This document shows, in pieces, positions 1 through 64,000 of a DNA stretch of 64,000 nucleotides (positions are counted from its first letter, which is position 1; each line of letters starts with the position of its first letter). The translations under genes and the position numbers were made by a program. The DNA is taken from sequence record OP380601.1; one strand, 5' to 3'. The notes beneath the pieces are model-generated. The model made no database searches. It saw only the letters and a program-made list of their open reading frames with translations, and had not been told where the DNA came from.

Positions 1-334
1 GCGTATATTTAATTTCACCTTTGGTAACTACAAAAAGGGCGGAATCTCCAACAACTTTATTGACAACAGGTACAGGGTCTATTACTTCCGGTATATGTTC
101 AACACACCCAAGCTCAAACGTATCAATTACATCATCTTCTTCAGCCTTAGAAGCTGTAACTGTATAAACCCCTACATCTGTATCTGTGAAGTTATTAAGT
201 GTTTTTGTTTTACCAGATCCAGATATTACTGAAGAATCTTTTTTCCATACAAAAGTATATCCTTCGGAAGTACCACCCGTGACGGTTGAAGTCAAAGTAG
301 TGGACTTACCTTTTACAATATAAACATAAGCCAT
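1..334 (-). CDS. Ig-like domain virion protein, possibly Hoc-like (partial, runs off window; not in ORF track)
   Basis: Hand translation MAYVYIVKGKSTTLTSTVTGGTSEGYTFVWKKD...TDTDVGVYTVTAS shows the Ig-fold core W and DxGxY motif; SD AGAGG; late promoter CTAAATA at 366-372. Confidence 0.65.
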   Translation of the reverse strand, partial: MAYVYIVKGKSTTLTSTVTGGTSEGYTFVWKKDSSVISGSGKTKTLNNFTDTDVGVYTVTASKAEEDDVIDTFELGCVEHIPEVIDPVPVVNKVVGDSALFVVTKGEIKYT

Positions 335-378
335 TTTAATTTTCCTCTTATTTTATGTTCATTGGTATTTAGGGAAAA

Positions 379-1227
379 TTATTTCTTCATTATCATAGCC
401 CAAGTTTCCGGATTTGGAATATAATCAGCAATTTTACCAACAATGGCTTTATCCAATTCAGTTGCCTTCATCGGGGCTTTACCTTGTTGTTTCACCCTAA
501 TATAGTTGGCTTCTTTGATGTAACTACCACCTTTACCAGACTTGGCAAGTTCCGAGTCAACCCCCACTTGGTTAAAGGCGATATACCAATCACCATCCGC
601 ATAGTTCTTAGCACCTTCACCCATCGCCATTAGGTTTTTAAAGGTCATTGCTGCACCTTCATGGGTAGATACTAGAATTTCAAGAGGGACTGTACGACTA
701 CGCTTATTATTCTGATCGATAGCAACATCAACTTTGTTCATAACCCATACAATATGAACGTTTTCTTTTTCATATCCAAGATCCCTAACTTGTTTTGCAA
801 TTTGAGCCATTTTACCCATATCTTTCAAGGTAACGTCAAATATAATATTGGGTTTCCGTCCTTCTGGTGCGGCAAGAACCCCATCAAACACCCGCTTATC
901 CATTTTCTTGGTAGTCTTATATTCAGACGCAAGTAGATTATGGAGAGTAGATACGTTCTCTGGCTTCTTAAGATCAAACTGAGTAATATCGTGACCGGTT
1001 TCTCGCTTGATACGAGCAGAAAGCTTTGTAGACGCCATAGCCAGTTCTTTAACGCGATCAACATCAAGAACAATACCGTCCATACCTACTAATTTCGATG
1101 TTACAAAGCCCTTACCGCTACCGGCACCGCCCGCAAGAATAAGAACGTTTCCAAATTTCGGGTATGCTTTTTTACCAAATACCATCAATTTTTCTTCCAA
1201 CTTTACAAATTCACGAAATGTTTTCAT
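379..1227 (-). CDS. Zeta-toxin-like P-loop kinase
   Basis: Walker A ILAGGAGSGKG, DVD after the P-loop, IIFDVT Walker-B-like strand, NNKRSRTVP lid; late promoter at 1256-1262. Confidence 0.7.
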   Translation of the reverse strand: MKTFREFVKLEEKLMVFGKKAYPKFGNVLILAGGAGSGKGFVTSKLVGMDGIVLDVDRVKELAMASTKLSARIKRETGHDITQFDLKKPENVSTLHNLLASEYKTTKKMDKRVFDGVLAAPEGRKPNIIFDVTLKDMGKMAQIAKQVRDLGYEKENVHIVWVMNKVDVAIDQNNKRSRTVPLEILVSTHEGAAMTFKNLMAMGEGAKNYADGDWYIAFNQVGVDSELAKSGKGGSYIKEANYIRVKQQGKAPMKATELDKAIVGKIADYIPNPETWAMIMKK

Positions 1228-1258
1228 TTTATTTTCCTTTTAGGTTGTTACTTAGTAT

Positions 1259-1555
1259 TTAGGCATCAACCCAATAAGAAAACTCCTCTATGGTTTTGAA
1301 AACCATACTTTTCTTATCTTTAAACGGAGTAACTACAATACCACTCTTCATAACCCCAATTACATATTCACATTCCATTACACACGGTTCATCAATAAAA
1401 CACGCCTTTGTGTAATAAGTTTTTATCTTTGTATATGAACCCATATCAAAAACTTTAACAACTTCATAAGAATCTTTACAAATATCAATCACACGTTGTA
1501 CATCATACATACATATTATTTTATTCCTTATTCTTATAATTTCTTTACTATACAC
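1259..1555 (-). CDS. hypothetical protein
   Basis: 98-aa ORF co-oriented with neighbours. Confidence 0.55.
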   Translation of the reverse strand: MYSKEIIRIRNKIICMYDVQRVIDICKDSYEVVKVFDMGSYTKIKTYYTKACFIDEPCVMECEYVIGVMKSGIVVTPFKDKKSMVFKTIEEFSYWVDA

Positions 1556-1561
1556 AAATAA

Positions 1562-1594
1562 AAATCCCCCGTCAATAGACGAGGGATTATTTTT
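1562..1594 (-). terminator. intrinsic terminator
   Basis: ATCCC-CCGTC/GACG-AGGGAT hairpin flanked by A/T tracts. Confidence 0.55.
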
Positions 1595-1994
1595 ATTTGA
1601 ATCGTTTTACCTTGTAGATCACTTTCTTAATAAATTCAAGTGAGTCCTCAACCGCGTTTAGAGTACCTTTAAATTCAGGTTTACCTTCTAGAATAGAAAC
1701 CAGTTCAACACCGGCATCATATAGCTTCTGTAAGACCTCTAGCGCGTCTTCTCCGGACACTTCATATGGTACATATGATAGAGTTATGTCGTTGGCTAAC
1801 GCACTCTCAGCAACTCCATCTAGATAATCATCTGGGAACTCTTTATAAAATTCATCAAGTGCCATATGCAACGCATAGTTACTTGTTACCAAATGGAGAT
1901 AATGGATCTTAGCTACGGTTTTTAAACCAATAGTAACAAATTGAGAAACCCGATCCGATATACGTTTAATATCATATTTATAAGCTATTTTCAT
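1593..1994 (-). CDS. ferritin/Dps-like four-helix protein (DUF5856-like)
   Basis: IHYLHLVTSNYALHMALDEFY...DGVAES matches the HxxH...Y AxHxALxEFY...E pattern of the phage ferritin-like family. Confidence 0.6.
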   Translation of the reverse strand: MKIAYKYDIKRISDRVSQFVTIGLKTVAKIHYLHLVTSNYALHMALDEFYKEFPDDYLDGVAESALANDITLSYVPYEVSGEDALEVLQKLYDAGVELVSILEGKPEFKGTLNAVEDSLEFIKKVIYKVKRFK

Positions 1995-2545
1995 TGCATT
2001 CCCAACTTAACTATTAATGAATCCATTTTAAAGGCGGCATAACTTATAAGGTCATAAGTTTTAACACTTTCACCGTCTTCATTTTCGAAATAAGAACAAT
2101 TTGGTTTATTTGTATATTGTCTTTGTCCATTCGTACACGTAAAATACGGTTCATCAAGAATGATCAAACTATATTTTTCTATTCTACTACCTAAAACTAC
2201 ATGGTTATATGTTCCGCGAGAATAGAACTTATTGACAAAATCACTAATTGATAACACTTGATTTTTTAAATGCGGAGCAAAAGAAACAATAGCTCTCATT
2301 GTGGCGTTATTATGAACAATATAGAGTGCATCACAATGTTGTTCAAGTAACATCAAAGCCGCTGAAGTTTTACCAGTTTGTCTACCCATATCTAAACATA
2401 CGGTTGCAAACTCAGATTGAAAAGAATGTGGGGCTAGTTGAAGTCTCATTCTACTAACATAATCGGAACTCCTAAAGAGTTTCAACTTTTTATTTATCAT
2501 ACTAACGTATTCGTCTCTAAAGAAACTGTTTGGCGATATTATCAT
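1991..2545 (-). CDS. small terminase-like P-loop NTPase
   Basis: Walker A GRQTGKTS and Walker B LIILDE in 184 aa. Confidence 0.6.
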   Translation of the reverse strand: MIISPNSFFRDEYVSMINKKLKLFRSSDYVSRMRLQLAPHSFQSEFATVCLDMGRQTGKTSAALMLLEQHCDALYIVHNNATMRAIVSFAPHLKNQVLSISDFVNKFYSRGTYNHVVLGSRIEKYSLIILDEPYFTCTNGQRQYTNKPNCSYFENEDGESVKTYDLISYAAFKMDSLIVKLGMQ

Positions 2546-2568
2546 ATCTGTTTTACCTTTTTTAGTTG

Positions 2569-2796
2569 TTAATAAGCCATTGCAAACATACGACGTTGTT
2601 TTGCTCTAAGGTCTTCATTTTCTTTCTCTTTTAGCAGATCATCAGGAGTTGCATCCAGTGATACTTGCTTGGCTTCAACCTTATCCCAAAGTGGGGAGTT
2701 GTACCATTTTTCATTTCCACCATTAGCGGAACCTCTACCCTCACGGGCATGTTTCTTTTCGTGCATCATTGCCATAGAATTAACCTCAATATTCAT
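2569..2796 (-). CDS. hypothetical protein
   Basis: 75-aa ORF in the co-oriented gene string. Confidence 0.55.
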   Translation of the reverse strand: MNIEVNSMAMMHEKKHAREGRGSANGGNEKWYNSPLWDKVEAKQVSLDATPDDLLKEKENEDLRAKQRRMFAMAY

Positions 2797-2803
2797 TATA
2801 AAG

Positions 2804-3007
2804 TTATTTAGAGCTACCTTCTGACACTTTATAAATTACACATATAGCAATACTTATAGGCCACATACATCCAGCCAAGAAGTAGTCAAACAATTCATTT
2901 ATATCAGGATATCTTTTCTGTTCAGCATCTCGGTAATCTATAAGTCCATATGCCGCCATAAACACAAAGATAAAAATAATATAAATTAATATCAAAGAAG
3001 TAATCAT
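2804..3007 (-). CDS. small membrane protein
   Basis: Two hydrophobic segments (ITSLILIYIIFIFVFMAAYGLI; FLAGCMWPISIAICVIY); SD GGAG. Confidence 0.65.
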   Translation of the reverse strand: MITSLILIYIIFIFVFMAAYGLIDYRDAEQKRYPDINELFDYFLAGCMWPISIAICVIYKVSEGSSK

Positions 3008-3034
3008 TATAAAACTCCATTATACCAGAAATGA

Positions 3035-3265
3035 AACGGGGACTATATCAAGCCAGTCAAAGCAAGATAAAGTCCCCGTTGTAATGCGCCCCTCTAGGTG
3101 AAGTTGAGAGACAACCTTTCGTGTTGTAGTAGGTCACACTACCCTCTAATAACGGGAAGCGTATGCGAGGTTATACGCCCTCTTTTCGTCTAGTGACTAT
3201 GTATGGTGTCACCACACCATTGACTACATAGTTTGACGCCGCTGGGGTATATTAATTACCCCTTA
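3035..3265 (-). ncRNA. candidate structured ncRNA A
   Basis: No ORF; six hairpins, including 10-bp perfect stem 3035-3044/3071-3080 and long stem 3196-3232. Confidence 0.45.
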
Positions 3266-3306
3266 CACTTAAAACCAATCCTCTTCGCGGATCATAAAAT
3301 GTCCTT

Positions 3307-3555
3307 TTAACTGTATTGATAACCGGAATTTGAACGTTTCTTTTCGTAATCGTCATCAACAAAAACGTCATGGTCGCCATGCAGAATGTCATGTTTCAAT
3401 TTGCGATCTCGTTGACGAGACAATACATTATATCGGTCTTTAACACCACTATCTGGACTTTTATTGTAATAATCTCCCAAGTCGCGGGTCACATCAATAC
3501 TATCGTACAATTCGTGGAGATGTTTTTCATTCTTACGGCGAACAGTTTTACCCAT
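3307..3555 (-). CDS. hypothetical protein
   Basis: 82-aa charged ORF with SD AGG. Confidence 0.55.
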   Translation of the reverse strand: MGKTVRRKNEKHLHELYDSIDVTRDLGDYYNKSPDSGVKDRYNVLSRQRDRKLKHDILHGDHDVFVDDDYEKKRSNSGYQYS

Positions 3556-3566
3556 ACCATTTTCCT

Positions 3567-3889
3567 TTATAGGCTTTTTATATACGTGATAACTCGTTTT
3601 AATATATCATCCGAATTTATTATTTCAATATCATCAAATGAATATTTTATTTTCTTAATTATAGTCTCTTTCTTCCATCCGATTTTTAATGCATCATTTA
3701 TGAAAGAATACCAATCTATAATATAACCTGAATTATACAGGGTTTCTATCATTACGTCTAACGGAACTCCATTAGTTTCATATTGATAGAACACGTTACA
3801 CAACACAGGAACACCATTGTTAGTATAACCATTTATGAAAATATTATTTTTACTTTTACGTCCTAACGGCTTGCGTTTAGCGGCGACAT
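3567..3889 (-). CDS. hypothetical protein, apparently frameshifted near its 5' end
   Basis: Open frame extends upstream of 3806 to about 3905 without ATG; SD GAGG plus ATG at 3889 is one base out of frame; YETNGVPLDV resembles the AlaRS YDTYGFPLDL helix. Confidence 0.5.
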
Positions 3890-3914
3890 ATACAACCTCA
3901 CAATTTTAGTTTAA

Positions 3915-4218
3915 CGGGATACAAATTAATGTGTCGATTTCTAGAGTCCCATACTCTTATTAGAAATCCAAAAATGATCTGGTCGCACCATCACCAGACT
4001 TAATAGCATTGGCTACCCGAGCCCACACATGTAAACCTCAAACACCCCAATGGATTACGCTTACAAGAAGGTCTTGCTCGTTACTTTACGCTTAGGCCCT
4101 GAGAAAGGGAATCTAAGCCATGTCTAATGTTTCCACTAGATACAGTCACTCTTTTACAAATACCGGTGGGCTAATTAAAGCGTCGATTCCCATAGACCGG
4201 ACTATTGACGGGAATCCA
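3915..4218 (-). ncRNA. candidate structured ncRNA B, immediately 3' of tRNA-Asp
   Basis: No ORF; hairpins at 3936-3968, 3978-3998, 4007-4052, 4090-4118, 4123-4140 and 4185-4216. Confidence 0.5.
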
Positions 4219-4221
4219 AAT

Positions 4222-4298
4222 TGGCGAGGATGACGGGACTCGAACCCGCGACCACCAACGTGACAGGCTGGTATTCTAACCAACTGAACTACATCCTC
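4222..4298 (-). tRNA. tRNA-Asp(GTC)
   Basis: GAGGATG acceptor, CTGTCAC loop, GGTTCGAGTCC, encoded CCA. Confidence 0.95.
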
Positions 4299-4303
4299 AT
4301 TTT

Positions 4304-4391
4304 TGGAGGAGAAGGAGAGATTCGAACTCTCGGAACCTTTCGGTTCACTCCCTTAGCAGGGGAGCAACTTAAACCACTCATTCACTTCTCC
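4304..4391 (-). tRNA. tRNA-Ser(GCT)
   Basis: CTGCTAA loop, long variable arm, TTCGAAT, CCA. Confidence 0.95.
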
Positions 4392-4396
4392 GAAAT

Positions 4397-4472
4397 TGGT
4401 GCCGAATGTCCGACTCGAACGGACCACCCCAGCGTTACAAAGGCTGTGCTCTACCAGATGAGCTAATTCGGC
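4397..4472 (-). tRNA. tRNA-Thr(TGT)
   Basis: TTTGTAA loop, TTCGAGT, CCA. Confidence 0.9.
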
Positions 4473-4484
4473 AGGAGGAATATA

Positions 4485-4745
4485 ATCAGGATCCGTAGAC
4501 TGTGATTACATCCTTGGTTGATACGCTATCACTAAGAGGAAGGGAAATCAACCATATTTTGTCCATCTGTTCGTAGTTTGGTTAAGGACAGTAACCTCTA
4601 GTTTCACCCTGCTAGTCAAGGGGTAGTTTCCATATCGTCTTTATACTACCAATCCCGCCTATAAATTACAAGCACTTTATAGGATATCCAGATTCTCTAT
4701 GGCTGGCTTCTTCCGGGGATATACGCCGTTATCCCGTTCTTGTGC
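4485..4745 (-). ncRNA. candidate structured ncRNA C, between tRNA-Pro and tRNA-Thr
   Basis: Seven back-to-back hairpins: 4488-4514, 4515-4554, 4560-4590, 4598-4615, 4622-4650, 4658-4683 and 4714-4736. Confidence 0.5.
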
Positions 4746-4750
4746 TAATT

Positions 4751-4828
4751 TGGTCCGTGTGGAAGGATTCGAACCTTCGATCTTCTGGTCCCAAACCAGA
4801 CGACTTAACCTGCCTAGCCTACACACGG
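4751..4828 (-). tRNA. tRNA-Pro(TGG)
   Basis: TTTGGGA loop in stem TCTGG/CCAGA, TTCGAAT, CCA. Confidence 0.95.
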
Positions 4829-4831
4829 ATA

Positions 4832-4902
4832 ATCTATTGAGTGGACTCGAACCACCAAAGTTCCGCAAACACCATCGCGGCTGCGTGTTGCCTACAATAG
4901 AT
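4832..4902 (-). ncRNA. degenerate tRNA-like element
   Basis: 8-bp acceptor-like stem ATCTATTG/CAATAGAT and T-arm GTGG-TTCGAGT-CCAC; aberrant D and anticodon arms; no CCA. Confidence 0.55.
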
Positions 4903-4904
4903 AA

Positions 4905-5110
4905 ATATATTTACCCCGTCTATATCTTCCGTTATCAGGTAAACCTATATGTCATTATATAAGCACGACCGAGGGAACTACAAAGATTCTGTCCGAGGGT
5001 TTTATCGGAACGTCTTCCAACTTCTGTTATTTGTCGGTCAAAACATCTACATTCTAACCAGCGTTGCGATTACAGGGTGTGAAACTGACTAAGAATCTAG
5101 AGCCCATAAC
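4905..5110 (-). ncRNA. candidate structured ncRNA D
   Basis: Nested stems GACCGA/TCGGTC (4967-5039) enclosing TCCGA/TCGGA, and ATTCT..AGAAT (5051-5096); no ORF. Confidence 0.35.
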
Positions 5111-5125
5111 CTAATTATAATCTAT

Positions 5126-5221
5126 TTACACATTTAACAAGAATCCACAATAACAGTCGTCATAGTCGTTACCACAAACGTTGCATGTATATGGATACTT
5201 TCTTACCTTGATTATTTTCAT
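5126..5221 (-). CDS. 31-aa Cys-rich micropeptide (CxxC...CxC)
   Basis: MKIIKVRKYPYTCNVCGNDYDDCYCGFLLNV; weak SD GAG. Confidence 0.45.
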   Translation of the reverse strand: MKIIKVRKYPYTCNVCGNDYDDCYCGFLLNV

Positions 5222-5237
5222 AAAAACTCATTAAAAT

Positions 5238-5314
5238 TGGTGGAGGATATAGGGCTCGAACCGATGACCTACTGGTTGCAAACCAGTCGCTCATTCCAAC
5301 TGAGCTAATCCCCC
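5238..5314 (-). tRNA. tRNA-Ala(TGC)
   Basis: GGGGGAT acceptor, TTTGCAA loop, CCA. Confidence 0.95.
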
Positions 5315-5319
5315 AAACT

Positions 5320-5394
5320 TGGCAGGCCCATGAGGACTTGAACCCCAGACGCACGGATTTGGAATCCGGCATGTTACCACTACACCATAGACCT
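5320..5394 (-). tRNA. tRNA-Trp(CCA)
   Basis: TTCCAAA loop, TTCAAGT, CCA. Confidence 0.95.
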
Positions 5395-5541
5395 ATTATT
5401 TTTTCGATAAACCCAGTTACTGAACGGACCTTATATTATGATCATATCCATTTCACAGCGCCAATCACTAGGACTTTATACTATTTATTGGATAAGATTT
5501 CCACAACTCCAATCATATCAATTATTAAGATTTACCAAAAC

Positions 5542-5625
5542 TGGTGGATACACTTGGATTCGAACCAAGAAGCCCGAAGGCTACGGTTTTACAGACCGCT
5601 GGCTTAACCATTTGCCTATGCATCC
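5542..5625 (-). tRNA. tRNA-Tyr(GTA)
   Basis: CTGTAAA loop, variable arm, CCA. Confidence 0.95.
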
Positions 5626-5632
5626 TATAAAC

Positions 5633-5708
5633 TGGTACATCGTGCTGGATTCGAACCAGCGACCCTGAGATTAAAAGTCCCATGCTCTACCTACTGAGCT
5701 AACGATGC
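5633..5708 (-). tRNA. tRNA-Lys(TTT)
   Basis: CTTTTAA loop, TTCGAAT, CCA. Confidence 0.95.
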
Positions 5709-5717
5709 ATTAAAACT

Positions 5718-5811
5718 TGGCGGAAGATGTGAGGATCGAACTCACAAGGCGCTATTAACGCTCGTCGGTTTTCAAGACCGATCCCGTCGCCTACCATCGG
5801 GTTGACCTTCC
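5718..5811 (-). tRNA. tRNA-Ser(TGA)
   Basis: CTTGAAA loop, long variable arm, CCA. Confidence 0.95.
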
Positions 5812-5818
5812 TAAACTT

Positions 5819-5936
5819 TTTTGTGTAACGGGACTCGAACCCGCACCATCAGGCGACTAAGGCCCGGTATTTACATACTTTTCAGTAATGGATGGAGTCG
5901 ATCCCATCATGTTCTAACCATTAAACTATACACAAA
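5819..5936 (-). ncRNA. tRNA-like RNA with the anticodon arm replaced by a ~65-nt multi-hairpin insert
   Basis: Acceptor TTTGTGT/ACACAAA, canonical D-arm TAGTTTAATGGTTAGAAC, T-arm GCGGG-TTCGAGT-CCCGT; no anticodon loop; no CCA. Confidence 0.65.
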
Positions 5937-5938
5937 TT

Positions 5939-6016
5939 TGGCTGGCGAGGTGGGACTCGAACCCACGACCTACGGTTTAACAGACCGTTGCTACTAACCA
6001 ACTGAGCTACACGCCA
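5939..6016 (-). tRNA. tRNA-Asn(GTT)
   Basis: CTGTTAA loop, TTCGAGT, CCA. Confidence 0.95.
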
Positions 6017-6066
6017 TACTAGTTCACGTTTCTTATCTGTTCATGATTTATGAACGTGAACACTAA

Positions 6067-6142
6067 AGGTTGCGAGTGGCTGATTCGAACAGCCGACCTA
6101 CAGGTAATGAGCCTGTCGAGATGACCACTTCTCCAACTCGCA
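6067..6142 (-). tRNA. tRNA-Met(CAT), probable initiator type
   Basis: TGCGAGT/ACTCGCA acceptor, CTCATTA loop; 3' end encodes ACCT rather than ACCA. Confidence 0.85.
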
Positions 6143-6152
6143 AGAATATTTA

Positions 6153-6385
6153 TAGTGTAACTGGTATCCCGAAAATTATAGCAAGTTAATTCAGATAACC
6201 CCGAAATACTCTTCTTACACTAATATTTAGGGTAGTCTTTTACCCTTCATGAGTCTTAGTCATTACGACTTGGCTACATACGCGCATCAACACCCCTTTT
6301 ATAATTTTAAAAGCTAGGGGACTCATACCAGCTTTATTGTTATCGTAAGGTCAATGACCATTAAATTCATGAGAGCTTACGACAT
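6153..6385 (-). ncRNA. candidate structured ncRNA E (possible pseudoknot)
   Basis: Stems 6153-6160/6215-6222, 6161-6167/6325-6331 (crossing), 6249-6255/6320-6326, 6258-6270 and 6343-6349/6376-6382. Confidence 0.45.
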
Positions 6386-6390
6386 TAATT

Positions 6391-6468
6391 TGGTGGGCCT
6401 ACCCGAGATTCGAACCGAGAACCGATCAGTTATGAGCTGATTGCACTCACCAATTGTGCTATAGGCCC
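6391..6468 (-). tRNA. tRNA(CAT), probably Ile2 (lysidine type)
   Basis: CTCATAA loop; GGGCCTA acceptor with C4/C5 as in TilS substrates; 1-nt bulge in the T-stem; CCA. Confidence 0.8.
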
Positions 6469-6476
6469 TTTAATTT

Positions 6477-6552
6477 TGGAGCGGGTAACGTGACTCGAAC
6501 ACGCGACATTCTGATTGGAAATCAGAAGCTCTACCAACTGAGCTACACCCGC
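6477..6552 (-). tRNA. tRNA-Gly(TCC)
   Basis: TTTCCAA loop, CCA. Confidence 0.95.
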
Positions 6553-6559
6553 ATAAATC

Positions 6560-6643
6560 TGGTGGGGATGGACGGACTCGAACCGTCACGCTATAAGCGC
6601 CAGAACCTAAATCTGGTGTGTCTGCCAATTTCACCACATCCCC
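6560..6643 (-). tRNA. tRNA-Leu(TAG)
   Basis: TTTAGGT loop, variable arm, CCA. Confidence 0.95.
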
Positions 6644-6649
6644 GAATTT

Positions 6650-6726
6650 TGGTGCGCCGTGCTGGATTCGAACCAGCGACCCACGCTTTAGAAGAACGTT
6701 GCTCTATCCAACTGAGCTAACAGCGC
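6650..6726 (-). tRNA. tRNA-Arg(TCT)
   Basis: CTTCTAA loop, TTCGAAT, CCA. Confidence 0.95.
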
Positions 6727-6740
6727 ACATTTATATACAC

Positions 6741-6771
6741 ATCATATCACGATATTCGATGGTGTGTAAAC
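6741..6771 (-). promoter_or_regulatory. early (sigma70-type) promoter of the tRNA operon
   Basis: GTTTACA-N18-TATGAT with TG extension; T4 early-promoter -35 GTTTAC. Confidence 0.7.
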
Positions 6772-6775
6772 TTTT

Positions 6776-7171
6776 TTATTTCGTCAATTGTTCATAAATT
6801 CTAATAAGATTCGATTTATAGAACGGGAAGTTCTCATTATACACCACTTCAGGGTCTGATGTAAACACCACACGATATGCAGTTCGTTTACCACTCATAT
6901 AATCAGCTTCCATTGTATCATCAAAATTGAATTCTGCATAGCCTTTTCTACGAAGAATTCGACAACTTACACTAAGCCAAGGACCACAACACGACCCAAG
7001 ACGTTTAATAATGTAAATCTCTTTATCATCCTTATTTAGGTAGCAATAAATTTCATCTTTTTCTTCCCATTCTGGGTCGGTCTGTTTATACAAGATACCA
7101 GATTGTACCAATGTCAGACCCTTCTTGACGAATTTAGAAACTCCTAGTTTGTATTTTTCATTACGTGTCAT
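6776..7171 (-). CDS. hypothetical protein
   Basis: 131-aa ORF with SD GGGAG. Confidence 0.65.
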   Translation of the reverse strand: MTRNEKYKLGVSKFVKKGLTLVQSGILYKQTDPEWEEKDEIYCYLNKDDKEIYIIKRLGSCCGPWLSVSCRILRRKGYAEFNFDDTMEADYMSGKRTAYRVVFTSDPEVVYNENFPFYKSNLIRIYEQLTK

Positions 7172-7188
7172 AAAATACTCCCATAATT

Positions 7189-7328
7189 TGGTGATACTAC
7201 TCAGGTGCTCGGGTCTATACTTCCCCGTTTACCGAAGCCCAGTTCCCACGCCGTGACTTAACCGGTGATTTATTAAGTGGATAAAACCGCTTCGCTTCCT
7301 TACCGCATCGCACCGACCTTTTCGTATC
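7189..7328 (-). ncRNA. 140-nt CCA-ended stable RNA, T4 species C/D-like
   Basis: Terminal stem GATAC/GTATC followed by ACCA; GC-rich; immediately downstream of an early promoter. Confidence 0.6.
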
Positions 7329-7335
7329 TAAAACA

Positions 7336-7366
7336 ATGATAACATATTAAAATATGGTTTGTAAAC
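7336..7366 (-). promoter_or_regulatory. early promoter
   Basis: GTTTACA-N18-TATCAT. Confidence 0.65.
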
Positions 7367-7368
7367 TT

Positions 7369-7746
7369 TTATTTTCCGTCAACAGTTAACCACTCACTTT
7401 CAACAAAAGGTGTATTTTTATTATGCATATTACTCCTTGCTAGGCGTAACTTCTTTTCTTTATTGATGAACGTATATTCAACATATCGATGTTCAACATT
7501 TATATTATACATATAAAGGTGTGTTGCTTCTGGGGTTCGTTCTCTGATAAACATAATAACCGCAGTTACAAGACCATGTAGATCAATACGAATAGACTCA
7601 TCAAAATAAACTCTTTGATTCTCTAGATGAACTATGTTAATTGGGGGTTCTCCGTCTTTAGGATAACCCCATACGGGAATATTTGTTTTTGCATCAATAC
7701 AAAAACACGGGCTATAAACTGTATATACAAATGCGTCATGGGTCAT
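7369..7746 (-). CDS. hypothetical protein
   Basis: 125-aa ORF with ATGA overlap to the upstream gene. Confidence 0.6.
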   Translation of the reverse strand: MTHDAFVYTVYSPCFCIDAKTNIPVWGYPKDGEPPINIVHLENQRVYFDESIRIDLHGLVTAVIMFIRERTPEATHLYMYNINVEHRYVEYTFINKEKKLRLARSNMHNKNTPFVESEWLTVDGK

Positions 7747-8741
7747 ATCATATCTTCACTCAAGAAAACATCGGGATGTTTGTATTCTTTCAACGGGTTA
7801 TATTTTGAGTTGGTTATTTCCAACATACCCGCATGATACCGAATCAGATGAAATTCATTAGACCAATCAGGTTTGGTATACTCTTCAACAATATTGGATG
7901 GTACTTTAACATCCCATTCAATCGGAGTCAACTGAATTTTTTCTGTTTGATTGAATGCCGCAATTTGGATATCCGTCAACATCTTAACTCGTTCAAATTG
8001 ATTTACAGTCTGGCGACCATATTCTTGAGGAACAAGTGTAATATCCAGAGCAGAGATACCAATAAAGAAATCCTCTAATTTGGAGAAAATATCAATATTA
8101 TCGAATATAGCCTTGGTTGAATCATCATGATGTGCATAATGATCGATCATCTCGCCATATTGACTAAGTGAATATAGTTCGTGGTGGCGAACGTTCCCCA
8201 TTTTCAAATTATCAATCATCGTATACATATGATTGATTAAAAAATCTTCTTCATCCGATTTTTTATATTCTTCAATTTGAAGTTCCAACCTTTCTATATT
8301 CCTAGCTGTAGATTCAGGAGTACGATCTTCCCAACGGGAACTAAGATCTAAATTATACTCTTTCTTATAGTTCCATTTTTTGGAACCATATTCAGCAACC
8401 AGATCATATACCGATGATTTTATGACAGACAAAGTGATTTCAGATCGAGTATCCTTTGTGGTAGAAAATAGATTTGGAACAGACCACTTATTATCTGAGT
8501 TATGACCAAGACCGTTCATTAGATTGTTGTGTGTAACGCCCTCGTTGTGCATAGAAACGTTTTTGAACAAACAATCATACCCGAGGTCTTTAGTTACCTC
8601 AAAGTCTCCGTAATCATCGTATACAGCGTTTAATGGGATGGCGCTAATACAAGCGCCATTTGCCATAGCCAATAATACTACTTTATCTCCACATTCTACA
8701 ATCTGGCGACTTACAGAACAAATAGTATTAAAGCTTCCCAT
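7743..8741 (-). CDS. hypothetical protein
   Basis: 332-aa ORF overlapping both neighbours. Confidence 0.7.
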   Translation of the reverse strand: MGSFNTICSVSRQIVECGDKVVLLAMANGACISAIPLNAVYDDYGDFEVTKDLGYDCLFKNVSMHNEGVTHNNLMNGLGHNSDNKWSVPNLFSTTKDTRSEITLSVIKSSVYDLVAEYGSKKWNYKKEYNLDLSSRWEDRTPESTARNIERLELQIEEYKKSDEEDFLINHMYTMIDNLKMGNVRHHELYSLSQYGEMIDHYAHHDDSTKAIFDNIDIFSKLEDFFIGISALDITLVPQEYGRQTVNQFERVKMLTDIQIAAFNQTEKIQLTPIEWDVKVPSNIVEEYTKPDWSNEFHLIRYHAGMLEITNSKYNPLKEYKHPDVFLSEDMI

Positions 8742-9150
8742 CCGGTTTCTCCAAGTCGTTTTTGAAATTTTCTACATCCCAAGTAACCGCATGTGACGCA
8801 TCAAACACCGAGTCAAAGCCATTTTTTGTAAGATTTCCAACAAATCTAGCAGAGAATGAAGTAAATCCTCTTTGTTCATTCCAGATTTCACTATGATATT
8901 TTGTGATATCTGCATATACATGAACCAGATCATTTTCAACATCATATTCGATATTTTCAATACGACCCACGGGTTTAGGAGTAGATGTAATTTCATACAA
9001 ATTAAATTGTTGACCATAATTAATTTCTGTTGGTAAAGTTTCTTTATACTTTTCCAATACTTTTGGATCTATAACAAAAATAGTACCGTTTCGGTTTTTA
9101 ATCATATTATCACAAATACGTGTATTATATACACCGAGTTTAACTTTCAT
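8728..9150 (-). CDS. hypothetical protein
   Basis: 140-aa ORF with SD AGGA. Confidence 0.65.
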   Translation of the reverse strand: MKVKLGVYNTRICDNMIKNRNGTIFVIDPKVLEKYKETLPTEINYGQQFNLYEITSTPKPVGRIENIEYDVENDLVHVYADITKYHSEIWNEQRGFTSFSARFVGNLTKNGFDSVFDASHAVTWDVENFKNDLEKPDGKL

Positions 9151-9162
9151 TTTTAATATCCT

Positions 9163-10368
9163 TTATTTTGTTTTTACACCACAAACCATATACATACCAT
9201 AATCATCAACATCACTATACTTTTCATATGGATTTATAGGATTTAATTTAAGATTCTTATACACCGTATAGTCAACATGGTGATGCCATCTATTAAATTT
9301 CCAAACAACTTTAGCAACATCAGGATGTAGGTCCTCAATCATTTTTGATTTTGGCATTGTCCCTTCTTCATCATAAAACTCTTTACTATTACCACCCCGC
9401 ATTCTTTGAGTGGTAACTTTTCCACACAAAAAAGCGTTAAATTGGATAGTACATAAACCATCCTTTAGAACTCTAAGACTAAGATCTGTATCTTCGTTAT
9501 ATCGACCTCTCCATCGATAACCACTATCATTCTCAATCAAAAGACAAGAATAAATTCGGGTATTCTTAGTATATGGGTTTACCTTATCTGTGGATTTACA
9601 GAACGAGTAATAGTTTAACCCACTAACCGGAACGTTGTCAAACCTATCAACGAAATCCTCTGCTGCCCTAAAACATGCAGGGGTCCTGACCGGTAATTTC
9701 ATATTATTATGAAGTCTATGAAAATCATCTAAATTATCATCCATGACCCAATGACGTTTAAATCCGTTCTGTTTTGAATGATCTATGCAAAAATTGCGAG
9801 CAGCACCAGGGCCCTTACTTCTAGTATCCCCGAGATCATCACAGGTATCATATTCATCTAGGTAATGTTGAGGAAGAACAAGACAACGATGATCACCTAC
9901 AACTTCAGAATAATTTTCTAACTCATGTTTTTCACATACTACATAATAATCGACACCCACTCTATCTAATGCTTTCCATGTCAACCCATTTTTATAACGA
10001 CCTTTAGAAACGATATAGATTGGGTATCGATTTTGTTTATCGTCACCAAACCAACGTTTATCAGCATTTATCCCTCGAACCAATTGAGGATACCATATAG
10101 ATTTTGTTTTTTCTGTCAATGGCTGGTTTGTCTGAGTGGATAAAGTATCTATATTGTAAAAATAAATTTCCTTATCCGACTTAGATAGAGGAACACCTAA
10201 TCGTTTTGAGAAGTCGGATAGGTCATTTTCATTATCAAATCTGATCAAAATCTTTTGAGGAGATTTATCTGAAAACATATCAACAACTTCTATCGCAGTT
10301 ATTAGGTGATATTCTTTTTGCTTTTCCTGCGTAAATGCAGGCATACCAACCCATTCCATATTAAGCAC
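9163..10368 (-). CDS. GREB1-like / TET-associated glycosyltransferase (TAGT family) with an N-terminal accessory domain
   Basis: RYPIYIVSKGR start motif, GPGAARN, HWVMDDN (DxD-type), NEDTDLSLRVL. Confidence 0.75.
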   Translation of the reverse strand: MLNMEWVGMPAFTQEKQKEYHLITAIEVVDMFSDKSPQKILIRFDNENDLSDFSKRLGVPLSKSDKEIYFYNIDTLSTQTNQPLTEKTKSIWYPQLVRGINADKRWFGDDKQNRYPIYIVSKGRYKNGLTWKALDRVGVDYYVVCEKHELENYSEVVGDHRCLVLPQHYLDEYDTCDDLGDTRSKGPGAARNFCIDHSKQNGFKRHWVMDDNLDDFHRLHNNMKLPVRTPACFRAAEDFVDRFDNVPVSGLNYYSFCKSTDKVNPYTKNTRIYSCLLIENDSGYRWRGRYNEDTDLSLRVLKDGLCTIQFNAFLCGKVTTQRMRGGNSKEFYDEEGTMPKSKMIEDLHPDVAKVVWKFNRWHHHVDYTVYKNLKLNPINPYEKYSDVDDYGMYMVCGVKTK

Positions 10369-10504
10369 CTACATAAACATCTTCGATTTCATTACTATCC
10401 ACCCACACCGCATATGTATCGGTTACCAAAAGAGATTGTTCATTAGGAAATGGAATAACATCTTTAGCTTCAATCTTTTGACCGGATTTCATAACAACTT
10501 GCAT
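10361..10504 (-). CDS. 47-aa hypothetical protein (not in ORF track)
   Basis: MQVVMKSGQKIEAKDVIPFPNEQSLLVTDTYAVWVDSNEIEDVYVGA; SD AGAGG. Confidence 0.55.
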   Translation of the reverse strand: MQVVMKSGQKIEAKDVIPFPNEQSLLVTDTYAVWVDSNEIEDVYVGA

Positions 10505-10569
10505 ATACTAACCTCTTGGTAAGAAAAATCCCCTACCAATAATTTGATAGGGGATGAAAAACGTAAAAA

Positions 10570-10788
10570 TTACATATATCCGCGACTAGTTTGGATCATA
10601 ATATTGGAAATCTTATCAAATGATTCTTGTACGGCGATTGTCTTATAACTGGATGTTCGCGTTTCTACTGTAATAAAAGCAACACCATTTCTTTCAAAAA
10701 GACCCCTTACAAAAGAAGTATCGACAACCATACGCTCAATGCCGTTAAATTCTGAAGGATCCACTAGAGTTACAATAAACTGAGACAT
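10570..10788 (-). CDS. hypothetical protein
   Basis: 72-aa ORF with SD AGGA. Confidence 0.6.
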   Translation of the reverse strand: MSQFIVTLVDPSEFNGIERMVVDTSFVRGLFERNGVAFITVETRTSSYKTIAVQESFDKISNIMIQTSRGYM

Positions 10789-10812
10789 TATATTTTCCTA
10801 TTGTTTTAAATT

Positions 10813-10897
10813 TGGTGCTTGTGGAGGGATTCGAACCCTCAATCCCGTAGGCGGGAGATTTTAAGTCTCCTGTGTATGCCAGTTCCACCACACAAGC
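10813..10897 (-). tRNA. tRNA-Leu(TAA)
   Basis: CTTAAAA loop, variable arm, TTCGAAT, CCA; isolated from the main cluster. Confidence 0.95.
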
Positions 10898-10913
10898 TTT
10901 ATTTGATAGGGTC

Positions 10914-10944
10914 ATTATCTCACGATTATGACCCATTTGTAAAC
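10914..10944 (-). promoter_or_regulatory. early promoter
   Basis: GTTTACA-N18-GATAAT. Confidence 0.6.
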
Positions 10945-10952
10945 TTATTATT

Positions 10953-11966
10953 TTAAAAAGTTTTTACGTTTAGAAGATTCTTCTTGACCCGAGTTTCAAT
11001 CTGGTCTACAGATTCGGAATTGTGAGTTTTTAGATCTTTTACAAGATTAGCCATAACATCCATATTTTCATGAGTCTCAATCTCATAAATCGATGCAGTA
11101 ACAGACCAACGTTTTTTATCTCCGGTTCGACCTGAGACGTTCCAAATTCCTTTTCTCATCCATGTCATACGACTGAAGTATAAAACAGAACCATTACCTA
11201 AGTCAATAGCGTAATCGTCTCCACCAAGATTTCTTCCCTCAAGTTCTTTCTTGACAAAGAGAACATAATCTGCTTTCTTAAGGGGTTTTACTTTCTTGTC
11301 ACTGGCAAAAGCTTTTTTCAGTTTAGTTTCTGGAAAAAGAACTTTCGGATCTTTCATGAACTTTTCAGTTTCAGAACGATTATAATTTTTCTGAGTCATT
11401 TTAACTTTCTTACGGTCAATCATAACCTCAGTAGTCACACCCATATCACTAAGTTCCGGCTTGTCAAACCCAGCACCAAGAGCTTTAGTAATAAAGATGG
11501 TAGCCATCGCAGTCATATCAAAGAATACCGTATTATCATCAGAGGTAAACTTATAATCAACCGCTACAAAATTCCCGATGGACGGGGATTTGATCTGGCG
11601 TTCAAAAAGGAATTTCTTCCCTGCCATCTTTTCAAAGTAAGCCAGATATGCTTGTGTGTCGAAAAATTTATCAAACATATGAGTGACGAAGTTTAGAATA
11701 ACTTGCTTTTCTTCTTTACTCTTAGCCTGTCTATCCTGAAACGACATTTCTTTTTCTGCACCAGACTTACCCTTTAGAGCCTCGTATGCAGTATTGATAT
11801 CTTGCATTTTTTCTGTAGAACCACCACGATCTGGATGGTTATTTTTTGCAGCTTTACGATAAGCAGCCTTTAGGTCTTCCTCTGTAAATCTAGAGGACAA
11901 TCCCAAGGTTTTCATGGCTACAGATTGAGCTACAGACTCAAAAAGTTCCGAGAAGGTTTTAGACAT
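10953..11966 (-). CDS. J-domain (DnaJ-like) protein; likely start MSKTF at 11966
   Basis: LGL...EDLKAAYRKAAKNNHPDRGGSTEKMQDINTAYEAL contains the HPD motif; SD AGGA; late promoter at 11989-11995. Confidence 0.85.
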   Translation of the reverse strand: MSKTFSELFESVAQSVAMKTLGLSSRFTEEDLKAAYRKAAKNNHPDRGGSTEKMQDINTAYEALKGKSGAEKEMSFQDRQAKSKEEKQVILNFVTHMFDKFFDTQAYLAYFEKMAGKKFLFERQIKSPSIGNFVAVDYKFTSDDNTVFFDMTAMATIFITKALGAGFDKPELSDMGVTTEVMIDRKKVKMTQKNYNRSETEKFMKDPKVLFPETKLKKAFASDKKVKPLKKADYVLFVKKELEGRNLGGDDYAIDLGNGSVLYFSRMTWMRKGIWNVSGRTGDKKRWSVTASIYEIETHENMDVMANLVKDLKTHNSESVDQIETRVKKNLLNVKTF

Positions 11967-12050
11967 TTTTATTTTCCTTGTAAAGCTGTATTTAGGGAAC
12001 ATGTGTATGATATCAACATAGAATACTAAAATCAACACATTTCTAAAATA

Positions 12051-12080
12051 AAAAGGGGATTGCCGTTAAGCAACCCCCTT
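12051..12080 (-). terminator. intrinsic terminator
   Basis: AAGGGGATTGC/GCAACCCCTT hairpin with U-tract. Confidence 0.65.
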
Positions 12081-12086
12081 ATAACA

Positions 12087-12311
12087 TTACTCGGCAACAA
12101 CTTCAACTTGATTTTGCTTCAGCACTTCAATGGCTTCTACAAAAGATTCAAACTGAGTAGCCTTCTCACCTTCCAGACCTAGCTGTTTTGCTAGATGTGC
12201 AAACAGTTCAGCATGAAAATTTGAACTACGTTGCAGTTCTTCGCTAACGTCAAAAATACGGGCTTTCAGTTCAATGATAGTGGTTTGAAGTTGTTTAACT
12301 TGGTCTTGCAT
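12087..12311 (-). CDS. gp57A: tail fiber assembly chaperone
   Basis: IIELKARIFDVSEEL...LAKQLGL...VEAIEVL resembles T4 gp57A; follows gene 1. Confidence 0.8.
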   Translation of the reverse strand: MQDQVKQLQTTIIELKARIFDVSEELQRSSNFHAELFAHLAKQLGLEGEKATQFESFVEAIEVLKQNQVEVVAE

Positions 12312-12312
12312 T

Positions 12313-13050
12313 TTATTTTCCTTTAATTATAGATTCAATTTTTGATTTGAGATTTTCAAGAGTTCCATCATTATAAACGATGGTGTCACTAGCACTAGGT
12401 TCTAAGCCTTTTTCTGTTATGTGGCTATCCGTAGATACGATCCCAGTTTTTACAACAAAAATAACATGTGCGTTATTTTCTCTACAATATTGCATTTCAT
12501 GGGTTTGACGAATATCCGTGATGATAATATCATTATCTATTGTTGGAATACATTCCAACCAGTAATCTCGTCTAACACTAACTACTAGGTCCGTTCCTAA
12601 AACTTGCATAAGTCTTCGTATCGACCATCTATATTTATTTTCTATATCGTTCGCTAACCGTTTATTTCCAAACATATTAGCAAAACTCCAACACATAACA
12701 TCTTTGAATGTCATACAATCCAAAGCCCTAAGACTTTTAATCTTTAGGAAAAGTTGGCTTAACTCGTCGTGACTAAACTTATTAGTTCTATTACAGAACA
12801 TTACAGACGTATTTAGGATGTTTCTAAGTTCTAACGTTGAGAGTTCTAAATCAATCTCTCGGTCATATTCAGTTTGACCGTTTATATCTTCCCAAGACAA
12901 ATTAAATTTTGTTCTTGGCTCGATTGCATAAAACAATGCACGTTTAATTGGTTCTGCAAGTGCATATGGTTTTGCGCCGGTCAACTCTTGAATGAAATTA
13001 GATACAGTATCCTTTCCGGTTCTCTTTAATCCGGAAACAGCATATATCAT
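12313..13050 (-). CDS. gp1: deoxynucleoside monophosphate kinase
   Basis: SGLKRTGKDT P-loop, RRLMQVLGTD, ITDIRQ. Confidence 0.9.
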   Translation of the reverse strand: MIYAVSGLKRTGKDTVSNFIQELTGAKPYALAEPIKRALFYAIEPRTKFNLSWEDINGQTEYDREIDLELSTLELRNILNTSVMFCNRTNKFSHDELSQLFLKIKSLRALDCMTFKDVMCWSFANMFGNKRLANDIENKYRWSIRRLMQVLGTDLVVSVRRDYWLECIPTIDNDIIITDIRQTHEMQYCRENNAHVIFVVKTGIVSTDSHITEKGLEPSASDTIVYNDGTLENLKSKIESIIKGK

Positions 13051-13052
13051 AA

Positions 13053-13104
13053 CATAATCTCCCTTGATATGAAATCATTATATCACACCTCAAGGGAGAT
13101 TATG
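13053..13104 (-). promoter_or_regulatory. early promoter of gene 1 inside a 15-bp perfect inverted repeat that covers the gene 1 SD
   Basis: CATAATCTCCCTTGA (13053-13067) / TCAAGGGAGATTATG (13090-13104); TATAAT at 13077-13082 in the loop. Confidence 0.65.
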
Positions 13105-13108
13105 AACT

Positions 13109-13669
13109 TCATCTTATGGATGGATGGAACGAAGGGGTTCCTACCTGTTCTGTCTTTGGTAAGATCTCTACACCATTATTACCAGATAACAATGAAAAAG
13201 ATGAATATCCAAATGATACCATACTGAACAAAGCTGGGTTTCCTTCCTCAGTATACCCCATTTCCAATTCGTCTATAGAATATGGAAATGGGTTGTTTAA
13301 TTTCATAGTCATCACTATCTTACGTTTATGGTTATCCAGTATATGAATTAGCATAGACATTGGTCGCATACCAGGCAAGTGTGCGGTTGAGTTAAACGAT
13401 CTACTGTCTGTGATGGAAATTATCCACTGATATATTTCCTGATAAGATTTAAATTCTTCATCAATTAAAAATCTAATTCTTACGGGTTCGTAATTAATTT
13501 TAGAACCCGGCATCATTCCCATACCCATTTGATTGGTACTAACCCTCGACAATTCCATTTCAATAGACGGAAGAGTAACGGATTGAGCAGAACTAACAAA
13601 ATGAACAGTAGTGTTTGCGTCTGGGATTTCCAGACGCATATTTGTAATGTGTGCTTGATTTGTTATCAT
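13109..13669 (-). CDS. gp3: tail tube terminator
   Basis: LEIPD...QSVTLPSI...GSKINYEPVRIRFLIDEEFKSYQEIYQW; position in the tail module. Confidence 0.9.
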   Translation of the reverse strand: MITNQAHITNMRLEIPDANTTVHFVSSAQSVTLPSIEMELSRVSTNQMGMGMMPGSKINYEPVRIRFLIDEEFKSYQEIYQWIISITDSRSFNSTAHLPGMRPMSMLIHILDNHKRKIVMTMKLNNPFPYSIDELEMGYTEEGNPALFSMVSFGYSSFSLLSGNNGVEILPKTEQVGTPSFHPSIR

Positions 13670-15474
13670 GATAACGGTTGTACTCCATATGACCCGATAG
13701 GTTGTTCTGCGTTATAAGGACCGAACCCAGAAGGAAGAACAGAACTCATAGCGTTATAGGTAGTATTATGCAAAGCGGCATATTCCGCTCCTATTCTACG
13801 GGAAGCCATTTCTTCTTTTTCTGCGTTTACTTTCTTCCTATATTCTTCAACCTTCTTATTACTTTCTTCGATTCGTTGTGATTGTGCTTTATCTTCACCT
13901 GACCGGATCACCGGCTCTATTTTAGATTCAGATGCTTCAGCTTCACCGAAACCAAAGAAGTTTCCAACGGCGGAAGCCCCTTCACTAAGCATAGCTTTCC
14001 CTTTATCAACTACATCGGGATTATCTGCCAAATAACTACCGATCTCATATAGGGTTAAAGCGGTTCCTACAAATGGAATCATTCTAAGACCGACTTTAGC
14101 AGCAACCTTTACAGCACCACTAGAAGCAACTTTCTTAAATAGACTCTCCCCCGCGACCTCAACACCTTTCTTTCCAAGCTTTTTAGCAGCCACATCTTTA
14201 GCAGCTTCTTTACCCAAAGTCTTTCCTGCATCTTTTGGTATCCTATCAGCAGGACCACTGGGTTTCGGTTGTGTTGTTGATGGTGTTGGTTGTTTCTTAC
14301 CATTAACATCGGGGGATGTTGATGTTGGGGTTTTAGTTGTTTTCTTAGGATCTGGACTACTAGTTTTAGGAGTACCGGTCGGTTTCTTTATACCGAATAG
14401 TCCTTTTGCTAGATCCAAAAACTTAGTCATCGCTCCTGATATAGCAAGACCTATTGCACCCGCCAATCCACCTAGTGTTGCCATCAATGCAGGAATAGAA
14501 CCCGCAAGACTCATCAATATCCCACCAATAGGAAGAAGAAAACCTAATAGCTTACTGAATATCATAGACATTTGAAACGCTTTTAACCATTTCATCAATC
14601 CACCAAAACGCTTTTCACTCTTATCACGTTCTTGCTTATTCTCATCTCTATCTTTTTTCTTATTGGCGTTTTCCCGTTCTTCTTTTACTTTTTCTTCGGG
14701 GGATCCTGAGTTTGTTGGGATTTGGTTGAATTTAGAAACTGCGTCAGCCTTCTTCTCTGAATAAGCCTTTGATGCCCTTTCATCTAGATTCTTTTCCTTA
14801 CGTGCGTTGTGTGCGTCAAGAACTGCCCCACCTACAAACTTAGAAGCATTAGACACCTGTTGAAAACCGGGAATAGTTGACAATATATCATTAATGGTTC
14901 CTGTGATCATACCGACACCGGCACTCATAGTATGACCAAGAATTTTAGCAGTTGCGGAAGTCTCAGAGTTTTTCATTCTACCAACAATATTTGCCTTTGA
15001 AGCAACATCACGAATGAATTTTCCAGTCTTTCCATTTTCCTTTTTGAATTCTTCTATGAATTCATCTTTAGTTCCAATCTCCCTTTTAATAAATTCTTCT
15101 AGAGTTTCCCGTGTATCTTCCGGTACTGTATTTGGAGATTCAGGAGAAGTATGATCTACTAAAGGCTGTTGTCTATTTAGAATATCACTAAGATACTTGC
15201 GTCTTTCTTCGTCAAACCCATCTTCAGATTTATCTCGGGCCTTTATATTCTTTCTACTCTTTTTTAATTGAGTTGCAAGCTTTTCTTGCTCTTGTGCAAC
15301 TTGTATAGAAGAATCAGAATTAATATCATAGGCTGCGGTTAAATCCGTTGTTGTTTTGGCTAGTACCCCAGATTTATCATCTAGGGTCAACATAGAATCC
15401 GTAACGATATTCATAGACTCAACTACATCATTTACTGATGCAGTTAGTTCCCGTGATTGTTTATCGTTAATCAT
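13666..15474 (-). CDS. gp29: baseplate hub / tape measure protein
   Basis: 602 aa (about T4 gp29 size), helical and charged, central hydrophobic stretch, P/T/K-rich linker; between gene 3 and genes 26/51. Confidence 0.7.
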   Translation of the reverse strand: MINDKQSRELTASVNDVVESMNIVTDSMLTLDDKSGVLAKTTTDLTAAYDINSDSSIQVAQEQEKLATQLKKSRKNIKARDKSEDGFDEERRKYLSDILNRQQPLVDHTSPESPNTVPEDTRETLEEFIKREIGTKDEFIEEFKKENGKTGKFIRDVASKANIVGRMKNSETSATAKILGHTMSAGVGMITGTINDILSTIPGFQQVSNASKFVGGAVLDAHNARKEKNLDERASKAYSEKKADAVSKFNQIPTNSGSPEEKVKEERENANKKKDRDENKQERDKSEKRFGGLMKWLKAFQMSMIFSKLLGFLLPIGGILMSLAGSIPALMATLGGLAGAIGLAISGAMTKFLDLAKGLFGIKKPTGTPKTSSPDPKKTTKTPTSTSPDVNGKKQPTPSTTQPKPSGPADRIPKDAGKTLGKEAAKDVAAKKLGKKGVEVAGESLFKKVASSGAVKVAAKVGLRMIPFVGTALTLYEIGSYLADNPDVVDKGKAMLSEGASAVGNFFGFGEAEASESKIEPVIRSGEDKAQSQRIEESNKKVEEYRKKVNAEKEEMASRRIGAEYAALHNTTYNAMSSVLPSGFGPYNAEQPIGSYGVQPLS

Positions 15475-15650
15475 TTATTACCCTCGTTCGCCGCTTCTTT
15501 TAGTTCATTCAAATATAGATGAACATATATACCAAATTCGAACGGAGTCATTTCTTCAAGATCGGAATGACTCCATCCATCTTTTCGTAACTTATAAACT
15601 GTATTAAAGTGGTCGAATATTGTATTATTAACGAGGGTTAAGCGAAAAAA
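15471..15650 (-). CDS. gp51: gp51-like tail assembly chaperone C-domain; no start codon, predicted to be reached by -1 frameshift from gp26
   Basis: FFRLTLVNNTIFDHFNTVYKLRKDGWSHSDLEEMTPFEFGIYVHLYLNELKEAANEGNK resembles the T4 gp51 C-terminus; TGA overlaps the gp29 ATG. Confidence 0.7.
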   Translation of the reverse strand, partial: FFRLTLVNNTIFDHFNTVYKLRKDGWSHSDLEEMTPFEFGIYVHLYLNELKEAANEGNK

Positions 15651-16417
15651 CTAGCTACCCCCGTAAGAGTTACGATCTCTTCATGCCCACATTTTTTACA
15701 GCGTACTGGTATATTTAGGGAATGTTGAGGGATACCGGTAACAAAACTACTCATTTTAATGATAGCCTTATCATCTACATATTCCATTATCTCCCCTACA
15801 TCCTCATAAGGAAGGTCAATACCGGGTTTTACTATATCATTACCCATATGAACTTCATCGATACAACGAACGATAAGATTAAAAAGGTCGGATTCCTTCT
15901 GTACGTTGAAATATTCCATCTCACTAATATTTGGATATCTCATAAATACTATAAGATCATCGTTAAGAACTATTTTTCTATCAGGAGCTTCAGTAAGTCT
16001 AGAGCTATTCAAGTTTATATTAACTTTAATCTCGTTCCCACACTTAGCAATTTCACCATATTGGTCATAGGTAACATTACCTTCTTCATCTAAAATCTCG
16101 TTTGCACAAGTAAACATAGCTGGAATGATTGGAGAAGCTTTAGAAAGCTTATATAACGCCAAATATATAGATTCGAGATCGAATATAGGAAGTGTTTCAA
16201 CATCGATATCTTTGGTTAGAACACAGTTTTTAACTATTTGAATAATAGCTTCTTCAATACCTACACCAGCTTCGTTTGCTAACATTAGAAGTTTCATTTC
16301 TTTCATTACGAAAGCTCTAATAAGAATCTCTCTACCATCAGATAAAGTTAGTTTAGTCTGTTGTACAGTTTTTTGAATGGCTGCAAGTAAAACACTTTTA
16401 TCAATTTTAGTTGTCAT
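15638..16417 (-). CDS. gp26: baseplate hub assembly protein; likely start MTTKID at 16417
   Basis: IRAFVMKE, FMRYP, IPVRCKKCG...GVASFF as in T4 gp26; late promoter at 16450-16456. Confidence 0.85.
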   Translation of the reverse strand: MTTKIDKSVLLAAIQKTVQQTKLTLSDGREILIRAFVMKEMKLLMLANEAGVGIEEAIIQIVKNCVLTKDIDVETLPIFDLESIYLALYKLSKASPIIPAMFTCANEILDEEGNVTYDQYGEIAKCGNEIKVNINLNSSRLTEAPDRKIVLNDDLIVFMRYPNISEMEYFNVQKESDLFNLIVRCIDEVHMGNDIVKPGIDLPYEDVGEIMEYVDDKAIIKMSSFVTGIPQHSLNIPVRCKKCGHEEIVTLTGVASFFA

Positions 16418-16492
16418 TTTTAATAATTCCTGTTTAAATGGTCTAAACGTATTTAGGCATTGTATCATACTGATCAGATCCTCATGAACTTT

Positions 16493-16696
16493 TAGTTTCA
16501 ATTGAAATCAAATTATAAAGTTCTATAATATATTAATAGAGACTTTACACTTAGAATAAAATCGATATCGCCTCTGGCGCGGGCAAAGCCCGATACTAGT
16601 TTTACAAATGATAAAGATTGTCATTTAGACCTTTCAAATTATAAAGTTCTATAATATATTAATAGAAACTTTATAATTTGATTTCAATTGAAACTA
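16493..16696. repeat. 204-bp AT-rich element with perfect 30-bp terminal inverted repeats and two palindromic cores
   Basis: TAGTTTCAATTGAAATCAAATTATAAAGTT at 16493-16522 is the exact reverse complement of 16667-16696. Confidence 0.85.
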
Positions 16697-16800
16697 ACCT
16701 GTAGGACTGCGTATAAGGAACCTTTGCCAGATTAGGGGGAACCATACTGATCTAAACTACAAATCGTTCTGGCGAGTCTTTGGGTGTATTGAAAGAAACA

Positions 16801-16830
16801 AAAAAGCCTGCTTCGTTAGAAACAGGCTTT
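16801..16830. terminator. intrinsic terminator after gene 54
   Basis: AAAAGCCTG/CAGGCTTTT. Confidence 0.7.
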
Positions 16831-16833
16831 TAT

Positions 16834-17781
16834 CTATCGGATTGCTTTTAGAACTCCGGTAGTTCTTCTTACAATAGATTCAATCGAATCAATACCAGTT
16901 TCTTTACCTTCAGTTGGCATATGAACTGTGGTTGCAACTGCAAAAGTTACTGTAAACGTCGCTATTTGAGAATTGTTCTCAAAGTCAAGTTGAACCTCAC
17001 CAACCTCGATTGGAAAACATCCAGTATTATGTACTGTTGATCTTTTCACACCATGACGATCAAGGGTGATTATGTCTATTGGCTTTGCATATTGTTGGTA
17101 AAAACCAAATCTTCCGTTACTTGGGTTAACTATTGTATTTTGCCACGTTAGCATTAATGAACGTTCCTCATAACCGGGCGAGCAATAAAAAGTCATAGTC
17201 ATAGTCCCATAGTTTCGTCCCTTTACTTCGTGTCTAGGCAACTTATCTATTCGGTTAATCGTGGTTTCCAATGTAGAACTAGGAAGTCCAACACTCTTAA
17301 CCATTAACGCCAAGTCTTTATTTACATCGTAATCAGTTCCTAAGAAACCATCCAATATATCTCCGGCTCCAGGAATGATTTTAATAAGAGATGGATCCCA
17401 AGCACCAAATATCTTTTTCATACTTGGAGTAAGAACTTTATGGGCTTCCCCTAAAGCCATATCTTGTATCCTATGCCAAGTATACGAACTTCCAGAAAAC
17501 AATCCACCATTAACGTCAGGACTATTTGTATCTGGAAATATAGGTAAATCCATATTAAAAACCCCGTCATTATATAACGTAGATCTAAAATCTTCAAATC
17601 TAACAATAAACATATTGGCTCTTGCTAGATCTGAGTTTTCTACCTTTCTCATAAATCTAGTTAAATCGGGGATTTCGTTAGAATCCCCCTCATCAAGAAA
17701 ATTATTTATTGTATCTTCGCCAAATCCAATAGCACTATTTATCATGCTGTCGATTGACGGTATCGGTGGTATTAATGACAT
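16834..17781 (-). CDS. gp54: baseplate tail tube initiator
   Basis: DLARANMFIVRF, LALMVKSVGLP, FPIEVGEVQLDFENNSQIATFTVTFA. Confidence 0.9.
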   Translation of the reverse strand: MSLIPPIPSIDSMINSAIGFGEDTINNFLDEGDSNEIPDLTRFMRKVENSDLARANMFIVRFEDFRSTLYNDGVFNMDLPIFPDTNSPDVNGGLFSGSSYTWHRIQDMALGEAHKVLTPSMKKIFGAWDPSLIKIIPGAGDILDGFLGTDYDVNKDLALMVKSVGLPSSTLETTINRIDKLPRHEVKGRNYGTMTMTFYCSPGYEERSLMLTWQNTIVNPSNGRFGFYQQYAKPIDIITLDRHGVKRSTVHNTGCFPIEVGEVQLDFENNSQIATFTVTFAVATTVHMPTEGKETGIDSIESIVRRTTGVLKAIR

Positions 17782-18776
17782 TAGTATGAACTCCAAACTT
17801 TATTAGTATTGAAGGTCTTAGATTCGGGGCCAGTAACAAAGCGTTGTGTTGGAAGATTAATAACAGAACTCCAATCCTGCGGTTTAATTTCCATAAACGG
17901 CCCTCTTACATGATTAGGCAAATATGCTTTGATCATATGGTCTGCACCCTTCATTCCTCGAACCTTTCCCCAATTTATATTTAGGGATGTTCTGTTAGTA
18001 ATTCGTTCTGTAGTTGCATGTTTAAGAAGTTCTTCCATAAATTCTTTACGGGCTTTCACTGGAATATAATGTAGGTTAAGACCCATCATCATACCCTTAT
18101 GTTTACGACTTTCACCCAAGTATACAATTAGTGGAAACTTATCCCAATATGGTAACGTTGCTTTATGTTTTGCATCATACGCAAATGTATATAGTCTCCC
18201 TGCTACCGGTTTGGTTACCTTATGACCACGAACATTTTTCTTTATGAATCCACTAAACCACTCTATAGATTTTCTTTCAGATTTTTGAGGTTCTTTCTCA
18301 AACTGTCTAACCTTACTTCTAAAGTCTTGTAATAATAGTTGATATTTCTCGCCACTAGTCAATTTTTTATTTGATAGTTTTGCATCTTTTAACTTCTTAG
18401 CAAGGATTATATCGTTTTTGAATCTTCGGAATGCCCGTTCTGCGGTTTCTTTGTTAAGCCCACTACGTTCAATATATTCTTTCTGGGTTATGCCAGATTT
18501 TTCTTTCTTAGTAAGATAATCTAACCCAAGTTCAACCCATTGTTCTTTGGTCTTGTTTGGATTGGTAAGAGAGTAATATTTTTTAATATCGTCTCTATAT
18601 CGTCTCATAGCACGGCTAAAAGTCTCATAGTTCAATCCTTTCTCTTCTGCATACTTCTTGGCAGTAATACCGGATTTTTTACGAGTTTCCATATAGTCTG
18701 AACCTATTCCGATCCAGTCTCGTTTTCTTCTTTTCTCTGCGGGAGTTTCTTCCCTTTCATTAAGTTCAAAAATCAT
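17781..18776 (-). CDS. gp2: DNA end protector protein
   Basis: GRLYTFAYDAKHKATLPYWDKFPLIVYLG...GLNLHYIP. Confidence 0.95.
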   Translation of the reverse strand: MIFELNEREETPAEKRRKRDWIGIGSDYMETRKKSGITAKKYAEEKGLNYETFSRAMRRYRDDIKKYYSLTNPNKTKEQWVELGLDYLTKKEKSGITQKEYIERSGLNKETAERAFRRFKNDIILAKKLKDAKLSNKKLTSGEKYQLLLQDFRSKVRQFEKEPQKSERKSIEWFSGFIKKNVRGHKVTKPVAGRLYTFAYDAKHKATLPYWDKFPLIVYLGESRKHKGMMMGLNLHYIPVKARKEFMEELLKHATTERITNRTSLNINWGKVRGMKGADHMIKAYLPNHVRGPFMEIKPQDWSSVINLPTQRFVTGPESKTFNTNKVWSSY

Positions 18777-19435
18777 TATAATTTCCTCATTTTACAATTA
18801 TCAAAATGGTGTCTAACCATGGGAGATTTTGCACCAACTTTCCCACAATGAGGACATGTAACCTTTGGGTTACTCTTTAACTTCTCTGATATCAATTTTC
18901 TACATTTTTCTGTATGTACTATACCAGACATATATTCTTTTGCTGCATTTATTTGGTTTATATGTCCTGACTTACCTAATCTGGATTGTCGGATCTTTTC
19001 CTTTACTTCTGGTGTATGTGTTTTCCCGTAAAAATGATTTTTATCACCATTAACATCTCTTTTACGTTGAGCCAAACGCATTTTATCTAAAGTTTCTTTA
19101 GATATTTTACGATGTTTCATTCTATTTGATGTTTCTTTAGAATATTTTTCTCTCAACCAACCAAATAATTTATTATTTGATCTTCGTTCGTCATTACATA
19201 AAACTGCCATACATCTCGCTGCATAAATTATTTTACCCTCATTTGGGTATATCTTAACTAACAATTGATGAGCGAGATAATGTTCTTCTGGTGTTAATAT
19301 TGCTATATTACTTTTATCGTCAGAACCTCCCATACATTTTGGTACAATATGATGTTTCTCTTTATATTGTTCTTTTGGAATGATTCTATTAAATGACCTA
19401 TTTATTAGGTCATCGTATATTTTATGATAGTTCAT
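18776..19435 (-). mobile_element. free-standing HNH homing endonuclease (NUMOD3-type repeats, C-terminal CPHC)
   Basis: EKHHIVPKCMGGSDDKSN...LTPEEHYLAH; NHFYGKTHTPEVKEKIRQSRLGK. Confidence 0.9.
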
Positions 19436-19902
19436 TTCTTCAATCCTTTAAAGCCCATTTTCTTTAGAGCGATTTCAGTTATTATATTGAATTTCCATCC
19501 CTTCTTTTCACATAATGCGACTGTGGTTTTCCACTTATCATTATTTACTGCCCAAGTATATTGAGCATGTATGTATGCATTTTTAGCTTTCAATGTATTT
19601 CTTTTTGGTGGTACTGGGGGATAACATTCGTGTGCGGGCTTTACTTCCCAAAGCGATACGCTACCATCAATCCATTGTATATACATGTCCATAAAATACC
19701 GTCTTTTCTTTCCATCCGCATTTGAGAAGTAAGGTATAACGAGACATTCACTGTTCCAATATTTAACATCGGGATGGTTATCTAGAAGTTCCATAATGTA
19801 TTTTTCCCAAGAACTCCTATAGGTTACTTTTCTATGGTCCCCTTTATATTTTTCTGGATTCTTTACAAAGTATTGACCCTTATGAGATTTATTTCCAGCC
19901 AT
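19432..19902 (-). CDS. gp4: head completion nuclease
   Basis: KNPEKYKGD...YRSSWE...WNSE...RYFMD...EVKP. Confidence 0.95.
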   Translation of the reverse strand: MAGNKSHKGQYFVKNPEKYKGDHRKVTYRSSWEKYIMELLDNHPDVKYWNSECLVIPYFSNADGKKRRYFMDMYIQWIDGSVSLWEVKPAHECYPPVPPKRNTLKAKNAYIHAQYTWAVNNDKWKTTVALCEKKGWKFNIITEIALKKMGFKGLKK

Positions 19903-19927
19903 TATGAATTACTCCATCTTTTACTTA

Positions 19928-19950
19928 TATTTAGGGAAGCACCCTAAATA
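19928..19950. promoter_or_regulatory. back-to-back divergent late promoters (CTAAATA) for gene 4 and gene 48
   Basis: TATTTAGGG-AAGCA-CCCTAAATA. Confidence 0.75.
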
Positions 19951-19976
19951 AATATAAATGACAGAGGTATACAACA

Positions 19977-21047
19977 ATGAAGGTTAATATAGTAAGTAAA
20001 GCCAATACCAGCAAAAAATCAAAACCATTATTTGGTAATGGTGGAGTGAAGGCGGAAGGAGCCGAACTAATTCTTGAAAACACAGATATGAAGCAAAAAG
20101 GTATATCCGCTTTGCAATATCCGTTAACAATGAAAGGGTCTGATAATAAACACGCATCTTATCTGGTATTTTATGCGGTTAAACCTACAACCGGTGGATT
20201 GAGTAATAACAATATAAACGAACGTTCTTTGAACTCAGTAAAAGGTTCTTTTAATGAAGAAACTTTAGCCGTCATTCAATTATATATGCCTAATATGAAC
20301 GAAAATATAAGTCATACATATGACTCAAATGATGGCGGGTTCATGCAAGATCTTCTAATGAATTATGCATCTTCCGGTAAATCTAACGATGATCTTATGG
20401 ATGTTGCTAAAAATGCATTATCTGCAACCGCAACAACTGCTGTACAAAAACTAATCGTTGAAGCTGGCGGATTGACTCAACGATTTAACTCTCAAGTTAC
20501 CGGAAACATATTAGGGGACCGTTCCGCACAGATGTATAAAGGAACTGGCGTTAGACAGCAAAACTTTATGTTTCAGTTTAGACCTAGATCTATGGCAGAA
20601 CTTAAAGAAGTTGGGCAGATCATAAAAACTTTCATGATTTATAGTTCTGCCGAAAATCGTGGGGCGGTTAGTATGAAAGATTTGGGAATCCCTACAGATT
20701 CTCAGCTTGGTGCTGGTGCTGGGTATACATCACTGGCTGTTCCCCCATTGTGGTTCATTGAGGAACGAGTAAACCAAGAGGGAACTAACAAAATACGATT
20801 CACTCCTAAGTTTGCTATGGGTCCAGCCGGTATAACCAATATTAGGATAAATAAAACTCCTGACCAGTTATATGATACGTTCGCATCAACCGCTGCGGAT
20901 TCGGTAGCAATTGATTTTGAAATTACAGTTTCTGAATTGCGTCCAGTATATCGCGATTACTGGGAACAACTTACCAAAGGTCTTGGTACACCGGATACCG
21001 GAGAATTCTTCTTTGGTTCTTATGGCTCAAATAAAGGTGATAAATAA
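19977..21047 (+). CDS. gp48: baseplate tail tube cap
   Basis: LQYP..., IQLYMP, QMYKGTGVRQQNFMFQFRPRS. Confidence 0.85.
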   Translation: MKVNIVSKANTSKKSKPLFGNGGVKAEGAELILENTDMKQKGISALQYPLTMKGSDNKHASYLVFYAVKPTTGGLSNNNINERSLNSVKGSFNEETLAVIQLYMPNMNENISHTYDSNDGGFMQDLLMNYASSGKSNDDLMDVAKNALSATATTAVQKLIVEAGGLTQRFNSQVTGNILGDRSAQMYKGTGVRQQNFMFQFRPRSMAELKEVGQIIKTFMIYSSAENRGAVSMKDLGIPTDSQLGAGAGYTSLAVPPLWFIEERVNQEGTNKIRFTPKFAMGPAGITNIRINKTPDQLYDTFASTAADSVAIDFEITVSELRPVYRDYWEQLTKGLGTPDTGEFFFGSYGSNKGDK

Positions 21048-21610
21048 TGCTTTTTAATTACTTTCCACCAATAATGTATAACGGGGCTCCTACAGCAAAT
21101 ATATTTAAACCTCATGGGGATTATTTTGCTGATATAATTAGTAGATTTGTTGTTAGAAAATATATTCTATCAGGATCTCCTAGACCCGAACAGGTATCTT
21201 ACGATATATACGGAGATACCAAATATTACTGGATATTACTAATGTTGAATGATGTATATGATCCATTTTATGATTGGATATGTCCTGAAGAAGTGGTACA
21301 TCAATATACAATAAAGAAATACCAGAATTTAGATGAAAAAGAGGGTACAGTTCTTTATCACGTTGATGATGAAGGCGAAATGTATTTTAGAATGACAGAA
21401 TATCCGATTCAGTCTGAGGTATGGTATGATATAGGTGATACCATGCATTTGTATCCTCAACATGTAGGTACTTTGGTTCCAGTAACTGCTATAGAACACG
21501 AATTAGCTGTTAACGAATCCAGAAGAACTATTAACGTATTAAATCCAACAGATCTAGGTCGGTTTATGGATGAATACACAAGAATGATGGAGAAGATCCG
21601 TGGGAATTAG
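21047..21610 (+). CDS. gp53: baseplate wedge subunit
   Basis: RPEQVSYDIYGDTKYYWILLMLNDVYDPFYDW (LysM-like). Confidence 0.95.
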   Translation: MLFNYFPPIMYNGAPTANIFKPHGDYFADIISRFVVRKYILSGSPRPEQVSYDIYGDTKYYWILLMLNDVYDPFYDWICPEEVVHQYTIKKYQNLDEKEGTVLYHVDDEGEMYFRMTEYPIQSEVWYDIGDTMHLYPQHVGTLVPVTAIEHELAVNESRRTINVLNPTDLGRFMDEYTRMMEKIRGN

Positions 21611-22847
21611 TCGCCGTAGTTCAGTTGCATATGAAAACTTTACTATAGACCGAATTGCTTTTGTTCAAGGTAACGATCCTACCGGCTTGGATATATCAGA
21701 AATATTCAAGTCTGTTAGTATTACCGAAGGAATTACACAAGGTTTATTGAAAGGTTCTATGGATTTTGTTGATTCCATGAACCTTATAAATACAATAAAC
21801 CCCCGAGGTGATGAAAAAATACAAATAAGCTTTAGGTCTGTTCATTTAAATGGGGAAGAAGCAAAAACATATTCCAAAATGTTTAAAATATTGAGGTATG
21901 AAGATATAACTTCTCCAAATACTCAGATAAAGAAATATGTTAGAATGTATTTCCAGTCAGAAGAAGAAATGAACAATGAATATAGAAAAGTAAGTAAAAG
22001 TTATTTAAATACATCTATTCATTCTATAATCAAAGATATGCTAAATTTGATAGGATTTAAAGATGATTATATTTTTATCGAAAAAACACTATATAACAGA
22101 GACATAGTTATTCCTAATCTAACTCCCCTGTCTGTTATTAATCACTTAGCACAAAACGCACAATCATCCGAACCAAATGCTAAAGGTGATAGTAATTTTT
22201 ATTTTTACGAAGATATAAATGGAGTTAATTTTAAAAGTGGTTCTACTTTGATGTTAGAAGAACCAAAAGTCGATCTTACTTTTGAAGCTACTCATGATAT
22301 ATCCATGTACAATAAAATAATAAAATTGCAGAGAGTTAAAGGATATAATCTTGCGGAACAATATAGGTCTGGTGGCTTGGGTGTAGATGTTCATTCAATG
22401 AGTATAACAAACAAGTCTTATAAAAGTAATTATCAAGACTATTATGGTATTAAGCAAATATATCCTAAATTGAATCCTGAGCCTTGGTTTGGTGGAGAAA
22501 TAACACCAGAAAGAAATACGTGTGTTATTCTTTCCAATGAAGATCAAATGTATAAGTATATAAACATAGGATCTAATGGAAACTCTATAGGTATTAGAAC
22601 AACTAATAGATCTTCCCTGAATGCTAAACGTATGTTGATCCAGATTCCAGGCAATACAGACCTGTCTTGTGGAAACATCGTAAATATAATAGCGGGGGAT
22701 ACCAACGGGGACTTAACTTCAAAAGATGCTGGACATTGGTTAGTTAATTCGTTAACCCATACATTAACCCGTGAAACATATTTTATAAGCGCAGAATTAA
22801 TTTCAGATTCGGATATTCGGGGAAAGGAGAGAAAAAATGATCAGTGA
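21600..22847 (+). CDS. gp27: baseplate hub protein (gp27-like)
   Basis: 415 aa between genes 53 and 5; FYFYEDINGVNFKS; GHWLVNSLTH. Confidence 0.7.
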   Translation: MGISRRSSVAYENFTIDRIAFVQGNDPTGLDISEIFKSVSITEGITQGLLKGSMDFVDSMNLINTINPRGDEKIQISFRSVHLNGEEAKTYSKMFKILRYEDITSPNTQIKKYVRMYFQSEEEMNNEYRKVSKSYLNTSIHSIIKDMLNLIGFKDDYIFIEKTLYNRDIVIPNLTPLSVINHLAQNAQSSEPNAKGDSNFYFYEDINGVNFKSGSTLMLEEPKVDLTFEATHDISMYNKIIKLQRVKGYNLAEQYRSGGLGVDVHSMSITNKSYKSNYQDYYGIKQIYPKLNPEPWFGGEITPERNTCVILSNEDQMYKYINIGSNGNSIGIRTTNRSSLNAKRMLIQIPGNTDLSCGNIVNIIAGDTNGDLTSKDAGHWLVNSLTHTLTRETYFISAELISDSDIRGKERKNDQ

Positions 22848-24672
22848 ATTTTTCTATGGGGTGGTTGAGGATCGGTTTGATCCTCTTCACCAAGGAAGAT
22901 ATAGAGTTCGAGTATTCGGTATACATACGGACCAAAAATCAAAAAGTGATTTGGTGGGTATACCTACTGAAGAACTCTTATGGTTCCATGCTGCCACATC
23001 AACTGATTCTGCATCGATTTCAGGTATAGGGAATAGCCCAACTAACCTTATTGAAGGTTCTTGGGTTATGGGGGTGTTTAGAGACGCATTTCGTCAAGAC
23101 GGATTGATACTGTTTAGTATCCCCGGTTCATATACGGAACAACCTAATACGTTGAGAGGGTTTTGTGATCCTTTTGGTAGATTTCCTAGATATGTCGGAA
23201 ATGATGTTAATATCCTTGCCGGTGGTGGACAGAAGGGTAATAGTATATATGGATCTTCTCCACCGGTATATGACGGAAAACCTATCGGCGTATATACTCA
23301 GGACGAAAATACAACTAATGCAGTTGCACCGGATGATAGAGATATCGCTGATGTAAAACCTGACGATGATCCAGATTTCACAATAGAGAAAATGCTTAAG
23401 GGTGATGAAGGTGTTAGAAATGACGTATATTGGGATCATCTTGGATATCCTACCGTAGGTATTGGTCATTTAATAGTTTTTGAAAAAACCCGAGATATGG
23501 GTAAAATAAATTCTATATTGTCCCAACAATTAGGAAGAAAAGTTAACGGGGTTATTACTGCCGAGGAAGTATCTACTTTATTTGAGAGTGATATTAATAA
23601 AACTCGGGCTGATATGTTGAGATTTGAAAACATACGGAGTGTGTATATAAAAGTAAACCGTTCTCGTCAAATGGCTCTTGAAAATATGGCGTTCCAAATG
23701 GGGGCGGGTGGACTTTCTAAGTTTAGAACTACATTAGATCATATGTATAATGAACGTTGGAAAGAAGCTCAACAGGGTATGTTAGACTCTCTGTGGGCAA
23801 AACAAACACCGGGTCGCGCAAATCGGGTCGCTAGAATCGTATTGACAGGAAACTTAGAATCTTATGGGGTTATGGTCAAAGAAGATGATCCAATTCCGCC
23901 CGCGCCACTTTCTCTAATGAGAATGGGAAGAACTATGGTGTTTTCTGCATCTCCATTGATAGAAGAACCCGACCCTGATGATCCGTCAGTTCCACCGGTT
24001 CCTAGAGATGATGGATTACTATTTGAAGAACCTAAAAGTGCTTATAATGCACAATATCCATATAACCATGTATACGAATCTGAGAGTGGTCATGTTCAAG
24101 AATTTGACGATACTCCCGGCGCAGAACGTTATCATTTGAAACATCCATCAGGAACTTTTTTAGAGGTTTCTGGTGATGGTCGTCAATTAAATAAAGTATA
24201 TGGTGATGATTTTACTATTGACATGGCTAATAAAATGGTCAACGTCAAGGGGGATTATCAAGTTGTGGTTGAAGGTAATGCAACGGTATACGTTATGGGT
24301 AACTGCTTACAACAGGTGGATGGTAATCTAACTCAGGTTGTCAAAGGAAACGTGTCTGAGACGATACATGGGGACGTTGACCAGACAATCAAGGGCAATG
24401 CCAAGCAAACCATAAACGGTAGCTTAGAATCGCGTACAGACGTTGATGTTACTATGTCTGTTGGTGGAAATGTGGTTAGTGAAATAGAAGGTAATTTGAC
24501 TGCTACTGTTCAAGGTAATTGTAATCAAAATGTTGAGGGTGATATGTCTTTAAACGTGTTGGGTGATTACGATGTTACTGTGGCAGGTAGTTACAAATCA
24601 CAGGCTTCACAATCGCTTATTACTTCTCAGGGTACAACTGAAATTAGTGGTGCAACTGTTAGTATTAACTAA
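22837..24672 (+). CDS. gp5: baseplate hub spike and tail lysozyme
   Basis: FFYGVVEDRFDP OB-fold, DEGVRNDVYWDHLGYPTVGIGH T4-lysozyme domain, YPYNHVYESESGH, VxGN beta-helix repeats. Confidence 0.97.
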   Translation: MISEFFYGVVEDRFDPLHQGRYRVRVFGIHTDQKSKSDLVGIPTEELLWFHAATSTDSASISGIGNSPTNLIEGSWVMGVFRDAFRQDGLILFSIPGSYTEQPNTLRGFCDPFGRFPRYVGNDVNILAGGGQKGNSIYGSSPPVYDGKPIGVYTQDENTTNAVAPDDRDIADVKPDDDPDFTIEKMLKGDEGVRNDVYWDHLGYPTVGIGHLIVFEKTRDMGKINSILSQQLGRKVNGVITAEEVSTLFESDINKTRADMLRFENIRSVYIKVNRSRQMALENMAFQMGAGGLSKFRTTLDHMYNERWKEAQQGMLDSLWAKQTPGRANRVARIVLTGNLESYGVMVKEDDPIPPAPLSLMRMGRTMVFSASPLIEEPDPDDPSVPPVPRDDGLLFEEPKSAYNAQYPYNHVYESESGHVQEFDDTPGAERYHLKHPSGTFLEVSGDGRQLNKVYGDDFTIDMANKMVNVKGDYQVVVEGNATVYVMGNCLQQVDGNLTQVVKGNVSETIHGDVDQTIKGNAKQTINGSLESRTDVDVTMSVGGNVVSEIEGNLTATVQGNCNQNVEGDMSLNVLGDYDVTVAGSYKSQASQSLITSQGTTEISGATVSIN

Positions 24673-24674
24673 TG

Positions 24675-24704
24675 AAAAAGGGATCCCAAATCGGGATCCC
24701 TTTT
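24675..24704. terminator. bidirectional terminator
   Basis: AAAAAGGGATCCC/GGGATCCCTTTT between convergent genes. Confidence 0.75.
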
Positions 24705-24707
24705 GTT

Positions 24708-24968
24708 TTAAATATCTTGTGCTATTTGATGGATATATTCGGATAAAGCGTCCTTTTCAAGACCCCACACAAAGGTTTGTTTTCCATTACCTATATCCAT
24801 ATCATAAGGACAGTAATCCCAGTAGATGGTTTCTTTCATTTTTACTTCCATCAACAAATCTTCATCTTCCACTTTATCAAAGTCTTTAATGAAGTTTTTC
24901 AGTTCTCTTCGCACTCGGAAGTTTTTAACTTGATGATCATCTTTACTTCCAATATATACTAATTTCAT
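24708..24968 (-). CDS. hypothetical protein antisense to the baseplate operon
   Basis: 86-aa ORF, start overlaps the upstream stop. Confidence 0.6.
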   Translation of the reverse strand: MKLVYIGSKDDHQVKNFRVRRELKNFIKDFDKVEDEDLLMEVKMKETIYWDYCPYDMDIGNGKQTFVWGLEKDALSEYIHQIAQDI

Positions 24969-25324
24969 TACATATTCTCCATTTTGTTCAAAATACTATC
25001 TATGCGCGAAACCCCATCTAATAGATTTTTACGAATAACCAACATTTCATTTTTAACACTATTAAAATCATCGTTATCTGATTTTTTTGATTCTAAAAAT
25101 GTTACCGATTCTAGGAATTCTTCAACTTCATCATAGTTGAAAATTGGCTGAAATTCTTTTTGTAGATCGGTTCCTTCTATATCTATGATATTTCCACGAT
25201 TATCAATTTCTGCTTTAAAAATTGATGTACCTATAATTTTTGATATTTTAAGATTCGCTGCTGCGTTGTTCCAAGATTTATTAAAATTTTGAATTGCTTC
25301 TTCGTTTTTAAATTTATAATACAT
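24968..25324 (-). CDS. hypothetical protein antisense to the baseplate operon
   Basis: 118-aa ORF with SD GAGG. Confidence 0.65.
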   Translation of the reverse strand: MYYKFKNEEAIQNFNKSWNNAAANLKISKIIGTSIFKAEIDNRGNIIDIEGTDLQKEFQPIFNYDEVEEFLESVTFLESKKSDNDDFNSVKNEMLVIRKNLLDGVSRIDSILNKMENM

Positions 25325-25376
25325 AATTACCTCGTTTTTATATAACTAGCCCTAAATACCATAGGAGGAATTCTCA

Positions 25377-25889
25377 ATGGCGCAAATTTTAACACCTACA
25401 AACTGGAAACCTATTGTTTATGACAATGAAACCCAGATTGATAGCGTTTTTTCGTATAGCTTACTACCTACTGATAGCTTAGTAAGTTTTGAAGTAGTAC
25501 CATCTGAAGATCTGTCATCTGATGGTTTGTTCCTAGATGGTAACAGACTTCATGGACAAGTCAACGACTATTTTGATGGAAAAGTGGATTTAGTCTTGAA
25601 GTATCGGGATCGAGTTAGTTTACAGATACATCAAACCAACTCATTCGCAAGTCTACCCAACGCAAGTACCTGTGACCTTGTGGCGTTCAACCCGCCTAGC
25701 GAGTTGGTACGGGCGATCACATATACACAGACGTTGATCTATGATGACATAACCGTACCTGCTGTTCCAGTTCGTCATACGATTACCAGAAATGAAACGA
25801 TGACGATCTATGGGTCCTTTGATGGTTGGGTTTCTAAATTTCGGGCATATGTACAAGCATCTGGCCCTTTCCCAAAATTGGAGATTTAA
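25377..25889 (+). CDS. gp5.1: gp5.1-like protein
   Basis: Size and C-terminal TIYGSFDGWVSKFRAYV resemble T4 5.1; late promoter at 25352-25358. Confidence 0.7.
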   Translation: MAQILTPTNWKPIVYDNETQIDSVFSYSLLPTDSLVSFEVVPSEDLSSDGLFLDGNRLHGQVNDYFDGKVDLVLKYRDRVSLQIHQTNSFASLPNASTCDLVAFNPPSELVRAITYTQTLIYDDITVPAVPVRHTITRNETMTIYGSFDGWVSKFRAYVQASGPFPKLEI

Positions 25890-25890
25890 A

Positions 25891-26187
25891 ATGGCAGGAT
25901 TGGTATTGAGCGGAGCAAAAACAATAGGACCCGGTCCTTGGTTACCAAGTCAGGTAATAGGAACCACTTCAACGGTTTTTGCTAATGGAAGACAAATATT
26001 AGTTAGAGAAGACGATCAAGTAATCACACATATAAAACCAGGAGACGATCCTAGCCCAAAAAGTGGGTTGGTCATTGCAAGTTCAGCTAAGGTTTATATT
26101 GAAGGAAAACGAGTTGCCCAACTTGCCGATATTTGTACGGAAGGTGAAGTTATAGTTGAGTGTTCAACTAATGTATTTGTAGTTTAA
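25891..26187 (+). CDS. gp5.4: PAAR spike-tip protein
   Basis: STVFANGRQILVRED...SSAKVYIEGKRVAQLAD...STNVFV. Confidence 0.85.
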   Translation: MAGLVLSGAKTIGPGPWLPSQVIGTTSTVFANGRQILVREDDQVITHIKPGDDPSPKSGLVIASSAKVYIEGKRVAQLADICTEGEVIVECSTNVFVV

Positions 26188-26199
26188 GAGGAAAACCTT

Positions 26200-26628
26200 A
26201 TGTCTAAATTTTTCGGTAACCGGTTAAAAATAATATCTAATGAAAAAATAACGTATTATTCTGATATAGATTCTTTATTCAGACGAGATATTAAAACCAA
26301 TGACGTTTTGATGACAGTAAACGTCAGTGCTGTACAACAATCAATGGCTGGTATTATTGCAACAAGAAAAGGAGAGAAACCATTCGACCCAAATTTCGGT
26401 TGTGATATAGGAGCCCAATTATTTGAATTAATGAATGATGCATCTACTAGTGCGGTAGAACGTAGTATTTATGATGCAATACGAAATTACGAACCCAGAG
26501 CCCAAATCAGACAAGTAAAAGTTGTCCCTATGTATGATAGAAACGAATATATAGTATCTATATATTATTCTTTGATTACCGATTTGGCCCACGTTATAGA
26601 ACTTAAAATGGAACTCTCAGATGGCTAA
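26200..26628 (+). CDS. gp25: baseplate wedge / sheath initiator
   Basis: YSDID...TRKGEKPFDPNFGCDI...AIRNYEPR. Confidence 0.95.
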   Translation: MSKFFGNRLKIISNEKITYYSDIDSLFRRDIKTNDVLMTVNVSAVQQSMAGIIATRKGEKPFDPNFGCDIGAQLFELMNDASTSAVERSIYDAIRNYEPRAQIRQVKVVPMYDRNEYIVSIYYSLITDLAHVIELKMELSDG

Positions 26629-28576
26629 AATTAATGCAGTAGAAATCCCGAACGTATTTAAAGAAAGTACCTTTGATGGATTCAAACAAAAATTGAGGGA
26701 TTTCCTCAAAAACCAAAATGAATTTAAAGATTATGATTTCGAAGGATCCCGTTTAACCGTTCTTCTTGAGGCAATGTCTTACGCTCTGTTATATCATCAA
26801 CAGTTTGCTAATGGGGCATTGTTTGAAGGTTACAATCAAACGGCTCGTCTTCGTTCTTCAATAGTACAACTAGCTCAAGATATGGGATATATGCCATTTG
26901 GTACAAGCGCATCAACTAACACGATTAGATTTCAAGCATATTACAGCCCAATTGATAGTAGCCCAATATCGATAACCATTCCGAAGGGAACTAAATTTAC
27001 TGCATCTATAGAAGAAGTTGATTTTTATGATTATGTTACTTGGGAAGATGTTGAAGTTATTCGTGGTATTGATAAGCGGTATATAACCGACCTTAATTTA
27101 GTTCAGGGACGTATTATTCGTCAACAAATTACTTTCGGTAAAGACGCCAGTATTATTATTCAAGATCCAAACATAGACCGCCGTTATGTCAACGTTTATG
27201 TTAATGGGGCTAAATGGACAGATTGGACCAATAATCCTATAGTTAGAGTTGGTGGTACTTCCTCTGTATTCTATCAACGCGAAACTATAGATACTTTCAC
27301 AGAAATATATTTTGGTGAAGGCGAATCCTCAGTTGATACAAATGGTATGCTTCGTAGTAATTATGTAGGTGGTATGCGTCCGTCAGTAGGTGATACAATT
27401 GTTATTGAATATATCAATACTAAAGGGTCTGCTGCTAACGGTACACGGGGTTTTGATTATGTTGATACCATCCCCAATCTAGTGGTTGAAGTTATCGGAG
27501 AGAACCCTTATAACCCACTAGGAATTGATGATCCTAACTATGTTGGGTCTATAGGTGGTGGCGAACCAGAAGATATTGAGAGGATCCGTGCTCTTGGTCC
27601 GGTTATGCGAGAAACACAGCGTCGTTGTGTAACTGCTTCAGATTATGAGACGTTTGTATCTGCTAGATTCGGAAACATCACTCAGGCTATACAGTGCTAT
27701 ACAAACCCCGAGAAACCCGGTTATGCTTTTATAGCAATTAAACCAACTAATGGTCTTTATCTAACTACTGTTCAGAAAGAAGATATACAAAATTATCTAA
27801 GACCATACAACGTTAGTACAATTACCCCAGTGGTTCATAGTCCAAATTATATGTATGTCAAGTCCGACATTAAGGTAACTTACGCATTGAACCAGCTACC
27901 ACAAACTGAAGAGTGGTTACAAGGACAGGTATTGAACTCAATTGATCGTTATTATACAGAAGAGGTTGAGATTTTCAACGCCGGTTTCTATACATCTAAG
28001 ATGAACGGTCGTATCGATGCAACTGACGTTTCTATACTTGGTACTGAAACCAAAATAGGACTTGTGCGGGAGATAGAAAACTATTACACTAGTCCGATGG
28101 ATGGGATACGGTTTAATAATGACCTTACAGAAGGGTCAATCTATAGCTCCGAGATCAGCTATGTACACAACCAAACTACCAAATATGATGTTCATTATGT
28201 AGCAACTAAGAAAAATGGTATTTTAGACCCAACTGGGGTTGGTAATCAAAATACTGGGTTGATGTTGGTTGGTCCATTTGCAGCCGGTCATATTACGTCT
28301 GTTCCTGAATATACCGGAACTGACTTTGATAAAAAGGTTATAGATGGGAGAAGTAAATACTATTCAGTAGGGTCTGTTAATTATGAAACTGACCAAATAA
28401 ATTATGATCTTGGTGTTCTTAATAAGGATTCGGATCAGTTTATTGGTGCTTACATAGAACTTCATAGTTCCCCAATTTCTCTTAACATATTCCCGTCCGA
28501 TGGGACGTTGATTGTTTTTGAAAATAATCTCAGACCACAATATACAAACATCAAAATGAATGCGGTGGTAATTTAA
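26621..28576 (+). CDS. gp6: baseplate wedge subunit
   Basis: QNEFKDYDFEGSRLTVLL; RCVTASDYE; YFGEG. Confidence 0.95.
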   Translation: MAKINAVEIPNVFKESTFDGFKQKLRDFLKNQNEFKDYDFEGSRLTVLLEAMSYALLYHQQFANGALFEGYNQTARLRSSIVQLAQDMGYMPFGTSASTNTIRFQAYYSPIDSSPISITIPKGTKFTASIEEVDFYDYVTWEDVEVIRGIDKRYITDLNLVQGRIIRQQITFGKDASIIIQDPNIDRRYVNVYVNGAKWTDWTNNPIVRVGGTSSVFYQRETIDTFTEIYFGEGESSVDTNGMLRSNYVGGMRPSVGDTIVIEYINTKGSAANGTRGFDYVDTIPNLVVEVIGENPYNPLGIDDPNYVGSIGGGEPEDIERIRALGPVMRETQRRCVTASDYETFVSARFGNITQAIQCYTNPEKPGYAFIAIKPTNGLYLTTVQKEDIQNYLRPYNVSTITPVVHSPNYMYVKSDIKVTYALNQLPQTEEWLQGQVLNSIDRYYTEEVEIFNAGFYTSKMNGRIDATDVSILGTETKIGLVREIENYYTSPMDGIRFNNDLTEGSIYSSEISYVHNQTTKYDVHYVATKKNGILDPTGVGNQNTGLMLVGPFAAGHITSVPEYTGTDFDKKVIDGRSKYYSVGSVNYETDQINYDLGVLNKDSDQFIGAYIELHSSPISLNIFPSDGTLIVFENNLRPQYTNIKMNAVVI

Positions 28577-28577
28577 A

Positions 28578-31500
28578 ATGACTAAAGCTCCAACTATTAC
28601 AAGTTTGCGCGTGGCTATGCTAGGTGCAAACTTTATTCATCTGAAATGGGATGATGTAGGTTCTAACTTTTATTATATAGTTGAATATACGATGGTTTCT
28701 GGTGTGGTTGGTGATGACAGTTGGACTCAATTAGGGGTGGTATCCGCCCCTGAATATTTTAGTTCTTCTTTAATACCAGACACAAAATATAAATTTAGAA
28801 TAGCAACAACACATCCGGGACTTACCCAGTCTGAATGGGTATATAGTGAGGTTATCGAAACTTTTACTGAAAACGCTTATCAAGTAACTACTATGTCAAA
28901 CTTTATTCCATCGTTTGAATTTATAGACAAGAAGCTTTATAAGAACCGGTTGGATTATATTAATTTTAATTCTGATGTAATGCAAGCTAGTCTAATGAAC
29001 GAAAATTTCATATACGATCCGGGTATAGCTAACGTATCCAACGTGGAAGATAAGATTGCACAAGATGACGAATATCATGAAATTTTAGGTTCTGTTTCTA
29101 AAATATGTAGCGACTTATCTAGTATATATTTGGGTGCGAATAATAGAGTAGTCTATGCATTTGAGAAATATCAGAACTTTAGTAAAGTGACTAATGACGG
29201 TGGACAAAATTGGTATTATTACCAAGCAGTTACTGATCGTATAGGTTATCCTACGGGCAATAGTATTATGAGTCAAAACGATAATACTGCATTCTTGTTA
29301 GGTTATGATTATGCCTTTTACGGTCGTAACGTTGATGAAGTTAGATTTAGTTCAGATCTTCATTTCTGGTCTGACGACGAACTTACCTTCGTTAAAATGG
29401 ATATAGATACATCCATACCCTTCCCAACTATGGTATTTGGTTCGTTTGCTATGTATCCAGACGATATTCGCCGTAAGGTTGAATCACAGACAGTTTCCGA
29501 CCGTTGGTTATACGCAGCCGCTAATGGTGTTATGCGTAGAATTCAGCTAAGCGGTGGTCCTGTTGATAGCAACGGTAAAATATTGTGGGATCCCGATCAA
29601 TATAAAATCTGTCCAGATAATCCAAGAATAGTTATTAAAAAAATGGATGTTCTTAACAATACTTGCTATGCGCTAGTTACTGGTGAAGTTAAATCTATAA
29701 ACGATGACAAAAGAAATAAAAAACTTGTTGTTAGATCTGAATGTTCTGGTGTTTATAGATTTGATGAAACCTATGAAAAGGAAGTGTTTAGACTTGGGGA
29801 AATGAACTTAACTGATGGAGACGTTGATTTTACTAATGGTATTGATGTTGGTAGAGCCATCGCAACGTTTTTACCTGATGGTACACATGTTGGTCAAGTA
29901 AGTCCTCGCTGGGAAAATAGAATTTTCAAAGGAAAAACCCACGGGACATTAATGGACGTGGATTTTGTTACGGCGGGGAACCGAGATTCATTTAGATTTG
30001 TTGCTGATATATATTCAGACCCAGTTAATAAAATTGTTGACCCGCTTAAATATGCAAGATTTGTTGCGGATTTCGCATATCCCGCTACTTTTGATCTGTA
30101 TATGGAAGACGGTCAAATAGTGGAACCTTCAGTTCCTACTGGGGGAACGTGGACCCGAGTATTTGGTGAATCAGAACAGGAACGATTCAATATAGAACAT
30201 GAATACTCAGATATGAGTATTAATGGAGTTAAACTATTTGTTTCTGCTGCTAACTACAAATACACTGATACAGTAGTCGATTTGGACTTGCCTACTTGTT
30301 ATCCGGATGATGTATCATCCGCCGTTAAATATAGTTCAGATTATTCTTATCTGAGTAACAAAAAGATATATATGTATCAATGGGAAACCTCAGATGGTAT
30401 AACTTTTGAATTTGCGCCAGCACGGTATTATAACGAGGCTGGATTTGATTACATGGCGATTACTGGTGAACGTATTTGGAAAAACCACGAAAATAGAATA
30501 GTGTTGGTTACTCCATCAGAAAAATACCAATATACGATAGACCAGAAGCGTCAAATCAATAAGGAAGTTTGGGATGTTGGTTCTGCTACGTTTTTCTTAG
30601 ACAATATAAATTTCCAAAACTTTAGTAAATATTGTAATGGGATTTTAATTCACAAGAAATACAACCGAGAGAATGACTTGGGTGGAGAAATATTTGGATA
30701 TTATGAATTCCCATATCGGGTTCGTGATACTGCATCTATTATATGGAAGCCTGAGAATGTAGCATTACAAGCGTCATTGGTAAATCAAGAGCGTCCGGAA
30801 GTAGAGGAAGAGGAAGATATAACCGGATTGGTAGACCCAGACATTAGTCCTATGTTGCGTTTGATGGGTCCTGAATATTACTTCAACGATTCAAACTTTA
30901 CTAAGTTTGGCGAATATTATATGCAATTCCTTTCCGAAGGTTCCGATTCATTGTATGGTAAATTGCTTAACTTCGTAAAACTTAAATATCCAAGAGAGAA
31001 AGATTCTTTTGTGTATCTTTGGTCTGAAATGAGAAGACGTAATATATATCTAGATCAAAACAAACGAGATGAAGTTGTAAAATTCTTTGAGGCAAACGCC
31101 GCAAACTTTTACAGTTCAAAAGGTACTATTGATAGTTATAAGTTCCTGTTCAAGTTGCTATATAATGCAGATGTTGATATTGAAATAGAATCACAAGTCG
31201 GTGTTGATTATGATATACTGGTTAAATCAACCAATATCAGTCCAGATCTGGTTGGTAGAACTATATATACAAAAACCGGAAGGGCGAACGTAACTTATAT
31301 AGAACGGGAATTTGTTGATGGTAACCTTAGATGGAAAATCACAATTCATAACCTTATAGGTAAATTCGAAGATGGTCAAATAATCAAATCCGAATCTAAT
31401 TCTTTTGAGGGTAACATTACTCGCGGAGTTAAGGGTAAAGAACTTGCATATTCAGACATAGATTATATAAACCGAGATCGATCATATTACATCATGCGTA

Positions 31501-32093
31501 TCCGGTCAGAGCTAAATACAGCAAGATATAAGGATGATGTTATACGTTTTGTACATCCCGTAGGTTTTGGGTTTGTTGGTATTACTCTATTGACTGTATT
31601 TGTTAATGGTGGGGTGTCTATGAAACATGAAGAGACATTCGCAGAAATAAACAAGGCATATAGATGGGATTCTGGATTACCTTCTATGACCCCTAAGTTT
31701 AAAACTGTTCAAGATCCGAATAGTTCGTTTATCGACCCATTACCACTATTCGACTCAACTACTGGTTTGTTGGTTCAGGAAGAACTTACACAAACCCCAT
31801 TCAGTGTCACTGAATGGAACAACGCCATAGATGAAGACACTGGAAGCGTTTTTGAGCCAAGGGATTATGATTCCGATGAGGATGATTGGACAATAGATGG
31901 TGTTGTTTATACGCCGTCTCAGAGACGTTTAGACGGTAGTCCATTGTTTAGTTATTTTTCTAGTAGATTCACAGATCTATCTAGGTTGAGTATGAAGAGA
32001 CTTAAAGACGATCTGAGTAATCCTAGAGACGTTAGTAATTTGGTTATTCCAGAACAACCGACACAAATAAAGGTAGGTGAAAAATGTCAGTAA
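28578..32093 (+). CDS. gp7: baseplate wedge initiator
   Basis: MTKAPTITSLRV..WDDVGSNFYY; YSSKGTIDSYKFLFKLLYN; HPVGFGF. Confidence 0.95.
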   Translation: MTKAPTITSLRVAMLGANFIHLKWDDVGSNFYYIVEYTMVSGVVGDDSWTQLGVVSAPEYFSSSLIPDTKYKFRIATTHPGLTQSEWVYSEVIETFTENAYQVTTMSNFIPSFEFIDKKLYKNRLDYINFNSDVMQASLMNENFIYDPGIANVSNVEDKIAQDDEYHEILGSVSKICSDLSSIYLGANNRVVYAFEKYQNFSKVTNDGGQNWYYYQAVTDRIGYPTGNSIMSQNDNTAFLLGYDYAFYGRNVDEVRFSSDLHFWSDDELTFVKMDIDTSIPFPTMVFGSFAMYPDDIRRKVESQTVSDRWLYAAANGVMRRIQLSGGPVDSNGKILWDPDQYKICPDNPRIVIKKMDVLNNTCYALVTGEVKSINDDKRNKKLVVRSECSGVYRFDETYEKEVFRLGEMNLTDGDVDFTNGIDVGRAIATFLPDGTHVGQVSPRWENRIFKGKTHGTLMDVDFVTAGNRDSFRFVADIYSDPVNKIVDPLKYARFVADFAYPATFDLYMEDGQIVEPSVPTGGTWTRVFGESEQERFNIEHEYSDMSINGVKLFVSAANYKYTDTVVDLDLPTCYPDDVSSAVKYSSDYSYLSNKKIYMYQWETSDGITFEFAPARYYNEAGFDYMAITGERIWKNHENRIVLVTPSEKYQYTIDQKRQINKEVWDVGSATFFLDNINFQNFSKYCNGILIHKKYNRENDLGGEIFGYYEFPYRVRDTASIIWKPENVALQASLVNQERPEVEEEEDITGLVDPDISPMLRLMGPEYYFNDSNFTKFGEYYMQFLSEGSDSLYGKLLNFVKLKYPREKDSFVYLWSEMRRRNIYLDQNKRDEVVKFFEANAANFYSSKGTIDSYKFLFKLLYNADVDIEIESQVGVDYDILVKSTNISPDLVGRTIYTKTGRANVTYIEREFVDGNLRWKITIHNLIGKFEDGQIIKSESNSFEGNITRGVKGKELAYSDIDYINRDRSYYIMRIRSELNTARYKDDVIRFVHPVGFGFVGITLLTVFVNGGVSMKHEETFAEINKAYRWDSGLPSMTPKFKTVQDPNSSFIDPLPLFDSTTGLLVQEELTQTPFSVTEWNNAIDEDTGSVFEPRDYDSDEDDWTIDGVVYTPSQRRLDGSPLFSYFSSRFTDLSRLSMKRLKDDLSNPRDVSNLVIPEQPTQIKVGEKCQ

Positions 32094-33067
32094 TTTATAG
32101 AGCGGTTGTTACCAGCGATTTTAGGGTGTCCAACTTGCTTAACTTCTATGCTTTAGTGGGGGACGACCCCACTAAAAATACACTTTATGCTTATTTTGGT
32201 AGGGATCAGGCTTGGGCGGATAATGAATCCGACCCTAAATTTGCGCCCCCATATCCAGATGATACAACCGAGGGGTATTCTGACGTATGGGCTAGAATGT
32301 TGGGAGCTGTTAAGATACAGAAAGAAATGATTCGTCCGGTAGTACCTCGTAATGATTGGGGTGACCAGCGATATTCAAATCCATACACTTTCCGTATCAA
32401 TGATATAGTAGTTACAAACACAGCACCATATAACAGAACTGAAATTGGCTCCGGTTGGATTGTTTATCGGTGTGTGGATGTTCCGGAAGATGGGGCTTGT
32501 TCGATTACGTCCATAGTTAATAAAACTGATTGTTTAAAAGTTGGTGGAGAATGGACGCCATCACACGAAAGTATATTGCCTGTTGGTAAATCTGATGGTG
32601 TAGATATGAAAGATGGGTATATATGGGAATATCTTTATACAATACCATCTGATGTTGCTATAAACGATTGTTCTAACGAATATATTGTTGTACCTACTCC
32701 CGACGAGCTTAAAGCAGATCCATCCGCTTGGGGATATCAACATGTTATAACTTGGTATCCTAATGATTATAATCTGTTGAATAGAATCAGATGTAGCACT
32801 TTGAGATTCCGTGCTTATTTCGATAGTTATAATTTTCCAGCTTCTAGTAAAATAGGAAATACTGGGTTTAGGCAAATGGGGATTATTTATAACCCACTAC
32901 TCGCTAAAGTAAATCCAAGCGATCCGGACGTAAAAGCAACTGCAATGAGTTATGTTCCTTCTCAGTTGGAACGACACACAGGAAATATTATATACATGGA
33001 TAATAGACAACCGGTAATTCGTTCAAGAGATCAAACTGAAGAATTTAACGTAGTTTTCAGTTTTTAA
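32084..33067 (+). CDS. gp8: baseplate wedge subunit
   Basis: VIYRAVVTSDFR..., PPYPDD, DGYIWEYLYTIP, IIYMDNRQPVIRS. Confidence 0.95.
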   Translation: MSVIYRAVVTSDFRVSNLLNFYALVGDDPTKNTLYAYFGRDQAWADNESDPKFAPPYPDDTTEGYSDVWARMLGAVKIQKEMIRPVVPRNDWGDQRYSNPYTFRINDIVVTNTAPYNRTEIGSGWIVYRCVDVPEDGACSITSIVNKTDCLKVGGEWTPSHESILPVGKSDGVDMKDGYIWEYLYTIPSDVAINDCSNEYIVVPTPDELKADPSAWGYQHVITWYPNDYNLLNRIRCSTLRFRAYFDSYNFPASSKIGNTGFRQMGIIYNPLLAKVNPSDPDVKATAMSYVPSQLERHTGNIIYMDNRQPVIRSRDQTEEFNVVFSF

Positions 33068-33101
33068 TAAAAATCCCTAGTCTTTATGGCTGGGGATTTT
33101 T
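33068..33101 (+). terminator. intrinsic terminator
   Basis: AAAATCCCTAGTC/GGCTGGGGATTTT. Confidence 0.65.
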
Positions 33102-33150
33102 ATTTTCAAATCCCTAAATACTAAAGTAATCTATTAACGAGGATAAAATA

Positions 33151-34077
33151 ATGTCGATTCAAAAACCAAAAGAGTTAATCGATACTGGTATACGTGGTCA
33201 AGAGGGAACCGGTGATACACTATTTGATGGTGGTGAAAAATTAAACTCAGATTTAAATAGTATGTGGAACGTGTTCGGTGATTACCGAATTGGTAAAACT
33301 TCTGGATTCGGAAACCGAGTACAAACTTTACACGGGACTGGATATTACCAGAAACATACTAGAGCTTATTACGCCGGTTCTGAACAGCCTTCTGGAAACC
33401 CTGTAGATTTTGGGTCCATGCATGATATATCAGTTACAAGAGATGGGGCGGGGGATATTACAATAAACCTACCCGCTGGAAGTGGTCATGCAGGTGAATG
33501 TATTGAGTTCGTGAATACTGATGGTTCTGTAGGGTTTGGTACTGGTCGTGAGGTAATTATTAAAACTACTGGAACTGGCGATTCTATTGGATCACTTGGT
33601 AACCGAATTGTTATTAATAGAACCAACTTTAGAATTCGGTTGTGGGTTACAGAAGGTAGTCCGGCTGGGTCTAAATGGAATTATAAACTGGATTCGATGT
33701 TCGGTGATAGCGCAACGTCCTATGCCGCCAACATTCTTAATATCGCGGCGGGCGCTCAACGTAACGTGGTTCTTTTTAACAAAGCACAATACAACGTAGT
33801 CAAACATATGCTATTTGTTACTCAACGTGGTGCTTCTGTTCATCAAGAAGCATGTGAAACTTTGTTGATGGTAAATAATACCAGTAATACAGACACTAAT
33901 GTATATTCAACTGAATATGCACGTATACGAACTAGAACTCCATCAAAGCCAGAAGATAATCTTCTATTTGATGCAACTTACAGTATAACTGGAAGTTCTG
34001 TTATTTTGACAGTAACTAATATCAGTCAAACAGCAATAGATGTATACGTTAAATCTATTGATGCAATCGGGGCATAA
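33151..34077 (+). CDS. gp9: baseplate wedge tail fiber connector
   Basis: QKPKELIDTG..GTGDTLFDGGEKLN; HGTGYYQKH; late promoter at 33114-33120. Confidence 0.95.
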   Translation: MSIQKPKELIDTGIRGQEGTGDTLFDGGEKLNSDLNSMWNVFGDYRIGKTSGFGNRVQTLHGTGYYQKHTRAYYAGSEQPSGNPVDFGSMHDISVTRDGAGDITINLPAGSGHAGECIEFVNTDGSVGFGTGREVIIKTTGTGDSIGSLGNRIVINRTNFRIRLWVTEGSPAGSKWNYKLDSMFGDSATSYAANILNIAAGAQRNVVLFNKAQYNVVKHMLFVTQRGASVHQEACETLLMVNNTSNTDTNVYSTEYARIRTRTPSKPEDNLLFDATYSITGSSVILTVTNISQTAIDVYVKSIDAIGA

Positions 34078-34082
34078 TAACG

Positions 34083-36227
34083 ATGAAACAGAAAATTATA
34101 ATTGGTAACCGTGTCGATGACGGTACTGGTGATTATCTCCGCAAAGGCGGTCAGAAGACAAACGACAACTTTAACGAGTTATATTACAATCTTGGTGATG
34201 GTAATATCCCACATGCTGCTGGTGCATGGAAACAATATTCGGATCACACAAAACCCTTAAAGTGTGTTATGGGTCAGGCGTGGGTGGTTAATACCACAAC
34301 TGGAAGAATTACAGTAGAACTTCCTCTGGGGAGTGTTGCAGATTATGGTAGTGTTATTCGTCTTCGTGATGTTAATGGTACTTGGGGTTCTAACCCAGTG
34401 TTGCTAATCCCTGCGGGGTTTAACACGGTCAAGGGTGGGTCTGGAACTCATAGATTAGATAAAAATCGTATGGACGTAGAGCTTGTTTATTGCTCGCCTG
34501 GTAATTGGGAATATGTATCCAGTAAGTTTGTTGACGATATTAAATCGGGTGATGTTTCTACTGTAGCAAAGAGAGAATATATAGCTACAGAAGGACAAAC
34601 CGATTTTTCTGATATATTTCCATCTGGATATAATCCCGGTTCTGTTAACGTTTATAAAAGAGGTAATATTCTTTATTATGGCGCTGACTACGGTCCTGAA
34701 TCTAACTATGGTTCGGTTGTTAATGCAAACCCAGCACCACAATCTAATATAGTAGTTACTCCTAAAAAACTTGACAATACTAAGTATGGATATTCTCTTG
34801 GGATTGCTAGTTCAGTATTGACCGGTCAAGTAGAAAATATAGCGATAGTTAAATTCTATATTGATGATACTACAAACTTGTCTTATATTCTTTTCGATCT
34901 TAACAAATCCCCATTAAATCAAAATTTCTTAAAGGTCACTTTTAATGGAAAAGATTATATATTCAAGCAATCACCATCGTCTAAAGAATACGTTTCAACT
35001 GGTGTAGTTCCTGAAATAGTCGCGGCTATGAAAGGTACTGCTAACGTTACTTTTAAAGTTGGTGTTAGTAAAATTACAGCCCTAGATGGGTATACCATAC
35101 GATTGAATACGCCTTGTGAAGCTGGTGATGTAGTTATTATTGAAACTTTCCTCGATGGGTTAGCTACCTACAGAAGTTCATACGAAACTGCTACTATTCG
35201 TGTATATTCCAATAAGTTAACCCCAATAGATTATGTATCTGAGACGGGTAGACGTTATGTTGGGGATCTAACATCTAAGTATAGATTCACTATTACAGAA
35301 TTTGGATTCCAGCCAAACGAAACATTCAACCCAAATACATTAGAACTTTTGGTAAACGGTCGTCAATTGGTTAAATCCGGTTCCGCCGATATCCCGTTCT
35401 TTATATGTGAGGGTGCGGATGCGATAACCGAAGAATCGTGTATTGGTTCTGGTGGTGTTTGGGTTCCTTCTGGGGTGGATTATAGTCCGGTTCCTGATTC
35501 TTCTGGTATGATGCGAGATATAGTTATTAACGATGAACTTGAACACGAAGATGTTATTACTATTCGTTGGTTTAATAACGATATCGGTTCTCTGTTGGAA
35601 CTTGAAGAAATACTTGAAGAAACCGATGATAGATATATTGCATCTTCTCCGGTAAATATAACTGGAAAGATTATGTATTCAGATCCTTTTAGACCCGGTC
35701 CGACTACGGTTATTCCAGATCCAAACGATCAAATTGGTGTCAAAGTAAGTACGGTTTCTATGTTGTTTGATATGATTCATCCAATTGGAACAATTTACGA
35801 AAACGCAGACAACCCAAACAACCCACAATCTTATATGGGTATGGGTGTATGGGTACGTTATGCAGAGGGTATGACTGTTGCTGGTTGGAATAGTCAAAAC
35901 ATGAATGACCCGCTATATGGATTAAATAATAACGATTTAGATCTTAATGGAAATCCCCGCCATAGTGCCGGTGGGACAATTGGTTCCAATGAGATTGTTA
36001 TTTTAGCTGAAAATACTCCGGGTACTAAAAGTACAGAGAAGGCTTTGGTTGCGGATCCGGACGGTGATATTTTGGTTGGTGGTTGTCAATACGACCCAGA
36101 CGAAGAGGGTCCCGGTTATAAAAAATACCGAGAGGATTTTGTGTTGACACGACCTAGTGCAACTGTTAATCCAATCAAAATAGTTCAACCTACAATTACA
36201 GCTCATAGATGGTTAAGGGTAGAATAA
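34083..36227 (+). CDS. gp10: baseplate wedge subunit / tail pin
   Basis: MKQKIIIGNRVDDGTGDYLRKGGQK; HPIGTIYEN; VQPTITAHRWLRVE. Confidence 0.95.
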   Translation: MKQKIIIGNRVDDGTGDYLRKGGQKTNDNFNELYYNLGDGNIPHAAGAWKQYSDHTKPLKCVMGQAWVVNTTTGRITVELPLGSVADYGSVIRLRDVNGTWGSNPVLLIPAGFNTVKGGSGTHRLDKNRMDVELVYCSPGNWEYVSSKFVDDIKSGDVSTVAKREYIATEGQTDFSDIFPSGYNPGSVNVYKRGNILYYGADYGPESNYGSVVNANPAPQSNIVVTPKKLDNTKYGYSLGIASSVLTGQVENIAIVKFYIDDTTNLSYILFDLNKSPLNQNFLKVTFNGKDYIFKQSPSSKEYVSTGVVPEIVAAMKGTANVTFKVGVSKITALDGYTIRLNTPCEAGDVVIIETFLDGLATYRSSYETATIRVYSNKLTPIDYVSETGRRYVGDLTSKYRFTITEFGFQPNETFNPNTLELLVNGRQLVKSGSADIPFFICEGADAITEESCIGSGGVWVPSGVDYSPVPDSSGMMRDIVINDELEHEDVITIRWFNNDIGSLLELEEILEETDDRYIASSPVNITGKIMYSDPFRPGPTTVIPDPNDQIGVKVSTVSMLFDMIHPIGTIYENADNPNNPQSYMGMGVWVRYAEGMTVAGWNSQNMNDPLYGLNNNDLDLNGNPRHSAGGTIGSNEIVILAENTPGTKSTEKALVADPDGDILVGGCQYDPDEEGPGYKKYREDFVLTRPSATVNPIKIVQPTITAHRWLRVE

Positions 36228-37195
36228 TGATAAATATTTATAAACAGCCAAGTAATGTTACATATTACTCTGGTAGTGCTTACCAATTTAGTGTATTGGC
36301 TTCGTCAGACCTTCCAGAATATACTGTAAGGTATGAATGGAGTTCTTCCGATGATGGTACATCGTGGACAGTTGTAGCCGATCCAACGGCTGCAACTGAT
36401 AATCTAAAAATAACGCCTACGAATTTAGCATACGGAAAAACAAAATACAAAGTTGTAATAGAGGAATTAAACCCACTTGGTACAGTAACTTCAACTGTTG
36501 AGTCTGACGTAGCAGATGCAACGGTATTTGATGGAAGAACTAGTGGGAAACCTACCAGATCCAGAGATGGTTCTAAAATTCGTTCTCGCAAATCAACAGA
36601 CCATGAATTTGTACAAACTCCCGTAATGAATTCACTTTCCGTGGTTGGAAATATAGGTAATGCTACCTTACAGGATATTACAAAACATGTAGATTTTCCT
36701 ACTGTTCAAAATGCTATATCCGATGCTGCATATGTTGGACGTTTAAATGTTAATAGCGTAATTATTAATACTGATAATACCGACCCCGGCGGGTCTCCCC
36801 AATTAGATACCCTTGTGTTTTCTGGTTTGGTCAGTTCACCAAACGCTGGGGACGTAGCTATTCTTGATATATTTGGGCGTAGAGTTACAGTTCCTGATGG
36901 TTCTAGTGCAACTGCTGTCCGTGATGCAACGTTAGAGATGTTATTAGATTTCGAAACTAATAATCTATATGTTCGGGATGTTGTCCCTTTAGGAACAGAT
37001 ACCATTAACTTTGCTTATCGAGATATGAGAGATCATACACCCGAACCATGGAGCCAATACGGTATGACTATGGATTGGACTGTAGGATCCCCTGCTACAT
37101 ACGGATACGGATATTGGAATATGTTTTTATCGGAAGATAAAACCGCGAATGATACCAGCGTAGTAAAATTATATTACTGGAAAAGGATTGGATAA
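36227..37195 (+). CDS. gp11: baseplate wedge pin with an added N-terminal Ig-like domain
   Basis: C-terminal part ends YYWKRIG as in T4 gp11; first ~100 aa Ig-like (QPSNVT..QFSV..YEW..YKVVI). Confidence 0.85.
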   Translation: MINIYKQPSNVTYYSGSAYQFSVLASSDLPEYTVRYEWSSSDDGTSWTVVADPTAATDNLKITPTNLAYGKTKYKVVIEELNPLGTVTSTVESDVADATVFDGRTSGKPTRSRDGSKIRSRKSTDHEFVQTPVMNSLSVVGNIGNATLQDITKHVDFPTVQNAISDAAYVGRLNVNSVIINTDNTDPGGSPQLDTLVFSGLVSSPNAGDVAILDIFGRRVTVPDGSSATAVRDATLEMLLDFETNNLYVRDVVPLGTDTINFAYRDMRDHTPEPWSQYGMTMDWTVGSPATYGYGYWNMFLSEDKTANDTSVVKLYYWKRIG

Positions 37196-38542
37196 ATGTT
37201 AAACAATACAGAACAACATATCAGTTCTAAAGCGGAATCGGTGGAGCTAGACCCTAGCTCCACTAATTTTCCTATAGGAACTACTGATGTGCAAAAGATG
37301 GCAAATCTCATTCAACCACATGCGATTAGTTCATATGAAAGTATGAAAGCCAGCACCACAAAAATGGGTATTTTAAGAATAGCCACCGAGGCGGAAGTAT
37401 TAGCCGGTATGGTTACTGATGCAACAGTTACTCCCGCAACGCTACAAGCGAAATGGATAAGACCTGATGCATCAGACACAGTGAAGGGTTTGGTTAGATA
37501 TGCCACGGTTGCGGAAAGAGCTGAAGCGTCTGCTAGTGTTTCTATAGGTATGAATACAGCCGGTGTGTGGGATATCGTAAGGAATAAATCCTTGGGAACT
37601 ACTACCAAAAATGGATCTGTAAAATTATCTACTACCGCAATCGGGCAAATCGGTACTGATAACACTACAGTAACAACCCCACTTGTAGTAAAGGCGATGA
37701 TTGATACGTTTGCGATCACTACAAATCCAGCCGCAGCAACAGAAACTACGAATGGAGTTGTTAAAATATCTCCCAGTCCAGTAGTAAACGCCGCCTTACA
37801 TGTTGGTGTTGCCGTTAGCCCTAAAGGTTTTATAGAAACCAGAGCAACACAAACCCGAGTCGGTACTGTTAAAATGGCTACACAGGCACAAGCAAATGCC
37901 CGTACAGCGACTGACGTTGCTCTTAGTCCTGCTACCCTACCCATAGCTTCATCGTCTCAGTACGGCATTACGGCGCTTCTAGACGTGGCCCAATCTGGTG
38001 CTACCAATAAAGCTTTATCTGCTCATGGTGCAATGAATTTTCTTTCAAAAATAACTGGTGGTGTGGTATCTGGTAGTATAACTGCAAATGGTGTATGGAC
38101 TAACGTTGCACAATCGACCGATTCAAATGCGTTGACACGAAAAGACTATGTTGATAGTCGGGATGCGTTTCTTCAAACTCAAATAAATAATAGAATTGTC
38201 AGTGGTTCTTTATTTAAAAGAACAAATAGGGTTCTTACCTTACTATTCAATTATAATGGTGGACTTACTTCTGGAAATTTCACTTTGAATGACCGTTGGG
38301 ATAATTATGATGGTATTATATTTGAGGGGTCTGGGGACGATCAATACGGTTTTGTAACAAAGTCTTTTGATAAAACCGAATTGACTATACTTCAACAAAG
38401 AGTGAACTACTTTGTATTTTCAACGGATGGAATATATTGGATGGGTAAATTTAGTTCAGATGCTAGAACATTTTCTACTTCAGCAGAAAACTCAAGGATG
38501 TGGAGAGTTTACGGGTATAAGGATGTGTATGCGGAAGCCTAA
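37196..38542 (+). CDS. gp12: short tail fiber
   Basis: NNTEQHISSKAESV; repeated AST/ATE..G..RIAT..E..G...VTP units. Confidence 0.9.
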   Translation: MLNNTEQHISSKAESVELDPSSTNFPIGTTDVQKMANLIQPHAISSYESMKASTTKMGILRIATEAEVLAGMVTDATVTPATLQAKWIRPDASDTVKGLVRYATVAERAEASASVSIGMNTAGVWDIVRNKSLGTTTKNGSVKLSTTAIGQIGTDNTTVTTPLVVKAMIDTFAITTNPAAATETTNGVVKISPSPVVNAALHVGVAVSPKGFIETRATQTRVGTVKMATQAQANARTATDVALSPATLPIASSSQYGITALLDVAQSGATNKALSAHGAMNFLSKITGGVVSGSITANGVWTNVAQSTDSNALTRKDYVDSRDAFLQTQINNRIVSGSLFKRTNRVLTLLFNYNGGLTSGNFTLNDRWDNYDGIIFEGSGDDQYGFVTKSFDKTELTILQQRVNYFVFSTDGIYWMGKFSSDARTFSTSAENSRMWRVYGYKDVYAEA

Positions 38543-38580
38543 ATACTAAAGTAGTGATTTATATAAATAAGGGAATCCTG

Positions 38581-41500
38581 ATGGAAATTATTAAACCAAT
38601 ATTAGACGATCTTAAATATACCACAGAAGTTCCTGTTGCTGGCTCCGGTCAGCAACAAATCGACTGGGTTAAAAATGGGGAACGTCCTTTAGGTGCAGAC
38701 CCAACGATAGTTGGTGATAAAAGTGGTGTTATTAATAGAACATCCGTGCAAGTATCTACCAACGTAGATATTTTGGACAAAAACCAAGATACCATGTTAG
38801 AAACTGTAAACCAGATTATAACTAAAGTTAATATCCATGACGATATTATAAACTCAGGAGATGGTCTTGATTTATATGAACGAGTAGATGCATTGGAAGA
38901 TGTTACTACGGTTCATAGTAATGAAATTTCCATTCTTAAAGATGTTGATACGGTTACAGAAGTAAAAATAAACTCTATCTCCGATAATATTGGTGTTGGG
39001 GATCCTTCTATGAGATATCGAACTCTTAGGGAAGATGACCTACATATTAAAAGAATGATGGGAAACTATACAGATTTTAATATTGATGGTGATCCTGCCC
39101 CAGGAGTTACTGCTAATGGTGTTAAGGGTCAAGTAGAGAGAAATTATAACTCTTTGGTTAACCAAGGGTCCAGAATTACCGCTCTTGAAAAATGGTGGGA
39201 TGATTCTACACCCGCATCTTTAATGCAAGATGTTAACCAAATAAGAAGTGAATTGGGGGATTCTAATGGTAACCCAGCTACGATATATAATCGGATAGAT
39301 GATTTGGAATCTTCTGAAGAAACTAACACACCGATTGTTGAAAATTTGGTAACTCACACCGGATTGGATGAATTCCCTGTACAATATCTTGATGTAGAGA
39401 CTGAAACATATATCGATTTAGATACACTTATAGATTATTCAAAGAATAATAAAAAAGATATCGACTATATATCCGCAATAACAAAAGATAGTGCAAACAA
39501 GATAGATGATATAGATCGGTCGTTGGGGTCACCTGCCGATTCAACTCTAAATCCATCCGCTTGGGGAAAGATTAACGATCTTAGTCTTCGGGTAAACACC
39601 AATGAATTGATATTGGGGTCTAGCCCTCTTGATGGTCTTCAAGGTCAAGTTGGAGCAATCGATATAAGAGAAGCTGGTCATTTTAATGATTTGGATAATC
39701 GGGTTGGTGAACTTACTGAAACTGTCAACGTAGAATATAGAACATCGATATCAGATCTTCAAAGAACCGTGTCAGATCCTAATACCGGTTTGTATGTTAA
39801 GATGGAAGGTTCTAAAAAAATATCAGATGTGGATTTCATCAAGAATGGTGTTTTTGCTTCTTCTAAAGAAATGTACGATGGTATGTATCAAGATTATAAG
39901 GCTGGTGCTGGTTATGCAACAAACCCAACAGATCAGATAACTCGATCCGCTTGGGCTAGAGAATATGACGGTACTAAATGGGATTGGAGAAACATATTTA
40001 AAACCGATTTCCTACTTGGTCAAGATAAGAAGATTAAAGCTGAAGATGATACTAATGTATTGTCATACACTCTCGGGTCTGATGGAAAATATATTCCGAC
40101 AATAGGACATAATGGGACCACGAAAGTTCGAGTTTTAGGTGAACTAATTGGTAACGTATATCTTGAACAAACATCGGATATTATAAAATTCGGTCAAATC
40201 TTGTTAGGTTCAACTGACAGAACTGTGTCTGTAGGTCAACTAGATAAAAGTTTTGTTATTAGTGGTAAAAATAGTTCGTCTTTGAAATATTTGACCAGTA
40301 ATGGAGAGTATGAAGTTCTTCATATAGGGAACTATAATAGCTATATTTCTGACGTAAACCCAGAAAAAGGATTTACTTTAGACCAAGATTCTAAAATTGG
40401 GTACTCTGGTGCAGATTTTATAAAATTGGTAGGTAGTGATTTTGTTCTTGGGTCTACACAAACTACCATGACTATAGATAGTAATATCAATAAATTGGTA
40501 TTAGATCCAATGGGGTCTATTAAGTTCAACGTAGGAATAAACACGGATCGTACTGTAGTTTCTCAATCATCAAATAAAATAATATTTGGAGATGCAGAGG
40601 CACAAAACGTATTGTCTACAGATTTCTATGTACAAGGTCCGGCTTCCACGATGTATAGAGTTTGGCATCAAGGTATGGACGCACCTTCTGATGGTAGTTT
40701 CTACGCAAGAAAGAACAACCAATGGGAAGTTATTACATCCGGATCTGGTGGGTCTGGTGATATTCCGGAAGTTCCTCAGTCAGGTAAAGCATATGCCAGA
40801 GTCAATGATGATGGGGTTGGTGCATGGCAGGAAGTTGGTGGACGTAATATTCAACTTGCAACTAACGTTTCAATTTTAGCAACTACAAACGGCGGTGTTG
40901 TTAACGCAATATCGGTTGATTCATCCACAGTAACTACCCATGTGGGTGCTGCATCTGGGTTTGTAAAGCTAGAAGGGGTTGTTAACGATTTTGTGTTGCA
41001 TAGAAAAATATCGACCGAAGATGGTAGCGTGATTGAGCGCGGAACTTCTTCACTGGTTATTGGCGATGCAACTAATGTGGTTCCTGTTTACTCAACTGGT
41101 CCTCTTTATGTTGGTTTGGTTGGTAGTGCCAGTAAGGTATGGACTGATGCAGACGATGCCCCAAATAACACCAATTTTTATGCTCGTAAAGGAAATCAAT
41201 GGACTCTGATCCATGATGGTGTTGACCCAAATAAGGATGTGGTTATCGGCGAAACTAAATCGTATAAAATAGGAACATATAATGTTGCTAAAATAGATAC
41301 GGTTGGTGTTGATAAATTAATGAAAATCGGAGACGGCGCTACATTCTTAGAGTTTAGTGGCAAAGTCACAAAAATGAATATTACCGAGGTTGGGGCTAAT
41401 ACTTCTTTTGGTATAACTACTACAATTGCGGGACAACCGGTTAACATGCTGAGTATTTCTCAACCTACAGTCGAGAAGTTTATTCAGCTTGGGGATCCTA

Positions 41501-41706
41501 CAGTTCCCATTAAAGTAGATACCACAATGATGACTATCAATGGTGATGAAGTTCTTACCAAAGATGAATTTGAGGCTCCTGATGATGGGAATAAATACGT
41601 TAGACAGGATGGTTCATGGACACGGGCATATTACTACGGTGATTTTGCGACCGATGCACCAGCCACACCGAAAGAAGGTGATTTGTTCTTTGAGTTCATT
41701 AACTAA
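38581..41706 (+). CDS. wac: fibritin (neck whisker), extended to about 1041 aa
   Basis: QQQIDWVKNGERPLGAD...GVINR N-domain, coiled coil, four foldon-like motifs; late promoter at 38539-38545. Confidence 0.85.
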   Translation: MEIIKPILDDLKYTTEVPVAGSGQQQIDWVKNGERPLGADPTIVGDKSGVINRTSVQVSTNVDILDKNQDTMLETVNQIITKVNIHDDIINSGDGLDLYERVDALEDVTTVHSNEISILKDVDTVTEVKINSISDNIGVGDPSMRYRTLREDDLHIKRMMGNYTDFNIDGDPAPGVTANGVKGQVERNYNSLVNQGSRITALEKWWDDSTPASLMQDVNQIRSELGDSNGNPATIYNRIDDLESSEETNTPIVENLVTHTGLDEFPVQYLDVETETYIDLDTLIDYSKNNKKDIDYISAITKDSANKIDDIDRSLGSPADSTLNPSAWGKINDLSLRVNTNELILGSSPLDGLQGQVGAIDIREAGHFNDLDNRVGELTETVNVEYRTSISDLQRTVSDPNTGLYVKMEGSKKISDVDFIKNGVFASSKEMYDGMYQDYKAGAGYATNPTDQITRSAWAREYDGTKWDWRNIFKTDFLLGQDKKIKAEDDTNVLSYTLGSDGKYIPTIGHNGTTKVRVLGELIGNVYLEQTSDIIKFGQILLGSTDRTVSVGQLDKSFVISGKNSSSLKYLTSNGEYEVLHIGNYNSYISDVNPEKGFTLDQDSKIGYSGADFIKLVGSDFVLGSTQTTMTIDSNINKLVLDPMGSIKFNVGINTDRTVVSQSSNKIIFGDAEAQNVLSTDFYVQGPASTMYRVWHQGMDAPSDGSFYARKNNQWEVITSGSGGSGDIPEVPQSGKAYARVNDDGVGAWQEVGGRNIQLATNVSILATTNGGVVNAISVDSSTVTTHVGAASGFVKLEGVVNDFVLHRKISTEDGSVIERGTSSLVIGDATNVVPVYSTGPLYVGLVGSASKVWTDADDAPNNTNFYARKGNQWTLIHDGVDPNKDVVIGETKSYKIGTYNVAKIDTVGVDKLMKIGDGATFLEFSGKVTKMNITEVGANTSFGITTTIAGQPVNMLSISQPTVEKFIQLGDPTVPIKVDTTMMTINGDEVLTKDEFEAPDDGNKYVRQDGSWTRAYYYGDFATDAPATPKEGDLFFEFIN

Positions 41707-41718
41707 GGAATATTTTTA

Positions 41719-43215
41719 ATGGCTAACAAAATTTATAAGGAAGGTGTGGCGCATGATGCCACACCTAATATTTTTCATAATAACTGGCATAGATCTGTAC
41801 CTTGGGTATTTTCTAAAGGGGCTTGGCATAGAGCATATGATATCGGGGAAGAAAACCTATTATCAAATAGTAGAATGTTGAACGGTTCTGACATATACAT
41901 GTATGCCAACAATACACAGATTGGACATGTTCCACCTTGTTATACGATTTATAACAACTCGTTTAATACTGGAAATAATGCATTTGCTATTTATTTCAAC
42001 CAAGATAACGAGAATACTAGAGGTTATACTTTTAGAGCGATTGATTCTAGAATATTTTTTCAAACTAGATTATCACTTAAGAAAGATAAGGTATACACTG
42101 CTAGTGTAATGGTTAGAAATAATGACGAAACTCTGGTACATAGTGGAGTTTTGGCAGATATCTATATGGATAATGGAGAAGATTTATCTAATTATCTAAC
42201 ATTTACCAAAAAGTTCGATGATCATCCACTAGTTGGAAATACTAGAACTAGTATATATTCCACGTTTACTGCTAAACGTGATTGTGTTATACAATTTAAT
42301 TTTGGTATTGGTGTTAGATATAATACTAATGGTAATTTTTCTTTTGATTCTCCTCAAGTAACAACCACAAACAAAGTTATAGATTATCACCCAACACCAC
42401 AAACCATAACAAACGAATCTATTATATTCAACCAATCCGCTGGATTTGTGTCTAACGCTCCTCTAATGGTCGCTAACAGATCACACAAGATATCCGGTGG
42501 GGTTATATTGAGTGACACTGCCGATGAGCTTGTAATAGCTTCTAAGGACGTTAACAACATATCTACCGGTATGGGTATAGATTTAATAAAGAATGAGTTC
42601 TGGGTAAAAACTCCGGATGGTATATATCATCGAAATAAACTTAAATATGCAGTACCTCGCGGTATAAGTATTGGTATATCTGTTTGGTTTGATGTTAGTA
42701 ATGGGTTCGCTAATAACGTTAGGTTGTATGTTAATGGTGAAGTAAATGCAAGAATAACCGAACCATATTTAAGTCTAGATAATGGAATTAATACTGTGTT
42801 TGGTAAAAACGGTTCTGGGATCCGAATTGAACAATTTGAAATATTTTTAGATGAGGTTAGTTATCTTTTTAATATTTCGAATAATGGTGATAATAAATTA
42901 ACCTCTACCAACGGAAAATTACAGTTAGATATTATTGGTAATGTGACTTGGTGGAGTACAGTAGCTCCCAAAATAACTCTTCAACCTAATATGGTATACA
43001 TTGCTGGTGTTGGGGATACCGTAGTTATAGAAGTTGATGCGGATAGATATGATTCAGTTGAATGGCGTGATTCTAGAGGAAATATTGTTAGTACAGAAAA
43101 ACAATTATCCATAGAAGTTACTGATGAAACCGATTTATCTATATTCTATTTTGCTTCGTTTATTAACCCTTATGGTACAGTTTCAACCAGAACTACGAGA
43201 ATACAACTTTCTTGA
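41719..43215 (+). CDS. putative fibre-tip adhesin (CBM-like + LamG-like + Ig-like)
   Basis: Trp-rich N-terminus NWHRSVPWVFSKGAWHR; LKKDKVYTASVMVR..FDSPQV; VRLYVNGE; C-terminal Ig-like PKITLQP..VEWRD..NPYGTVST. Confidence 0.55.
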   Translation: MANKIYKEGVAHDATPNIFHNNWHRSVPWVFSKGAWHRAYDIGEENLLSNSRMLNGSDIYMYANNTQIGHVPPCYTIYNNSFNTGNNAFAIYFNQDNENTRGYTFRAIDSRIFFQTRLSLKKDKVYTASVMVRNNDETLVHSGVLADIYMDNGEDLSNYLTFTKKFDDHPLVGNTRTSIYSTFTAKRDCVIQFNFGIGVRYNTNGNFSFDSPQVTTTNKVIDYHPTPQTITNESIIFNQSAGFVSNAPLMVANRSHKISGGVILSDTADELVIASKDVNNISTGMGIDLIKNEFWVKTPDGIYHRNKLKYAVPRGISIGISVWFDVSNGFANNVRLYVNGEVNARITEPYLSLDNGINTVFGKNGSGIRIEQFEIFLDEVSYLFNISNNGDNKLTSTNGKLQLDIIGNVTWWSTVAPKITLQPNMVYIAGVGDTVVIEVDADRYDSVEWRDSRGNIVSTEKQLSIEVTDETDLSIFYFASFINPYGTVSTRTTRIQLS

Positions 43216-43228
43216 AAGGGGCCATAAA

Positions 43229-43366
43229 ATGCAAACCGCTGTGCTTTTGTTCTTTAGAACAATCGGTCTAGAGGTGCTGACTCAATTGCTTAAACTGTTG
43301 GCGGAAATGTTGACAAAAAAGCAAACTGAAAATCAGGAAGAGATCGAAAAGAATAAAAAATCTTAA
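43229..43366 (+). CDS. 45-aa amphipathic peptide
   Basis: MQTAVLLFFRTIGLEVLTQLLKLLAEML...; SD AGGGG; followed by a terminator. Confidence 0.55.
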   Translation: MQTAVLLFFRTIGLEVLTQLLKLLAEMLTKKQTENQEEIEKNKKS

Positions 43367-43368
43367 TA

Positions 43369-43407
43369 AAAAGCCCCAATGCAAAAAATAAACGCATTGG
43401 GGCTTTT
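43369..43407 (+). terminator. intrinsic terminator
   Basis: AAAAGCCCCAATGC/GCATTGGGGCTTTT. Confidence 0.75.
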
Positions 43408-43441
43408 CTCTAAATAAAAGAAATACAATAAGGATCCTAAA

Positions 43442-44362
43442 ATGTTTAATACCTGTAATAATCCGAGAGAATTGAAAGATAATATTCTACGCCGTTTGGG
43501 TGCTCCTGTAATCAATATAGAAGTAACGGAAACTCAAATTTATGACAGTATCGGTCGTGCCCTAGAACTATATAAAGATTATCATCACGATGCACTTAAT
43601 AGAGCATTTATCACCATAGTAATGACCGAGGAACAAGCTCTAACTGGATATATCGATTTGAGCGAATATCCTATATTCGCAGTAACTAAAATACTAAGGT
43701 CCCAAGTTGGTAACACAACTTTATTGGGGGGTGGGGTTCCTCTTAATTGGTTCACTGGATTTGTTATGAGTATCAGTGGCGCGGGCGGTTCCTGTTATCA
43801 TGGTCCTAGTCCTTTTGGTAATATCGGTAGTGTTGGTTATTTTGCACAATTTAGTTCATATCAGAAATTGTTACAAGATCAACTAAATCCACTACCAGAG
43901 TACGATTTCGACACAAAAGCCGGAATTCTTCAAGTATCGGGTAAAAACTTTAGAAAAGGCGATATTCTAATGATCGAGGTTTATATTCAGAACTTTGTTG
44001 ATTTGGATGAATTTGCATATAACGATTTTGGGTCTTCTTCTCCGATTGGTTCTAATAACAATTTCAATCTAGAACAGAAATGGGCAAACCCATATAAGAA
44101 ATTACCTGAATGGGTTGTAGGTGACGCTAGAAACGATTTCCCAGATCAAAAGGTATATGACAACCGGTGGATTAAGGATATGTCTACTGCATTCGTAAAA
44201 GATATATGGGGCGGTATACTGGCTAAACATCAGGGTATGCAATTGCCGGGCGGCGTAACCGTTGATGGGGTTCGTTTAATCCAAGAAGCTCAAGTAGAAA
44301 TAGAAAAACTTAGGGAAGAACTTCTTTCATTATCTGGTCCTGATGCGATCATTGTGGGGTAA
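43442..44362 (+). CDS. gp13: neck protein
   Basis: NPRELKDNILRRLGAPVINIEVT; KHQGMQLPGGVTVDG. Confidence 0.95.
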   Translation: MFNTCNNPRELKDNILRRLGAPVINIEVTETQIYDSIGRALELYKDYHHDALNRAFITIVMTEEQALTGYIDLSEYPIFAVTKILRSQVGNTTLLGGGVPLNWFTGFVMSISGAGGSCYHGPSPFGNIGSVGYFAQFSSYQKLLQDQLNPLPEYDFDTKAGILQVSGKNFRKGDILMIEVYIQNFVDLDEFAYNDFGSSSPIGSNNNFNLEQKWANPYKKLPEWVVGDARNDFPDQKVYDNRWIKDMSTAFVKDIWGGILAKHQGMQLPGGVTVDGVRLIQEAQVEIEKLREELLSLSGPDAIIVG

Positions 44363-44367
44363 TTAAT

Positions 44368-45168
44368 ATGTTCAATGAAAATCTTTTTGCTCGTCTTGAA
44401 AACGGTACTGGATATGAAGATGACACAAACAAGAAAGAAATTTTAAACCCTCATATGAACAACTATCAATATGGATATTCTCAAGCATTTGCAAGACAAT
44501 TAATATCCGAATCTATACAGATGAAAGGTATTGAAGTTTATTATATGAGAAGAGAGTTTGTAAAGCTGGACCTTCTATTTGGTGAAGATATGCAATCCAA
44601 ATTTAACAAAGCATATCGAGTCGCAATGTATCTTGATAGTTTTGAAGGTTATGAGGGTCGTCAGGAATTCTTTTCCAAATTTGGTATGAGTGTTAATGAT
44701 GAAGCACAATTCACGATTTCACCTGAGTTGTTCAATAGACAAGCTGATGGTGATAAAGCGAGAGAAGGTGACTTAATATACTTCCCTATGAATAACGCGA
44801 TTTTTGAGGTTACTTGGGTTGAGCCAAACAATCCATTCTTCCAAATGGGTCAAGAAACTCAATATAAAATAACAGCTCAGAAATTTATTTATTCTGGTGA
44901 GGAACTTAAACCCGAGTTTAATCCTTCTGATTTTGTAATGGATGATGTATTAAATCCAATTAGAAATCTAGATAAACGAGTCGATACATCTATTATCGAA
45001 TATGAGGAAGATGACTTTATATCCGATGAGGCTGACGATTTTGTAGATGATTTTGATACAATAATCGGAACTGGGTTACCGATAGCAACCGCACCATTTA
45101 AACCTTGGGTTGAATATAAACCACAAGATCCTTGTGAAAACAAAGAGAAAGAGTGGGGCTTTGATTAA
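44368..45168 (+). CDS. gp14: neck protein
   Basis: ESIQMKGIEVYYMRRE; FFSKFGMSVNDE; EGDLIYFPM. Confidence 0.95.
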   Translation: MFNENLFARLENGTGYEDDTNKKEILNPHMNNYQYGYSQAFARQLISESIQMKGIEVYYMRREFVKLDLLFGEDMQSKFNKAYRVAMYLDSFEGYEGRQEFFSKFGMSVNDEAQFTISPELFNRQADGDKAREGDLIYFPMNNAIFEVTWVEPNNPFFQMGQETQYKITAQKFIYSGEELKPEFNPSDFVMDDVLNPIRNLDKRVDTSIIEYEEDDFISDEADDFVDDFDTIIGTGLPIATAPFKPWVEYKPQDPCENKEKEWGFD

Positions 45169-45223
45169 AACTTTAATGTGGGGATATTTTATATCCCCTA
45201 AATAATAATAAAGGGGAACTCAT

Positions 45224-46048
45224 ATGTTTGGTTATAATTATAATAGTTCTATGAGACGATATTCGATACTCCTTATGGATTTATTGAGTGGTGTTCAAGT
45301 AGAAAGAGAACGAGATGGTATAAAATATTACAATAAAGTACCTCTAACTTATGCATCAAAAGAAAGATTTGTTACTAAGATAAACAGTGAATTTAACAAT
45401 ATGCGGGATGGTGATATTGCCAGAGGGGAAACAATACTTCCTAGAATTGGTGTCCACATGGTAGATATGAACTATAACGGACAGTACAAAACTGCTATGA
45501 ACGTTAGAAACATTAATGAGAAGTGTGGGAAATCTTATATGATTTTCAACCCAGTTCCATATAAGTTTATGTATGAGGTATCAATCGTTACTAGATACGA
45601 GACGGATATGTTAACCATCGTAGAACAGATATTACCTTATTTTCAACCGAATTTTGTCTGCAAGATAACAGAGATGCATGACAAAGTAACTCCGGTAGAA
45701 CGGGATATCCAGATTACATTTCAGTCAGTAGCTATGGAAGAAAGTGTTGTTGGGGATCGTTCCGAACGTAGAAGATTAGAATGGACTTTGATTTTTGAAC
45801 TTGACGGTTGGCTGTATGCGAACTTTGCAGATCTTAAAGGTGAAATCAGAACAACGTATCTAGATTTTAATGGGAATATGAAACCTCTATCTGTTGGAGA
45901 TTCATATTTTGAATCTGCGGATAGTCAAGTAGTTCCATTAGATATTCAAAAACCTGATTGGGATGGTTCATATATAGAAACAATGTCGCATAGTATACCT
46001 ATTCCGGTGGATCCTGTTCCGCCAGCACCAAGAGAGAATAATCCATGA
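45224..46048 (+). CDS. gp15: tail sheath stabilizer / terminator
   Basis: MFGYNYNSSMRRY; KVPLTYASKE; EQILPYFQP. Confidence 0.95.
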   Translation: MFGYNYNSSMRRYSILLMDLLSGVQVERERDGIKYYNKVPLTYASKERFVTKINSEFNNMRDGDIARGETILPRIGVHMVDMNYNGQYKTAMNVRNINEKCGKSYMIFNPVPYKFMYEVSIVTRYETDMLTIVEQILPYFQPNFVCKITEMHDKVTPVERDIQITFQSVAMEESVVGDRSERRRLEWTLIFELDGWLYANFADLKGEIRTTYLDFNGNMKPLSVGDSYFESADSQVVPLDIQKPDWDGSYIETMSHSIPIPVDPVPPAPRENNP

Positions 46049-46540
46049 GAGATTTAGATATGAAAAGTCTTTTAGACACTTCTGGATTACCAGGATTTGA
46101 TGGTGGGGACGTAGTAGTTTACGAACCCACAGTTTTGGTCGATGTAGTATCAAATCCGGTGGAACGTGTTCAAGACCTTGCAGATGATTATAGTCTTGCC
46201 CGTAAGTCTATAAACCAGCAACAACAAATGATGATGGCTATGGCTGCTATCGCATTAGAAAATGCAAAAAACTCGGAAAGTCCTAACCAAGTAAATGCTT
46301 TTGTTAGTCTTATGACTGCGATGACAGCAAACACTAAAGAGATATTAAGACTCCATAAAGAAATGGATGCAATTACATCTGAGAAAACGAAAGCTGGTAC
46401 TCCTACTAAGAAAGAAGACTCTATTAATATTGAGAATGCTACCGTTTTTGTTGGAACACCATCAGAATTGATGATGAAGGAAGGAACTCAAACACAAGCG
46501 AAATCCCTTATTATTGATGGCGAGTCTGAAGAGGTTCAAG

Positions 46541-46551
<11 letters not shown>
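46045..46551 (+). CDS. gp16: terminase small subunit
   Basis: SNPVERVQDLADDYSLAR; ALENAKNSESP; VFVGTPSELM. Confidence 0.9.
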
Positions 46552-48774
<2,223 letters not shown>

Positions 48775-48787
48775 AAGGAAAATAAAA

Positions 48788-50824
48788 ATGGCATTACTTT
48801 CTCCCGGCGTAGAAGCCAAAGAGATTAATATGCAGGTTACTATTGCCCGTTCTTCTACAGGACGGGCAGCACTCGCCGGTAAATTCCAGTGGGGGCCTGC
48901 TTATCAAGTCTCTCAAGTGGTTTCAGAACCAGATCTAATAGATCGTTTTGGTCGCCCTGATAACCAAACCGCTGATAGTGTATTCAGTGGAATAAACTTC
49001 CTGAACTACGGTAACGATCTTCGTCTAGTCCGTATTCTGGATAGTGTGAATGCTCGAAACTCTAGCCCATTATTTGACACGGTAGATTTTACAATTACAT
49101 CTCCCGGTGTGGATTACCGTATTGGAGATGACGTTAAAATTCTTCAAAATGGTGTTTCCATCACAACTGGTAAAGTTAGTGCGGTAAACTCAACTGGGGG
49201 TGTTGAATTCGTTACTTTCAAATCTGCCGAAGTTGTGGCAAAAGCAAAAGAGCTTAATGATTACCCAGACCTCCAGAATGGATGGCAAATGCAATTTACC
49301 TCCGGTGGACCCGGAGCTGGTCAAAGTGCTACTGGTGTTCTAAATGGTATTTCCCAAGATAGTAATATCTTCATATCAAATGACGAATACGCTAGAGAAT
49401 CACTACTTAGACGAGATCAAAATAGTGATACATATATCGATATGTGTGAAAAGTATAAAATCCCTGTAATTGCATCACGCTATGCTGGTGATAAAGGCGA
49501 TAATATACAAGTTGCATTTATTGCTTATAAGGACTATTACAAATTTGGAGTTGATGGAAAACCAACTACAGTTAATACTGTCAATTTGGATACATTCCCG
49601 TCCGGTCTTAAATTTGGAAATATAACCCCAAGCTCTTATCTGGAATATGGTCCACAAACCAAAGACCAGTTTGCAATGATTGTATTCATGGGCGGTTCTG
49701 CTGTAGAAGCTCGCGTATTGTCAACTAAAGAATCAGATAGAGATATATATGGTTCTAGTATACATATCGATGAATTCTTTGTAAACGGATATTCTACATT
49801 CGTTCAAGGTGTTTCTGAAAGCTGGCCCGCTGAATTCTCCGGTATTCTGACATTCGGCGGCGGATCTAGTGGTAACGATTCTGCAAGTGCTGGGGATTGG
49901 ATCACTGGTTGGGATATGTTTTCTGATCGCGAACACGTAGACGTAAACCTGTTCATTGCTGGTTCTTGTGCTGGTGAAGGTGCAGAAACTGCATCTACCG
50001 TACAAAAATCGGTAGCTGCTATATGTGATGAGCGTCAGGATTGTTTGGGTTGGATTAGTCCACCTCGGGAATATATGATCAATCTACCGGTTGCAACTGC
50101 GGTTGCTAAAGTAGTTGAATGGCGTAAAGGTCTGACTAATAGCGGTGCGGTTGTAGATAACAACATGAATATAGGTACAACCTATAGTTCTGCTGCTGCC
50201 AACTACAAGTATCAATACGATAAGTATAATGATACTAACCGTTGGATCCCACTATCTGCTGACTTGGCTGGATTGTGCGCACGTACAGACACAGTATCAC
50301 AACCGTGGATGAGTCCTGCCGGTTTCAACCGTGGACAGATCAAGAACGTTCGTAAGTTGGCTATAGAAACTCGCCAGTCTCATCGCGATGAGCTGTATCA
50401 GAACAGTCTAAACGCGGTTGTGGGCTTCCCAGGTCAAGGATTTATCCTTTATGGTGATAAGACAATGAGCTTAGCACCAACTCCGTTTGACCGTATCAAC
50501 GTTCGTAGATTGTTTAACCTGTTGAAAAAATCAATTTCTGAAAGCGCAAAATACAAACTGTTTGAAAATAACGATGCGTTCACCCGTTCGTCTTTCCGTA
50601 GTGAAGTTAATTCTTATCTGGATTCTATTAAGAGCCTTGGTGGAATTTATGACTTCTTGGTTATCTGTGATGAAACTAACAACACTCCGTCAGTCATTGA
50701 CCGTAACGAGTTTGTTGCAACCATCATGATCAAACCAGCACGTTCTATCAACTTCGTTACCCTGAACTTCTCGGCGGTAGGAACCGGTACTGATTTCGCA
50801 GAGCTTGTCGGCGCACCAGTATAA
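48788..50824 (+). CDS. gp18: tail sheath protein (start MALLSPG)
   Basis: LLSPGVE, GKFQWGP, WMSPAGFNRG, FDRINVRRLF. Confidence 0.97.
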   Translation: MALLSPGVEAKEINMQVTIARSSTGRAALAGKFQWGPAYQVSQVVSEPDLIDRFGRPDNQTADSVFSGINFLNYGNDLRLVRILDSVNARNSSPLFDTVDFTITSPGVDYRIGDDVKILQNGVSITTGKVSAVNSTGGVEFVTFKSAEVVAKAKELNDYPDLQNGWQMQFTSGGPGAGQSATGVLNGISQDSNIFISNDEYARESLLRRDQNSDTYIDMCEKYKIPVIASRYAGDKGDNIQVAFIAYKDYYKFGVDGKPTTVNTVNLDTFPSGLKFGNITPSSYLEYGPQTKDQFAMIVFMGGSAVEARVLSTKESDRDIYGSSIHIDEFFVNGYSTFVQGVSESWPAEFSGILTFGGGSSGNDSASAGDWITGWDMFSDREHVDVNLFIAGSCAGEGAETASTVQKSVAAICDERQDCLGWISPPREYMINLPVATAVAKVVEWRKGLTNSGAVVDNNMNIGTTYSSAAANYKYQYDKYNDTNRWIPLSADLAGLCARTDTVSQPWMSPAGFNRGQIKNVRKLAIETRQSHRDELYQNSLNAVVGFPGQGFILYGDKTMSLAPTPFDRINVRRLFNLLKKSISESAKYKLFENNDAFTRSSFRSEVNSYLDSIKSLGGIYDFLVICDETNNTPSVIDRNEFVATIMIKPARSINFVTLNFSAVGTGTDFAELVGAPV

Positions 50825-50879
50825 ACTAATATATGGGGTGTAACAACCCCATTAATCCATATTCTAAGAGGATTTTCTG

Positions 50880-51368
50880 ATGGATTTAACAGATGTTACA
50901 AGAGCATTCGGAAATGGTGACTTGGCTAGACCAAACCTTTTCGAAGTTGAGATCCCTTTTATGGGTGATTCGCTCAGATTTAAAGTAAAAGCGGCTTCTA
51001 TGCCTGCTGCTACAGTAGAGCCGGTAATTCTTGGCTATCAAAATAAGAAAATGAAACTTGCGGGTGACCGTACTTTTGATGATTGGACTATTACTGTATA
51101 TAACGACCCAGAACATAATACCCGCCAACAGTTTATAGAGTGGCAAAATCTTGCCCAATCTCTTGGTCGAAATATTAACGGTGAAGCGCCAGCTACCTAT
51201 AAAAAGGAAGCTACAGTTCACCAGTTAGATCGTGCTGGTAATCGTACTCGTTCTTATACCATATTTGGATTGTGGCCTTCACAAATTTCAGAACTCGCCC
51301 TTGATTGGGATACCGGTTCTGAAGTTGAAATGTTTGAAGTGGTAACAACTCTGGATTGGTGGGAATAA
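50880..51368 (+). CDS. gp19: tail tube protein
   Basis: GDLARPNLFEVEI; AGDRTFDDWTITVYND. Confidence 0.97.
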   Translation: MDLTDVTRAFGNGDLARPNLFEVEIPFMGDSLRFKVKAASMPAATVEPVILGYQNKKMKLAGDRTFDDWTITVYNDPEHNTRQQFIEWQNLAQSLGRNINGEAPATYKKEATVHQLDRAGNRTRSYTIFGLWPSQISELALDWDTGSEVEMFEVVTTLDWWE

Positions 51369-51459
51369 TAAAAAGGGTGTGGGGGTATTTTACTATATCC
51401 CCAATTCCTTTACTTTTTAACTACCCTAAATAATGTATATAAGTTAAGGAACACTCATA

Positions 51460-53037
51460 ATGGCAAATGGCTACTTCAATATGCTTAGTTTTTTAAAACC
51501 TTGGGCTAAAACCGAGGATAAAGAATTAAAGCAAGAACTTACATCGGGTATTGATAGTTTTGCCGCACCTGATAATCCAGACGGCGCAAACTCGATTGAT
51601 AGGAACGATGTTTCCGCACCAAATAAAGCATATCAAGCTTATGCTTTCGGGTCAAACCCACAAATTCAAAATACACGACAACTAGTTAACCAATATCGCA
51701 CACTTACAAATTATCACGAAGTTGATAATGCTATTGACGAAATAGTGAATGATGCGATAGTTCAGGAAGATGAAAAAGAGTGCGTGTCGATTAACCTTGA
51801 TTCCACCAAATGGAATGAAAGAGTTAAAAAGCTAGTTCAAGAAGAATTTAAAGAAGTTCTAAGACTCTATAACTTTGAAAAAGAAGGTAAGAGATTATTT
51901 AGACGTTGGTATGTGGATAGTAGAATATACTTTCATAAAATGATCGATCCTAATGATAAAAAAGGTGGGATTCGAGAACTTAGATTGCTAGATCCTAGAA
52001 CGGTTCAATTCCACCGAGAAAACTTCAAAGAAGATGAAAGTGGTTCGCAAGTATATAAGGGATATAGAGAATATTTTACATATTCCGGTGCGGAAAACTT
52101 CTTATTTAATAATATAAACACTTCTAATAACAACCAGATTATAATTCCTAAAGATGCTATGACATATGCACATAGTGGGAAGGTTTCTTGTGATGGTCGT
52201 TCTATAATTGGATATCTCCATGCTGCAATTAAACCAGCTAACCAATTAAAGATGTTAGAAGATGCGTTGGTTATATATCGTGTTACTCGTGCCCCAGAAC
52301 GTAGAATATTTTATATTGACGTTGGGAACATGCAGCCTAAAAAGGCGACCGAGCACGTAAACAAGGTAATGCAAGGATTCAAGAATAGAGTTATTTACGA
52401 CAGTTCCACTGGTAAAGTTAAAACTGCCTCAAACAACTTGAGTATGACCGAAGATTTTTGGTTGATGCGCCGTGATGGTAAAGCAACTACAGAGATATCT
52501 ACCCTTCCGGGTGCTCAATCTATGGGTGAAATGGACGATGTTCGTTGGTTTAACCGCAAACTGTTTGAAGCAATGAAAATACCACTAAGTCGTCTCCCTA
52601 TGGAATCTGGTGGAGTTACTTTTTCTTCTGGTGGAGATATCACACGGGACGAACTGCTATTCACTAAGATAGTTAGAGGGATGCAGCGTCAATTTGATAT
52701 GATTTTTTACGATCCTCTAATTACTAATCTTATTCTCAAAGGAATAATGACCCAAGAAGAATGGGATATAGAAAAAGAAAATATTCGTATTGTATATGCA
52801 AAAGATTCGTATTATGAAGAATTGAAGGACTTGGAAATTATGGAACGTAGAATAAACATTCTATCTATGATGACTCAGAACCAAATTACAGGAAGATATA
52901 TTTCTCACGATACTGTAATGAAAAATATTCTTAAAATGACGGATCAACAAATTGAAGAAGAAAGAATTAAGATTGACGAAGAATTGAAGGACCCCGTTTA
53001 CAGTCCACCTATTGACGACACTCTTGGTGATTTTTAA
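51460..53037 (+). CDS. gp20: portal protein
   Basis: LFRRWYVDSRIYFHK; LEDALVIYRVTRAPERRIFYIDVGN. Confidence 0.97.
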   Translation: MANGYFNMLSFLKPWAKTEDKELKQELTSGIDSFAAPDNPDGANSIDRNDVSAPNKAYQAYAFGSNPQIQNTRQLVNQYRTLTNYHEVDNAIDEIVNDAIVQEDEKECVSINLDSTKWNERVKKLVQEEFKEVLRLYNFEKEGKRLFRRWYVDSRIYFHKMIDPNDKKGGIRELRLLDPRTVQFHRENFKEDESGSQVYKGYREYFTYSGAENFLFNNINTSNNNQIIIPKDAMTYAHSGKVSCDGRSIIGYLHAAIKPANQLKMLEDALVIYRVTRAPERRIFYIDVGNMQPKKATEHVNKVMQGFKNRVIYDSSTGKVKTASNNLSMTEDFWLMRRDGKATTEISTLPGAQSMGEMDDVRWFNRKLFEAMKIPLSRLPMESGGVTFSSGGDITRDELLFTKIVRGMQRQFDMIFYDPLITNLILKGIMTQEEWDIEKENIRIVYAKDSYYEELKDLEIMERRINILSMMTQNQITGRYISHDTVMKNILKMTDQQIEEERIKIDEELKDPVYSPPIDDTLGDF

Positions 53038-53059
53038 CTACACTAAATAAAGGTATAGA

Positions 53060-53218
53060 ATGATGGAAGAATTTATTAATGCAGCGCAAAACGGCGATCT
53101 AATTGCCGCACGTTCCGCTTTTGAGAATGAAATGTTTTCTCGCATTGCTGCTAAGACTCAGGATATGCGGAATCATATTGGGGCAACTCTTGCCCCATTT
53201 GAGGATGACCAAGAATAA
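53060..53218 (+). CDS. gp67: prohead core protein (not in ORF track)
   Basis: MMEEFINAAQNGDLIAARSAFENEM resembles T4 gp67 MEGLIEAIKSNDLVAARKLF; late promoter at 53043-53049. Confidence 0.8.
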   Translation: MMEEFINAAQNGDLIAARSAFENEMFSRIAAKTQDMRNHIGATLAPFEDDQE

Positions 53219-53246
53219 CTTTTAACAACCCATAGGAAAAATAAAA

Positions 53247-53717
53247 ATGGAAAAAGATTTAGTTATTTCCAAATGGGGCGTAAAAGGATCTCGCGTTATT
53301 GAATCTGATCTTGAGTATGACATGCTCATGCAAGCAATTTCGGAATGTGTAGAGACTAAAACGCCTATAGCCAAGAAAATGATGGAAACTTTTGGAGACG
53401 ATGCAATTATTGTTGCCGAAAATATGATAGCTGATGACGCCATTGGTGCATTAGCGATTATATCTATCATTGAAGGAGAAGAAGATTTAAATGAGGTTCT
53501 AGTTAAGCGTGTAAACGCCGCTGGTGCGGTATCTCGGGTACACGACCGAGCTACCAGAGCACGTAGAGCCAGCCAAACAACTGGACTTAGCAAGAGTCAG
53601 CGCCGTCAGATTGCGCGTCATGCAGTTAAGACCAAACGGGCTAATCCTAGTATTCAAATTCGTGCCCGTAGAAAGTATAAAAAGGCAATGCGTAAGCGTG
53701 ACGCTATGGGGCTCTAA
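53247..53717 (+). CDS. gp68: prohead core protein
   Basis: EVLVKRVNAAG..RARRASQTTGLSKSQRRQIAR. Confidence 0.9.
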   Translation: MEKDLVISKWGVKGSRVIESDLEYDMLMQAISECVETKTPIAKKMMETFGDDAIIVAENMIADDAIGALAIISIIEGEEDLNEVLVKRVNAAGAVSRVHDRATRARRASQTTGLSKSQRRQIARHAVKTKRANPSIQIRARRKYKKAMRKRDAMGL

Positions 53718-53719
53718 TT

Positions 53720-54445
53720 ATGTTTGAAAATATTCTAGTAGAAAATTGGGAAGGGAGAGATAACGGTGTTCAATCAAATCCGATGCTTTTGATTGAACAT
53801 TGGAGTACCGAATATAGAACCACTAATGAAACTTTAACAGAAAAGAATGTTTCTGATATCCCATACAAAGGACAATACTTGGTTGAATCTTTCGATGATA
53901 AATCTACTGGCAACCTTTATATTGAAGGAATTTTCCTACAAGCAGAAGTACCTAATGGTAATGGGCGTATATATCCAAAAGCTATTATGGAAAAAGCGGT
54001 TGATAAATATATCAAAGAACAGGTTGCATCTAAACAATCTTTGGGTGAATTGAATCACCCCGGGGATCGGTCATATCCGGACCCATCAAAATCAGCTTTG
54101 GTAATAGAAAAGCTATGGTGGAAAGGTAATGATGTTTATGGTAGGGCTCGTATTGTAGAGGGCGATCATGCACATGGTGATAAAGTTGCTGCTTTAATTC
54201 GTGCTGGTTGGGTTCCTGGTGTATCTTCTCGCGGGTTGGGTTCACTAAAAAAGAATTCCCGTGGTTTAAACGAAGTTCAAGAGGGTTATAAACTCACAGT
54301 TGGCGTTGATGTTGTTTGGGGACCTAGTGCTCCGAATGCATATACCAATGCATATCGAGTTAATGAGTCAAAAACCCAAGAAAATAACACCCTAAATAAT
54401 TCAGATGAAGCAGTTATTGCTTTAATCGAAGCATTAAAGAATTAA
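53720..54445 (+). CDS. gp21: prohead protease
   Basis: LYIEGIFLQAE..NGRIYP; GELNHP; GVSSRGLGS; DVVWGPSAPNA. Confidence 0.95.
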   Translation: MFENILVENWEGRDNGVQSNPMLLIEHWSTEYRTTNETLTEKNVSDIPYKGQYLVESFDDKSTGNLYIEGIFLQAEVPNGNGRIYPKAIMEKAVDKYIKEQVASKQSLGELNHPGDRSYPDPSKSALVIEKLWWKGNDVYGRARIVEGDHAHGDKVAALIRAGWVPGVSSRGLGSLKKNSRGLNEVQEGYKLTVGVDVVWGPSAPNAYTNAYRVNESKTQENNTLNNSDEAVIALIEALKN

Positions 54446-54469
54446 CTTTAAAATAAGGAAAAACCCAAA

Positions 54470-55309
54470 ATGTCTATTAAAGACCAACTACTCAACGAAT
54501 CTAAAAAGATTGTCGTTGAAACTGATGCACTTTCTAAAGCACTAGAAAGTGTTCAACTGAGTGAAAGTGTTAAAGACACTCTGAATGAAGTGTTTCAAGC
54601 TAAAGTTCAAGTTGAATCTGCTCGTCTTGCAGAATCTCATATTGAGCAAATTGCCGCTAAAAGCGAAGCTCTAATTGAAGAAGCTGCCGCTGCTAAAATT
54701 GTAGATCTTACCAGCACAATCGATAGTTATTTTGAACATCTAACTGAACAGTTTATGGACGAAAATAAAGTAGCTATTGAGTCCGGTATTAAGTCTCAAT
54801 TGGCTGAATCCCTTCTGGCTTCTCTGAAAGAAGCATTTGTTTCCCATAATGTCCATATTCCTGAAGAGTCTATTGATGTTGTAGCAGAAATGGAATCCGA
54901 ACTTTCTGAAGCTCGCGATGAAATTAATACTCTTCTTACAAAAAATTCCGAACTTCTTGAATCTGTACAGAAACAAGAGCGCGGTAATATTATCGCTGAA
55001 GCAATTAAGGATCTTACTGTAGTTCAACAAGAACAAGTTCTTTCCCTGAGTGAAGGTATTTCTTTTGGTAAATCTGACCAATTTAAAACCCGTGTTGAAT
55101 CTCTCGTCGAAATGGTTGCTCAAAAAGTAGAGCCCACTTCAAAGCCTATTAATGAAGCCAGTGACGGTTTGAATTTTAAGGCAGATGAAGACGAAGAAAC
55201 TAAGGGTGATAAAAAGGAAGATAAAGACGCCAAAGATAAGAAAGACCCTAAAAAGAAACCTGAGAAGAAGATTGACGAATCCGTTGCCAATCTTATGAAT
55301 TGGATGTAA
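54470..55309 (+). CDS. gp22: prohead scaffold protein
   Basis: Acidic coiled coil between genes 21 and 23; AIESGIKSQLAESLL. Confidence 0.9.
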   Translation: MSIKDQLLNESKKIVVETDALSKALESVQLSESVKDTLNEVFQAKVQVESARLAESHIEQIAAKSEALIEEAAAAKIVDLTSTIDSYFEHLTEQFMDENKVAIESGIKSQLAESLLASLKEAFVSHNVHIPEESIDVVAEMESELSEARDEINTLLTKNSELLESVQKQERGNIIAEAIKDLTVVQQEQVLSLSEGISFGKSDQFKTRVESLVEMVAQKVEPTSKPINEASDGLNFKADEDEETKGDKKEDKDAKDKKDPKKKPEKKIDESVANLMNWM

Positions 55310-55432
55310 TCCAGCTTCGGGGTGTAATTATAAAATAAAGTATTTTTACACCCCTAAATATATTTGAAGGTGATGAGGAAATGGTTCTTCACTCCGAAAG
55401 TTTTATCTTAAAATCCAAAAGGAAAAATAAAA

Positions 55433-57115
55433 ATGTCTAAAGCTAATCTAATTGCTAAGTGGAAGCCGCTTCTGGAAAAAGAAGGCGCACCGGAAATTGC
55501 CTCTCTGAAGCGTAAGGATATCGTTGCGCGTCTGATGGAAAACCAACTGGTTGATATCAGCACCAACGAAGGTGGTATTTATACTGACCGTTCTGTAGTT
55601 GATTCTATGATTGACGTTGCCGGTCGTACCGCCCGTATCGCAGAAGCCAAAGCACTGCTGGACGAAGCTAAAGCTAATGCTGAAGCAAACGGTGAAAGTC
55701 TGAATGAAAGCCAACTGCAAGAAGTTCTGACCGAGGCTAACATCGTTGGCGACCACGGCTATGACGCTGTGAAGATTGCATCTGGTGAAGCTTCTGGTAA
55801 CATCACTACCGTGGGTCCTGCTGTTATGGGTCTGGCTCGTCGCGCTATCGCTAACCTGATCGCCTTTGATATCTGTGGTGTTCAGCCGATGGTAAGTTCT
55901 ACCGGTCAAGTGTTCACCCTCCGTGCTATCTACGGTGATGACGCTCTGGATGCCCAAGCTCGCGAAGCCTTCCATCCGATGTACGGTCCTGACGCAAGCT
56001 TCTCTGGTCGCGGTGCTACCAAGCCCCTGATTCCTGCGTTTGATAAGGATACCGCTTATAGCATTGGTGATCTGGCTCGCTTCCAACTTGACGAAGAAGT
56101 TGATAATTATTCTGCTTCAGGTACTAAGATCGTTCAGTTTATCGCTGCTTATGTTGCTGGTACGGCTACCGATGTTAAAACCGCTGGCTATCAGAAAGTG
56201 ATCGGTGACCGTCTGGCTGTTGAAATCGGTGAAGGTATGGCTACCTCTCTGGCAGAACTGCAAGAAAACTTTAACGGTTCTACTGATAACCCATGGAACG
56301 AAATGAGTTTCCGTATTGACAAGCAGGTTGTTGAAGCCAAAGCTCGTCAACTGAAAGCTCAATACTCCATCGAACTGGCGCAAGACCTGCGTAACGTTCA
56401 CGGTCTGGATGCTGATAGCGAACTGAGTTCTATTCTGGCTAACGAAATCATGCTGGAAATCAACCGCGAAATGATCCTGTGGATTAACGCCACTGCTCAA
56501 ATCGGTAAAACTGGTTGGACTAACAAGCATGGCGGCGCTACCGGCGTGTTTAACTTCGGTGACCCGAATGATGTACGTGGTGCTCGTTGGGCTGGTGAAA
56601 GTGCTAAGGCTCTGGTAACTCAGGTTGACAAAGAAGCTGCTGAAATCGGTCGTCAGACTGGTCGTGGTAATGGTAACTTTGTAATCTGTTCCCGTAACGT
56701 TGCAGTTATCCTTGGTTCTAGTGAGCAACTGATCAGCCCTGCTAATGCTGGTACAACTACCATGAATACCGATACCTCTGTATCTGTGTTCGCTGGTGTT
56801 CTGGCTGGTAAGTATCGTGTCTATATCGACCAGTACGCTGTAGAAGATTACTTTACTGTAGGTTACAAGGGTTCCAGTGAAATGGATGCCGGTATCTACT
56901 ACTGCCCATATGTACCGTTGACCCCGCTCCGTGGTACTGATCCTAAGTCCTTCCAGACCATTCTTGGCTTCAAGACTCGTTACGGTGTTAAACTACATCC
57001 GTTCGCTGATGGTGCTAAGAACCGTGGCTTTGATAAGATCAAGTCCGGTATGCCAAGTTCCGCAATCTTCGGTAAGAACTCTTTCTTCCGTAGAGTACGT
57101 GTTCTGGGTGCTTAA
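55433..57115 (+). CDS. gp23: major capsid protein
   Basis: KWKPLLE; IAFDICGVQPM; ARQLKAQYSIELAQDL; IYYCPYVPL; strong codon bias. Confidence 0.98.
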   Translation: MSKANLIAKWKPLLEKEGAPEIASLKRKDIVARLMENQLVDISTNEGGIYTDRSVVDSMIDVAGRTARIAEAKALLDEAKANAEANGESLNESQLQEVLTEANIVGDHGYDAVKIASGEASGNITTVGPAVMGLARRAIANLIAFDICGVQPMVSSTGQVFTLRAIYGDDALDAQAREAFHPMYGPDASFSGRGATKPLIPAFDKDTAYSIGDLARFQLDEEVDNYSASGTKIVQFIAAYVAGTATDVKTAGYQKVIGDRLAVEIGEGMATSLAELQENFNGSTDNPWNEMSFRIDKQVVEAKARQLKAQYSIELAQDLRNVHGLDADSELSSILANEIMLEINREMILWINATAQIGKTGWTNKHGGATGVFNFGDPNDVRGARWAGESAKALVTQVDKEAAEIGRQTGRGNGNFVICSRNVAVILGSSEQLISPANAGTTTMNTDTSVSVFAGVLAGKYRVYIDQYAVEDYFTVGYKGSSEMDAGIYYCPYVPLTPLRGTDPKSFQTILGFKTRYGVKLHPFADGAKNRGFDKIKSGMPSSAIFGKNSFFRRVRVLGA

Positions 57116-57129
57116 TATCTCCTGAAAAC

Positions 57130-57162
57130 AAAAAGGGTCTGCTTAATTGCAGACCCTTTTCT
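57130..57162 (+). terminator. intrinsic terminator
   Basis: AAAAGGGTCTGC/GCAGACCCTTTT. Confidence 0.8.
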
Positions 57163-57223
57163 TTTTATATGTTCCCTAAATAATTACAGTAAGGAACATT
57201 TAAACATATTGAGGAAAACCTAA

Positions 57224-58447
57224 ATGGAAAAGAAAAATACCATAGCAAAGCTGCTTTCTGAATCGCAGTCTTCAGCTAGGCTTATTCAGGAAACTGATAC
57301 CGGAGATATGGTATCTAGTCGCCCTACTCTAGTAGCACTGACAAGAAAAACATTTAACAAGATTTACGATCAATTGGCAGGAGTTCAACCTACCAGAACT
57401 CAAATTGCTAACGTATTCGGTGTTAGATATCAATACGAAAGTAAAGAACAACCTACAGAAACTTACGATATCAGCCTTGACTATAAAAACTTCGGTGGTC
57501 ATTATCATATGGATAGTAATCTCCCCGCGCCGACTTCGACAATGGTTGCAGGTGATTATTTTACTTTGAATGGTTATGTGTTCCAAGTAATAAAGCCGGG
57601 AGATTATACTGGCGCATTCTCTGATATTTTTAAAATGGCGTATACTGGAGAAATTCGGTTAGTTGCTGACGCAATAGAACATAGCACCCAAGAATCTGAT
57701 GATATCCAAGATATTCGATTTGTTATGAATAAATGGAAATCTACAGTTCGTAGTCGTAAACTAAGAAGCCAAATATCTCTTGAATTACTTCAAGATATGG
57801 GCGGTATGAATATGGATGGCGATGCGGCAATTGAAGATCTATTATCTGTAGCTATTGCGGAAGAAGTAAACTCCGATATCATTTCTAAGTTGGTAACTGT
57901 TGCCACTAAAGAACAAATCGCGATTCCTTATCTTCATGACACTACTGAATATTTCGCGGGTCGGGATCTGGTTGCTCGGGCGTGTCGTATGGCTGCTCAG
58001 ATCACGCTAGACACGACTTTCAAGCCTACCTATATACTTACCTCAACTCACGTTGGTGCGCTTATACAAGCTTCTGGATTGGTTGATGACGAACATCGTG
58101 TAGTTGGTACGCATATGAAATTGGTTATAGATGCAAAAACCCCAGTTAATTATATGTTGGTTGGTGTTAAAGCAAACCTTGAAGGTCTTGATACAGTTAG
58201 TGCAGTTTATTATTCTCCGTATATCGAAGATGATGACGCCGGAACTTTCATGATCACGGCGGATCCACATGCATTACAACCCGTTGTTGGTGTAATTAAT
58301 CGTTATGCTCTATCTACTTCTCCTGATTTTAGGGTTATAGATGCAGACCCATCAAAAATATATGATGGCGAAGACTGGGTTGCAGCGGCTAATAAATCAC
58401 AATTAGCTCGTATGTGTATGGTACAACTTAAAGATTATACAATTTAA
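57224..58447 (+). CDS. gp24: capsid vertex protein
   Basis: gp23 paralogue: SRPTLVALTR, RKLRSQISLELLQD, VYYSPY. Confidence 0.9.
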   Translation: MEKKNTIAKLLSESQSSARLIQETDTGDMVSSRPTLVALTRKTFNKIYDQLAGVQPTRTQIANVFGVRYQYESKEQPTETYDISLDYKNFGGHYHMDSNLPAPTSTMVAGDYFTLNGYVFQVIKPGDYTGAFSDIFKMAYTGEIRLVADAIEHSTQESDDIQDIRFVMNKWKSTVRSRKLRSQISLELLQDMGGMNMDGDAAIEDLLSVAIAEEVNSDIISKLVTVATKEQIAIPYLHDTTEYFAGRDLVARACRMAAQITLDTTFKPTYILTSTHVGALIQASGLVDDEHRVVGTHMKLVIDAKTPVNYMLVGVKANLEGLDTVSAVYYSPYIEDDDAGTFMITADPHALQPVVGVINRYALSTSPDFRVIDADPSKIYDGEDWVAAANKSQLARMCMVQLKDYTI

Positions 58448-58451
58448 AAAT

Positions 58452-58483
58452 AAAAGCCCCATCCAATTAGGATGGGGCTTTTT
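58452..58483. terminator. bidirectional terminator
   Basis: AAAAGCCCCATC/GATGGGGCTTTT. Confidence 0.75.
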
Positions 58484-58824
58484 TATTGTTGCTCTCTAAC
58501 AGTCTCCATAAAAATAAAATATTTCATATGTTCTATTTCATGGAGTTTTTCATAGGGTACAAGACACGGGTGCGTTTTATCTTCTGTAGATTTTTCTTCT
58601 CCGAATATCCAACCTTGCCCATTTTTATATGTGCGCCAAAGATTATGAACAGTCTGAGAATCCGAATCTGGATGGTCTATAATGTAATTAACGTGTTTAG
58701 TCCAAACACGTTTAACCTTTTCAGGTTCATCTTTCCATAAAGTATCAGTATCACCCAATACCAAATTAAAACGTCTTATTGCGTCATGTGCCTTATGTGC
58801 TATTTTCCGTGGTGAGCTTTTCAT
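58483..58824 (-). CDS. RyR-domain protein (likely start MKSSP)
   Basis: HNLW...GWIFGEEKSTEDKTHPCLVPYEKL. Confidence 0.8.
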   Translation of the reverse strand: MKSSPRKIAHKAHDAIRRFNLVLGDTDTLWKDEPEKVKRVWTKHVNYIIDHPDSDSQTVHNLWRTYKNGQGWIFGEEKSTEDKTHPCLVPYEKLHEIEHMKYFIFMETVREQQ

Positions 58825-58864
58825 TCCAAACCTCTGTTTTATTATTGTTATTCCACAACAATAT

Positions 58865-59416
58865 TTAGAGATTAAAAATGTCAATAGTTTCTAATACCGG
58901 AATATCTTCTACTCCAAGCCATTTACATAGCTTAGATCTCTGTACTGGATTCATAATGTTTAGTGTAGGTATATTTAGGCTTCTTGCTAGTTTAACCGCT
59001 GTTGCAGTTCCACCAGAAACAACACCTCTACTATCCTCATTAGCACAGAATACAACTAGATCTGAATATGTATCAAGATTCAAACCCATAACTTGGGGAA
59101 CGTTTCTAGCATGTAATTCCTGATGACCAATTACCATAAATTCCCAAGCTACATGAAATCGTGAAGCTATTAATTCGAATTCATAATAATTTTTATGATT
59201 CATTACATTTACACATCCAGCCCTATCATCCGGACGATACTTTATACATAATTTAGGATCATAGTTCTTTAAGAATCGTTGATCCGAACCTATTGCATCA
59301 CCAGACCTCGCACCATAACCTTTATCAGAAAATGCTTTACCAATACGGGTCATAAGATCCACATATTGGGGCTCGGGATATCTTGTCCCGATAAGAGTTA
59401 CAATTTTTCTTTTCAT
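58865..59416 (-). CDS. SLOG-superfamily (DprA/Smf-like) protein
   Basis: LIGTRYP..ARSGDAIGSD; HARNVPQVMG; SGGTATAVKLA. Confidence 0.75.
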   Translation of the reverse strand: MKRKIVTLIGTRYPEPQYVDLMTRIGKAFSDKGYGARSGDAIGSDQRFLKNYDPKLCIKYRPDDRAGCVNVMNHKNYYEFELIASRFHVAWEFMVIGHQELHARNVPQVMGLNLDTYSDLVVFCANEDSRGVVSGGTATAVKLARSLNIPTLNIMNPVQRSKLCKWLGVEDIPVLETIDIFNL

Positions 59417-59507
59417 ACATAATTATACCATATCTAAATATATAAAAGAAACAAAATTCGAGCACCGCGAGACGGCGAAGCCGTTGTTCGTTTCACTCAC
59501 ACTTTCT

Positions 59508-59566
59508 AATTATAAAGTTTCTATTAATATATTATAGAACTTTATAATTTGATTACACTTGAAACT
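59508..59566. repeat. third copy of the AT-rich palindrome seen at 16.5-16.7 kb
   Basis: 59508-59551 matches the reverse complement of the 16635-16680 palindrome over 44 nt. Confidence 0.85.
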
Positions 59567-59672
59567 ATATTAATTTTTGCATTTTTAGATTAAAAATGAT
59601 ACAAAATAGGAACCGAAAGGTTCCTATTAACTTATAGTTCATAAACCATCATTTTCTATGATATAATGAAAA

Positions 59673-59900
59673 TTAAAAAATATCAAGCTTTTCTTCATCC
59701 ATCCTTATAAATCCACTCTCTTCGAGATCGTATACGATTAAAATAAACCCATCATCTAACCATGGGCCTACCAAGTGAATAAACTCATAGATATTATCAG
59801 ATATAATCCTATTTCTTAATTTTCTAACCATCTGTATCCCGCCTTTATAACCAAGAAGTAATACAAAATTGTTTTCAATCTTTATGAATCTATAATTCAT
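59673..59900 (-). CDS. hypothetical late protein
   Basis: 75-aa ORF; CTAAATA at 59939-59945. Confidence 0.55.
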   Translation of the reverse strand: MNYRFIKIENNFVLLLGYKGGIQMVRKLRNRIISDNIYEFIHLVGPWLDDGFILIVYDLEESGFIRMDEEKLDIF

Positions 59901-59981
59901 TTTTAATACCCTTGTATACGGCCAAATACGGCCTTTCTTATTTAGGGTATTAAAAAGCCACCCAAAAGGATGGCTTAATTA

Positions 59982-60782
59982 TCAATAAAGAGTATGGTAA
60001 CGTGAGTTTCGACTTTCCCGAACAGTAACACTACCATGGATCTGAATATAGTACAGAACCGTTTTTAGGATAGGATGATCTGTTTCTCTCGGATGTTGGT
60101 CGATTTTTGTTTTCCAATCCTTTCCATTTTCCAGAATCCAATCTAAAATCCAATAAGGACAGTTCATATATTGTTGATTTACCGCACCAATCAAATTGAT
60201 ACGTGGAGTGAATCCAGAAAGATCTGGTTCCAAACTAATTTCTTCTTTTGGTTGCAATTCTGGAACCCATGGGCTTATTTCTTCCGGTAAATTTACCTCA
60301 AGTTGTGAAACCTTGATTTCACCAATAGCTTCGGTTGGTGCTGAAATAACAACTTCACCGGATTGGATAGCTTCCACAATTTCAGTTTTAATATACTCTG
60401 GTAGGTCCTTAATAGGTACGACTTCACCAGGAGCTAAAAACTTTTCCTTATCTTGAACAATCGAATCGAATTCTTCAATATCTTCCGCTTGATCGAGTTC
60501 TTCATCTCCATCAATAATAGGTTTAACTCCTGTATATACCTCTGGGGTTTTGATCTTATTCAGAGGGCTATATTCAAGTTTTTGGTTTTCTTTTGCATCA
60601 GCCATTTCTAGAAGTTTTGTTACCATATCCTCAACTGAAATGTTGGATTTGCTTATCTTAAATCCGCATTCTTTTGCGTATACTTGAATTTTAACCTTAG
60701 CTTCTGGCGCACTATTATCCTCTATAATCTCATTAATTACGCCTAGATCAAATTCCTTAAGTTCTTCTTTTTTACGTGCCAT
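59982..60782 (-). CDS. inh: inhibitor of prohead protease
   Basis: PYWILDWILE..W..LYYIQIHGSVTVRESRNS matches the T4 Inh C-terminus; CTAAATA at 60808-60814. Confidence 0.85.
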   Translation of the reverse strand: MARKKEELKEFDLGVINEIIEDNSAPEAKVKIQVYAKECGFKISKSNISVEDMVTKLLEMADAKENQKLEYSPLNKIKTPEVYTGVKPIIDGDEELDQAEDIEEFDSIVQDKEKFLAPGEVVPIKDLPEYIKTEIVEAIQSGEVVISAPTEAIGEIKVSQLEVNLPEEISPWVPELQPKEEISLEPDLSGFTPRINLIGAVNQQYMNCPYWILDWILENGKDWKTKIDQHPRETDHPILKTVLYYIQIHGSVTVRESRNSRYHTLY

Positions 60783-60806
60783 TAATTTTTCCTCTAATTT
60801 ATATAT

Positions 60807-61070
60807 TTATTTAGGATCGATTTCCTTAATGATATGTTTTATAGCCATGGAGATTTCACCATAGCCAAATATCATACCATATTTAGTTCTTGAGTACCCA
60901 ATATCTTTTCTTATCTGAGTACCTTTGAACTTTGAATGACCCCTATGGTCAGAAACCCTCACCAAATGCCCCTGTACGTCTATATACGTGCTTGTGTTAG
61001 AAGACAGTACCCTACAATCAATACCTCTTCCAATTAGCTCTATCATCAGCTCACGGGCTTTCTTGTTCAT
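60807..61070 (-). CDS. hypothetical protein (start MNKKAR)
   Basis: VRVSDH motif; start overlaps the upstream stop. Confidence 0.6.
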   Translation of the reverse strand: MNKKARELMIELIGRGIDCRVLSSNTSTYIDVQGHLVRVSDHRGHSKFKGTQIRKDIGYSRTKYGMIFGYGEISMAIKHIIKEIDPK

Positions 61071-61732
61071 CAGAAACCTATCCCAGCCATACAATTATTA
61101 AACAGTTCGTCTTTTGTCACATAACCGCCATCGATACTATCCATGGTCTGTTTCAATTTTGCGTTTGTTAGTGCGTTGATAATTTTATATTCCGTCATTT
61201 TATCAGTTCTTCCGGAAAAATTAACTTTATACGTCAATTTTATTTCGTCTTTAACGCAATTACTCAACCACTCAGGGGATTTGTAATCTACTTTCTTTGT
61301 ATTAAACACGAAACCATCAACTGAAATTTTATCGCTCTTGTTATTTTTAACGGACTCAATAACTGTATTTATATTATCCGATGTAGAAAACGATGAAATT
61401 TCTGCTGATTCATTACGAACCATAACCGGTTGGATCGTTTCCGTTCCTACCGATTTCAAAATTGCGATTCGTGATTGATGTAGATCATCAAGTTGTTCAA
61501 CTGAAGTTGCTTTATTTCTAATTTTAATCCAATCGATTTGAGATTTTACAATAGACGGATCGTGTATACGCGCAAGCTTATATACTTTATTAAGTTCTTC
61601 GTCCAGTTTACTCAGTTTTTCGTCATCACAGATCGTCAGTTCTACCGTAGTTGAAGCATTTACACAATCAAATGATGCAGCATGTGAAAACATTGGAAAA
61701 GCAAACATGGCAGCGATCATTAGTTTTTTCAT
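61070..61732 (-). CDS. exported LprI-like (lysozyme inhibitor / DUF1311) protein
   Basis: Signal peptide MKKLMIAAMFAFPMFSHA, then ASFDCVNASTTVELTICDDEKLSKLDEELNKVY..QIDWIKIRN. Confidence 0.75.
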   Translation of the reverse strand: MKKLMIAAMFAFPMFSHAASFDCVNASTTVELTICDDEKLSKLDEELNKVYKLARIHDPSIVKSQIDWIKIRNKATSVEQLDDLHQSRIAILKSVGTETIQPVMVRNESAEISSFSTSDNINTVIESVKNNKSDKISVDGFVFNTKKVDYKSPEWLSNCVKDEIKLTYKVNFSGRTDKMTEYKIINALTNAKLKQTMDSIDGGYVTKDELFNNCMAGIGF

Positions 61733-61763
61733 TTTTAAAATTACCTTTTAATTTAATTGTTAA

Positions 61764-61793
61764 GAAACGTTGACCTTTTCAAGTCAACGTTTC
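61764..61793. terminator. intrinsic terminator
   Basis: GAAACGTTGAC/GTCAACGTTTC. Confidence 0.6.
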
Positions 61794-61801
61794 GTGTCCT
61801 C

Positions 61802-62428
61802 TTATTTCTTGCGCTTTTCTGCTTCTTCAATCGCGGCGATAATCACATTCAGCGGGGTCAGATGACCAAGAATGTAGTAGAAGGCGCGAAGAAACACAGT
61901 TCCTTTGTGACCATGAACAATGTGAACGTTAGCGGTGATACCCATAGTCCCGAACATTTCATCAAGGCGCAGACAACGGTTGTATTGTTCACCACGACGA
62001 TTCATCAGGTCCATGATGGATTCCTTAACTGCGATCTCGCGGGCACTTACTTTCGGCTCAGGAGCTTTTATTTCGGCGGCCTTGATTGTTGCAATCATCG
62101 CAACCACTTGTTCACCAAGAGCAATCAGGGAGTTAACCACTTCTTTATCCATCCGGCCCACTGCGGTTTCTGCCTTTACCAAATACTTTGCGAAAGTCGC
62201 GGTGTTCGGTTGGGCGTAATACAGGTCGCAAGCAGCCTGATTTTCCGGCAGGTCACGTTCTTCGTAGTTGTAAAGGTCGAGATATGCACCGGAGAATTCC
62301 GCACGAATCATATCCATCATAGATGTGCAAAGTGCAAGGGCTCTTTTTTGACCGGCCTTAGAAACAAAACCAGCTTCAACCATCTCAACAGCTTCACCCA
62401 TCAGAATTTCGAATTTTTCGTTGTTCAT
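61802..62428 (-). CDS. hypothetical early protein (start MNNEKF)
   Basis: SD AGGAAGAG; higher GC and host-like codons; own promoter overlapping the upstream terminator. Confidence 0.75.
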   Translation of the reverse strand: MNNEKFEILMGEAVEMVEAGFVSKAGQKRALALCTSMMDMIRAEFSGAYLDLYNYEERDLPENQAACDLYYAQPNTATFAKYLVKAETAVGRMDKEVVNSLIALGEQVVAMIATIKAAEIKAPEPKVSAREIAVKESIMDLMNRRGEQYNRCLRLDEMFGTMGITANVHIVHGHKGTVFLRAFYYILGHLTPLNVIIAAIEEAEKRKK

Positions 62429-62474
62429 GATTCTCTTCCTTTTCATCTCTCGTTTCGATATGAATAAGATACCA

Positions 62475-62504
62475 AAAGGGGTTGACCGATGCAACCCCTT
62501 TTTT
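62475..62504 (-). terminator. terminator overlapping an early promoter
   Basis: AAAAGGGGTTG/CAACCCCTTTT; TTGCAT-N17-TATCTT on the minus strand. Confidence 0.65.
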
Positions 62505-62512
62505 AATTTATT

Positions 62513-63523
62513 TTAGAAATTTCCGTCCAGAATGTTCATCCAGTTATCCCGAACAAGTTCCCCTGCAAGGTTGTTCACTGCTTTACCTACATCAGACGGT
62601 CGATCTGCATCACGGAGACTCTTTTCTGTGTCCTTGGTGTAATCTTCAATTGCATCTTTGGATAGGTTTCCCGCAACCTTACCAAATTCCTTGGTAGTCG
62701 GGATCCCAATCTTACTAAGTACGTTTTTAAGACGATTTACATTTAGATATTCTGCAATCGCATATACCATTTCAAGGTCGGATTCTCCAAGAGGCTCCTT
62801 CACCTTAACTGGGTTATCAGATTTACCTTTCTCGGTAAATTTGGAGTTTTTAGATTTGAAGATCGCTCGACCAAATCGAGTATACTCCACATTAGCAGTT
62901 TTTGCAACAAAACCCTCTGCGATGTTATCAGTCCCTTCAACCAATCCAAATTTACCAGCCTCGTTTGACGGGATTACTATTGATTGGAAGTCATTAGGAA
63001 GTTTGGTAACACCGTCAAAATCCCCAATATATACCACAGGTGCATGTTTGAATTTATTTTTAATAAACTCCATAACTGCATCATGGTGTAGGTAGTAACC
63101 CGACTCTTGCCCTTCTACGAAAACCATGATATCGAATACGTAGAAATCTTGATCCCCATATTCTACTTCTTTTTGGATCTTCTTACCAGAGGTAAGATTA
63201 CCCGCATATTCCCCGAAAATGGTAATTTGTGTTACGTTATCAAAGCACCACAGTTTAATTTCGTTGAATACTTCCCGAGCCTTTTCTTCATAACGTTTTA
63301 CAATGAGATCCGCTTCAAAGAACTGGTCGAAATCACCTAGAAGGTCGGTTCGCCGTCCAGCTTGTACATGAATTTCATTCACTGCCAGTTGAAAATTCGT
63401 TCCATGAATCTTCTCCATTACTACCCATTCAACTCCGGGGGCGGTGTAGCCAGCCGAAACGAATGCATCAATTACGTTCTGACGATAGTGATTCTCAAGA
63501 GAGTTATATTTTACAAAAATCAT
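62513..63523 (-). CDS. rnl2: RNA ligase 2
   Basis: FVKYNSLENHY; motif I EKIHGTNF; IFGEYAG; FYVFDI; AEGFV; FKSKNSKFTE. Confidence 0.95.
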   Translation of the reverse strand: MIFVKYNSLENHYRQNVIDAFVSAGYTAPGVEWVVMEKIHGTNFQLAVNEIHVQAGRRTDLLGDFDQFFEADLIVKRYEEKAREVFNEIKLWCFDNVTQITIFGEYAGNLTSGKKIQKEVEYGDQDFYVFDIMVFVEGQESGYYLHHDAVMEFIKNKFKHAPVVYIGDFDGVTKLPNDFQSIVIPSNEAGKFGLVEGTDNIAEGFVAKTANVEYTRFGRAIFKSKNSKFTEKGKSDNPVKVKEPLGESDLEMVYAIAEYLNVNRLKNVLSKIGIPTTKEFGKVAGNLSKDAIEDYTKDTEKSLRDADRPSDVGKAVNNLAGELVRDNWMNILDGNF

Positions 63524-63550
63524 TTATTCTTCCTCATAATTTAAATTTAA

Positions 63551-63856
63551 TTAGTCATAAAATCCAGATTTTTTACTATCACGAAGGTTGCGCTGGATTA
63601 CCGGATCCTTATCGTGACATTCATAACAGTAATATCCTGCAAATACATTTCCGATAAGTTGTTCTTTATCTTTTGCTATACCACAACATGTACATACAAA
63701 ATACTTTTTACCGGTGTTGACAAGTTCACACTGTTCATTCAAAAAGTCAAGTGGTTTGTTTTTAGGCAAAGCCTCTTGATCTCGACCGTTAGTGTTTCGC
63801 CAAATCGATGTACTACATTTTGAAAAATATATGTGCGGGTATTGATCTTTAATCAT
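63551..63856 (-). CDS. small Cys-rich hypothetical protein
   Basis: CTCC...CYECH. Confidence 0.6.
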   Translation of the reverse strand: MIKDQYPHIYFSKCSTSIWRNTNGRDQEALPKNKPLDFLNEQCELVNTGKKYFVCTCCGIAKDKEQLIGNVFAGYYCYECHDKDPVIQRNLRDSKKSGFYD

Positions 63857-63999
63857 TTTTGGTTTTCCTTATACAATTTATTTACAAAATTAATAATTAC
63901 TGGATGTGGTTTACTCACATTAAATTTGTGGTTAACTACTTTTGCTTTGTACCCACCACCATAATAATTTTTGTTTTTAACTTTTTGTTTATGAATAAT
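63853..63999 (-). CDS. hypothetical protein (partial, 3' end only)
   Basis: Open frame ...IIHKQKVKNKNYYGGGYK...KENQK; TGA overlaps the next ATG. Confidence 0.45.
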   Translation of the reverse strand: MIHKQKVKNKNYYGGGYKAKVVNHKFNVSKPHPVIINFVNKLYKENQK

Positions 64000-64000
64000 T

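Follow-up and report, generated by a model that had tools for sequence, protein, structure and literature searches.

Conserved RNA modules of independent distribution interleaved with the tRNA genes of Aeromonas phage avDM6

The tRNA region of Aeromonas phage avDM6 contains at least five non-coding modules that, by sequence comparison, exceed the neighbouring protein genes in conservation. Elements A, B and E of this region carry compensatory base pairs in a covarying structure, which indicates that they are under selection at the RNA level, and elements A and B, which RNA databases lack, are shared with unrelated large phages. It is reasonably probable that these modules represent independent, portable small-RNA genes, which are interleaved with tRNA genes, would be freed by tRNA processing and would act in trans. 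Elements A-E are not annotated in public records, and the elements have no match to Rfam 15, T4 RNA C/D, GOLLD or ROOL. The original prediction that the spacers of this tRNA array specify discrete structured RNAs is borne out by the conservation of these elements and, for A, B and E, by covariation, because the compensatory substitutions expected in relatives are found for these three.

The window analysed is a 64,000-nt stretch of OP380601.1, the genome record of avDM6, which is a T4-like phage (Straboviridae, Ishigurovirus). ARAGORN, the Rfam tRNA model and the GenBank annotation of OP380601.1 place 15 standard tRNAs, clustered as predicted, at 4222-6726 of the minus strand, in the order Arg, Leu, Gly, Met, Met, Asn, Ser, Lys, Tyr, Trp, Ala, Pro, Thr, Ser, Asp; two tRNA-like genes lie in the same interval. 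The spacing of 5-10 nt that had been noticed between the other tRNAs holds for most of the array (ARAGORN). The long gaps are located at 6143-6390 (248 nt), 4903-5237 (335 nt) and 4473-4750 (278 nt), and further gaps at 5395-5541 (147 nt) and 5812-5938 (127 nt). Non-coding DNA also flanks the array at 7172-7368 before it and at 3807-4221 and 3008-3306 after it. The region 3030-7330, the spacers of which had been described as free of ORFs, contains three annotated ORFs (6776-7171, 3567-3752 and 3307-3555) and an unannotated CxxC ORF at 5126-5221. The ORF at 6776-7171 (minus strand, 131 aa), which lies between element C and the tRNA array, matches PHROG 17440 (E=1e-70), a family in the category of unknown function, and has no match in a Pfam search.

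Element A (4551-4749, minus strand) is an RNA of ~190 nt with seven helices, as defined by model R1 and covariation, and its 5' start immediately follows the CCA of tRNA-Pro. Model R1 has 15 members with scores of 137-212 bits. Pairing is observed in 99.1% of the cells, compared with 81.6% in shuffles and ~40% in slid controls, and compensatory changes are observed in 15 of the 30 pairs; these controls ignore phylogeny and overstate the significance, and the variation is mostly between two clades, so that it amounts to only a few effectively independent events. The invariant nucleotides in the loops and junctions include GACGAUA, UUGACUAGCAGG and AAACUAGAGGU, and helix 7 has a 7-nt loop that lacks conservation at the positions equivalent to an anticodon. 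Element A is present in Emmerichvirinae, in Bragavirus (phages of Proteus, Shigella and Morganella), in the T5-like Novosibvirus and in jumbo phages of Asteriusvirus (121Q-like) and Alcyoneusvirus (RaK2/K64-1). The elements of the Proteus T4-like phage Pm5461 and the E. coli jumbo phage 121Q are 92% identical, and the homology stops at the borders of the element. Instead of function, so high an identity between phage families may indicate that the element was transferred recently along with tRNA genes, which would leave the compensatory changes unexplained. A host origin is not indicated by the searches: element A is not found in 5,426 E. coli genomes, and a scan of a genome collection gave only a mis-binned phage contig.

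Element B (6216-6345, minus strand) is an RNA of ~125 nt with a double pseudoknot, as defined by model R2 and covariation. It consists of the P1 hairpin, the loop of which pairs with a downstream sequence across a conserved A/U-rich linker to form PK1, a short P3, the P4 hairpin with a GUAAU-type loop and the P5 hairpin, the loop of which pairs with 3-4 nt directly 3' of PK1 to form PK2. The order of the strands is P1-5', PK1-5', P1-3', PK1-3', PK2-5', hairpins, and PK2-3' in the last loop. Model R2 has 16 members (74-133 bits), in which P1, PK1 and P4 together are 96.7% paired and 11 of their 15 pairs are compensatory, as compared to 3-4 in slid controls. Within PK1, all pairs are formed (100%), and its stem has eight variants among the 16 sequences; PK2 occurs in six complementary variants. 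Element B is likewise distributed over three groups of phages: it is present in Emmerichvirinae, Aeh1-like phages, the T5-like phages TS3/Akh-2, KVP40-like Vibrio phages and jumbo phages of the GAP32/CBB/BF/Yen9-04 type. In 8 of 9 lineages, no more than ~5 nt separate its 3' end from the 5' end of a tRNA. This abutment, together with the compact double-pseudoknot fold and its conserved junction nucleotides, might suggest that one or more elements, especially B, are self-cleaving or catalytic RNAs that mature tRNA ends. HDV-like theta ribozymes, which are likewise small, pseudoknotted and next to phage tRNA genes, provide a precedent in gut phages, in which they are linked to tRNA-end maturation (PMC10879173). 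Such an activity is nevertheless very improbable, because the strand order of element B differs from the nested double pseudoknot of HDV, and because the Rfam ribozyme families give no match at E<=10 in avDM6 or at E<=1 in ten other loci. In addition, RNase P already accounts for a cut at the junction between element B and the tRNA, and self-cleavage would leave a 5'-OH on the tRNA.

Between avDM6 and CC2, A is 87%, B 84%, D 90% and the hairpin module S7a 94% identical, as compared to 70-80% for the flanking ORFs. Identities above those of the flanking ORFs indicate that A, B, D and S7a are under purifying selection. A conserved reading frame is not found in the elements, in which stop-free stretches of 17-44 codons vary between homologues. 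The elements are always located on the tRNA strand, and A and B end no more than ~5 nt from the 5' end of the next tRNA in most lineages. The abutment on tRNAs that had been noticed is confirmed, the ends often coinciding exactly with a tRNA start, and this strand and these ends make a release of the elements by tRNA processing plausible. The same position, strictly in or beside tRNA arrays on the tRNA strand with ends that coincide with tRNA ends, would also be expected if the elements acted in cis on the pre-tRNA as folding insulators, entry sites for RNase E or RNase III, or protective structures, which would secure the correct maturation and stoichiometry of the neighbouring tRNAs and have no function after excision. 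The short conserved hairpins S7a and S6 tail, which adjoin tRNAs, fit such a role. A cis role is unlikely for the elements, however, because most tRNAs of the array have spacers of only 5-10 nt, the neighbouring tRNA species vary from phage to phage, and 121Q, K64-1 and one IMG/VR contig contain A or B without a tRNA on one or both sides. Invariant nucleotides and double pseudoknots that are kept across three phage families also exceed what a spacer or nuclease site needs.

According to the preferred reading, in which the elements are small-RNA genes acting in trans, the whole array would be transcribed from phage promoters as polycistronic precursors, and the enzymes that mature the tRNAs would also free the RNAs between them, with RNase P cutting at each tRNA 5' end and RNase E and 3' trimming acting downstream of each CCA. 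This would yield separate, compact RNAs of ~120-200 nt, namely A, B, C, D, the tRNA-like S3 and, from the 3' region, E. On this reading, A and B are cassettes that have moved among unrelated large phages of Gammaproteobacteria, and they most likely act in trans by binding a conserved factor of the tRNA/translation sphere, of host or phage origin, with the role of an inhibitor, a decoy or an RNP component, although no sequence feature indicates a specific target. By analogy, A and B may be functional counterparts of T4 RNA C and RNA D (rnaC and rnaD, or species 1/2), two stable RNAs that are detected by Northern blots and encoded at the end of the T4 tRNA cluster (PMC3014915, PMC9697503). This comparison, which had been drawn beforehand, is the right one. 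The T4 RNAs (119-139 nt) and the avDM6 elements are alike in being small, encoded on the tRNA strand and abutting tRNAs. However, elements A-E show no similarity to rnaC or rnaD in sequence or by covariance model; the T4 genes are grouped at the end of the array whereas the avDM6 modules are scattered through it, and A and B are further found in T5-like phages and in jumbo phages.

The modules might alternatively be parts of one large, ornate RNA of the GOLLD/ROOL type that is split by tRNAs, as had also been proposed. GOLLD and ROOL are single structured RNAs of ~500-800 nt, mostly of Firmicutes or other non-proteobacterial origin, that are often located beside phage or prophage tRNA genes, and they resemble the avDM6 modules in being structured non-coding RNAs near tRNA genes. 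This arrangement is scarcely conceivable for avDM6, which has several independent modules of 120-200 nt, because elements A-E differ in phylogenetic distribution and occur singly elsewhere, in different phages and neighbourhoods, with A and B in differing phage sets and beside differing tRNAs. Since the modules occur independently of one another, they do not belong to a single large RNA. The proposed kinship with GOLLD and ROOL likewise fails in the Rfam search, in which the spacers match no family other than tRNA, and covarying long-range pairing between spacers is not seen.

Element C (7197-7322, minus strand) is a non-coding element of ~125 nt between a promoter candidate and the ORF at 6776-7171. 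Over ~121 nt, its counterparts in Biquartavirus and Tulanevirus phages (44RR2.8t, 31, 25, Aes508, phiAS4 and others) are 76-89% identical to it, and they precede the first tRNA of these phages, Leu-UAA, by ~10 nt. It has no match in the Rfam search. Element D (3976-4119, minus strand), a non-coding module of ~145 nt recognized by its conservation, is 90-93% identical across Emmerichvirinae, compared with 70-80% for the neighbouring ORFs, and its 3' end is 7 nt from tRNA-Trp in Ceceduovirus. The consensus folds have 26 pairs for C (99.5% paired, 1-2 compensatory) and 42 pairs for D (98.6% paired, 3 compensatory); covariation is almost absent because the sequences barely vary, so that both folds stay predicted. 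S7a (4152-4221, minus strand), a 70-nt hairpin module directly 3' of the last tRNA (Asp), is 94-96% identical in Ceceduovirus, in which it is placed after tRNA-Thr. Element E (3035-3243, minus strand) has a core of four hairpins and a closing long-range stem at 3087-3243, downstream of the ORF at 3307-3555, and is found in Aeromonas Emmerichvirinae only. Its consensus fold of 60 pairs is 100% paired, and 13 pairs are compensatory between Ishigurovirus and Ceceduovirus, compared with 0-3 in slid controls.

The spacers had also been predicted to be hairpin-dense beyond chance. The minimum free energies (MFE) were compared with those of dinucleotide shuffles, for which background coding segments of 200 nt give z = -0.8 +/- 1.2. 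This prediction does not hold for most spacers (S0 +1.1, S5 +1.1, S6 -0.2, S7 -1.1, S1 -1.6), and A (+0.6), B (-1.2), C (+0.4) and D (-0.8), taken as refined elements, are not better than shuffles either. It holds only for E/S8 (-3.8 to -4.4, the E core giving -4.4), S4 (-3.3) and S2 (about -2.1 to -2.2).

Two tRNA-like genes are found, instead of the three tRNA mimics that had been predicted. S3 (5820-5936, minus strand) scores 44.1 bits with the Rfam tRNA model (gathering score 29), in the alignment to which 59 nt replace 15 model positions of the anticodon-arm region. Its acceptor, D and T arms are present, together with an anticodon-like arm that has a loop of 8 nt in avDM6 and 7 nt in phage 65, and a region of ~40 nt with two hairpins occupies the position of the variable region. 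Its homologue in phages 65/65.2 is 87.5% identical and annotated as 'tRNA-OTHER' in 65.2, and the alignment rows show an A-U to G-C compensatory change in one hairpin. T4 RNA C resembles S3 in that it contains a pseudo-acceptor stem and a T arm of the tRNA type. tX (4831-4902, minus strand) is a tRNA-like remnant that ARAGORN reports as 'tRNA-???' with a 4-nt anticodon, ggtg. It lacks a D arm but has a T arm, a hairpin in the centre and an acceptor stem of 8 bp (MFE z = -1.6), is not matched by the Rfam tRNA model at E<=10, and is unique to avDM6 in the phage collection. Both S3 and tX retain acceptor and T arms next to a changed decoding part, as do tRNA-like RNA modules such as the bacterial Y RNA-like YrlA (RF02553). 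The matches of RF02553 itself are weak (17-26 bits, gathering score 69) and lie on genuine tRNAs, not on spacers; the ten ORFs flanking the array all fall in the category of unknown function, with no Rsr/Ro gene found among them. No sequence feature specifically indicates a mimic of an anticodon loop.

The rest of the spacer DNA is, by sequence, partly promoter-like, a micro-ORF, a terminator-like hairpin, or insertions unique to avDM6. S2 (6017-6067, minus strand), a spacer of 51 nt with a hairpin that separates tRNA-Met from tRNA-Asn, has no homologue in the relatives, and these tRNAs are 6 nt apart in phage 65. S4 (5395-5541, minus strand), a long imperfect hairpin of 147 nt between tRNA-Tyr and tRNA-Trp, matches only avDM6 itself among 50,697 phage records, and the two tRNAs lie 6 nt apart in phage 65. 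These insertions and tX, the small ORFs or HNH/homing-endonuclease genes that occupy the same gaps in 65, 65.2, P19 and ZPAH1, and the promoter- or terminator-like sequences in S1, S4, S6 tail and the end of E indicate that part of the region is debris and ordinary signals, namely decayed tRNA genes, scars of homing endonucleases or ORFs, promoters and terminators. That all spacers are of this nature is quite improbable, because A, B, D and E are more conserved than coding genes, A and B are kept in several phage families, and the many compensatory substitutions of A, B and E refute it for these elements.

A consensus scan detects promoter candidates of the sigma-70/T4-early-like type at the head of the unit (7336-7365, minus strand; TTTACA-18-TATCAT with TG) and just upstream of tRNA-Arg (6741-6770, minus strand), each with 10/12 consensus positions, which is a consensus match only. 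The promoter-like 3' part of S1 (6143-6215, minus strand), conserved only in phage 65, includes TATAAATA (6147-6154), which precedes the second tRNA-Met by 5 nt; this motif occurs 8 times in the window against 10 expected and is therefore not enriched, so that the promoter reading is only a lead. S4 includes a promoter-like site in the consensus scan. At the end of E, a long hairpin followed by a U-rich run (3035-3080, minus strand), with invariant pairs at alignment columns 174-219, is terminator-like; it is not among the sites listed by a terminator scan, and TGgTATAAT follows it ahead of the ORF at 2804-3007. S5 (4903-5237, minus strand) is a mosaic of promoter-like sequence, an unannotated micro-ORF of 31 aa with CxxC...CxC (5126-5221, minus strand), a 31-nt motif conserved in many Aeromonas T4-like phages (5075-5105, minus strand) and a motif of ~45 nt that follows tRNA 3' ends in other phages (4993-5037, minus strand). 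S6 tail (4473-4550, minus strand), which lies between element A and tRNA-Thr, consists of two short hairpins and a promoter-like site (ATCACA-16-TATATT), is limited to Aeromonas Emmerichvirinae and is 90% identical to its counterpart in CC2.

Aeromonas phage avDM6 (OP380601.1; Straboviridae, Emmerichvirinae, Ishigurovirus) matches the interval at 100%. Its nucleotide identity is ~93% to phages 65 and 65.2 and ~81% to the Ceceduovirus phages (CC2, AP1, P19, AS-sw). The minus strand carries every feature of the interval. Fifteen standard tRNAs are located at 4222-6726 by ARAGORN and Rfam, with a spacing of mostly 5-10 nt that is interrupted by long gaps. This layout confirms the original prediction that long spacers exist within the tRNA array. 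These spacers are S1 (6143-6390, 248 nt), S2 (6017-6067, 51 nt), the S3 spacer (5812-5938, 127 nt), S4 (5395-5541, 147 nt), S5 (4903-5237, 335 nt) and S6 (4473-4750, 278 nt). Non-coding stretches are also present upstream of the array (S0, 7172-7368) and downstream of it (S7, 3807-4221, and S8, 3008-3306). The interval is not free of ORFs: three are annotated in it, and a further one of 31 aa with a CxxC motif lacks annotation. Two promoters of the sigma-70/T4-early-like type are found by consensus match, one ahead of S0 and the other ahead of tRNA-Arg. Searches of PHROGs and Pfam with ten flanking proteins give unknown function for all ten and no clue to a partner. The frame of the ORF at 3567-3806 (-) is open for ~100 nt upstream of any ATG/GTG/TTG codon (3807-3912) and is 87% conserved to CC2 in this part, which could reflect a non-canonical start, a frameshift or an upstream ORF. 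An 8-codon ATG ORF with a GAGG Shine-Dalgarno sequence lies at 3889-3863 (-) in a different frame. The tRNA array is an insertion/deletion hotspot. Among relatives, namely phages 65 and 65.2 (loci L002/L003) and two further loci (L004 4951-5454; L008 5587-5946), the same gaps hold additional small ORFs as well as genes for a putative homing endonuclease and for an HNH nuclease, and a second 'tRNA-OTHER' is present in phage 65.2 and missing from avDM6.

The spacers had been predicted to be denser in hairpins than dinucleotide-shuffled controls. This holds for S8, S4 and S2, for which the z-scores of the minimum free energy (MFE) are -3.8, -3.3 and -2.2 respectively, and fails for most others (S0, +1.1; S1, -1.6; S5, +1.1; S6, -0.2; S7, -1.1), when compared with a background of -0.8 +/- 1.2 from coding segments. 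By the refuting condition of the original prediction, a stem content no greater than in shuffled controls, most spacers would fail. When the borders are refined to those of the conserved non-coding modules, termed elements A (in S6), B (in S1), C (in S0), D (in S7) and E (in S8), the z-scores are +0.6, -1.2, +0.4, -0.8 and -4.4 respectively. Thermodynamic stability was dropped as evidence, the best-supported elements A and B having z-scores near zero. Comparison of each spacer with those of relatives by blastn, as originally proposed, followed by searches for distant homologs, reveals conserved modules in the spacers, and alignments of A, B and E show compensatory changes. The non-coding modules of avDM6 share 84-94% identity with those of CC2 (E, 77%), and the surrounding ORFs share 70-80%. 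The structures are conspicuous by evolution and not by thermodynamics, and the original observation is real, with a reason that is partly wrong.

Element A (4551-4749, minus strand) represents the first ~190 nt of S6 and begins after the CCA of tRNA-Pro. It is 87-98% identical within Emmerichvirinae. The searches for distant homologs of the modules, which covered 50,697 phage records, detect it also in T4-like Bragavirus phages of Proteus, Shigella and Morganella, in T5-like Novosibvirus, and in jumbo phages of the 121Q-like (Asteriusvirus) and RaK2/K64-1-like (Alcyoneusvirus) groups. Pattern scans of IMG/VR and metagenomes add three members (L049, L053 and L054), and no match is found in 5,426 complete E. 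coli genomes. The copies of Pm5461 and 121Q share 92% identity over 188 nt, with a similarity that ends at the borders of the element. Element A in public records is either unannotated or covered by a tiny ORF call, and is always on the tRNA strand. The four tRNAs of Morganella phage vB_Mm5 (PP397179.1; L068 606-924) are annotated on the strand opposite to that given by ARAGORN, and the element A of this phage is co-oriented with them when the strand of ARAGORN is adopted. The covariance model of this element (R1) aligns 15 members, and its consensus consists of 30 pairs in seven helices. Pairing is possible in 99.1% of the cells, as compared with 81.6% for column shuffles and ~40% for slid partners, and 15 of the 30 pairs show changes on both sides. 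GACGAUA, UUGACUAGCAGG and AAACUAGAGGU are invariant in loops and junctions. At helices 5-6 (4575-4610, minus strand), three CUAG-type segments co-change in Ceceduovirus (CAAG / CUUG / CAAC), so that the hairpin-loop pairing and the helix-6 pairing are both still possible. This co-change hints at alternative conformations of A, and as one evolutionary event it provides a lead only. Helix 7 was considered as a mimic of an anticodon stem-loop and was rejected, since its loop is variable at the positions that would correspond to U33 and the anticodon.

Element B (6216-6345, minus strand) lies inside S1. It is present in Emmerichvirinae, Aeh1-like phages, the T5-like phages TS3, Akh-2 and AhSzw-1, KVP40-like Vibrio phages, and jumbo phages of Cronobacter, Erwinia, Serratia, Yersinia, Pectobacterium and Xanthomonas. 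Its 3' end is located at most ~5 nt from a tRNA 5' end in eight of nine lineages. The covariance model of B (R2) aligns 16 members. P1, PK1 and P4 are paired at 96.7%, and 11 of 15 pairs are compensatory, as compared with 3-4 in slid controls. PK1, in which the P1 loop reaches over a conserved A/U-rich linker to sequence further downstream, is paired in 16/16 members with eight variants. The terminal hairpin P5 is present in all members with seven distinct stems. In addition, 16/16 members show complementarity between the P5 loop and the 3-4 nt following PK1, and this pairing (PK2) exists in six variants (GUU/GAC, GGU/GCC, CCGC/GCGG, CCAC/GUGG, CCC/GGG and CUGC/GCAG). The pairing of PK1 and the complementarity of PK2 in all 16 members indicate that B is a compact double pseudoknot, and MFE folding is blind to B because of this architecture. 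A long-range helix between L1 and the sequence preceding P5 is possible in the Aeromonas phages only and competes with PK1, and PK1 was preferred. In B, the A/U-rich linker spans a pseudoknot of the H type, and the fold is locked by a second one between loop and junction, an architecture of a kind known from riboswitch aptamers and ribozymes. The nested double pseudoknot of HDV-like and theta ribozymes (P1 enclosing P2-5' and P3; P1.1; P4) differs from B in strand order, and B is matched by none of the ribozyme models of Rfam, which may or may not include one for the theta subfamily itself. It is quite improbable that the elements are ribozymes.

Pattern scans of IMG/VR and metagenomes also yield four new members of B (L026, L030, L047 and L048); the majority of the matches to the first pattern represent a protein gene. 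A scan of 185,579 prokaryotic genomes gives 12 matches, of which one scores with the model and the others are due to chance. The scoring match (L060) lies on JBOFFJ010000157.1, a 2.9-kb contig in a 'Phocaeicola sp.' MAG, which carries a tRNA array of a T5-like phage (Asp, Asp, Glu, Ile, element B, Thr, Ser ...) and is almost certainly mis-binned. A host origin of A and B was rejected from these scans of E. coli and prokaryotic genomes. A protein-coding reading of A and B was rejected, because neither contains a conserved open reading frame and the public CDS calls are short and inconsistent. The small 'hypothetical protein' CDSs annotated over A or B, such as 121Q gp129 (L009 1389-1472), Vibrio K566 0370 (L017 598-693), GAP32_439A (L016 650-808) and the 3' end of Aeh1p183 (L014 296-628), are probably spurious gene calls. 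GAP32_439A additionally covers an unannotated tRNA (L016 714-785).

Element C (7197-7322, minus strand), which is situated between a promoter and an ORF in avDM6, is found in Biquartavirus and Tulanevirus, where it is 76-89% identical and precedes the array's first tRNA by ~10 nt. Its sequence variation is too low for a test of the fold, and its structure is a predicted one. Its GGUAAG and GGUAAAC motifs had suggested a fragment of the S-domain of RNase P RNA; this assignment was abandoned, as Rfam gives no support. A solitary tRNA-Leu(UAA) is located at 10813-10897 (-), ~4 kb upstream of the avDM6 array, and the tRNA-Leu(UAA) of 44RR- and 25-type phages heads the array directly 3' of element C. 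Element D (3976-4119, minus strand) is 90-93% identical across Emmerichvirinae with little covariation, and adjoins tRNA-Trp in Ceceduovirus. Elements B, C and D of related phages have ends that are 0-10 nt from tRNAs. Element E (3087-3243, minus strand) is limited to Emmerichvirinae. All of its 60 predicted pairs are kept, and 13 compensatory pairs are observed between the two genera, as compared with 0-3 in slid controls. It is accompanied by a terminator-like hairpin at 3035-3080 with an invariant stem (base ACGGGGAC/GUCCCCGU), which is followed by UUUCAUUU in avDM6 and UUUUUCUUU in Ceceduovirus and is unlisted by the terminator scan.

The Infernal/Rfam check envisaged in the original prediction returns only tRNAs and noise, both in the window and in ten related loci. 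None of the elements matches a family of Rfam 15 at the gathering score, at E<=10 for 2800-7600 of avDM6, or at E<=1 for the ten loci. The models of GOLLD and ROOL likewise give no match at these thresholds (gathering score; E<=10 for 2800-7600; E<=1 for the ten loci). GOLLD and ROOL are each one contiguous multi-domain RNA of >500 nt, whereas the avDM6 modules are 120-200 nt long, separated by tRNAs and distributed independently of one another. It is therefore very improbable that the spacers are pieces of one large RNA, as had been suggested. YrlA / Y RNA-like RNA (RF02553) gives weak matches of 17-26 bits (gathering score, 69), which fall on true tRNAs only and not on the elements. It is some fifty years since small stable RNAs became known from the tRNA region of T4, and they still have no known function. 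The avDM6 elements resemble T4 RNA C and RNA D in location, since they too are encoded inside or beside the tRNA cluster of a T4-like phage, have the orientation of the tRNAs and adjoin a tRNA. In sequence, the only likeness is a generic T arm common to T4 RNA C and the tRNA-like gene S3. Searches of the window and all loci with rnaC and rnaD of T4 by blastn and nhmmer give only chance matches and this generic T-arm match, and R1 and R2 do not match the T4 tRNA region. In the T4 literature, RNA C and RNA D are still listed without a known function. A full-text search for the core motifs retrieves unrelated primer matches and no paper in which they are printed. Judged from Rfam, the annotations examined and this search, A and B seem to be undescribed, and they may or may not figure among the 10,006 candidates for viral structured RNAs in PMC10690425.

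These elements are apparently undescribed structured-RNA families in a known context, that of small RNAs in phage tRNA clusters, and two of them are widespread in large phages of Gammaproteobacteria. T4 is thus not alone, and conserved, covarying and portable RNA modules occur in the tRNA arrays of these phages. At least two families span phage families, and both are absent from Rfam and from all genome annotations examined. The annotation of phage genomes should benefit, and the elements are well-bounded candidates with structure models that provide a basis for experiments on the RNAs of phage tRNA arrays.

The structures of the elements are conserved and covarying, their borders coincide with tRNA ends on the tRNA strand, and their distribution is modular and cassette-like. 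In the maturation of polycistronic tRNAs, RNase P cuts the 5' ends of tRNAs, and RNase E and exonucleases act past the CCA. By analogy, RNase P would cut at the 5' end of each tRNA of the array, RNase E and exonucleases would act after each CCA, and the elements would thereby be freed as discrete RNAs like T4 RNA C and RNA D, with predicted sizes of ~190 nt (A), ~125 nt (B and C), ~145 nt (D), ~117 nt (S3) and ~160-210 nt (E). A and B may then have a conserved factor of the host or the phage as their target in trans. Alternatively, the elements may be cis-acting modules that aid processing, which is unlikely but a real possibility. Action in trans is favoured over such a cis role, because A and B have been transferred among phages that are unrelated, keep invariant unpaired nucleotides and are independent of any particular neighbouring tRNA. 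We consider it conceivable, although speculative, that A and B each represent a new class of phage RNA with a complex fold and an activity of its own, for example sequestration of a ligand or protein or catalysis, and that they have spread as cassettes among T4-like, T5-like and jumbo phages to counteract a function conserved in hosts. This function could be that of a nuclease or signal of anti-phage defence directed against tRNA and translation. If the elements are truly counter-defence or host-takeover RNAs, they would represent an RNA layer in the conflict between phage and host over tRNA and translation. A role as decoys for anticodon nucleases is a speculative possibility, for which the tRNA-like S3 would be the most natural candidate.

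Two tRNA mimics, S3 and tX, are real, instead of the three originally claimed. S3 (5820-5936) scores 44.1 bits with the Rfam tRNA model (RF00005; gathering score, 29), and its acceptor, D and T arms align. It contains 59 nt in place of 15 model positions at the anticodon-arm region and is not called by ARAGORN. Its two-hairpin region is ~40 nt long, and its anticodon-like loop consists of 8 nt in avDM6, as compared with 7 nt in a standard loop. tX (4831-4902) has acceptor and T arms without a D arm, is called 'tRNA-???' with a 4-nt anticodon by ARAGORN, and does not match the Rfam tRNA model at E<=10. The possibility that the spacers are debris and ordinary signals is improbable for the spacers as a whole, given the conserved modules, but is true for S2, S4, tX and parts of S1 and S5. 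S2, S4 and tX are found in avDM6 alone, S2 and S4 have no homologs among 50,697 phage records, and S2, S4, tX and S5b are not repeated elsewhere in the window. S2 (51 nt) and S4 (147 nt) are hairpin-forming insertions, and the flanking tRNAs in phage 65 are instead 6 nt apart. Promoter-like sequence makes up the 3' part of S1, where TATAAATA, a motif that is unenriched in the window, lies 5 nt ahead of tRNA-Met.

The segment after tRNA-Asp (S7a, 4152-4221) and the tail of S6 each represent a short hairpin module that is conserved. S5 has a mosaic composition, with a micro-ORF, promoter-like sequence and two conserved motifs of short length. The micro-ORF (5126-5221, minus strand) encodes 31 aa with a CxxC...CxC pattern, is unannotated, shows 97% nucleotide identity in phage 65 and gives no match in PHROG and Pfam. 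One motif of ~45 nt (4993-5037, minus strand), AGAAGUUGGAAGACGUUCYGAUAAAAYCCUCGGA, lies directly after the 3' end of a tRNA in Karamvirus, Tulanevirus and Ceceduovirus (L075 ~307-350; L074 ~520-570; L005 4449-4490), and may represent a further small conserved module.

Follow-up and report, generated by a model that had tools for sequence, protein, structure and literature searches.

The window analyzed here is a stretch of 64,000 nucleotides of Aeromonas phage avDM6 (OP380601, 100% identity), a T4-like phage classified in the Straboviridae, Emmerichvirinae, genus Ishigurovirus. ARAGORN identified 17 tRNA genes in this window, all of them on the minus strand, which also holds all of the ORFs that flank the tRNA array. 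The main array is closed by tRNA-Asp (GUC), and the region studied comprises the ~300 nt from this gene to the leader of the first downstream ORF. An encoded CCA was found in 15 of the 16 avDM6 tRNAs examined, and in all 15 cases it is followed by an A/U-rich junction; the CCA encoded by tRNA-Asp is followed directly by AUUU. One of the two tRNA-Met genes (6068-6142, minus strand) is the sole tRNA of the array that lacks both the encoded CCA and the A/U-rich junction. The tRNA-Trp gene of avDM6 lies at 5320-5394, away from the region studied, with an unrelated spacer upstream. Two other minus-strand segments of the array are unusual. ARAGORN called a tRNA with a four-base anticodon (ggtg) at 4831-4902, adjoining tRNA-Pro, and a 116-nt segment at 5820-5935 matched the Rfam tRNA model with 44 bits and received no ARAGORN call, which suggests a tRNA scaffold carrying a large insert. 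The features of the region between tRNA-Asp and the downstream ORF are listed in Table 1.

Table 1. Features between tRNA-Asp and the first ORF downstream of the avDM6 tRNA array; positions refer to the 64-kb window.
Feature	Position	Strand	Description
tRNA-Asp (GUC)	4222-4298	-	ARAGORN; Rfam tRNA model, 69 bits; closes the main array
Module 1	4123-4217	-	5' hairpin, conserved linker, second hairpin
Hairpin type a (module 1)	4182-4217	-	outer stem, inner AUAG/CUAU stem, UCCGGU loop, then GAC
Conserved single-stranded linker (module 1)	4141-4181	-	invariant CCCACCGG
Small hairpin with GAAA loop (module 1)	4123-4140	-	rearrangement junction here
Core RNA X	3976-4119	-	144 nt; covariance model match 3970-4122, 164 bits
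P3 tip hexamer of X	4047-4052	-	pairs with 4007-4012; kissing loop or pseudoknot
P4 loop hexamer of X	4007-4012	-	partner of 4047-4052
P5 loop of X	3984-3992	-	7 of 9 nucleotides invariant in all lineages; contains UGGU
Module 3, hairpin type b	3933-3969	-	followed by GAC; paralogue of a, homologue of c
Leader of downstream ORF	3863-3932	-	variable stretch, then near-invariant block

A sequence-only reading of this region had proposed a single multi-hairpin RNA of ~300 nt, beginning 3 nt after the CCA of tRNA-Asp. Every stem that it listed was recovered at its place on the minus strand. The first of them, the GATTCCC/GGGAATC hairpin (4216-4184), begins 5 nt and not 3 nt after the CCA. The nested GCTTAG..CCC/GGG..CTAAGC elements, which start at 4119, form helix P1 of the central segment that we refer to as core RNA X, and TCTGGT/ACCAGA (3999-3977) forms its helix P5. 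The last listed stem, GATTTCTA/TAGAAATC, spans 3968-3936. However, these stems do not belong to one RNA. As judged by comparison of phage genomes, the region is made up of three independently assorting units, namely module 1, X and module 3, which are split or rearranged in other phages. Thus, for the central 144 nt the proposal of a functional RNA of unknown class is upheld, being supported by covariation and by the lack of any Rfam match, but it does not extend to the whole 300 nt. Similarly, GAC does follow both the first and the last stem, as had been pointed out for the motif AATCGAC, but it marks two paralogous hairpins rather than the ends of one RNA.

Folding energy, which had been suggested as a check, failed to set the region apart from shuffled sequence: z was -0.95 for the 307 nt as a whole, and -1.17 and -0.65 for the 5' part of the region and the core X of avDM6, respectively. 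Because these values are unremarkable, the case for a functional RNA was made by comparison.

The hairpins that flank X were found to share a design, in which a U run and a G are followed by a stem of the type GAUU...AAUC and then by GAC. No hairpins of this design other than a and b occur in the 64-kb window. Hairpin b is part of the leader of the first downstream ORF. In the CC2-type phages it has a counterpart, type c, and b or c always precedes the first ORF that follows the array. The outer stem of type c is wholly different from that of b while the loop motif and the GAC tail are kept; when the two types are aligned, all of the outer-stem positions differ and pairing is nevertheless retained. 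The hairpin changes in phage 65.2 and in contig L025 retain pairing only through G-U, and phage 65.2 carries types c and b in tandem. For hairpin a, one compensatory change (C-G to U-A) and one U-G wobble were observed among seven phages. Hairpin b folds with z = -3.0, and hairpin a alone with z = -1.5. Hairpins a, b and c are taken to be one paralogous family that is separate from X.

Module 1 follows tRNA-Asp in avDM6 and 65, and tRNA-Thr in CC2-type phages. Its linker is near-invariant between avDM6/65 and five CC2-type phages. For the small hairpin at the 3' end of the module, the 5' half alone is common to the CC2-type phages; in place of the hairpin with the GAAA loop, these have a different one whose loop is 6 nt long. 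Module 1 was not detected by BLAST in ZPAH1 and Aswh_1.

Several regulatory roles were considered for these elements. A terminator scan of positions 3500-4500 returned 0 terminator-like sites, and hairpins a and b were rejected as intrinsic terminators, as they are followed by GAC and not by a U run. A promoter reading of the hairpins was set aside because promoter matches were at background level only, and a likeness to a T4 middle promoter, noted by eye in the linker of module 1, was imperfect and was also dropped. Most likely, hairpins a and b would form the protected 5' ends of processed RNA segments, i.e., of the segment that bears X and of the mRNA for the next ORF. This reading is based on their positions after A/U junctions, on the compensatory turnover between b and c, and on the variants in which pairing is kept by G-U alone.

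Downstream of hairpin b, the first ORF after the array is closely preceded by a near-invariant block of ~58 nt (3840-3900, minus strand). The block contains GAGG, an ATG (3889-3887) and a frame of 8 codons that ends in TAG (3865-3863). Only 2 substitutions separate the block between genera, compared with about 55-60% identity at coding third positions there. For the ORF at 3806..3567, the coding-type pattern of substitutions extends upstream into this block, in another frame, and no conserved ATG, GTG or TTG was found in the extension. The GenBank starts of the downstream ORF also vary between phages (61 versus 78 aa). The block may represent an upstream ORF coupled to the next one, the site of a frameshift or an RNA operator. 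Locus searches anchored on the proteins of two downstream ORFs returned phage 65 only.

The distribution of the region was determined by BLAST against 50,697 phage records. The stretch was found in 20 of these records, which all belong to Aeromonas phages of the 65/CC2 group (Emmerichvirinae). Block analysis of nine fetched loci showed that the ~145-nt X is present in all nine. A search with the version of X from 44RR2.8t retrieved 43 more records, from T4-like Aeromonas phages of the genera Biquartavirus and Tulanevirus; two of the 43 are labelled Stenotrophomonas phage IME13. X is thus carried by 63 phage records, at one copy per genome. Partial duplicates were seen in CC2 (L003:1765-1846) and Assk (L007:1757-1811). 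They consist of the P1 hairpin and the next A-rich strand only and lie ~130 nt upstream of the full X.

Among the Emmerichvirinae, copies of X are 83-95% identical, compared with 49-62% at the third codon positions of neighboring genes; pairwise alignment of X to the other Emmerichvirinae gave 88-96%. In comparisons with CC2-type phages and ZPAH1, X is 88-95% identical, while four neighboring ORFs are 54-80% identical overall and 36-62% identical at third codon positions. By this measure, the conservation of X is at the level of a tRNA. The edges of the conserved segment are sharp and its flanks are unalignable: on the 5' side X is preceded by module 1 in avDM6 and 65 and directly by tRNA-Thr in B614, and what precedes it in CC2-type phages and ZPAH1 is unrelated sequence.

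Part of this identity may be recent. The tRNA-Thr genes of AS-zj, AS-szw and Assk are 100% identical to that of avDM6 (4397-4472), while those of CC2 and P19 are 68% identical to it. Variants of X cut across phage taxonomy and genus boundaries, and cassettes of the tRNA array seem to have been exchanged between co-infecting phages, to judge from these patterns. Therefore, part of the high identity of X may reflect recent exchange and not selection, and for this reason the deeper homologues mattered. A covariance model built from the nine sequences (R1), as the sequence-only reading had recommended, was run without filters on tRNA arrays. It yielded one full-length match each in B614 and 44RR2.8t.2 (Biquartavirus) and in phiAS4 (Tulanevirus), with scores of 78-89 bits and E values of about 1e-18 to 1e-21, and the compensatory changes described below came to light in these alignments. 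The distant copies are 53-55% identical to the avDM6 copy. Model R2 gave no match in Aeh1, phiAS5, KVP40, RB43 or T4, while its positive controls were found.

Further searches did not extend this range. Beyond the phage lineages already known, motif scans of IMG/VR and JGI metagenomes recovered just contig L025 and UViG L039; the extra matches from 17-mer and gapped-pattern scans were attributed to chance. Two pond metagenomes carry a DNA copy similar to that of phage 65 and add no new variation. Two wastewater metatranscriptomes share words with the stretch, and the contigs concerned cover tRNA genes only: they are tRNA-Asp, tRNA-Thr and tRNA-Pro look-alikes from other organisms, and they stop short of X. 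A scan of 185,579 species genomes with the motif of the P5 hairpin revealed no bacterial copy of X. It gave six matches, none of them in Aeromonas and all of them to that hairpin alone. Within avDM6, no second copy of X and no likeness to other inter-tRNA spacers was found.

One copy appears to be degenerate. In Aes508, the match (L029:594-728) is weak and apparently damaged at its 3' end, with BLAST coverage of 68% of the query and a covariance model score of 34 bits. The block of tRNA-Trp, tRNA-Ile and tRNA-Ser that normally comes next is missing, and the annotation places a minus-strand CDS over this copy. X would therefore be dispensable in at least one isolate, and Aes508 may serve as a natural knockout.

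The predicted structure of X is a row of helices held together by a loop-loop contact. P1 is a hairpin interrupted by an internal loop; P2 and P3 together make up a long arm that bears an AAGA bulge and ends in a tetraloop; P4 and P5 are hairpins, the latter with a 9-nt loop. The elements CATTGG (4052-4047) and CCAATG (4012-4007), which the sequence-only reading had listed as a stem, correspond to the contact of the tip loop of P3 with the loop of P4. Each of the 12 sequences forms all 6 pairs of this contact, and 2 of the pairs are doubly changed between lineages in an exactly compensatory manner. In the 12-sequence alignment, which was fitted to the model, double changes were observed in 24 of the 43 base pairs of X and in 7 of its 8 predicted helices; the remaining helix, of two pairs (CC/GG), is invariant. 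Paired cells accounted for 99.2% of the total, versus 83.8% after shuffling, and none of 500 shuffles reached 99.2%. When the partners were slid by 1-3 columns as a control, 22-46% of cells paired. The deep covariation compares essentially two lineage groups, and many of the double changes therefore trace to one branch. RNAalifold, run without the structure of the model, recovered the same fold, and the 44RR2.8t copy folds unaided into it with z = -3.1. A kink-turn reading of the AAGA bulge was dropped because the opposite strand lacks an A.

The strand to which this structure belongs could also be determined. G-U pairs, which the opposite strand would turn into mismatches, occupy 80 of the 507 paired cells, and the sense strand of X folds with -42.6 kcal/mol versus -31.9 for the antisense strand, which indicates that the structure belongs to the transcript with the sense of the tRNAs. 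Of the unpaired columns, 36 of 65 are invariant, compared with 30 of 86 paired ones. Altogether, we regard X with high confidence as a selected RNA structure.

X did not correspond to any RNA that we searched for. Rfam 15 (4,227 families) gave no relevant match for the avDM6 or the 44RR2.8t copy, at gathering thresholds or in a permissive search with short queries (322-nt query, E up to 10). ARAGORN found no tRNA or tmRNA in 3915-4221, and no match to the tRNA clan of Rfam was obtained within the region at E up to 10. A tRNA-like nature of X was rejected, since these programs revealed no cloverleaf, T-arm or acceptor stem. Matches to YrlA in the array lie over tRNA genes only, and neither a T-box nor an RNase P core is present in X. 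The statement that the region is neither tmRNA nor RNase P was thus borne out by the ARAGORN tmRNA search and by Rfam. Finally, a literature search for X turned up no earlier description.

The genomic context of X points to a possible origin. The tRNA-Trp gene begins 6 nt after X in CC2, P19, ZPAH1 and Aswh_1. The same spacing, in the order tRNA-Thr, X, tRNA-Trp, was found in every Biquartavirus or Tulanevirus locus examined except that of Aes508. Because it also occurs in part of the Emmerichvirinae, this order is taken to be the ancestral arrangement. In B614, X fills the entire gap between tRNA-Thr and tRNA-Trp, with 8 A/U-rich bases between the CCA and X and 6 bases between X and tRNA-Trp. 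In avDM6, the A/U-rich junction after X resembles those that follow the CCA ends of the tRNAs.

During tRNA maturation, polycistronic precursors are cut by RNase E-type cleavage after the CCA and by RNase P at the 5' end of the next tRNA. As X lies between tRNAs and is bounded by A/U junctions, ordinary tRNA maturation would be expected to release an RNA of ~150 nt. Given the ancestral slot (tRNA-Thr, X, 6 nt, tRNA-Trp), the best reading of X is a stable RNA derived from the poly-tRNA transcript. According to this explanation, a non-coding RNA gene of ~145 nt with a compact fold would be co-transcribed with the tRNAs of the array. Its 5' end would be released by a cut within the A/U-rich junction that follows the upstream CCA, and its 3' end by the RNase P cut at the 5' end of tRNA-Trp, its ancestral follower, and the freed RNA would persist and act in trans. 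The invariant unpaired nucleotides, above all those of the P5 loop, would then provide a contact surface for another RNA or for a protein. With moderate confidence, we favor the view that X is a processed, trans-acting stable RNA of the tRNA array of T4-like Aeromonas phages.

Alternatively, X might be a cis-acting, structured 5' leader of tRNA-Trp with no life after processing, which folds beside the tRNA and guides or times its cleavage by RNase P, or protects the precursor. In three phage lineages, which show the ancestral order, 6 nt lie between the end of X and tRNA-Trp. This agrees with such a role, as does the coincidence in Aes508 of damage to X with loss of tRNA-Trp. However, X is intact (164-172 bits) with no tRNA after it in avDM6, 65, 65.2 and contig L025, and in AS-zj it is followed by a hairpin instead of a tRNA. 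A purely cis-acting element that had been uncoupled in this way should decay, and the persistence of X without an adjacent tRNA-Trp argues for a function of its own and not for a pure leader role. We therefore consider the leader hypothesis unlikely.

A more specific role for X as a trans-acting RNA was suggested by the P5 loop. Over six nucleotides, the loop is complementary to the 3' end of three phage tRNAs, namely tRNA-Thr, tRNA-Arg and tRNA-Leu(UAA), the first of which is the ancestral upstream neighbor of X. This 3' ending is common to several tRNAs, so the complementarity is weak evidence, and a link between the loop and these three tRNAs is speculation from sequence. There are precedents for such recognition: the NCCA end of tRNA is read through pairing with a UGGN or GGU motif by the T-box discriminator and by the L15 loop of RNase P RNA. 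X might represent a new class of RNA that binds tRNA 3' ends, or that binds a host factor reading them, by displaying its invariant UGGU loop on a rigid kissing-loop scaffold, a proposal that we consider quite improbable as it stands. If it were true, X could shield or sense the phage tRNAs or act as a decoy for a tRNA-directed host defense nuclease, and T4 RNA C and D might be its functional analogues.

The sequence-only reading had also raised the possibility of self-cleavage, and X might accordingly be a small RNA of a new class, self-cleaving or otherwise catalytic, by which the poly-tRNA transcript is processed. Its compact fold, covarying tertiary contact and many invariant unpaired nucleotides are ribozyme-like, and it is located at processing junctions. 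These junctions are already explained by host RNase P and RNase E, however, no known ribozyme family was matched by the 322-nt query at E up to 10, and no conserved signature of a cleavage site was identified. A catalytic function is thus very unlikely in our judgment.

Conservation might also act at the level of DNA, with the RNA fold being incidental to recombination or homing cassettes, or to protein-binding DNA sites, that would move together with tRNA genes between co-infecting phages. The modules have been shuffled, partly duplicated (in CC2 and Assk) and exchanged across genera, and the array of P19 contains a homing endonuclease gene. This explanation does not predict the compensatory changes in 24 pairs, the strand-specific G-U pairs or the covarying loop-loop contact, and X is flanked by no inverted terminal repeats or target duplications. 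We regard it as highly improbable.

Many of the records have a CDS for a hypothetical protein in the place of X, and none of the records listed annotates it as an RNA. In 65.2, a CDS of 39 aa overlaps X (L002:1697-1816), and hypothetical protein CDSs on or touching X were also noted in 44RR2.8t.2, Riv-10, avDM1/2/5 and others. The sense strand of avDM6 contains no ORF of at least 25 aa across X. That the segment encodes a small protein, as the GenBank CDS in 65.2 would have it, is hardly credible, since frames that are stop-free over the whole element in some copies are shifted by single-base indels among close relatives or interrupted by in-frame stops (three copies), and no frame is open in all copies of X. 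In the lack of a conserved frame, the CDS calls over X, such as that of 39 aa in 65.2, are probably spurious, and recognition of X corrects the annotation of these phage genomes.

With its structure, conservation, strand, independence of context and absence of coding capacity thus established, X is best seen as a previously unannotated RNA family that is supported by covariation, of a kind (a stable RNA in a phage tRNA array) already known from T4. It also offers a tractable model, since the covariation-backed structure shows which helices and loops to mutate and natural variants of X exist with or without the adjoining tRNA-Trp.

Several bacterial RNAs provide a framework for this interpretation. 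In E. coli, RtT RNA from tyrT and the 3' external spacer of glyW-cysT-leuZ are by-products of tRNA operons that persist and act in trans. These host RNAs are short and weakly structured or repetitive, whereas X is phage-encoded and tightly structured. A further comparison is with tRNA-like and tRNA-binding RNAs, such as the bacterial Y RNA-like YrlA, the T-box and RNase P RNA: X sits among tRNAs, and its invariant P5 loop carries UGGU.

The closest comparison is with T4, in which rnaD and rnaC lie directly after the last tRNA gene. RNA C (species 1) and RNA D (species 2) of T4 are 139 and 119 nt in length, near the size of X, and are encoded on the tRNA strand; they originate from the tRNA region and their roles are unknown (PMC3014915, PMC9697503). 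X occupies the same niche, in or at the end of the tRNA cluster and on the tRNA strand, and its biogenesis would be the same as that of RNA C and D. However, the folds differ. T4 RNA C closes into a cloverleaf-like structure and has a T-arm; X, by contrast, consists of four consecutive stem-loops and a kissing contact, and no part of it is tRNA-like. Model R1 gave no match to the T4 locus at E up to 10, and model R2 gave none to the whole T4 record at E up to 1. In a BLAST search with T4 rnaD-rnaC (806 records), the matches listed and the 10 named genus-groups, beyond which there were 14 further ones, were enterobacterial and included no Aeromonas phage. In view of the different folds and of the failure to cross-match by model or BLAST, homology of X to rnaC or rnaD was rejected, and by analogy of location X is best read as a positional analogue of RNA C and D. 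X would be a second, unrelated and better constrained RNA in the niche of T4 RNA C and D, present in three lineages of Aeromonas phages, which suggests that the tRNA arrays of T4-type phages have repeatedly come to accommodate an RNA gene other than a tRNA.

Follow-up and report, generated by a model that had tools for sequence, protein, structure and literature searches.

The spacer between the tRNA-Pro and tRNA-Thr genes of Aeromonas phage avDM6 holds what we consider likely to be a member of an uncatalogued family of ~190-nt RNAs of phage tRNA arrays, which, we infer, would be freed from the tRNA precursor, remain stable and act in trans by binding a factor. The alignments show a conserved, strand-specific fold with three predicted pseudoknots that is resident in tRNA arrays. 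On comparative grounds, the family is a new one of a known general kind, the non-tRNA stable RNAs in phage tRNA clusters, and its matches place it in virulent phages that infect Enterobacterales and Aeromonas, within their tRNA arrays. A coding gene, a pure spacer, a DNA element and a decayed tRNA are disfavoured as readings of the same stretch.

The window analysed here, a stretch of 64,000 nucleotides, derives from avDM6 (OP380601, Straboviridae, Ishigurovirus; positions 3800-7000 are 100% identical), and window coordinates equal record coordinates minus 62000. ARAGORN and Rfam place a tRNA array on the minus strand, running from 6726 down to 4222. The minus-strand genes of tRNA-Pro (4751-4828) and tRNA-Thr (4397-4472) leave a spacer of 278 nt between them (4473-4750, minus strand), which confirms the gap in which an earlier note, made by a model from the letters of the window, had proposed a structured RNA. 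The GenBank record carries no annotation within 4473-4750. The CCA 3′ end of tRNA-Pro abuts the 5′ end of the core RNA (Table 1). Two unusual tRNA-like genes occur upstream in the array. Directly upstream of tRNA-Pro, ARAGORN reports a 72-nt “tRNA-???” with the four-base anticodon ggtg (4831-4902 (-)), which is absent from both the Rfam tRNA model matches and the GenBank annotation. Between tRNA-Ser and tRNA-Asn, a 116-nt match to the Rfam tRNA model (5820-5935 (-), 44 bits, above gathering in a permissive scan) resembles a tRNA with a long insert, and its equivalent in phage 65.2 is annotated as tRNA-OTHER (118 nt).

Table 1. Features of the spacer RNA and its surroundings in avDM6, in transcript order (window coordinates)
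Feature	Position	Strand	Remarks
Promoter-like site TTTACA-18-TATGAT with TG	6741-6770	(-)	Just upstream of the array's first tRNA; consensus match
tRNA-Pro (UGG)	4751-4828	(-)	Immediately upstream of core RNA; ARAGORN and Rfam
Core RNA gene, ~190 nt	4750 to ~4560 (4559..4750)	(-)	R1 match; begins right after the tRNA-Pro CCA
PK-a 5′ strand GCAC	4742-4745	(-)	Partner GUGC in P4 loop, 4672-4675
P2 hairpin GGGAUA...UAUCCC	4716-4735	(-)	6/8 pairs with compensatory changes
P3 hairpin CCAG...CUGG	4688-4706	(-)	Variable loop; compensatory changes at 4/5 pairs
P4 hairpin, 8 bp in avDM6	4658-4683	(-)	Compensatory at 6/6 modelled pairs; 99.3% of cells pair
J4/5 linker with CGGG	4651-4657	(-)	Nearly invariant family-wide; conserved columns in alignments A2 and A3
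P5 hairpin GGUAGU...ACUACC	4622-4650	(-)	6/7 pairs compensatory
P6 hairpin CCUUG ACUAG CAGGG	4607-4621	(-)	99.2% of cells pair; 2 compensatory pairs
PK-b 3′ strand CUAG	4598-4601	(-)	Pairs with P6 loop; 100% of cells pair
P7 hairpin GGUUA CUGUCCU UAACC	4580-4596	(-)	100% of cells pair; 2 compensatory pairs
P8 region	4567-4576	(-)	4-bp hairpin in enteric-phage members; ~2 bp in avDM6
PK-c 3′ strand GGAC	4561-4564	(-)	3′ edge of conserved core
3′ extension, ~88 nt: hairpins E1 (4515-4554) and E2 (4476-4514)	4473-4558	(-)	MFE z = -3.5
tRNA-Thr (UGU)	4397-4472	(-)	Downstream of gap; ARAGORN and Rfam

Folding energy was dropped as evidence for the core. The MFE z-scores of the whole gap (-0.69 and +0.04 for minus and plus strand, respectively) and of the core alone (the upstream 192 nt, +0.68) are not significant, and because single-sequence folding is no better than that of shuffled sequence, the stems by themselves are not above chance. 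Comparative evidence was used instead. We built a covariance model (R1) from an alignment (A3) of 13 non-Aeromonas sequences, from enteric phages and metagenomes only, with seven nested helices written from inspection. R1 matches 4559-4749 (-) over model positions 1-191 (81.2 bits, E ~1e-24), an independent detection because the model holds no Aeromonas sequence. This match is the only one within the 64-kb window; elsewhere in the avDM6 record, outside the window, positions 24280-24418 (+) give a weak R1 match (15.5 bits, E 0.005) that is probably due to chance. The kinship suggested in the earlier note with four other gaps of the array (its ncRNA B and segments A, D and E) is not supported: besides the single R1 match, a search tolerating 3 mismatches found the core motif only once in the window, and the other gaps, compared by BLAST with the arrays of other phage groups, gave just one weak 56-nt match.

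Covariation was evaluated in an alignment (A6) of 24 distinct sequences and 52 pairs, to which the three pseudoknots had been added by hand. Standard pairs occupy 95.9% of the cells, compared to 23-40% when the partners are slid by 1-3 columns, with the reservation that cell counts overstate independent events because the sequences form a few tight clades. Changes on both sides were seen at 34 of the 52 pairs (shuffled mean 20.3), the covariation score is 0.46 versus 0.04-0.08 after sliding the partners by 1-3 columns, and none of 500 shuffles matched the observed A6 value. The nested-helix alignment was itself fitted to the R1 model. The three pseudoknots also covary cleanly, and because they lie outside R1, their covariation is not a fitting effect. 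As regards family membership, the avDM6 copy gives a full-length R1 match, P2-P7 and the three pseudoknots are able to pair, and it lies inside the tRNA array on the tRNA strand.

By these comparisons, a core fold of seven hairpins (P2-P8) locked by three pseudoknots (PK-a, PK-b and PK-c) is well supported as a prediction, and in avDM6 the strands of all three pseudoknots are Watson-Crick complementary (GCAC/GUGC, CUAG/CUAG and GUCC/GGAC). PK-a joins the 5′ end to the P4 loop, which bears its 3′ strand, and is found as CCAC/GUGG, GCAC/GUGC, CCUC/GAGG and CUAC/GUAG, the last in the IMG/VR contig L020; its column pair 5/95 counts 14 CG, 7 GC and one AU. P2 has a conserved loop type (A-N-G-R-Y-G-Y-A), and the P5 loop motif GACGAUA is the same in 21 of 21 sequences. 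P6 directly abuts P5, its compensatory changes include a C-G to A-U replacement between avDM6 and phage 65, and its loop residues 4612-4615 form the 5′ strand of PK-b, for which CUAG/CUAG, CAAG/CUUG, CUGG/CCAG and further G-U variants were observed. PK-c, whose 5′ strand consists of the P7 loop residues 4586-4589, shows six Watson-Crick variants (GUCC/GGAC, AUCC/GGAU, ACCC/GGGU, GCCC/GGGC, UUCC/GGAA and UCCC/GGGA). Pairing in the Aeromonas copies is weak at P8 and in the outer part of P2; their rows are gapped or unpaired at helix 10, and P8 is doubtful in the avDM6 copy.

All seven stems that the earlier note had listed are present in the sequence, and its description of the gap as seven contiguous hairpins stands in part. 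Five of the stems fit supported helices, namely 4714-4736 (P2), 4658-4683 (P4), 4622-4650 (P5), 4598-4615 and 4560-4590, but the last two are pseudoknots and not hairpins: the former is PK-b (the P6 loop CUAG with the downstream CUAG) and the latter PK-c (the P7 loop with the 3′ tail). The other two, 4515-4554 and 4488-4514, are the hairpins of an extension found in Aeromonas phages only. P3, P6, P7 and PK-a were missing from the list. In addition, the unit of ~270 nt proposed there is too long, the conserved unit being ~190 nt with the last 88 nt absent from ZPAH1 and from all non-Aeromonas members.

This extension, which in avDM6 lies between PK-c and tRNA-Thr and terminates 3 nt before the latter, is the sole part of the gap whose folding energy stands out (z = -3.5 for the last 89 nt, with none of 200 shuffles equally stable). 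It is present in phage 65, avDM6 and Ceceduovirus, and in ZPAH1 the last ~90 nt are swapped for unrelated sequence. E1 shows one compensatory change, G-C to A-U in P19. A few bases before tRNA-Thr, the 3′ strand of E2 (4476-4488 (-)) resembles a -10 element (TGATTATATT); the site is TATAAT in some Ceceduovirus phages and scores only 9/12 in a consensus scan. The extension might double as an internal promoter. In the record of Aeromonas phage Aszh-1 (L013:600-904, labelled UNVERIFIED), the 5′ third of the RNA is swapped for a duplicated 3′ extension plus part of tRNA-Thr, an arrangement that would reflect either a rearrangement or an assembly error.

The 77 G-U cells of the alignment render the fold strand-specific (pairing is 95.9% in the tRNA sense and 90.0% in antisense). 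No reading frame is open across all family members. The 63-aa and 87-aa ORFs of the window, whose translation and conservation would have spoken against an RNA according to the earlier note, run through tRNA-Pro, and the 63-aa ORF is split by an insert in phage 65. The R1 match, the covariation and the lack of a conserved open frame bear out, on the tRNA strand, its proposal of a structured non-coding RNA as opposed to a spacer or coding sequence. The same data argue against a reading at the level of DNA, in which the stretch would be a promoter cluster, a site of recombination or replication or the target of a homing endonuclease, and its palindromes incidental. Phage tRNA arrays are hot spots for such endonucleases, as shown by segB of T4 and a segD-like gene of SdyM_006, and the insertion in phage 65 lies exactly at the RNA edge; however, the compensatory changes preserve pairing and not sequence, the G-U pairs make the structure strand-specific (95.9% vs 90.0%), and long-range pseudoknot covariation is meaningless in duplex DNA, so that we regard a DNA-level element as very improbable.

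Over its full length, the gap shares 95% identity with phages 65 and 65.2, and 84-86% with Ceceduovirus phages such as CC2, P19 and AS-zj. Ceceduovirus genomes align to 22-34% of the 3.2-kb array, essentially the tRNAs and the gap, and cover 98-99% of the gap itself; we count this retention, with most of the remaining array not aligning, as an indication that the gap is under selection. Beyond the Aeromonas phages of the genera Ishigurovirus, with the T4-like avDM6, and Ceceduovirus, the middle of the gap has matches in Bragavirus (Proteus phages Pm5461 and PM2; Shigella phage SdyM_006) and in the T4-like Morganella phage Mm5. Further carriers are jumbo phages of the genera Alcyoneusvirus (K64-1, RaK2) and Asteriusvirus, the latter with 121Q, PBECO4 and many more, Salmonella SD phages among them, as well as the T5-like Novosibvirus (Proteus phage 1) and Stephanstirmvirinae (Klebsiella phage KP13-16). 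Pattern scans added the IMG/VR contig L020 and five metagenome loci, four of them distinct (L030 repeats L027). As far as the matches tell, at least seven phage groups that are unrelated to one another keep the RNA in their tRNA clusters. The genomes of avDM6 (the window copy), 121Q, RaK2 and Pm5461 have one copy each, and T4 has none. The only two-copy case seen is contig L031, in which two diverged copies (2103-2284 (-) and 2420-2608 (-)) flank a tRNA-Arg(acg).

Wherever tRNAs were called in a fetched locus, the element lies on the tRNA strand. Its neighbours are tRNA-Pro and tRNA-Thr in Aeromonas phages, tRNA-Gly and tRNA-Asp in Bragavirus, tRNA-Leu and tRNA-Ser in Novosibvirus and KP13-16, and an ORF and tRNA-Glu in Mm5. 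Judged by this distribution, the RNA is a self-contained module that has evidently spread horizontally among phage lineages. A structured spacer acting in cis, which would aid the folding or processing of the neighbouring tRNAs or protect the precursor and would have no independent life, could explain the location in tRNA arrays on the tRNA strand as well as the two stable hairpins of the Aeromonas tail 3 nt before tRNA-Thr. We consider it improbable, however, in view of flanking tRNAs that differ by lineage and of the 121Q copy, which has its own promoter and ORFs on either side. Invariant loops and three covarying pseudoknots would also be superfluous for a spacer, and elsewhere in the array, spacers are conserved among close relatives only.

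A search for a partner protein shared by the loci, covering Pfam matches of ten small ORFs flanking the RNA in five phages, found none, the only match being a YadA-anchor domain in Mm5. This match belongs to a 137-aa ORF upstream of the RNA; both are on the same strand as the tRNAs called by ARAGORN, and the record of this phage (L015, vB_Mm5, PP397179) annotates the tRNAs on the opposite strand. The junction of tRNA-Pro and the RNA is interrupted in phage 65 by a 295-nt insert, absent from avDM6, whose precise position marks the 5′ edge of the RNA. The insert of phages 65 and 65.2 (L002:2615-2907, L003:2609-2884) contains a 91-aa ORF with no Pfam match, whose stop codon overlaps the first bases of the RNA. 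Escherichia phage G17, a close relative of 121Q, has a truncated copy followed by a CDS (L044:701-767), with only the first 36-67 nt of the RNA left; phAPEC6 and two other Asteriusvirus records match the first 36 nt only. The RNA is therefore dispensable in these phages.

A host origin found no backing in 5,426 complete E. coli genomes, which gave no match, and no copy of the RNA was found in species-representative bacterial genomes. Two pattern matches in Latescibacterota MAGs and one in metagenome contig L032 were rejected as chance, having no R1 match. A loose pattern scan of IMG/VR yielded 73 loci, of which none beyond the known members scored with R1.

Several observations bear on the ends of the RNA. 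In five lineages (avDM6, Bragavirus, L031b, Novosibvirus and KP13-16), its 5′ end lies 0-2 nt from a tRNA CCA, and in Bragavirus, Mm5 and Novosibvirus the next tRNA begins 6-15 nt past PK-c, both of which fit the earlier proposal that the ends are defined by tRNA processing. In 121Q and in the related metagenome contig L028, a sigma-70-like promoter (11/12) ends 2-7 nt before the RNA; the 121Q copy lies between ORFs, and neither it nor the L028 copy has an upstream tRNA. Together, these positions support a discrete RNA, with a predicted 5′ end at or just before PK-a and a predicted 3′ end just after PK-c. The promoter-like site upstream of the avDM6 array (Table 1) is a candidate start of a polycistronic tRNA transcript; the count of promoter-like sites in the region is not above shuffle expectation. 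Among four public sequencing runs compared with 801 letters of the window, contigs of two true metatranscriptomes fall on the tRNA parts only, and the contigs that span the gap are probably DNA.

In avDM6, the RNA would be transcribed within the tRNA precursor. By analogy with tRNA processing in T4 and E. coli, an endonuclease would free its 5′ end by cutting right behind the CCA of tRNA-Pro, RNase P would make the downstream cut at the 5′ end of tRNA-Thr, and the RNA would persist as a stable species with or without the 88-nt two-hairpin Aeromonas tail. The folded RNA would then bind, in trans, a conserved factor of host or phage that has a link to tRNA or translation, for example as a decoy or inhibitor of a tRNA-directed nuclease or of another RNA-binding protein. 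A specific ligand or partner is suggested by the near invariance of the unpaired GACGAUA, CGGG and UGAC. Antisense pairing and cis-regulation are less likely modes of action.

The main alternative, which we judge unlikely, is a ribozyme with an active site formed by the triple pseudoknot, which might cleave itself at the 5′ edge and so free the CCA of the upstream tRNA, or carry out other RNA processing. The fold is unusually intricate for its size, GACGAUA (P5 loop), CGGG (J4/5) and UGAC (P6) are unpaired and nearly invariant, and because only 0-2 nt separate CCA and RNA in the five lineages, a precise cut is needed at the RNA 5′ edge. Such cuts, however, require no ribozyme: host RNase E and RNase P are enough for them in E. 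coli and T4. Since the RNA of 121Q and L028 has its own promoter and no upstream tRNA, a role in tRNA release would also not be general. Finally, none of the known ribozyme families gives a match up to E = 10, including the self-cleaving hammerhead, twister, pistol, hatchet and HDV-like ribozymes of Rfam across 3700-7000.

Comparison to known RNAs assigned the element to none of the catalogued families. In Rfam 15, the avDM6 copy has no match up to E = 10, nor does the RNA of seven homologous loci reach the gathering score of any family; apart from tRNAs, scans of the window and these loci returned a single group I intron, located elsewhere. The odd tRNA-like genes at 4831-4902 and 5820-5935 of the same array might raise the suspicion of a decayed or intron-bearing tRNA or of what is left of an intron, but neither ARAGORN nor Rfam (RF00005, at gathering score or E up to 10) finds a tRNA within 4473-4750, and the group I intron model (RF00028) does not match the RNA in any locus. 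With a fold that has no cloverleaf and is conserved across several unrelated phage families, a tRNA or intron relic is hardly credible. Resemblances noted by eye to domain IV of SRP RNA, to CR-I/P4 of RNase P and to a Shine-Dalgarno-like GAGGU were rejected because the residues vary or are paired and no Rfam model scores.

The closest parallels are the small stable RNAs rnaC and rnaD of T4 (species 1 and species 2), which are cut from the tRNA precursor and, like the RNA described here, are encoded in the tRNA cluster of a T4-type phage, on the tRNA strand and abutting tRNA genes. At 139 and 119 nt they differ in length from the ~190-nt RNA, however, and share no sequence or structure homology with it: within the tRNA region of T4 (L008), R1 has no match up to E = 10, and its best match elsewhere in T4 has 8.5 bits (E 0.64). 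By eye, rnaC has a tRNA-like 3′ arm, which the avDM6 RNA lacks. YrlA and other bacterial Y RNA-like RNAs, some of them phage-borne, are linked to tRNA-like modules and act by binding the protein Rsr; in contrast, the avDM6 RNA has neither a tRNA-like domain nor a long terminal stem, and sub-threshold Rfam matches to YrlA in the window fall on real tRNAs, with none on 4473-4750. ROOL RNAs are several hundred nucleotides long. The avDM6-type RNA, in comparison, is ~190 nt long and found in virulent phages of Gammaproteobacteria, and the GOLLD (RF01998) and ROOL (RF03087) models match neither the window copy nor the seven homologous loci. GOLLD (>800 nt) and ROOL are ornate pseudoknotted RNAs of phages and prophages, of unknown function and often near tRNA islands, and form multimeric cages (PMC12286853). 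Our literature searches found no description of the RNA. A comparative-genomics screen of IMG/VR listed 10,006 unnamed candidate structured RNAs (Fremin et al. 2023, PMC10690425), and its main text contains no description of such an RNA. IMG/VR includes 121Q, RaK2, phage 65, CC2 and Pm5461, and the avDM6-type RNA could be among these unnamed candidates.

The clear exchange of the RNA between phage families implies a portable benefit. Phage tRNA arrays are now viewed as counter-measures to host tRNA depletion and tRNA-cleaving defences. To our knowledge, no function has been assigned for decades to the non-tRNA RNAs of such arrays (T4 rnaC and rnaD, GOLLD, ROOL). Going beyond the stable trans-acting RNA that we favour, we tentatively entertain a compact phage RNA effector that moves horizontally between the arrays of unrelated virulent phages (T4-like, T5-like, rV5-like and jumbo) and, once freed by tRNA-processing enzymes, binds a conserved host machine and neutralises or redirects it, or is itself catalytic. 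Its targets might be the ribosome, an immune nuclease directed at tRNA, or an enzyme that processes or modifies tRNA. If so, the RNA would play the part that known anti-defence genes leave to proteins, and would travel together with tRNAs that are carried against tRNA-cleaving defences. Because the RNA is small and its fold well determined, with three testable pseudoknots, the role of extra RNAs in phage tRNA clusters is now directly testable; its size suits routine genetics, probing and structure work, and its carriers infect E. coli, Klebsiella, Proteus and Aeromonas. For annotators, R1 provides a model for a region that has been left blank or mis-called as short hypothetical proteins (121Q gp129, ORFs of Salmonella SD phages).

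Some further observations concern the surroundings of the RNA in other phages. On a 259-kb IMG/VR contig (L046), positions 4374-4546 (+) begin right after a tRNA-Leu CCA and show, by eye, PK-a, P2, P4, J4/5, the P5 loop, P6 and PK-b without P3 and P7; it is a possible reduced relative of the RNA, left out of the family because it reaches only 10 bits with R1 with filters off. Behind the RNA, jumbo phages of the 121Q and K64-1 types have a second non-coding stretch that is conserved (L005 ~1090-1180 (-), L006 ~1090-1140 (-), L027 and L030), possibly another small RNA gene; by eye, it is preceded in K64-1 by its own promoter, TTGAAC...GATATAAT. Finally, the tRNA-array region of the 121Q-like metagenome contig L027 contains a group I intron at 6148-6462 (-) (Rfam, 99 bits), 0.8 kb from the copy of the RNA.

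Follow-up and report, generated by a model that had tools for sequence, protein, structure and literature searches.

The tRNA array of Aeromonas phage avDM6 contains a tRNA-shaped gene interrupted by extra hairpins, which raises the question of whether its RNA decodes, is spliced into an ordinary tRNA, is a decayed relic, or serves as a tRNA mimic. The window analysed here, a stretch of 64,000 nucleotides, is 100% identical to the genome record of this T4-like phage (OP380601.1; Straboviridae, Ishigurovirus). The element occupies positions 5820-5935 on the minus strand (116 nt, with discriminator A at 5820) and sits within an array of 17 tRNA genes called by ARAGORN, packed tightly between two ordinary tRNAs: only 3 nt separate its start from the CCA end of tRNA-Asn, and tRNA-Ser(UGA) follows 8 nt after its own end. 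The original prediction, made from the letters alone, was a non-decoding tRNA mimic whose anticodon and variable arms had been replaced by a multi-hairpin insert.

A canonical tRNA body with a two-hairpin module at the hinge

The Rfam tRNA model (RF00005) matched the element end to end (5935-5820) at 44.1 bits against a gathering threshold of 29 (E 1.3e-08), bearing out the predicted integrity of the acceptor, D arm and T arm. The acceptor 5' strand UUGUGUA (5929-5935; this and the following features are all on the minus strand) pairs with UACACAA at 5821-5827, with 7/7 pairs in both avDM6 and its relative, phage 65, and an eighth pair (U-A) possible beyond these 7 bp; U8 and A9 follow. The D arm (5911-5926) consists of 4 bp, GUUU and GAAC, closing the loop AAUGGUUA, in which A14, A15 and G18G19 are present and to which phage 65 and a third lineage from public run X6 add one C. 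The T arm GCGGG/UUCGAGU/CCCGU (5828-5844) is identical to that of avDM6 tRNA-Asp. Taken together, the acceptor, D and T stems form 16/16 pairs in both aligned genomes, with U8, A14, G18G19 and UUCGA in place. At the 3' end, UACACAA is followed by the discriminator A and the trailer AAAGUUUA.

The bottom half is where the element departs from an ordinary tRNA. Between A26 (5910) and C27 (5866) lies an insertion of 43 nt (5867-5909), comprising hairpin 1, with stem GAUGG/CCAUC and the 8-nt loop GAUCGACU (5891-5908), hairpin 2, UACU/GAAA/AGUA (5876-5887), and the 9-nt, A-rich, single-stranded linker UGUAAAUAC (5867-5875). The anticodon arm, although separated from nt 26 by these 43 nt, is complete: CGGGC/CUUAGUC/GCCUG (5850-5866) has 5 bp, a 7-nt loop and U33, with the anticodon UAG followed by U37 and C38, so that position 37 is not a purine. 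After it comes the 5-nt variable loop AUGGU (5845-5849, as placed by the Rfam alignment), which is the same in the three lineages and whose U48 can pair with A15. In the RF00005 alignment the bottom half appears as a 59-nt gap standing for 15 anticodon-arm positions. All three hairpins listed by the original prediction exist, but its premise that the anticodon and variable arms are missing does not hold; as the third one forms a regular anticodon arm with a normal variable loop after it, nothing was replaced and 43 nt were inserted exactly at nt 26/27. In-silico deletion of the 43-44 nt yielded, in 3/3 lineages, a canonical cloverleaf with anticodon UAG that default ARAGORN accepts. The body of the element is thus fully canonical in its acceptor, D, anticodon, variable and T arms and in its core tertiary partners, and the gene is real and unusual, carrying a structured two-hairpin module at the D/anticodon hinge.

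Standard tools pass over this gene. Default ARAGORN did not call it, and neither did Rfam at the gathering setting over the 64-kb window, where the match appeared only when a short stretch was searched. A pseudogene or intron call by ARAGORN had been anticipated: the default run made no call, whereas its intron models did report introns, but with lineages disagreeing, namely a 28-nt intron in Tyr(GUA) for avDM6 and one of 43 nt in 'Stop(UUA)' for phage 65. We rejected these calls on account of their mutual disagreement and their unconserved anticodon stems. A batch Rfam scan of five related arrays (35 kb) lost even the known phage-65 copy, which scores well above gathering, and we regard that scan as uninformative for this reason. 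Once a search covers more than a few kb, the speed filters of Rfam/Infernal discard tRNA genes whose internal inserts are long. Since both default ARAGORN and these filters skip such genes, insert-bearing tRNA genes are probably under-annotated in phage genomes. In GenBank the site is unannotated in avDM6 and phage 65 and appears in phage 65.2 as a 118-nt 'tRNA-OTHER'.

Homologues of the element were found only in phages 65 and 65.2 and on one contig of public run X6, so that it is not unique to avDM6. A blastn search against 50,697 phage records returned avDM6, 65 and 65.2 only; scans of IMG/VR by DNA pattern and neighbouring proteins gave phage 65 plus chance matches, and the corresponding scans of JGI metagenome contigs and GTDB genomes gave one chance match and no new homologue. 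Run X6 (DNA, 2025) contributes an 823-nt contig spanning 5820-5936 with 12 substitutions and 3 indels. As this variant was rebuilt from a difference table in which the outer ~30 nt per side hide 4 unlisted substitutions, it was used at 5851-5907 only.

All three bottom-half hairpins are kept by compensatory changes on two strands in these three lineages. The first pair of hairpin 1 is G-C in avDM6 and phage 65 and G.U in X6, and the second is A-U in avDM6 and G-C in the other two; the stem of hairpin 2 reads ACU/AGU in avDM6 and GCU/AGC in both phage 65 and X6; and pair 28-42 of the anticodon stem is G.U, U.G and G-C, respectively. Stem cells are 100% paired; hairpin 1 and the anticodon stem show double changes, to which X6 adds further compatible ones. 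Random placement of the substitutions preserved all 14 pairs in only 0.6% (phage 65) or 2% (X6) of trials. Folded alone, the 60-nt bottom half gave the same three hairpins in each lineage, hairpin 2 being predicted independently each time and the linker remaining unpaired in all three folds, and an alignment fold recovered the cloverleaf together with hairpins 1 and 3. The latter superseded a minimum-free-energy fold of the whole element, which breaks the T arm and reaches a z-score of only -2.1.

Sequence conservation is distributed unevenly over this structure. The loop of hairpin 1 and the anticodon loop (YUUAGUC) are unchanged in the three lineages, while the linkers and the loop of hairpin 2 (GAAA in avDM6, GAAU in phage 65, GAAC in X6) vary. 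Between avDM6 and phage 65 the body is identical at 71/73 positions, canonical tRNAs of the array mostly reaching 95-100%; the insert is ~70% identical, and several array spacers were replaced outright. This pattern points to selection on the structure of the insert and on the sequence of the two loops. In substance, this part of the original prediction is borne out: a structured RNA of tRNA shape that lacks CCA and keeps its elbow. It is also conserved, with compensatory changes in its hairpins and a body preserved like that of real tRNAs.

Other features proposed for the insert fared less well. Hairpin 1 had been likened to a second T-loop, but the register common to the three lineages gives a loop of 8 nt where a T-loop needs 7. 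The UGAUGG repeat, put forward as a source of alternative pairing, is a kind of 6-mer repetition expected ~1.5 times by chance in 118 nt, and in phage 65 and X6 only the 5' copy changes in step with CCAUC, pairing with the 3' copy being left with an A-C mismatch. A kissing contact of GACU in the hairpin-1 loop with AGUC in the anticodon loop was given low odds, a 4-nt complement having a chance of ~0.08 and the contact being sterically awkward in the L-shape; both loops are invariant and so offer no covariation to examine. A tag-like reading frame of 17 codons (AUGAUG...UAG) was discarded as unconserved, with an early UAG stop in phage 65. The insert is also not a repeat or mobile element, as it is present in a single copy in the 234-kb genome.

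The same data bear on whether the element is simply a decaying pseudogene, a tRNA gene struck by an insertion, deprived of its CCA and carried along as a functionless passenger of the array. The missing CCA would fit such a history, as would the fact that neither ARAGORN nor the annotators of avDM6 and phage 65 called the gene, and these arrays do hold several aberrant tRNA-like genes, with members gained and lost between relatives. Decay is nevertheless difficult to reconcile with a body that is 71/73 identical while spacers of the same array diverged or were replaced, with substitutions in the 14 stem pairs that are all compatible with pairing (P about 0.006), and with two loops invariant in three lineages. 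The conservation pattern argues against a decaying pseudogene, which we consider very unlikely.

Array context, the missing CCA and decoding

A promoter-like site on the minus strand (6741-6770; TTTACA, an 18-nt spacer and TG-TATGAT) was found by consensus scan shortly before the tRNA that opens the array (Arg, 6726), and between it and the element there is no terminator-like site, save one inside tRNA-Gly. This site could drive a transcript that contains the element. With a promoter-like site ahead of the array and no convincing terminator before the element, co-transcription with the neighbouring tRNAs would be expected. In the index of public runs, no RNA run covers the element locus, runs X1-X3 matching conserved tRNA pieces only.

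The absence of an encoded CCA, as originally noted, sets the element apart from its neighbours. CCA is encoded by 15/15 canonical tRNAs of the array and is missing from the element in all lineages, its place being taken by AAA in avDM6 and phage 65 and by UGA, read from a loose end, in X6. The only other CCA-less genes of these arrays (in avDM6, 65/65.2 and Aswh_1/ZPAH1) are likewise structurally aberrant. In avDM6, a 72-nt tRNA-like gene at 4831-4902 on the minus strand, directly upstream of tRNA-Pro, has an 8-bp acceptor, a good T arm, an abnormal D region and no CCA; ARAGORN assigns it a 4-base anticodon, GGUG, and the Rfam tRNA model does not match it at E up to 1. Phages 65 (L003, 1769-1844) and 65.2 (L002, 1770-1845) carry a 76-nt tRNA-like gene that is absent from avDM6 and lacks CCA; its acceptor reads UUGUAUG, its anticodon loop, CACAAA, has 6 nt, and its discriminator is A73. 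In Aswh_1 (L020) and ZPAH1 (L021), a syntenic 75-nt gene at 2463-2537, after the second tRNA-Met, shares the T arm of the element, does not encode CCA and lacks U33 in its anticodon loop; its 'anticodon' is ACU in the one and ACC in the other even though the phages are close. The nearest matches to the element body are these odd genes and tRNA-Asp, with 60-66% identity, which is too low for orthology. The 76-nt gene of phages 65 and 65.2 is the closest relative (66%); for the Aswh_1/ZPAH1 gene we claim no orthology, as its 61% body identity is no better than that of tRNA-Asp. Also in the window, a second tRNA with a CAU anticodon (6068-6142, minus strand) has U37 in its loop CUCAUUA and ends in ...ACC-U rather than CCA; this loop is kept in Aswh_1 and ZPAH1.

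Elsewhere in the genome, OP380601.1 encodes at 199663-200772 (L178, 364-1473) a class II nucleotidyltransferase whose nearest relatives are bacterial CCA-adding enzymes. It scores 223 bits against PRK10885, below the equivalog cutoff. The enzyme is present in 3/3 Ishigurovirus genomes tested (avDM6, phage 65 and Aswh_1), and at a separate place the same three genomes encode a T4 Rnl1-type RNA ligase.

These observations allow for an RNA that keeps its insert, receives CCA from a phage or host enzyme, is charged and reads CUN codons. LeuRS ignores the tRNA anticodon arm and would be the most plausible charging enzyme, and the hairpins would project from the hinge in the manner of a class II variable arm. 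A decoding role stays conceivable in view of the regular, invariant anticodon arm with U33 and the sense anticodon UAG; A73, A15-U48 and every core pair are intact, the body is under tRNA-like constraint, the phage encodes a CCA-adding-like enzyme, and CUU and CUA are frequent codons in avDM6 (18.9 and 10.5 per 1000 codons, at a genome GC content of 37%). Set against this are the want of CCA in an array where all canonical neighbours encode it, the unusual U37 and C38, and redundancy, since a canonical tRNA-Leu(UAG), 100% conserved, stands in the same array. Moreover, the 26/27 hinge flexes during decoding. The likeness to class II tRNAs (Leu, Ser, Tyr) lies in an extra helix at the core junction, UAG and A73 of the element being Leu-like; however, the class II arm is a single hairpin on the 3' side, at nt 44-48, whereas the element has a short class I loop and its extra domain on the 5' side, at 26/27. 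No tRNA or structural class with an arm at this hinge is described in a review of non-canonical tRNA structures (PMC7609411). On balance, we regard such an extra-armed decoder as unlikely.

Interrupted phage tRNA genes and excision of the insert

Insert-bearing phage tRNA genes have been encountered before, in the Lak megaphages, where the inserts were called 'enigmatic introns' (10.1101/356790; PMC6784885). Like those genes, the element has a canonical top half, 30-60 extra nucleotides in its bottom half and a shape that standard finders skip. To gauge how common such genes are, we searched IMG/VR for a structural pattern in which a D arm is followed, after 55-85 nt, by a T loop. About 150 loci were returned, and good acceptor stems were present in 64 distinct genes. 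For most of these, which cover many isoacceptors, a perfect anticodon arm reappears once the insert at 28/29 or 29/30 is taken out. Genes of this 28/29 class (L030, L031, L044, L047, L053, L054, L078, L082, L085, L140, L154 and others) lie mostly on contigs of 40-170 kb from one sample set and have inserts of 40-55 nt. Such inserts run from a 5' UAAAA through a hairpin and ACAGCAA to an A/U-rich tail; the exon/insert junction RCG|UA (the bar marking the boundary) is complementary to UAC(A)GC of the ACAGC motif, and no Rfam family was matched by them. In a separate set (L084, L087, L092, L098, L141 and L158), the insert itself holds T-arm-like and D-arm-like hairpins, matching the 'tRNA inside a tRNA intron' of Lak megaphages.

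Most of these phage inserts are placed at 28/29-29/30 in the anticodon stem, and others in the anticodon loop; the insert of the element differs in lying at 26/27 and forming two hairpins. With the 28/29 class it has in common the region, the size and an A-rich 3' tail, but avDM6 and phage 65 have neither UAAAA nor ACAGCAA, while X6 has ACAGCAA as a strand of hairpin 2; kinship with that class is possible. Closer to hand, the T4-like Aeromonas phage Aeh1 (L181, AY266303.2) has three consecutive insert-bearing tRNA-like genes at 4647-4765, 4781-4897 and 4914-5035. None is found by default ARAGORN and only the third is annotated, as a CCA-encoding 'tRNA-Val CAC' of 122 nt that has been listed without comment (PMC1524935). 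This third gene scores 53 bits against the tRNA model with a 53-nt gap and has the same T arm sequence as the element; it differs in carrying its insert inside the anticodon loop and in encoding CCA, and the inserts are without sequence similarity to that of the element. The second Aeh1 gene resembles tRNA-Asn(GUU); its insert, placed at 29/30 and of the UAAAA...CUGCAA type, belongs to the 28/29 class and, like the element's insert, ends in UAAAUAC. A tRNA with a two-hairpin module at 26/27 is an architecture not described before, within this wider family of interrupted phage tRNAs.

This family lends itself to the idea that the 43 nt are an intervening sequence, excised and the halves rejoined to give an ordinary 73-nt tRNA(UAG), possibly by a nuclease together with a phage kinase and the Rnl1-type ligase that these phages encode. 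Exact removal leaves a canonical tRNA in all lineages, and the insert evolves as an intron might, free in sequence and kept in structure. Among uncultured phages, tRNA genes that combine an insert with an intact anticodon loop are common, Aeh1 has such genes as well, and the Lak megaphage paper chose the term intron for such inserts (10.1101/356790). Short archaeal tRNA introns at non-canonical positions, including the D/anticodon region, are likewise free in sequence and constrained in structure (PMC4090602). Archaeal introns, however, are cut by EndA at a bulge-helix-bulge, neither of which was found here. By inspection, no such motif is present at the junctions of the element, and no fold contains a helix that joins them. 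A search for the splicing endonuclease (EndA, PF01974) was negative in the three Ishigurovirus genomes, with control genomes positive, and RtcB was not found in the phage genomes. Rfam returned no ribozyme or intron match on the element up to E = 10, and 43 nt are too short for a group I intron. The UAAAA and ACAGCAA motifs of the common 28/29 class are absent from avDM6, and Rnl1 is known for nicks in the anticodon loop, not at position 26/27. Excision of the insert also receives a low probability in our assessment.

A candidate tRNA mimic and what it may mean

The reading that we favour, tentatively and with somewhat less than even confidence, is that the element is a non-standard tRNA mimic that retains its insert and engages a tRNA-recognising protein rather than serving as a routine translator. 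The element would be transcribed within the array transcript and released by the enzymes that free its neighbours (RNase P and 3' trimming). The two-hairpin module would then be retained in the processed RNA, because no machinery for splicing at nt 26/27 is known from this phage or from bacteria at large. Its intact top half would keep the RNA recognisable to tRNA-binding proteins, the phage CCA-adding-like enzyme being one candidate, while the altered bottom half and the unencoded CCA would hold it out of routine decoding. Its partner might be a host tRNA-targeting defence nuclease, for which the RNA would act as a decoy, or a phage factor that reads the hairpin-1 loop, which by its invariance looks like a recognition site. 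According to published work, phages use tRNA loci against tRNA-cleaving defences, and in T-even phages these loci are battlegrounds (PMC13096335), which makes a decoy role reasonable.

In favour of a mimic we count the cloverleaf left after insert removal, the paired stems, the conservation of the body and the model score of 44.1 bits, together with the way in which aberrant shape and lack of CCA go closely together in these arrays, the U37 in place of a purine, the redundancy with tRNA-Leu(UAG), and the lack of EndA and RtcB in the phage. Against it we count the regular anticodon geometry with its invariant sense anticodon and the demand for CUN codons. By established identity rules, A73 and A15-U48 would suit LeuRS. 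U37 may be tolerated in avDM6, given that the tRNA-Met-like neighbour also has it, and the missing CCA would be no barrier to charging, given the CCA-adding-like enzyme encoded by these phages. In addition, many interrupted tRNA genes of other phages have kept a perfect anticodon loop, which suggests that such genes decode.

Known RNAs that borrow tRNA features offer partial parallels to the mimic. The T4 species 1/2 RNAs (rnaC and rnaD), whose function was still unknown in 2022 (PMC9697503), are small stable RNAs at the end of a T4-type tRNA cluster, and in rnaC an acceptor-like stem is combined with a T arm. They differ in lacking sequence similarity to the element and in their fit to the tRNA-family model (17.5 bits for rnaC and none for rnaD), whereas the element is a complete cloverleaf. 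YrlA and tmRNA resemble it in keeping the tRNA elbow and an acceptor-like stem while the anticodon side is rebuilt, but the YrlA model (RF02553) reaches 16.1 bits here against a gathering threshold of 69, and there is no Ro-binding stem. This YrlA match proved to be an artefact spanning two genes, the T arm of tRNA-Asn and the D arm of the element, and an Rfam tmRNA match is the T arm of tRNA-Asn and not the element.

In a broader setting, the element may be a cultivable example of a wide, undescribed class of modules at the hinge or the 5' anticodon strand that are either spliced by an unknown route or act as functional extra arms, a proposal that we regard as possible but rather doubtful. 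If such modules are kept as a functional arm, they would constitute a third structural class of decoding tRNA, and if the element itself is kept and charged, it would represent a new tRNA architecture. Should the element prove to be a mimic, it would add to the ways in which phages handle tRNA-directed host defences. Insert-bearing tRNA genes were reported in 2018-2019 from uncultured megaphages; a covariation-backed gene of this kind is now in hand in cultured T4-like phages (65, 65.2 and avDM6, with further cases in Aeh1), making the fate of the insert testable at the bench.
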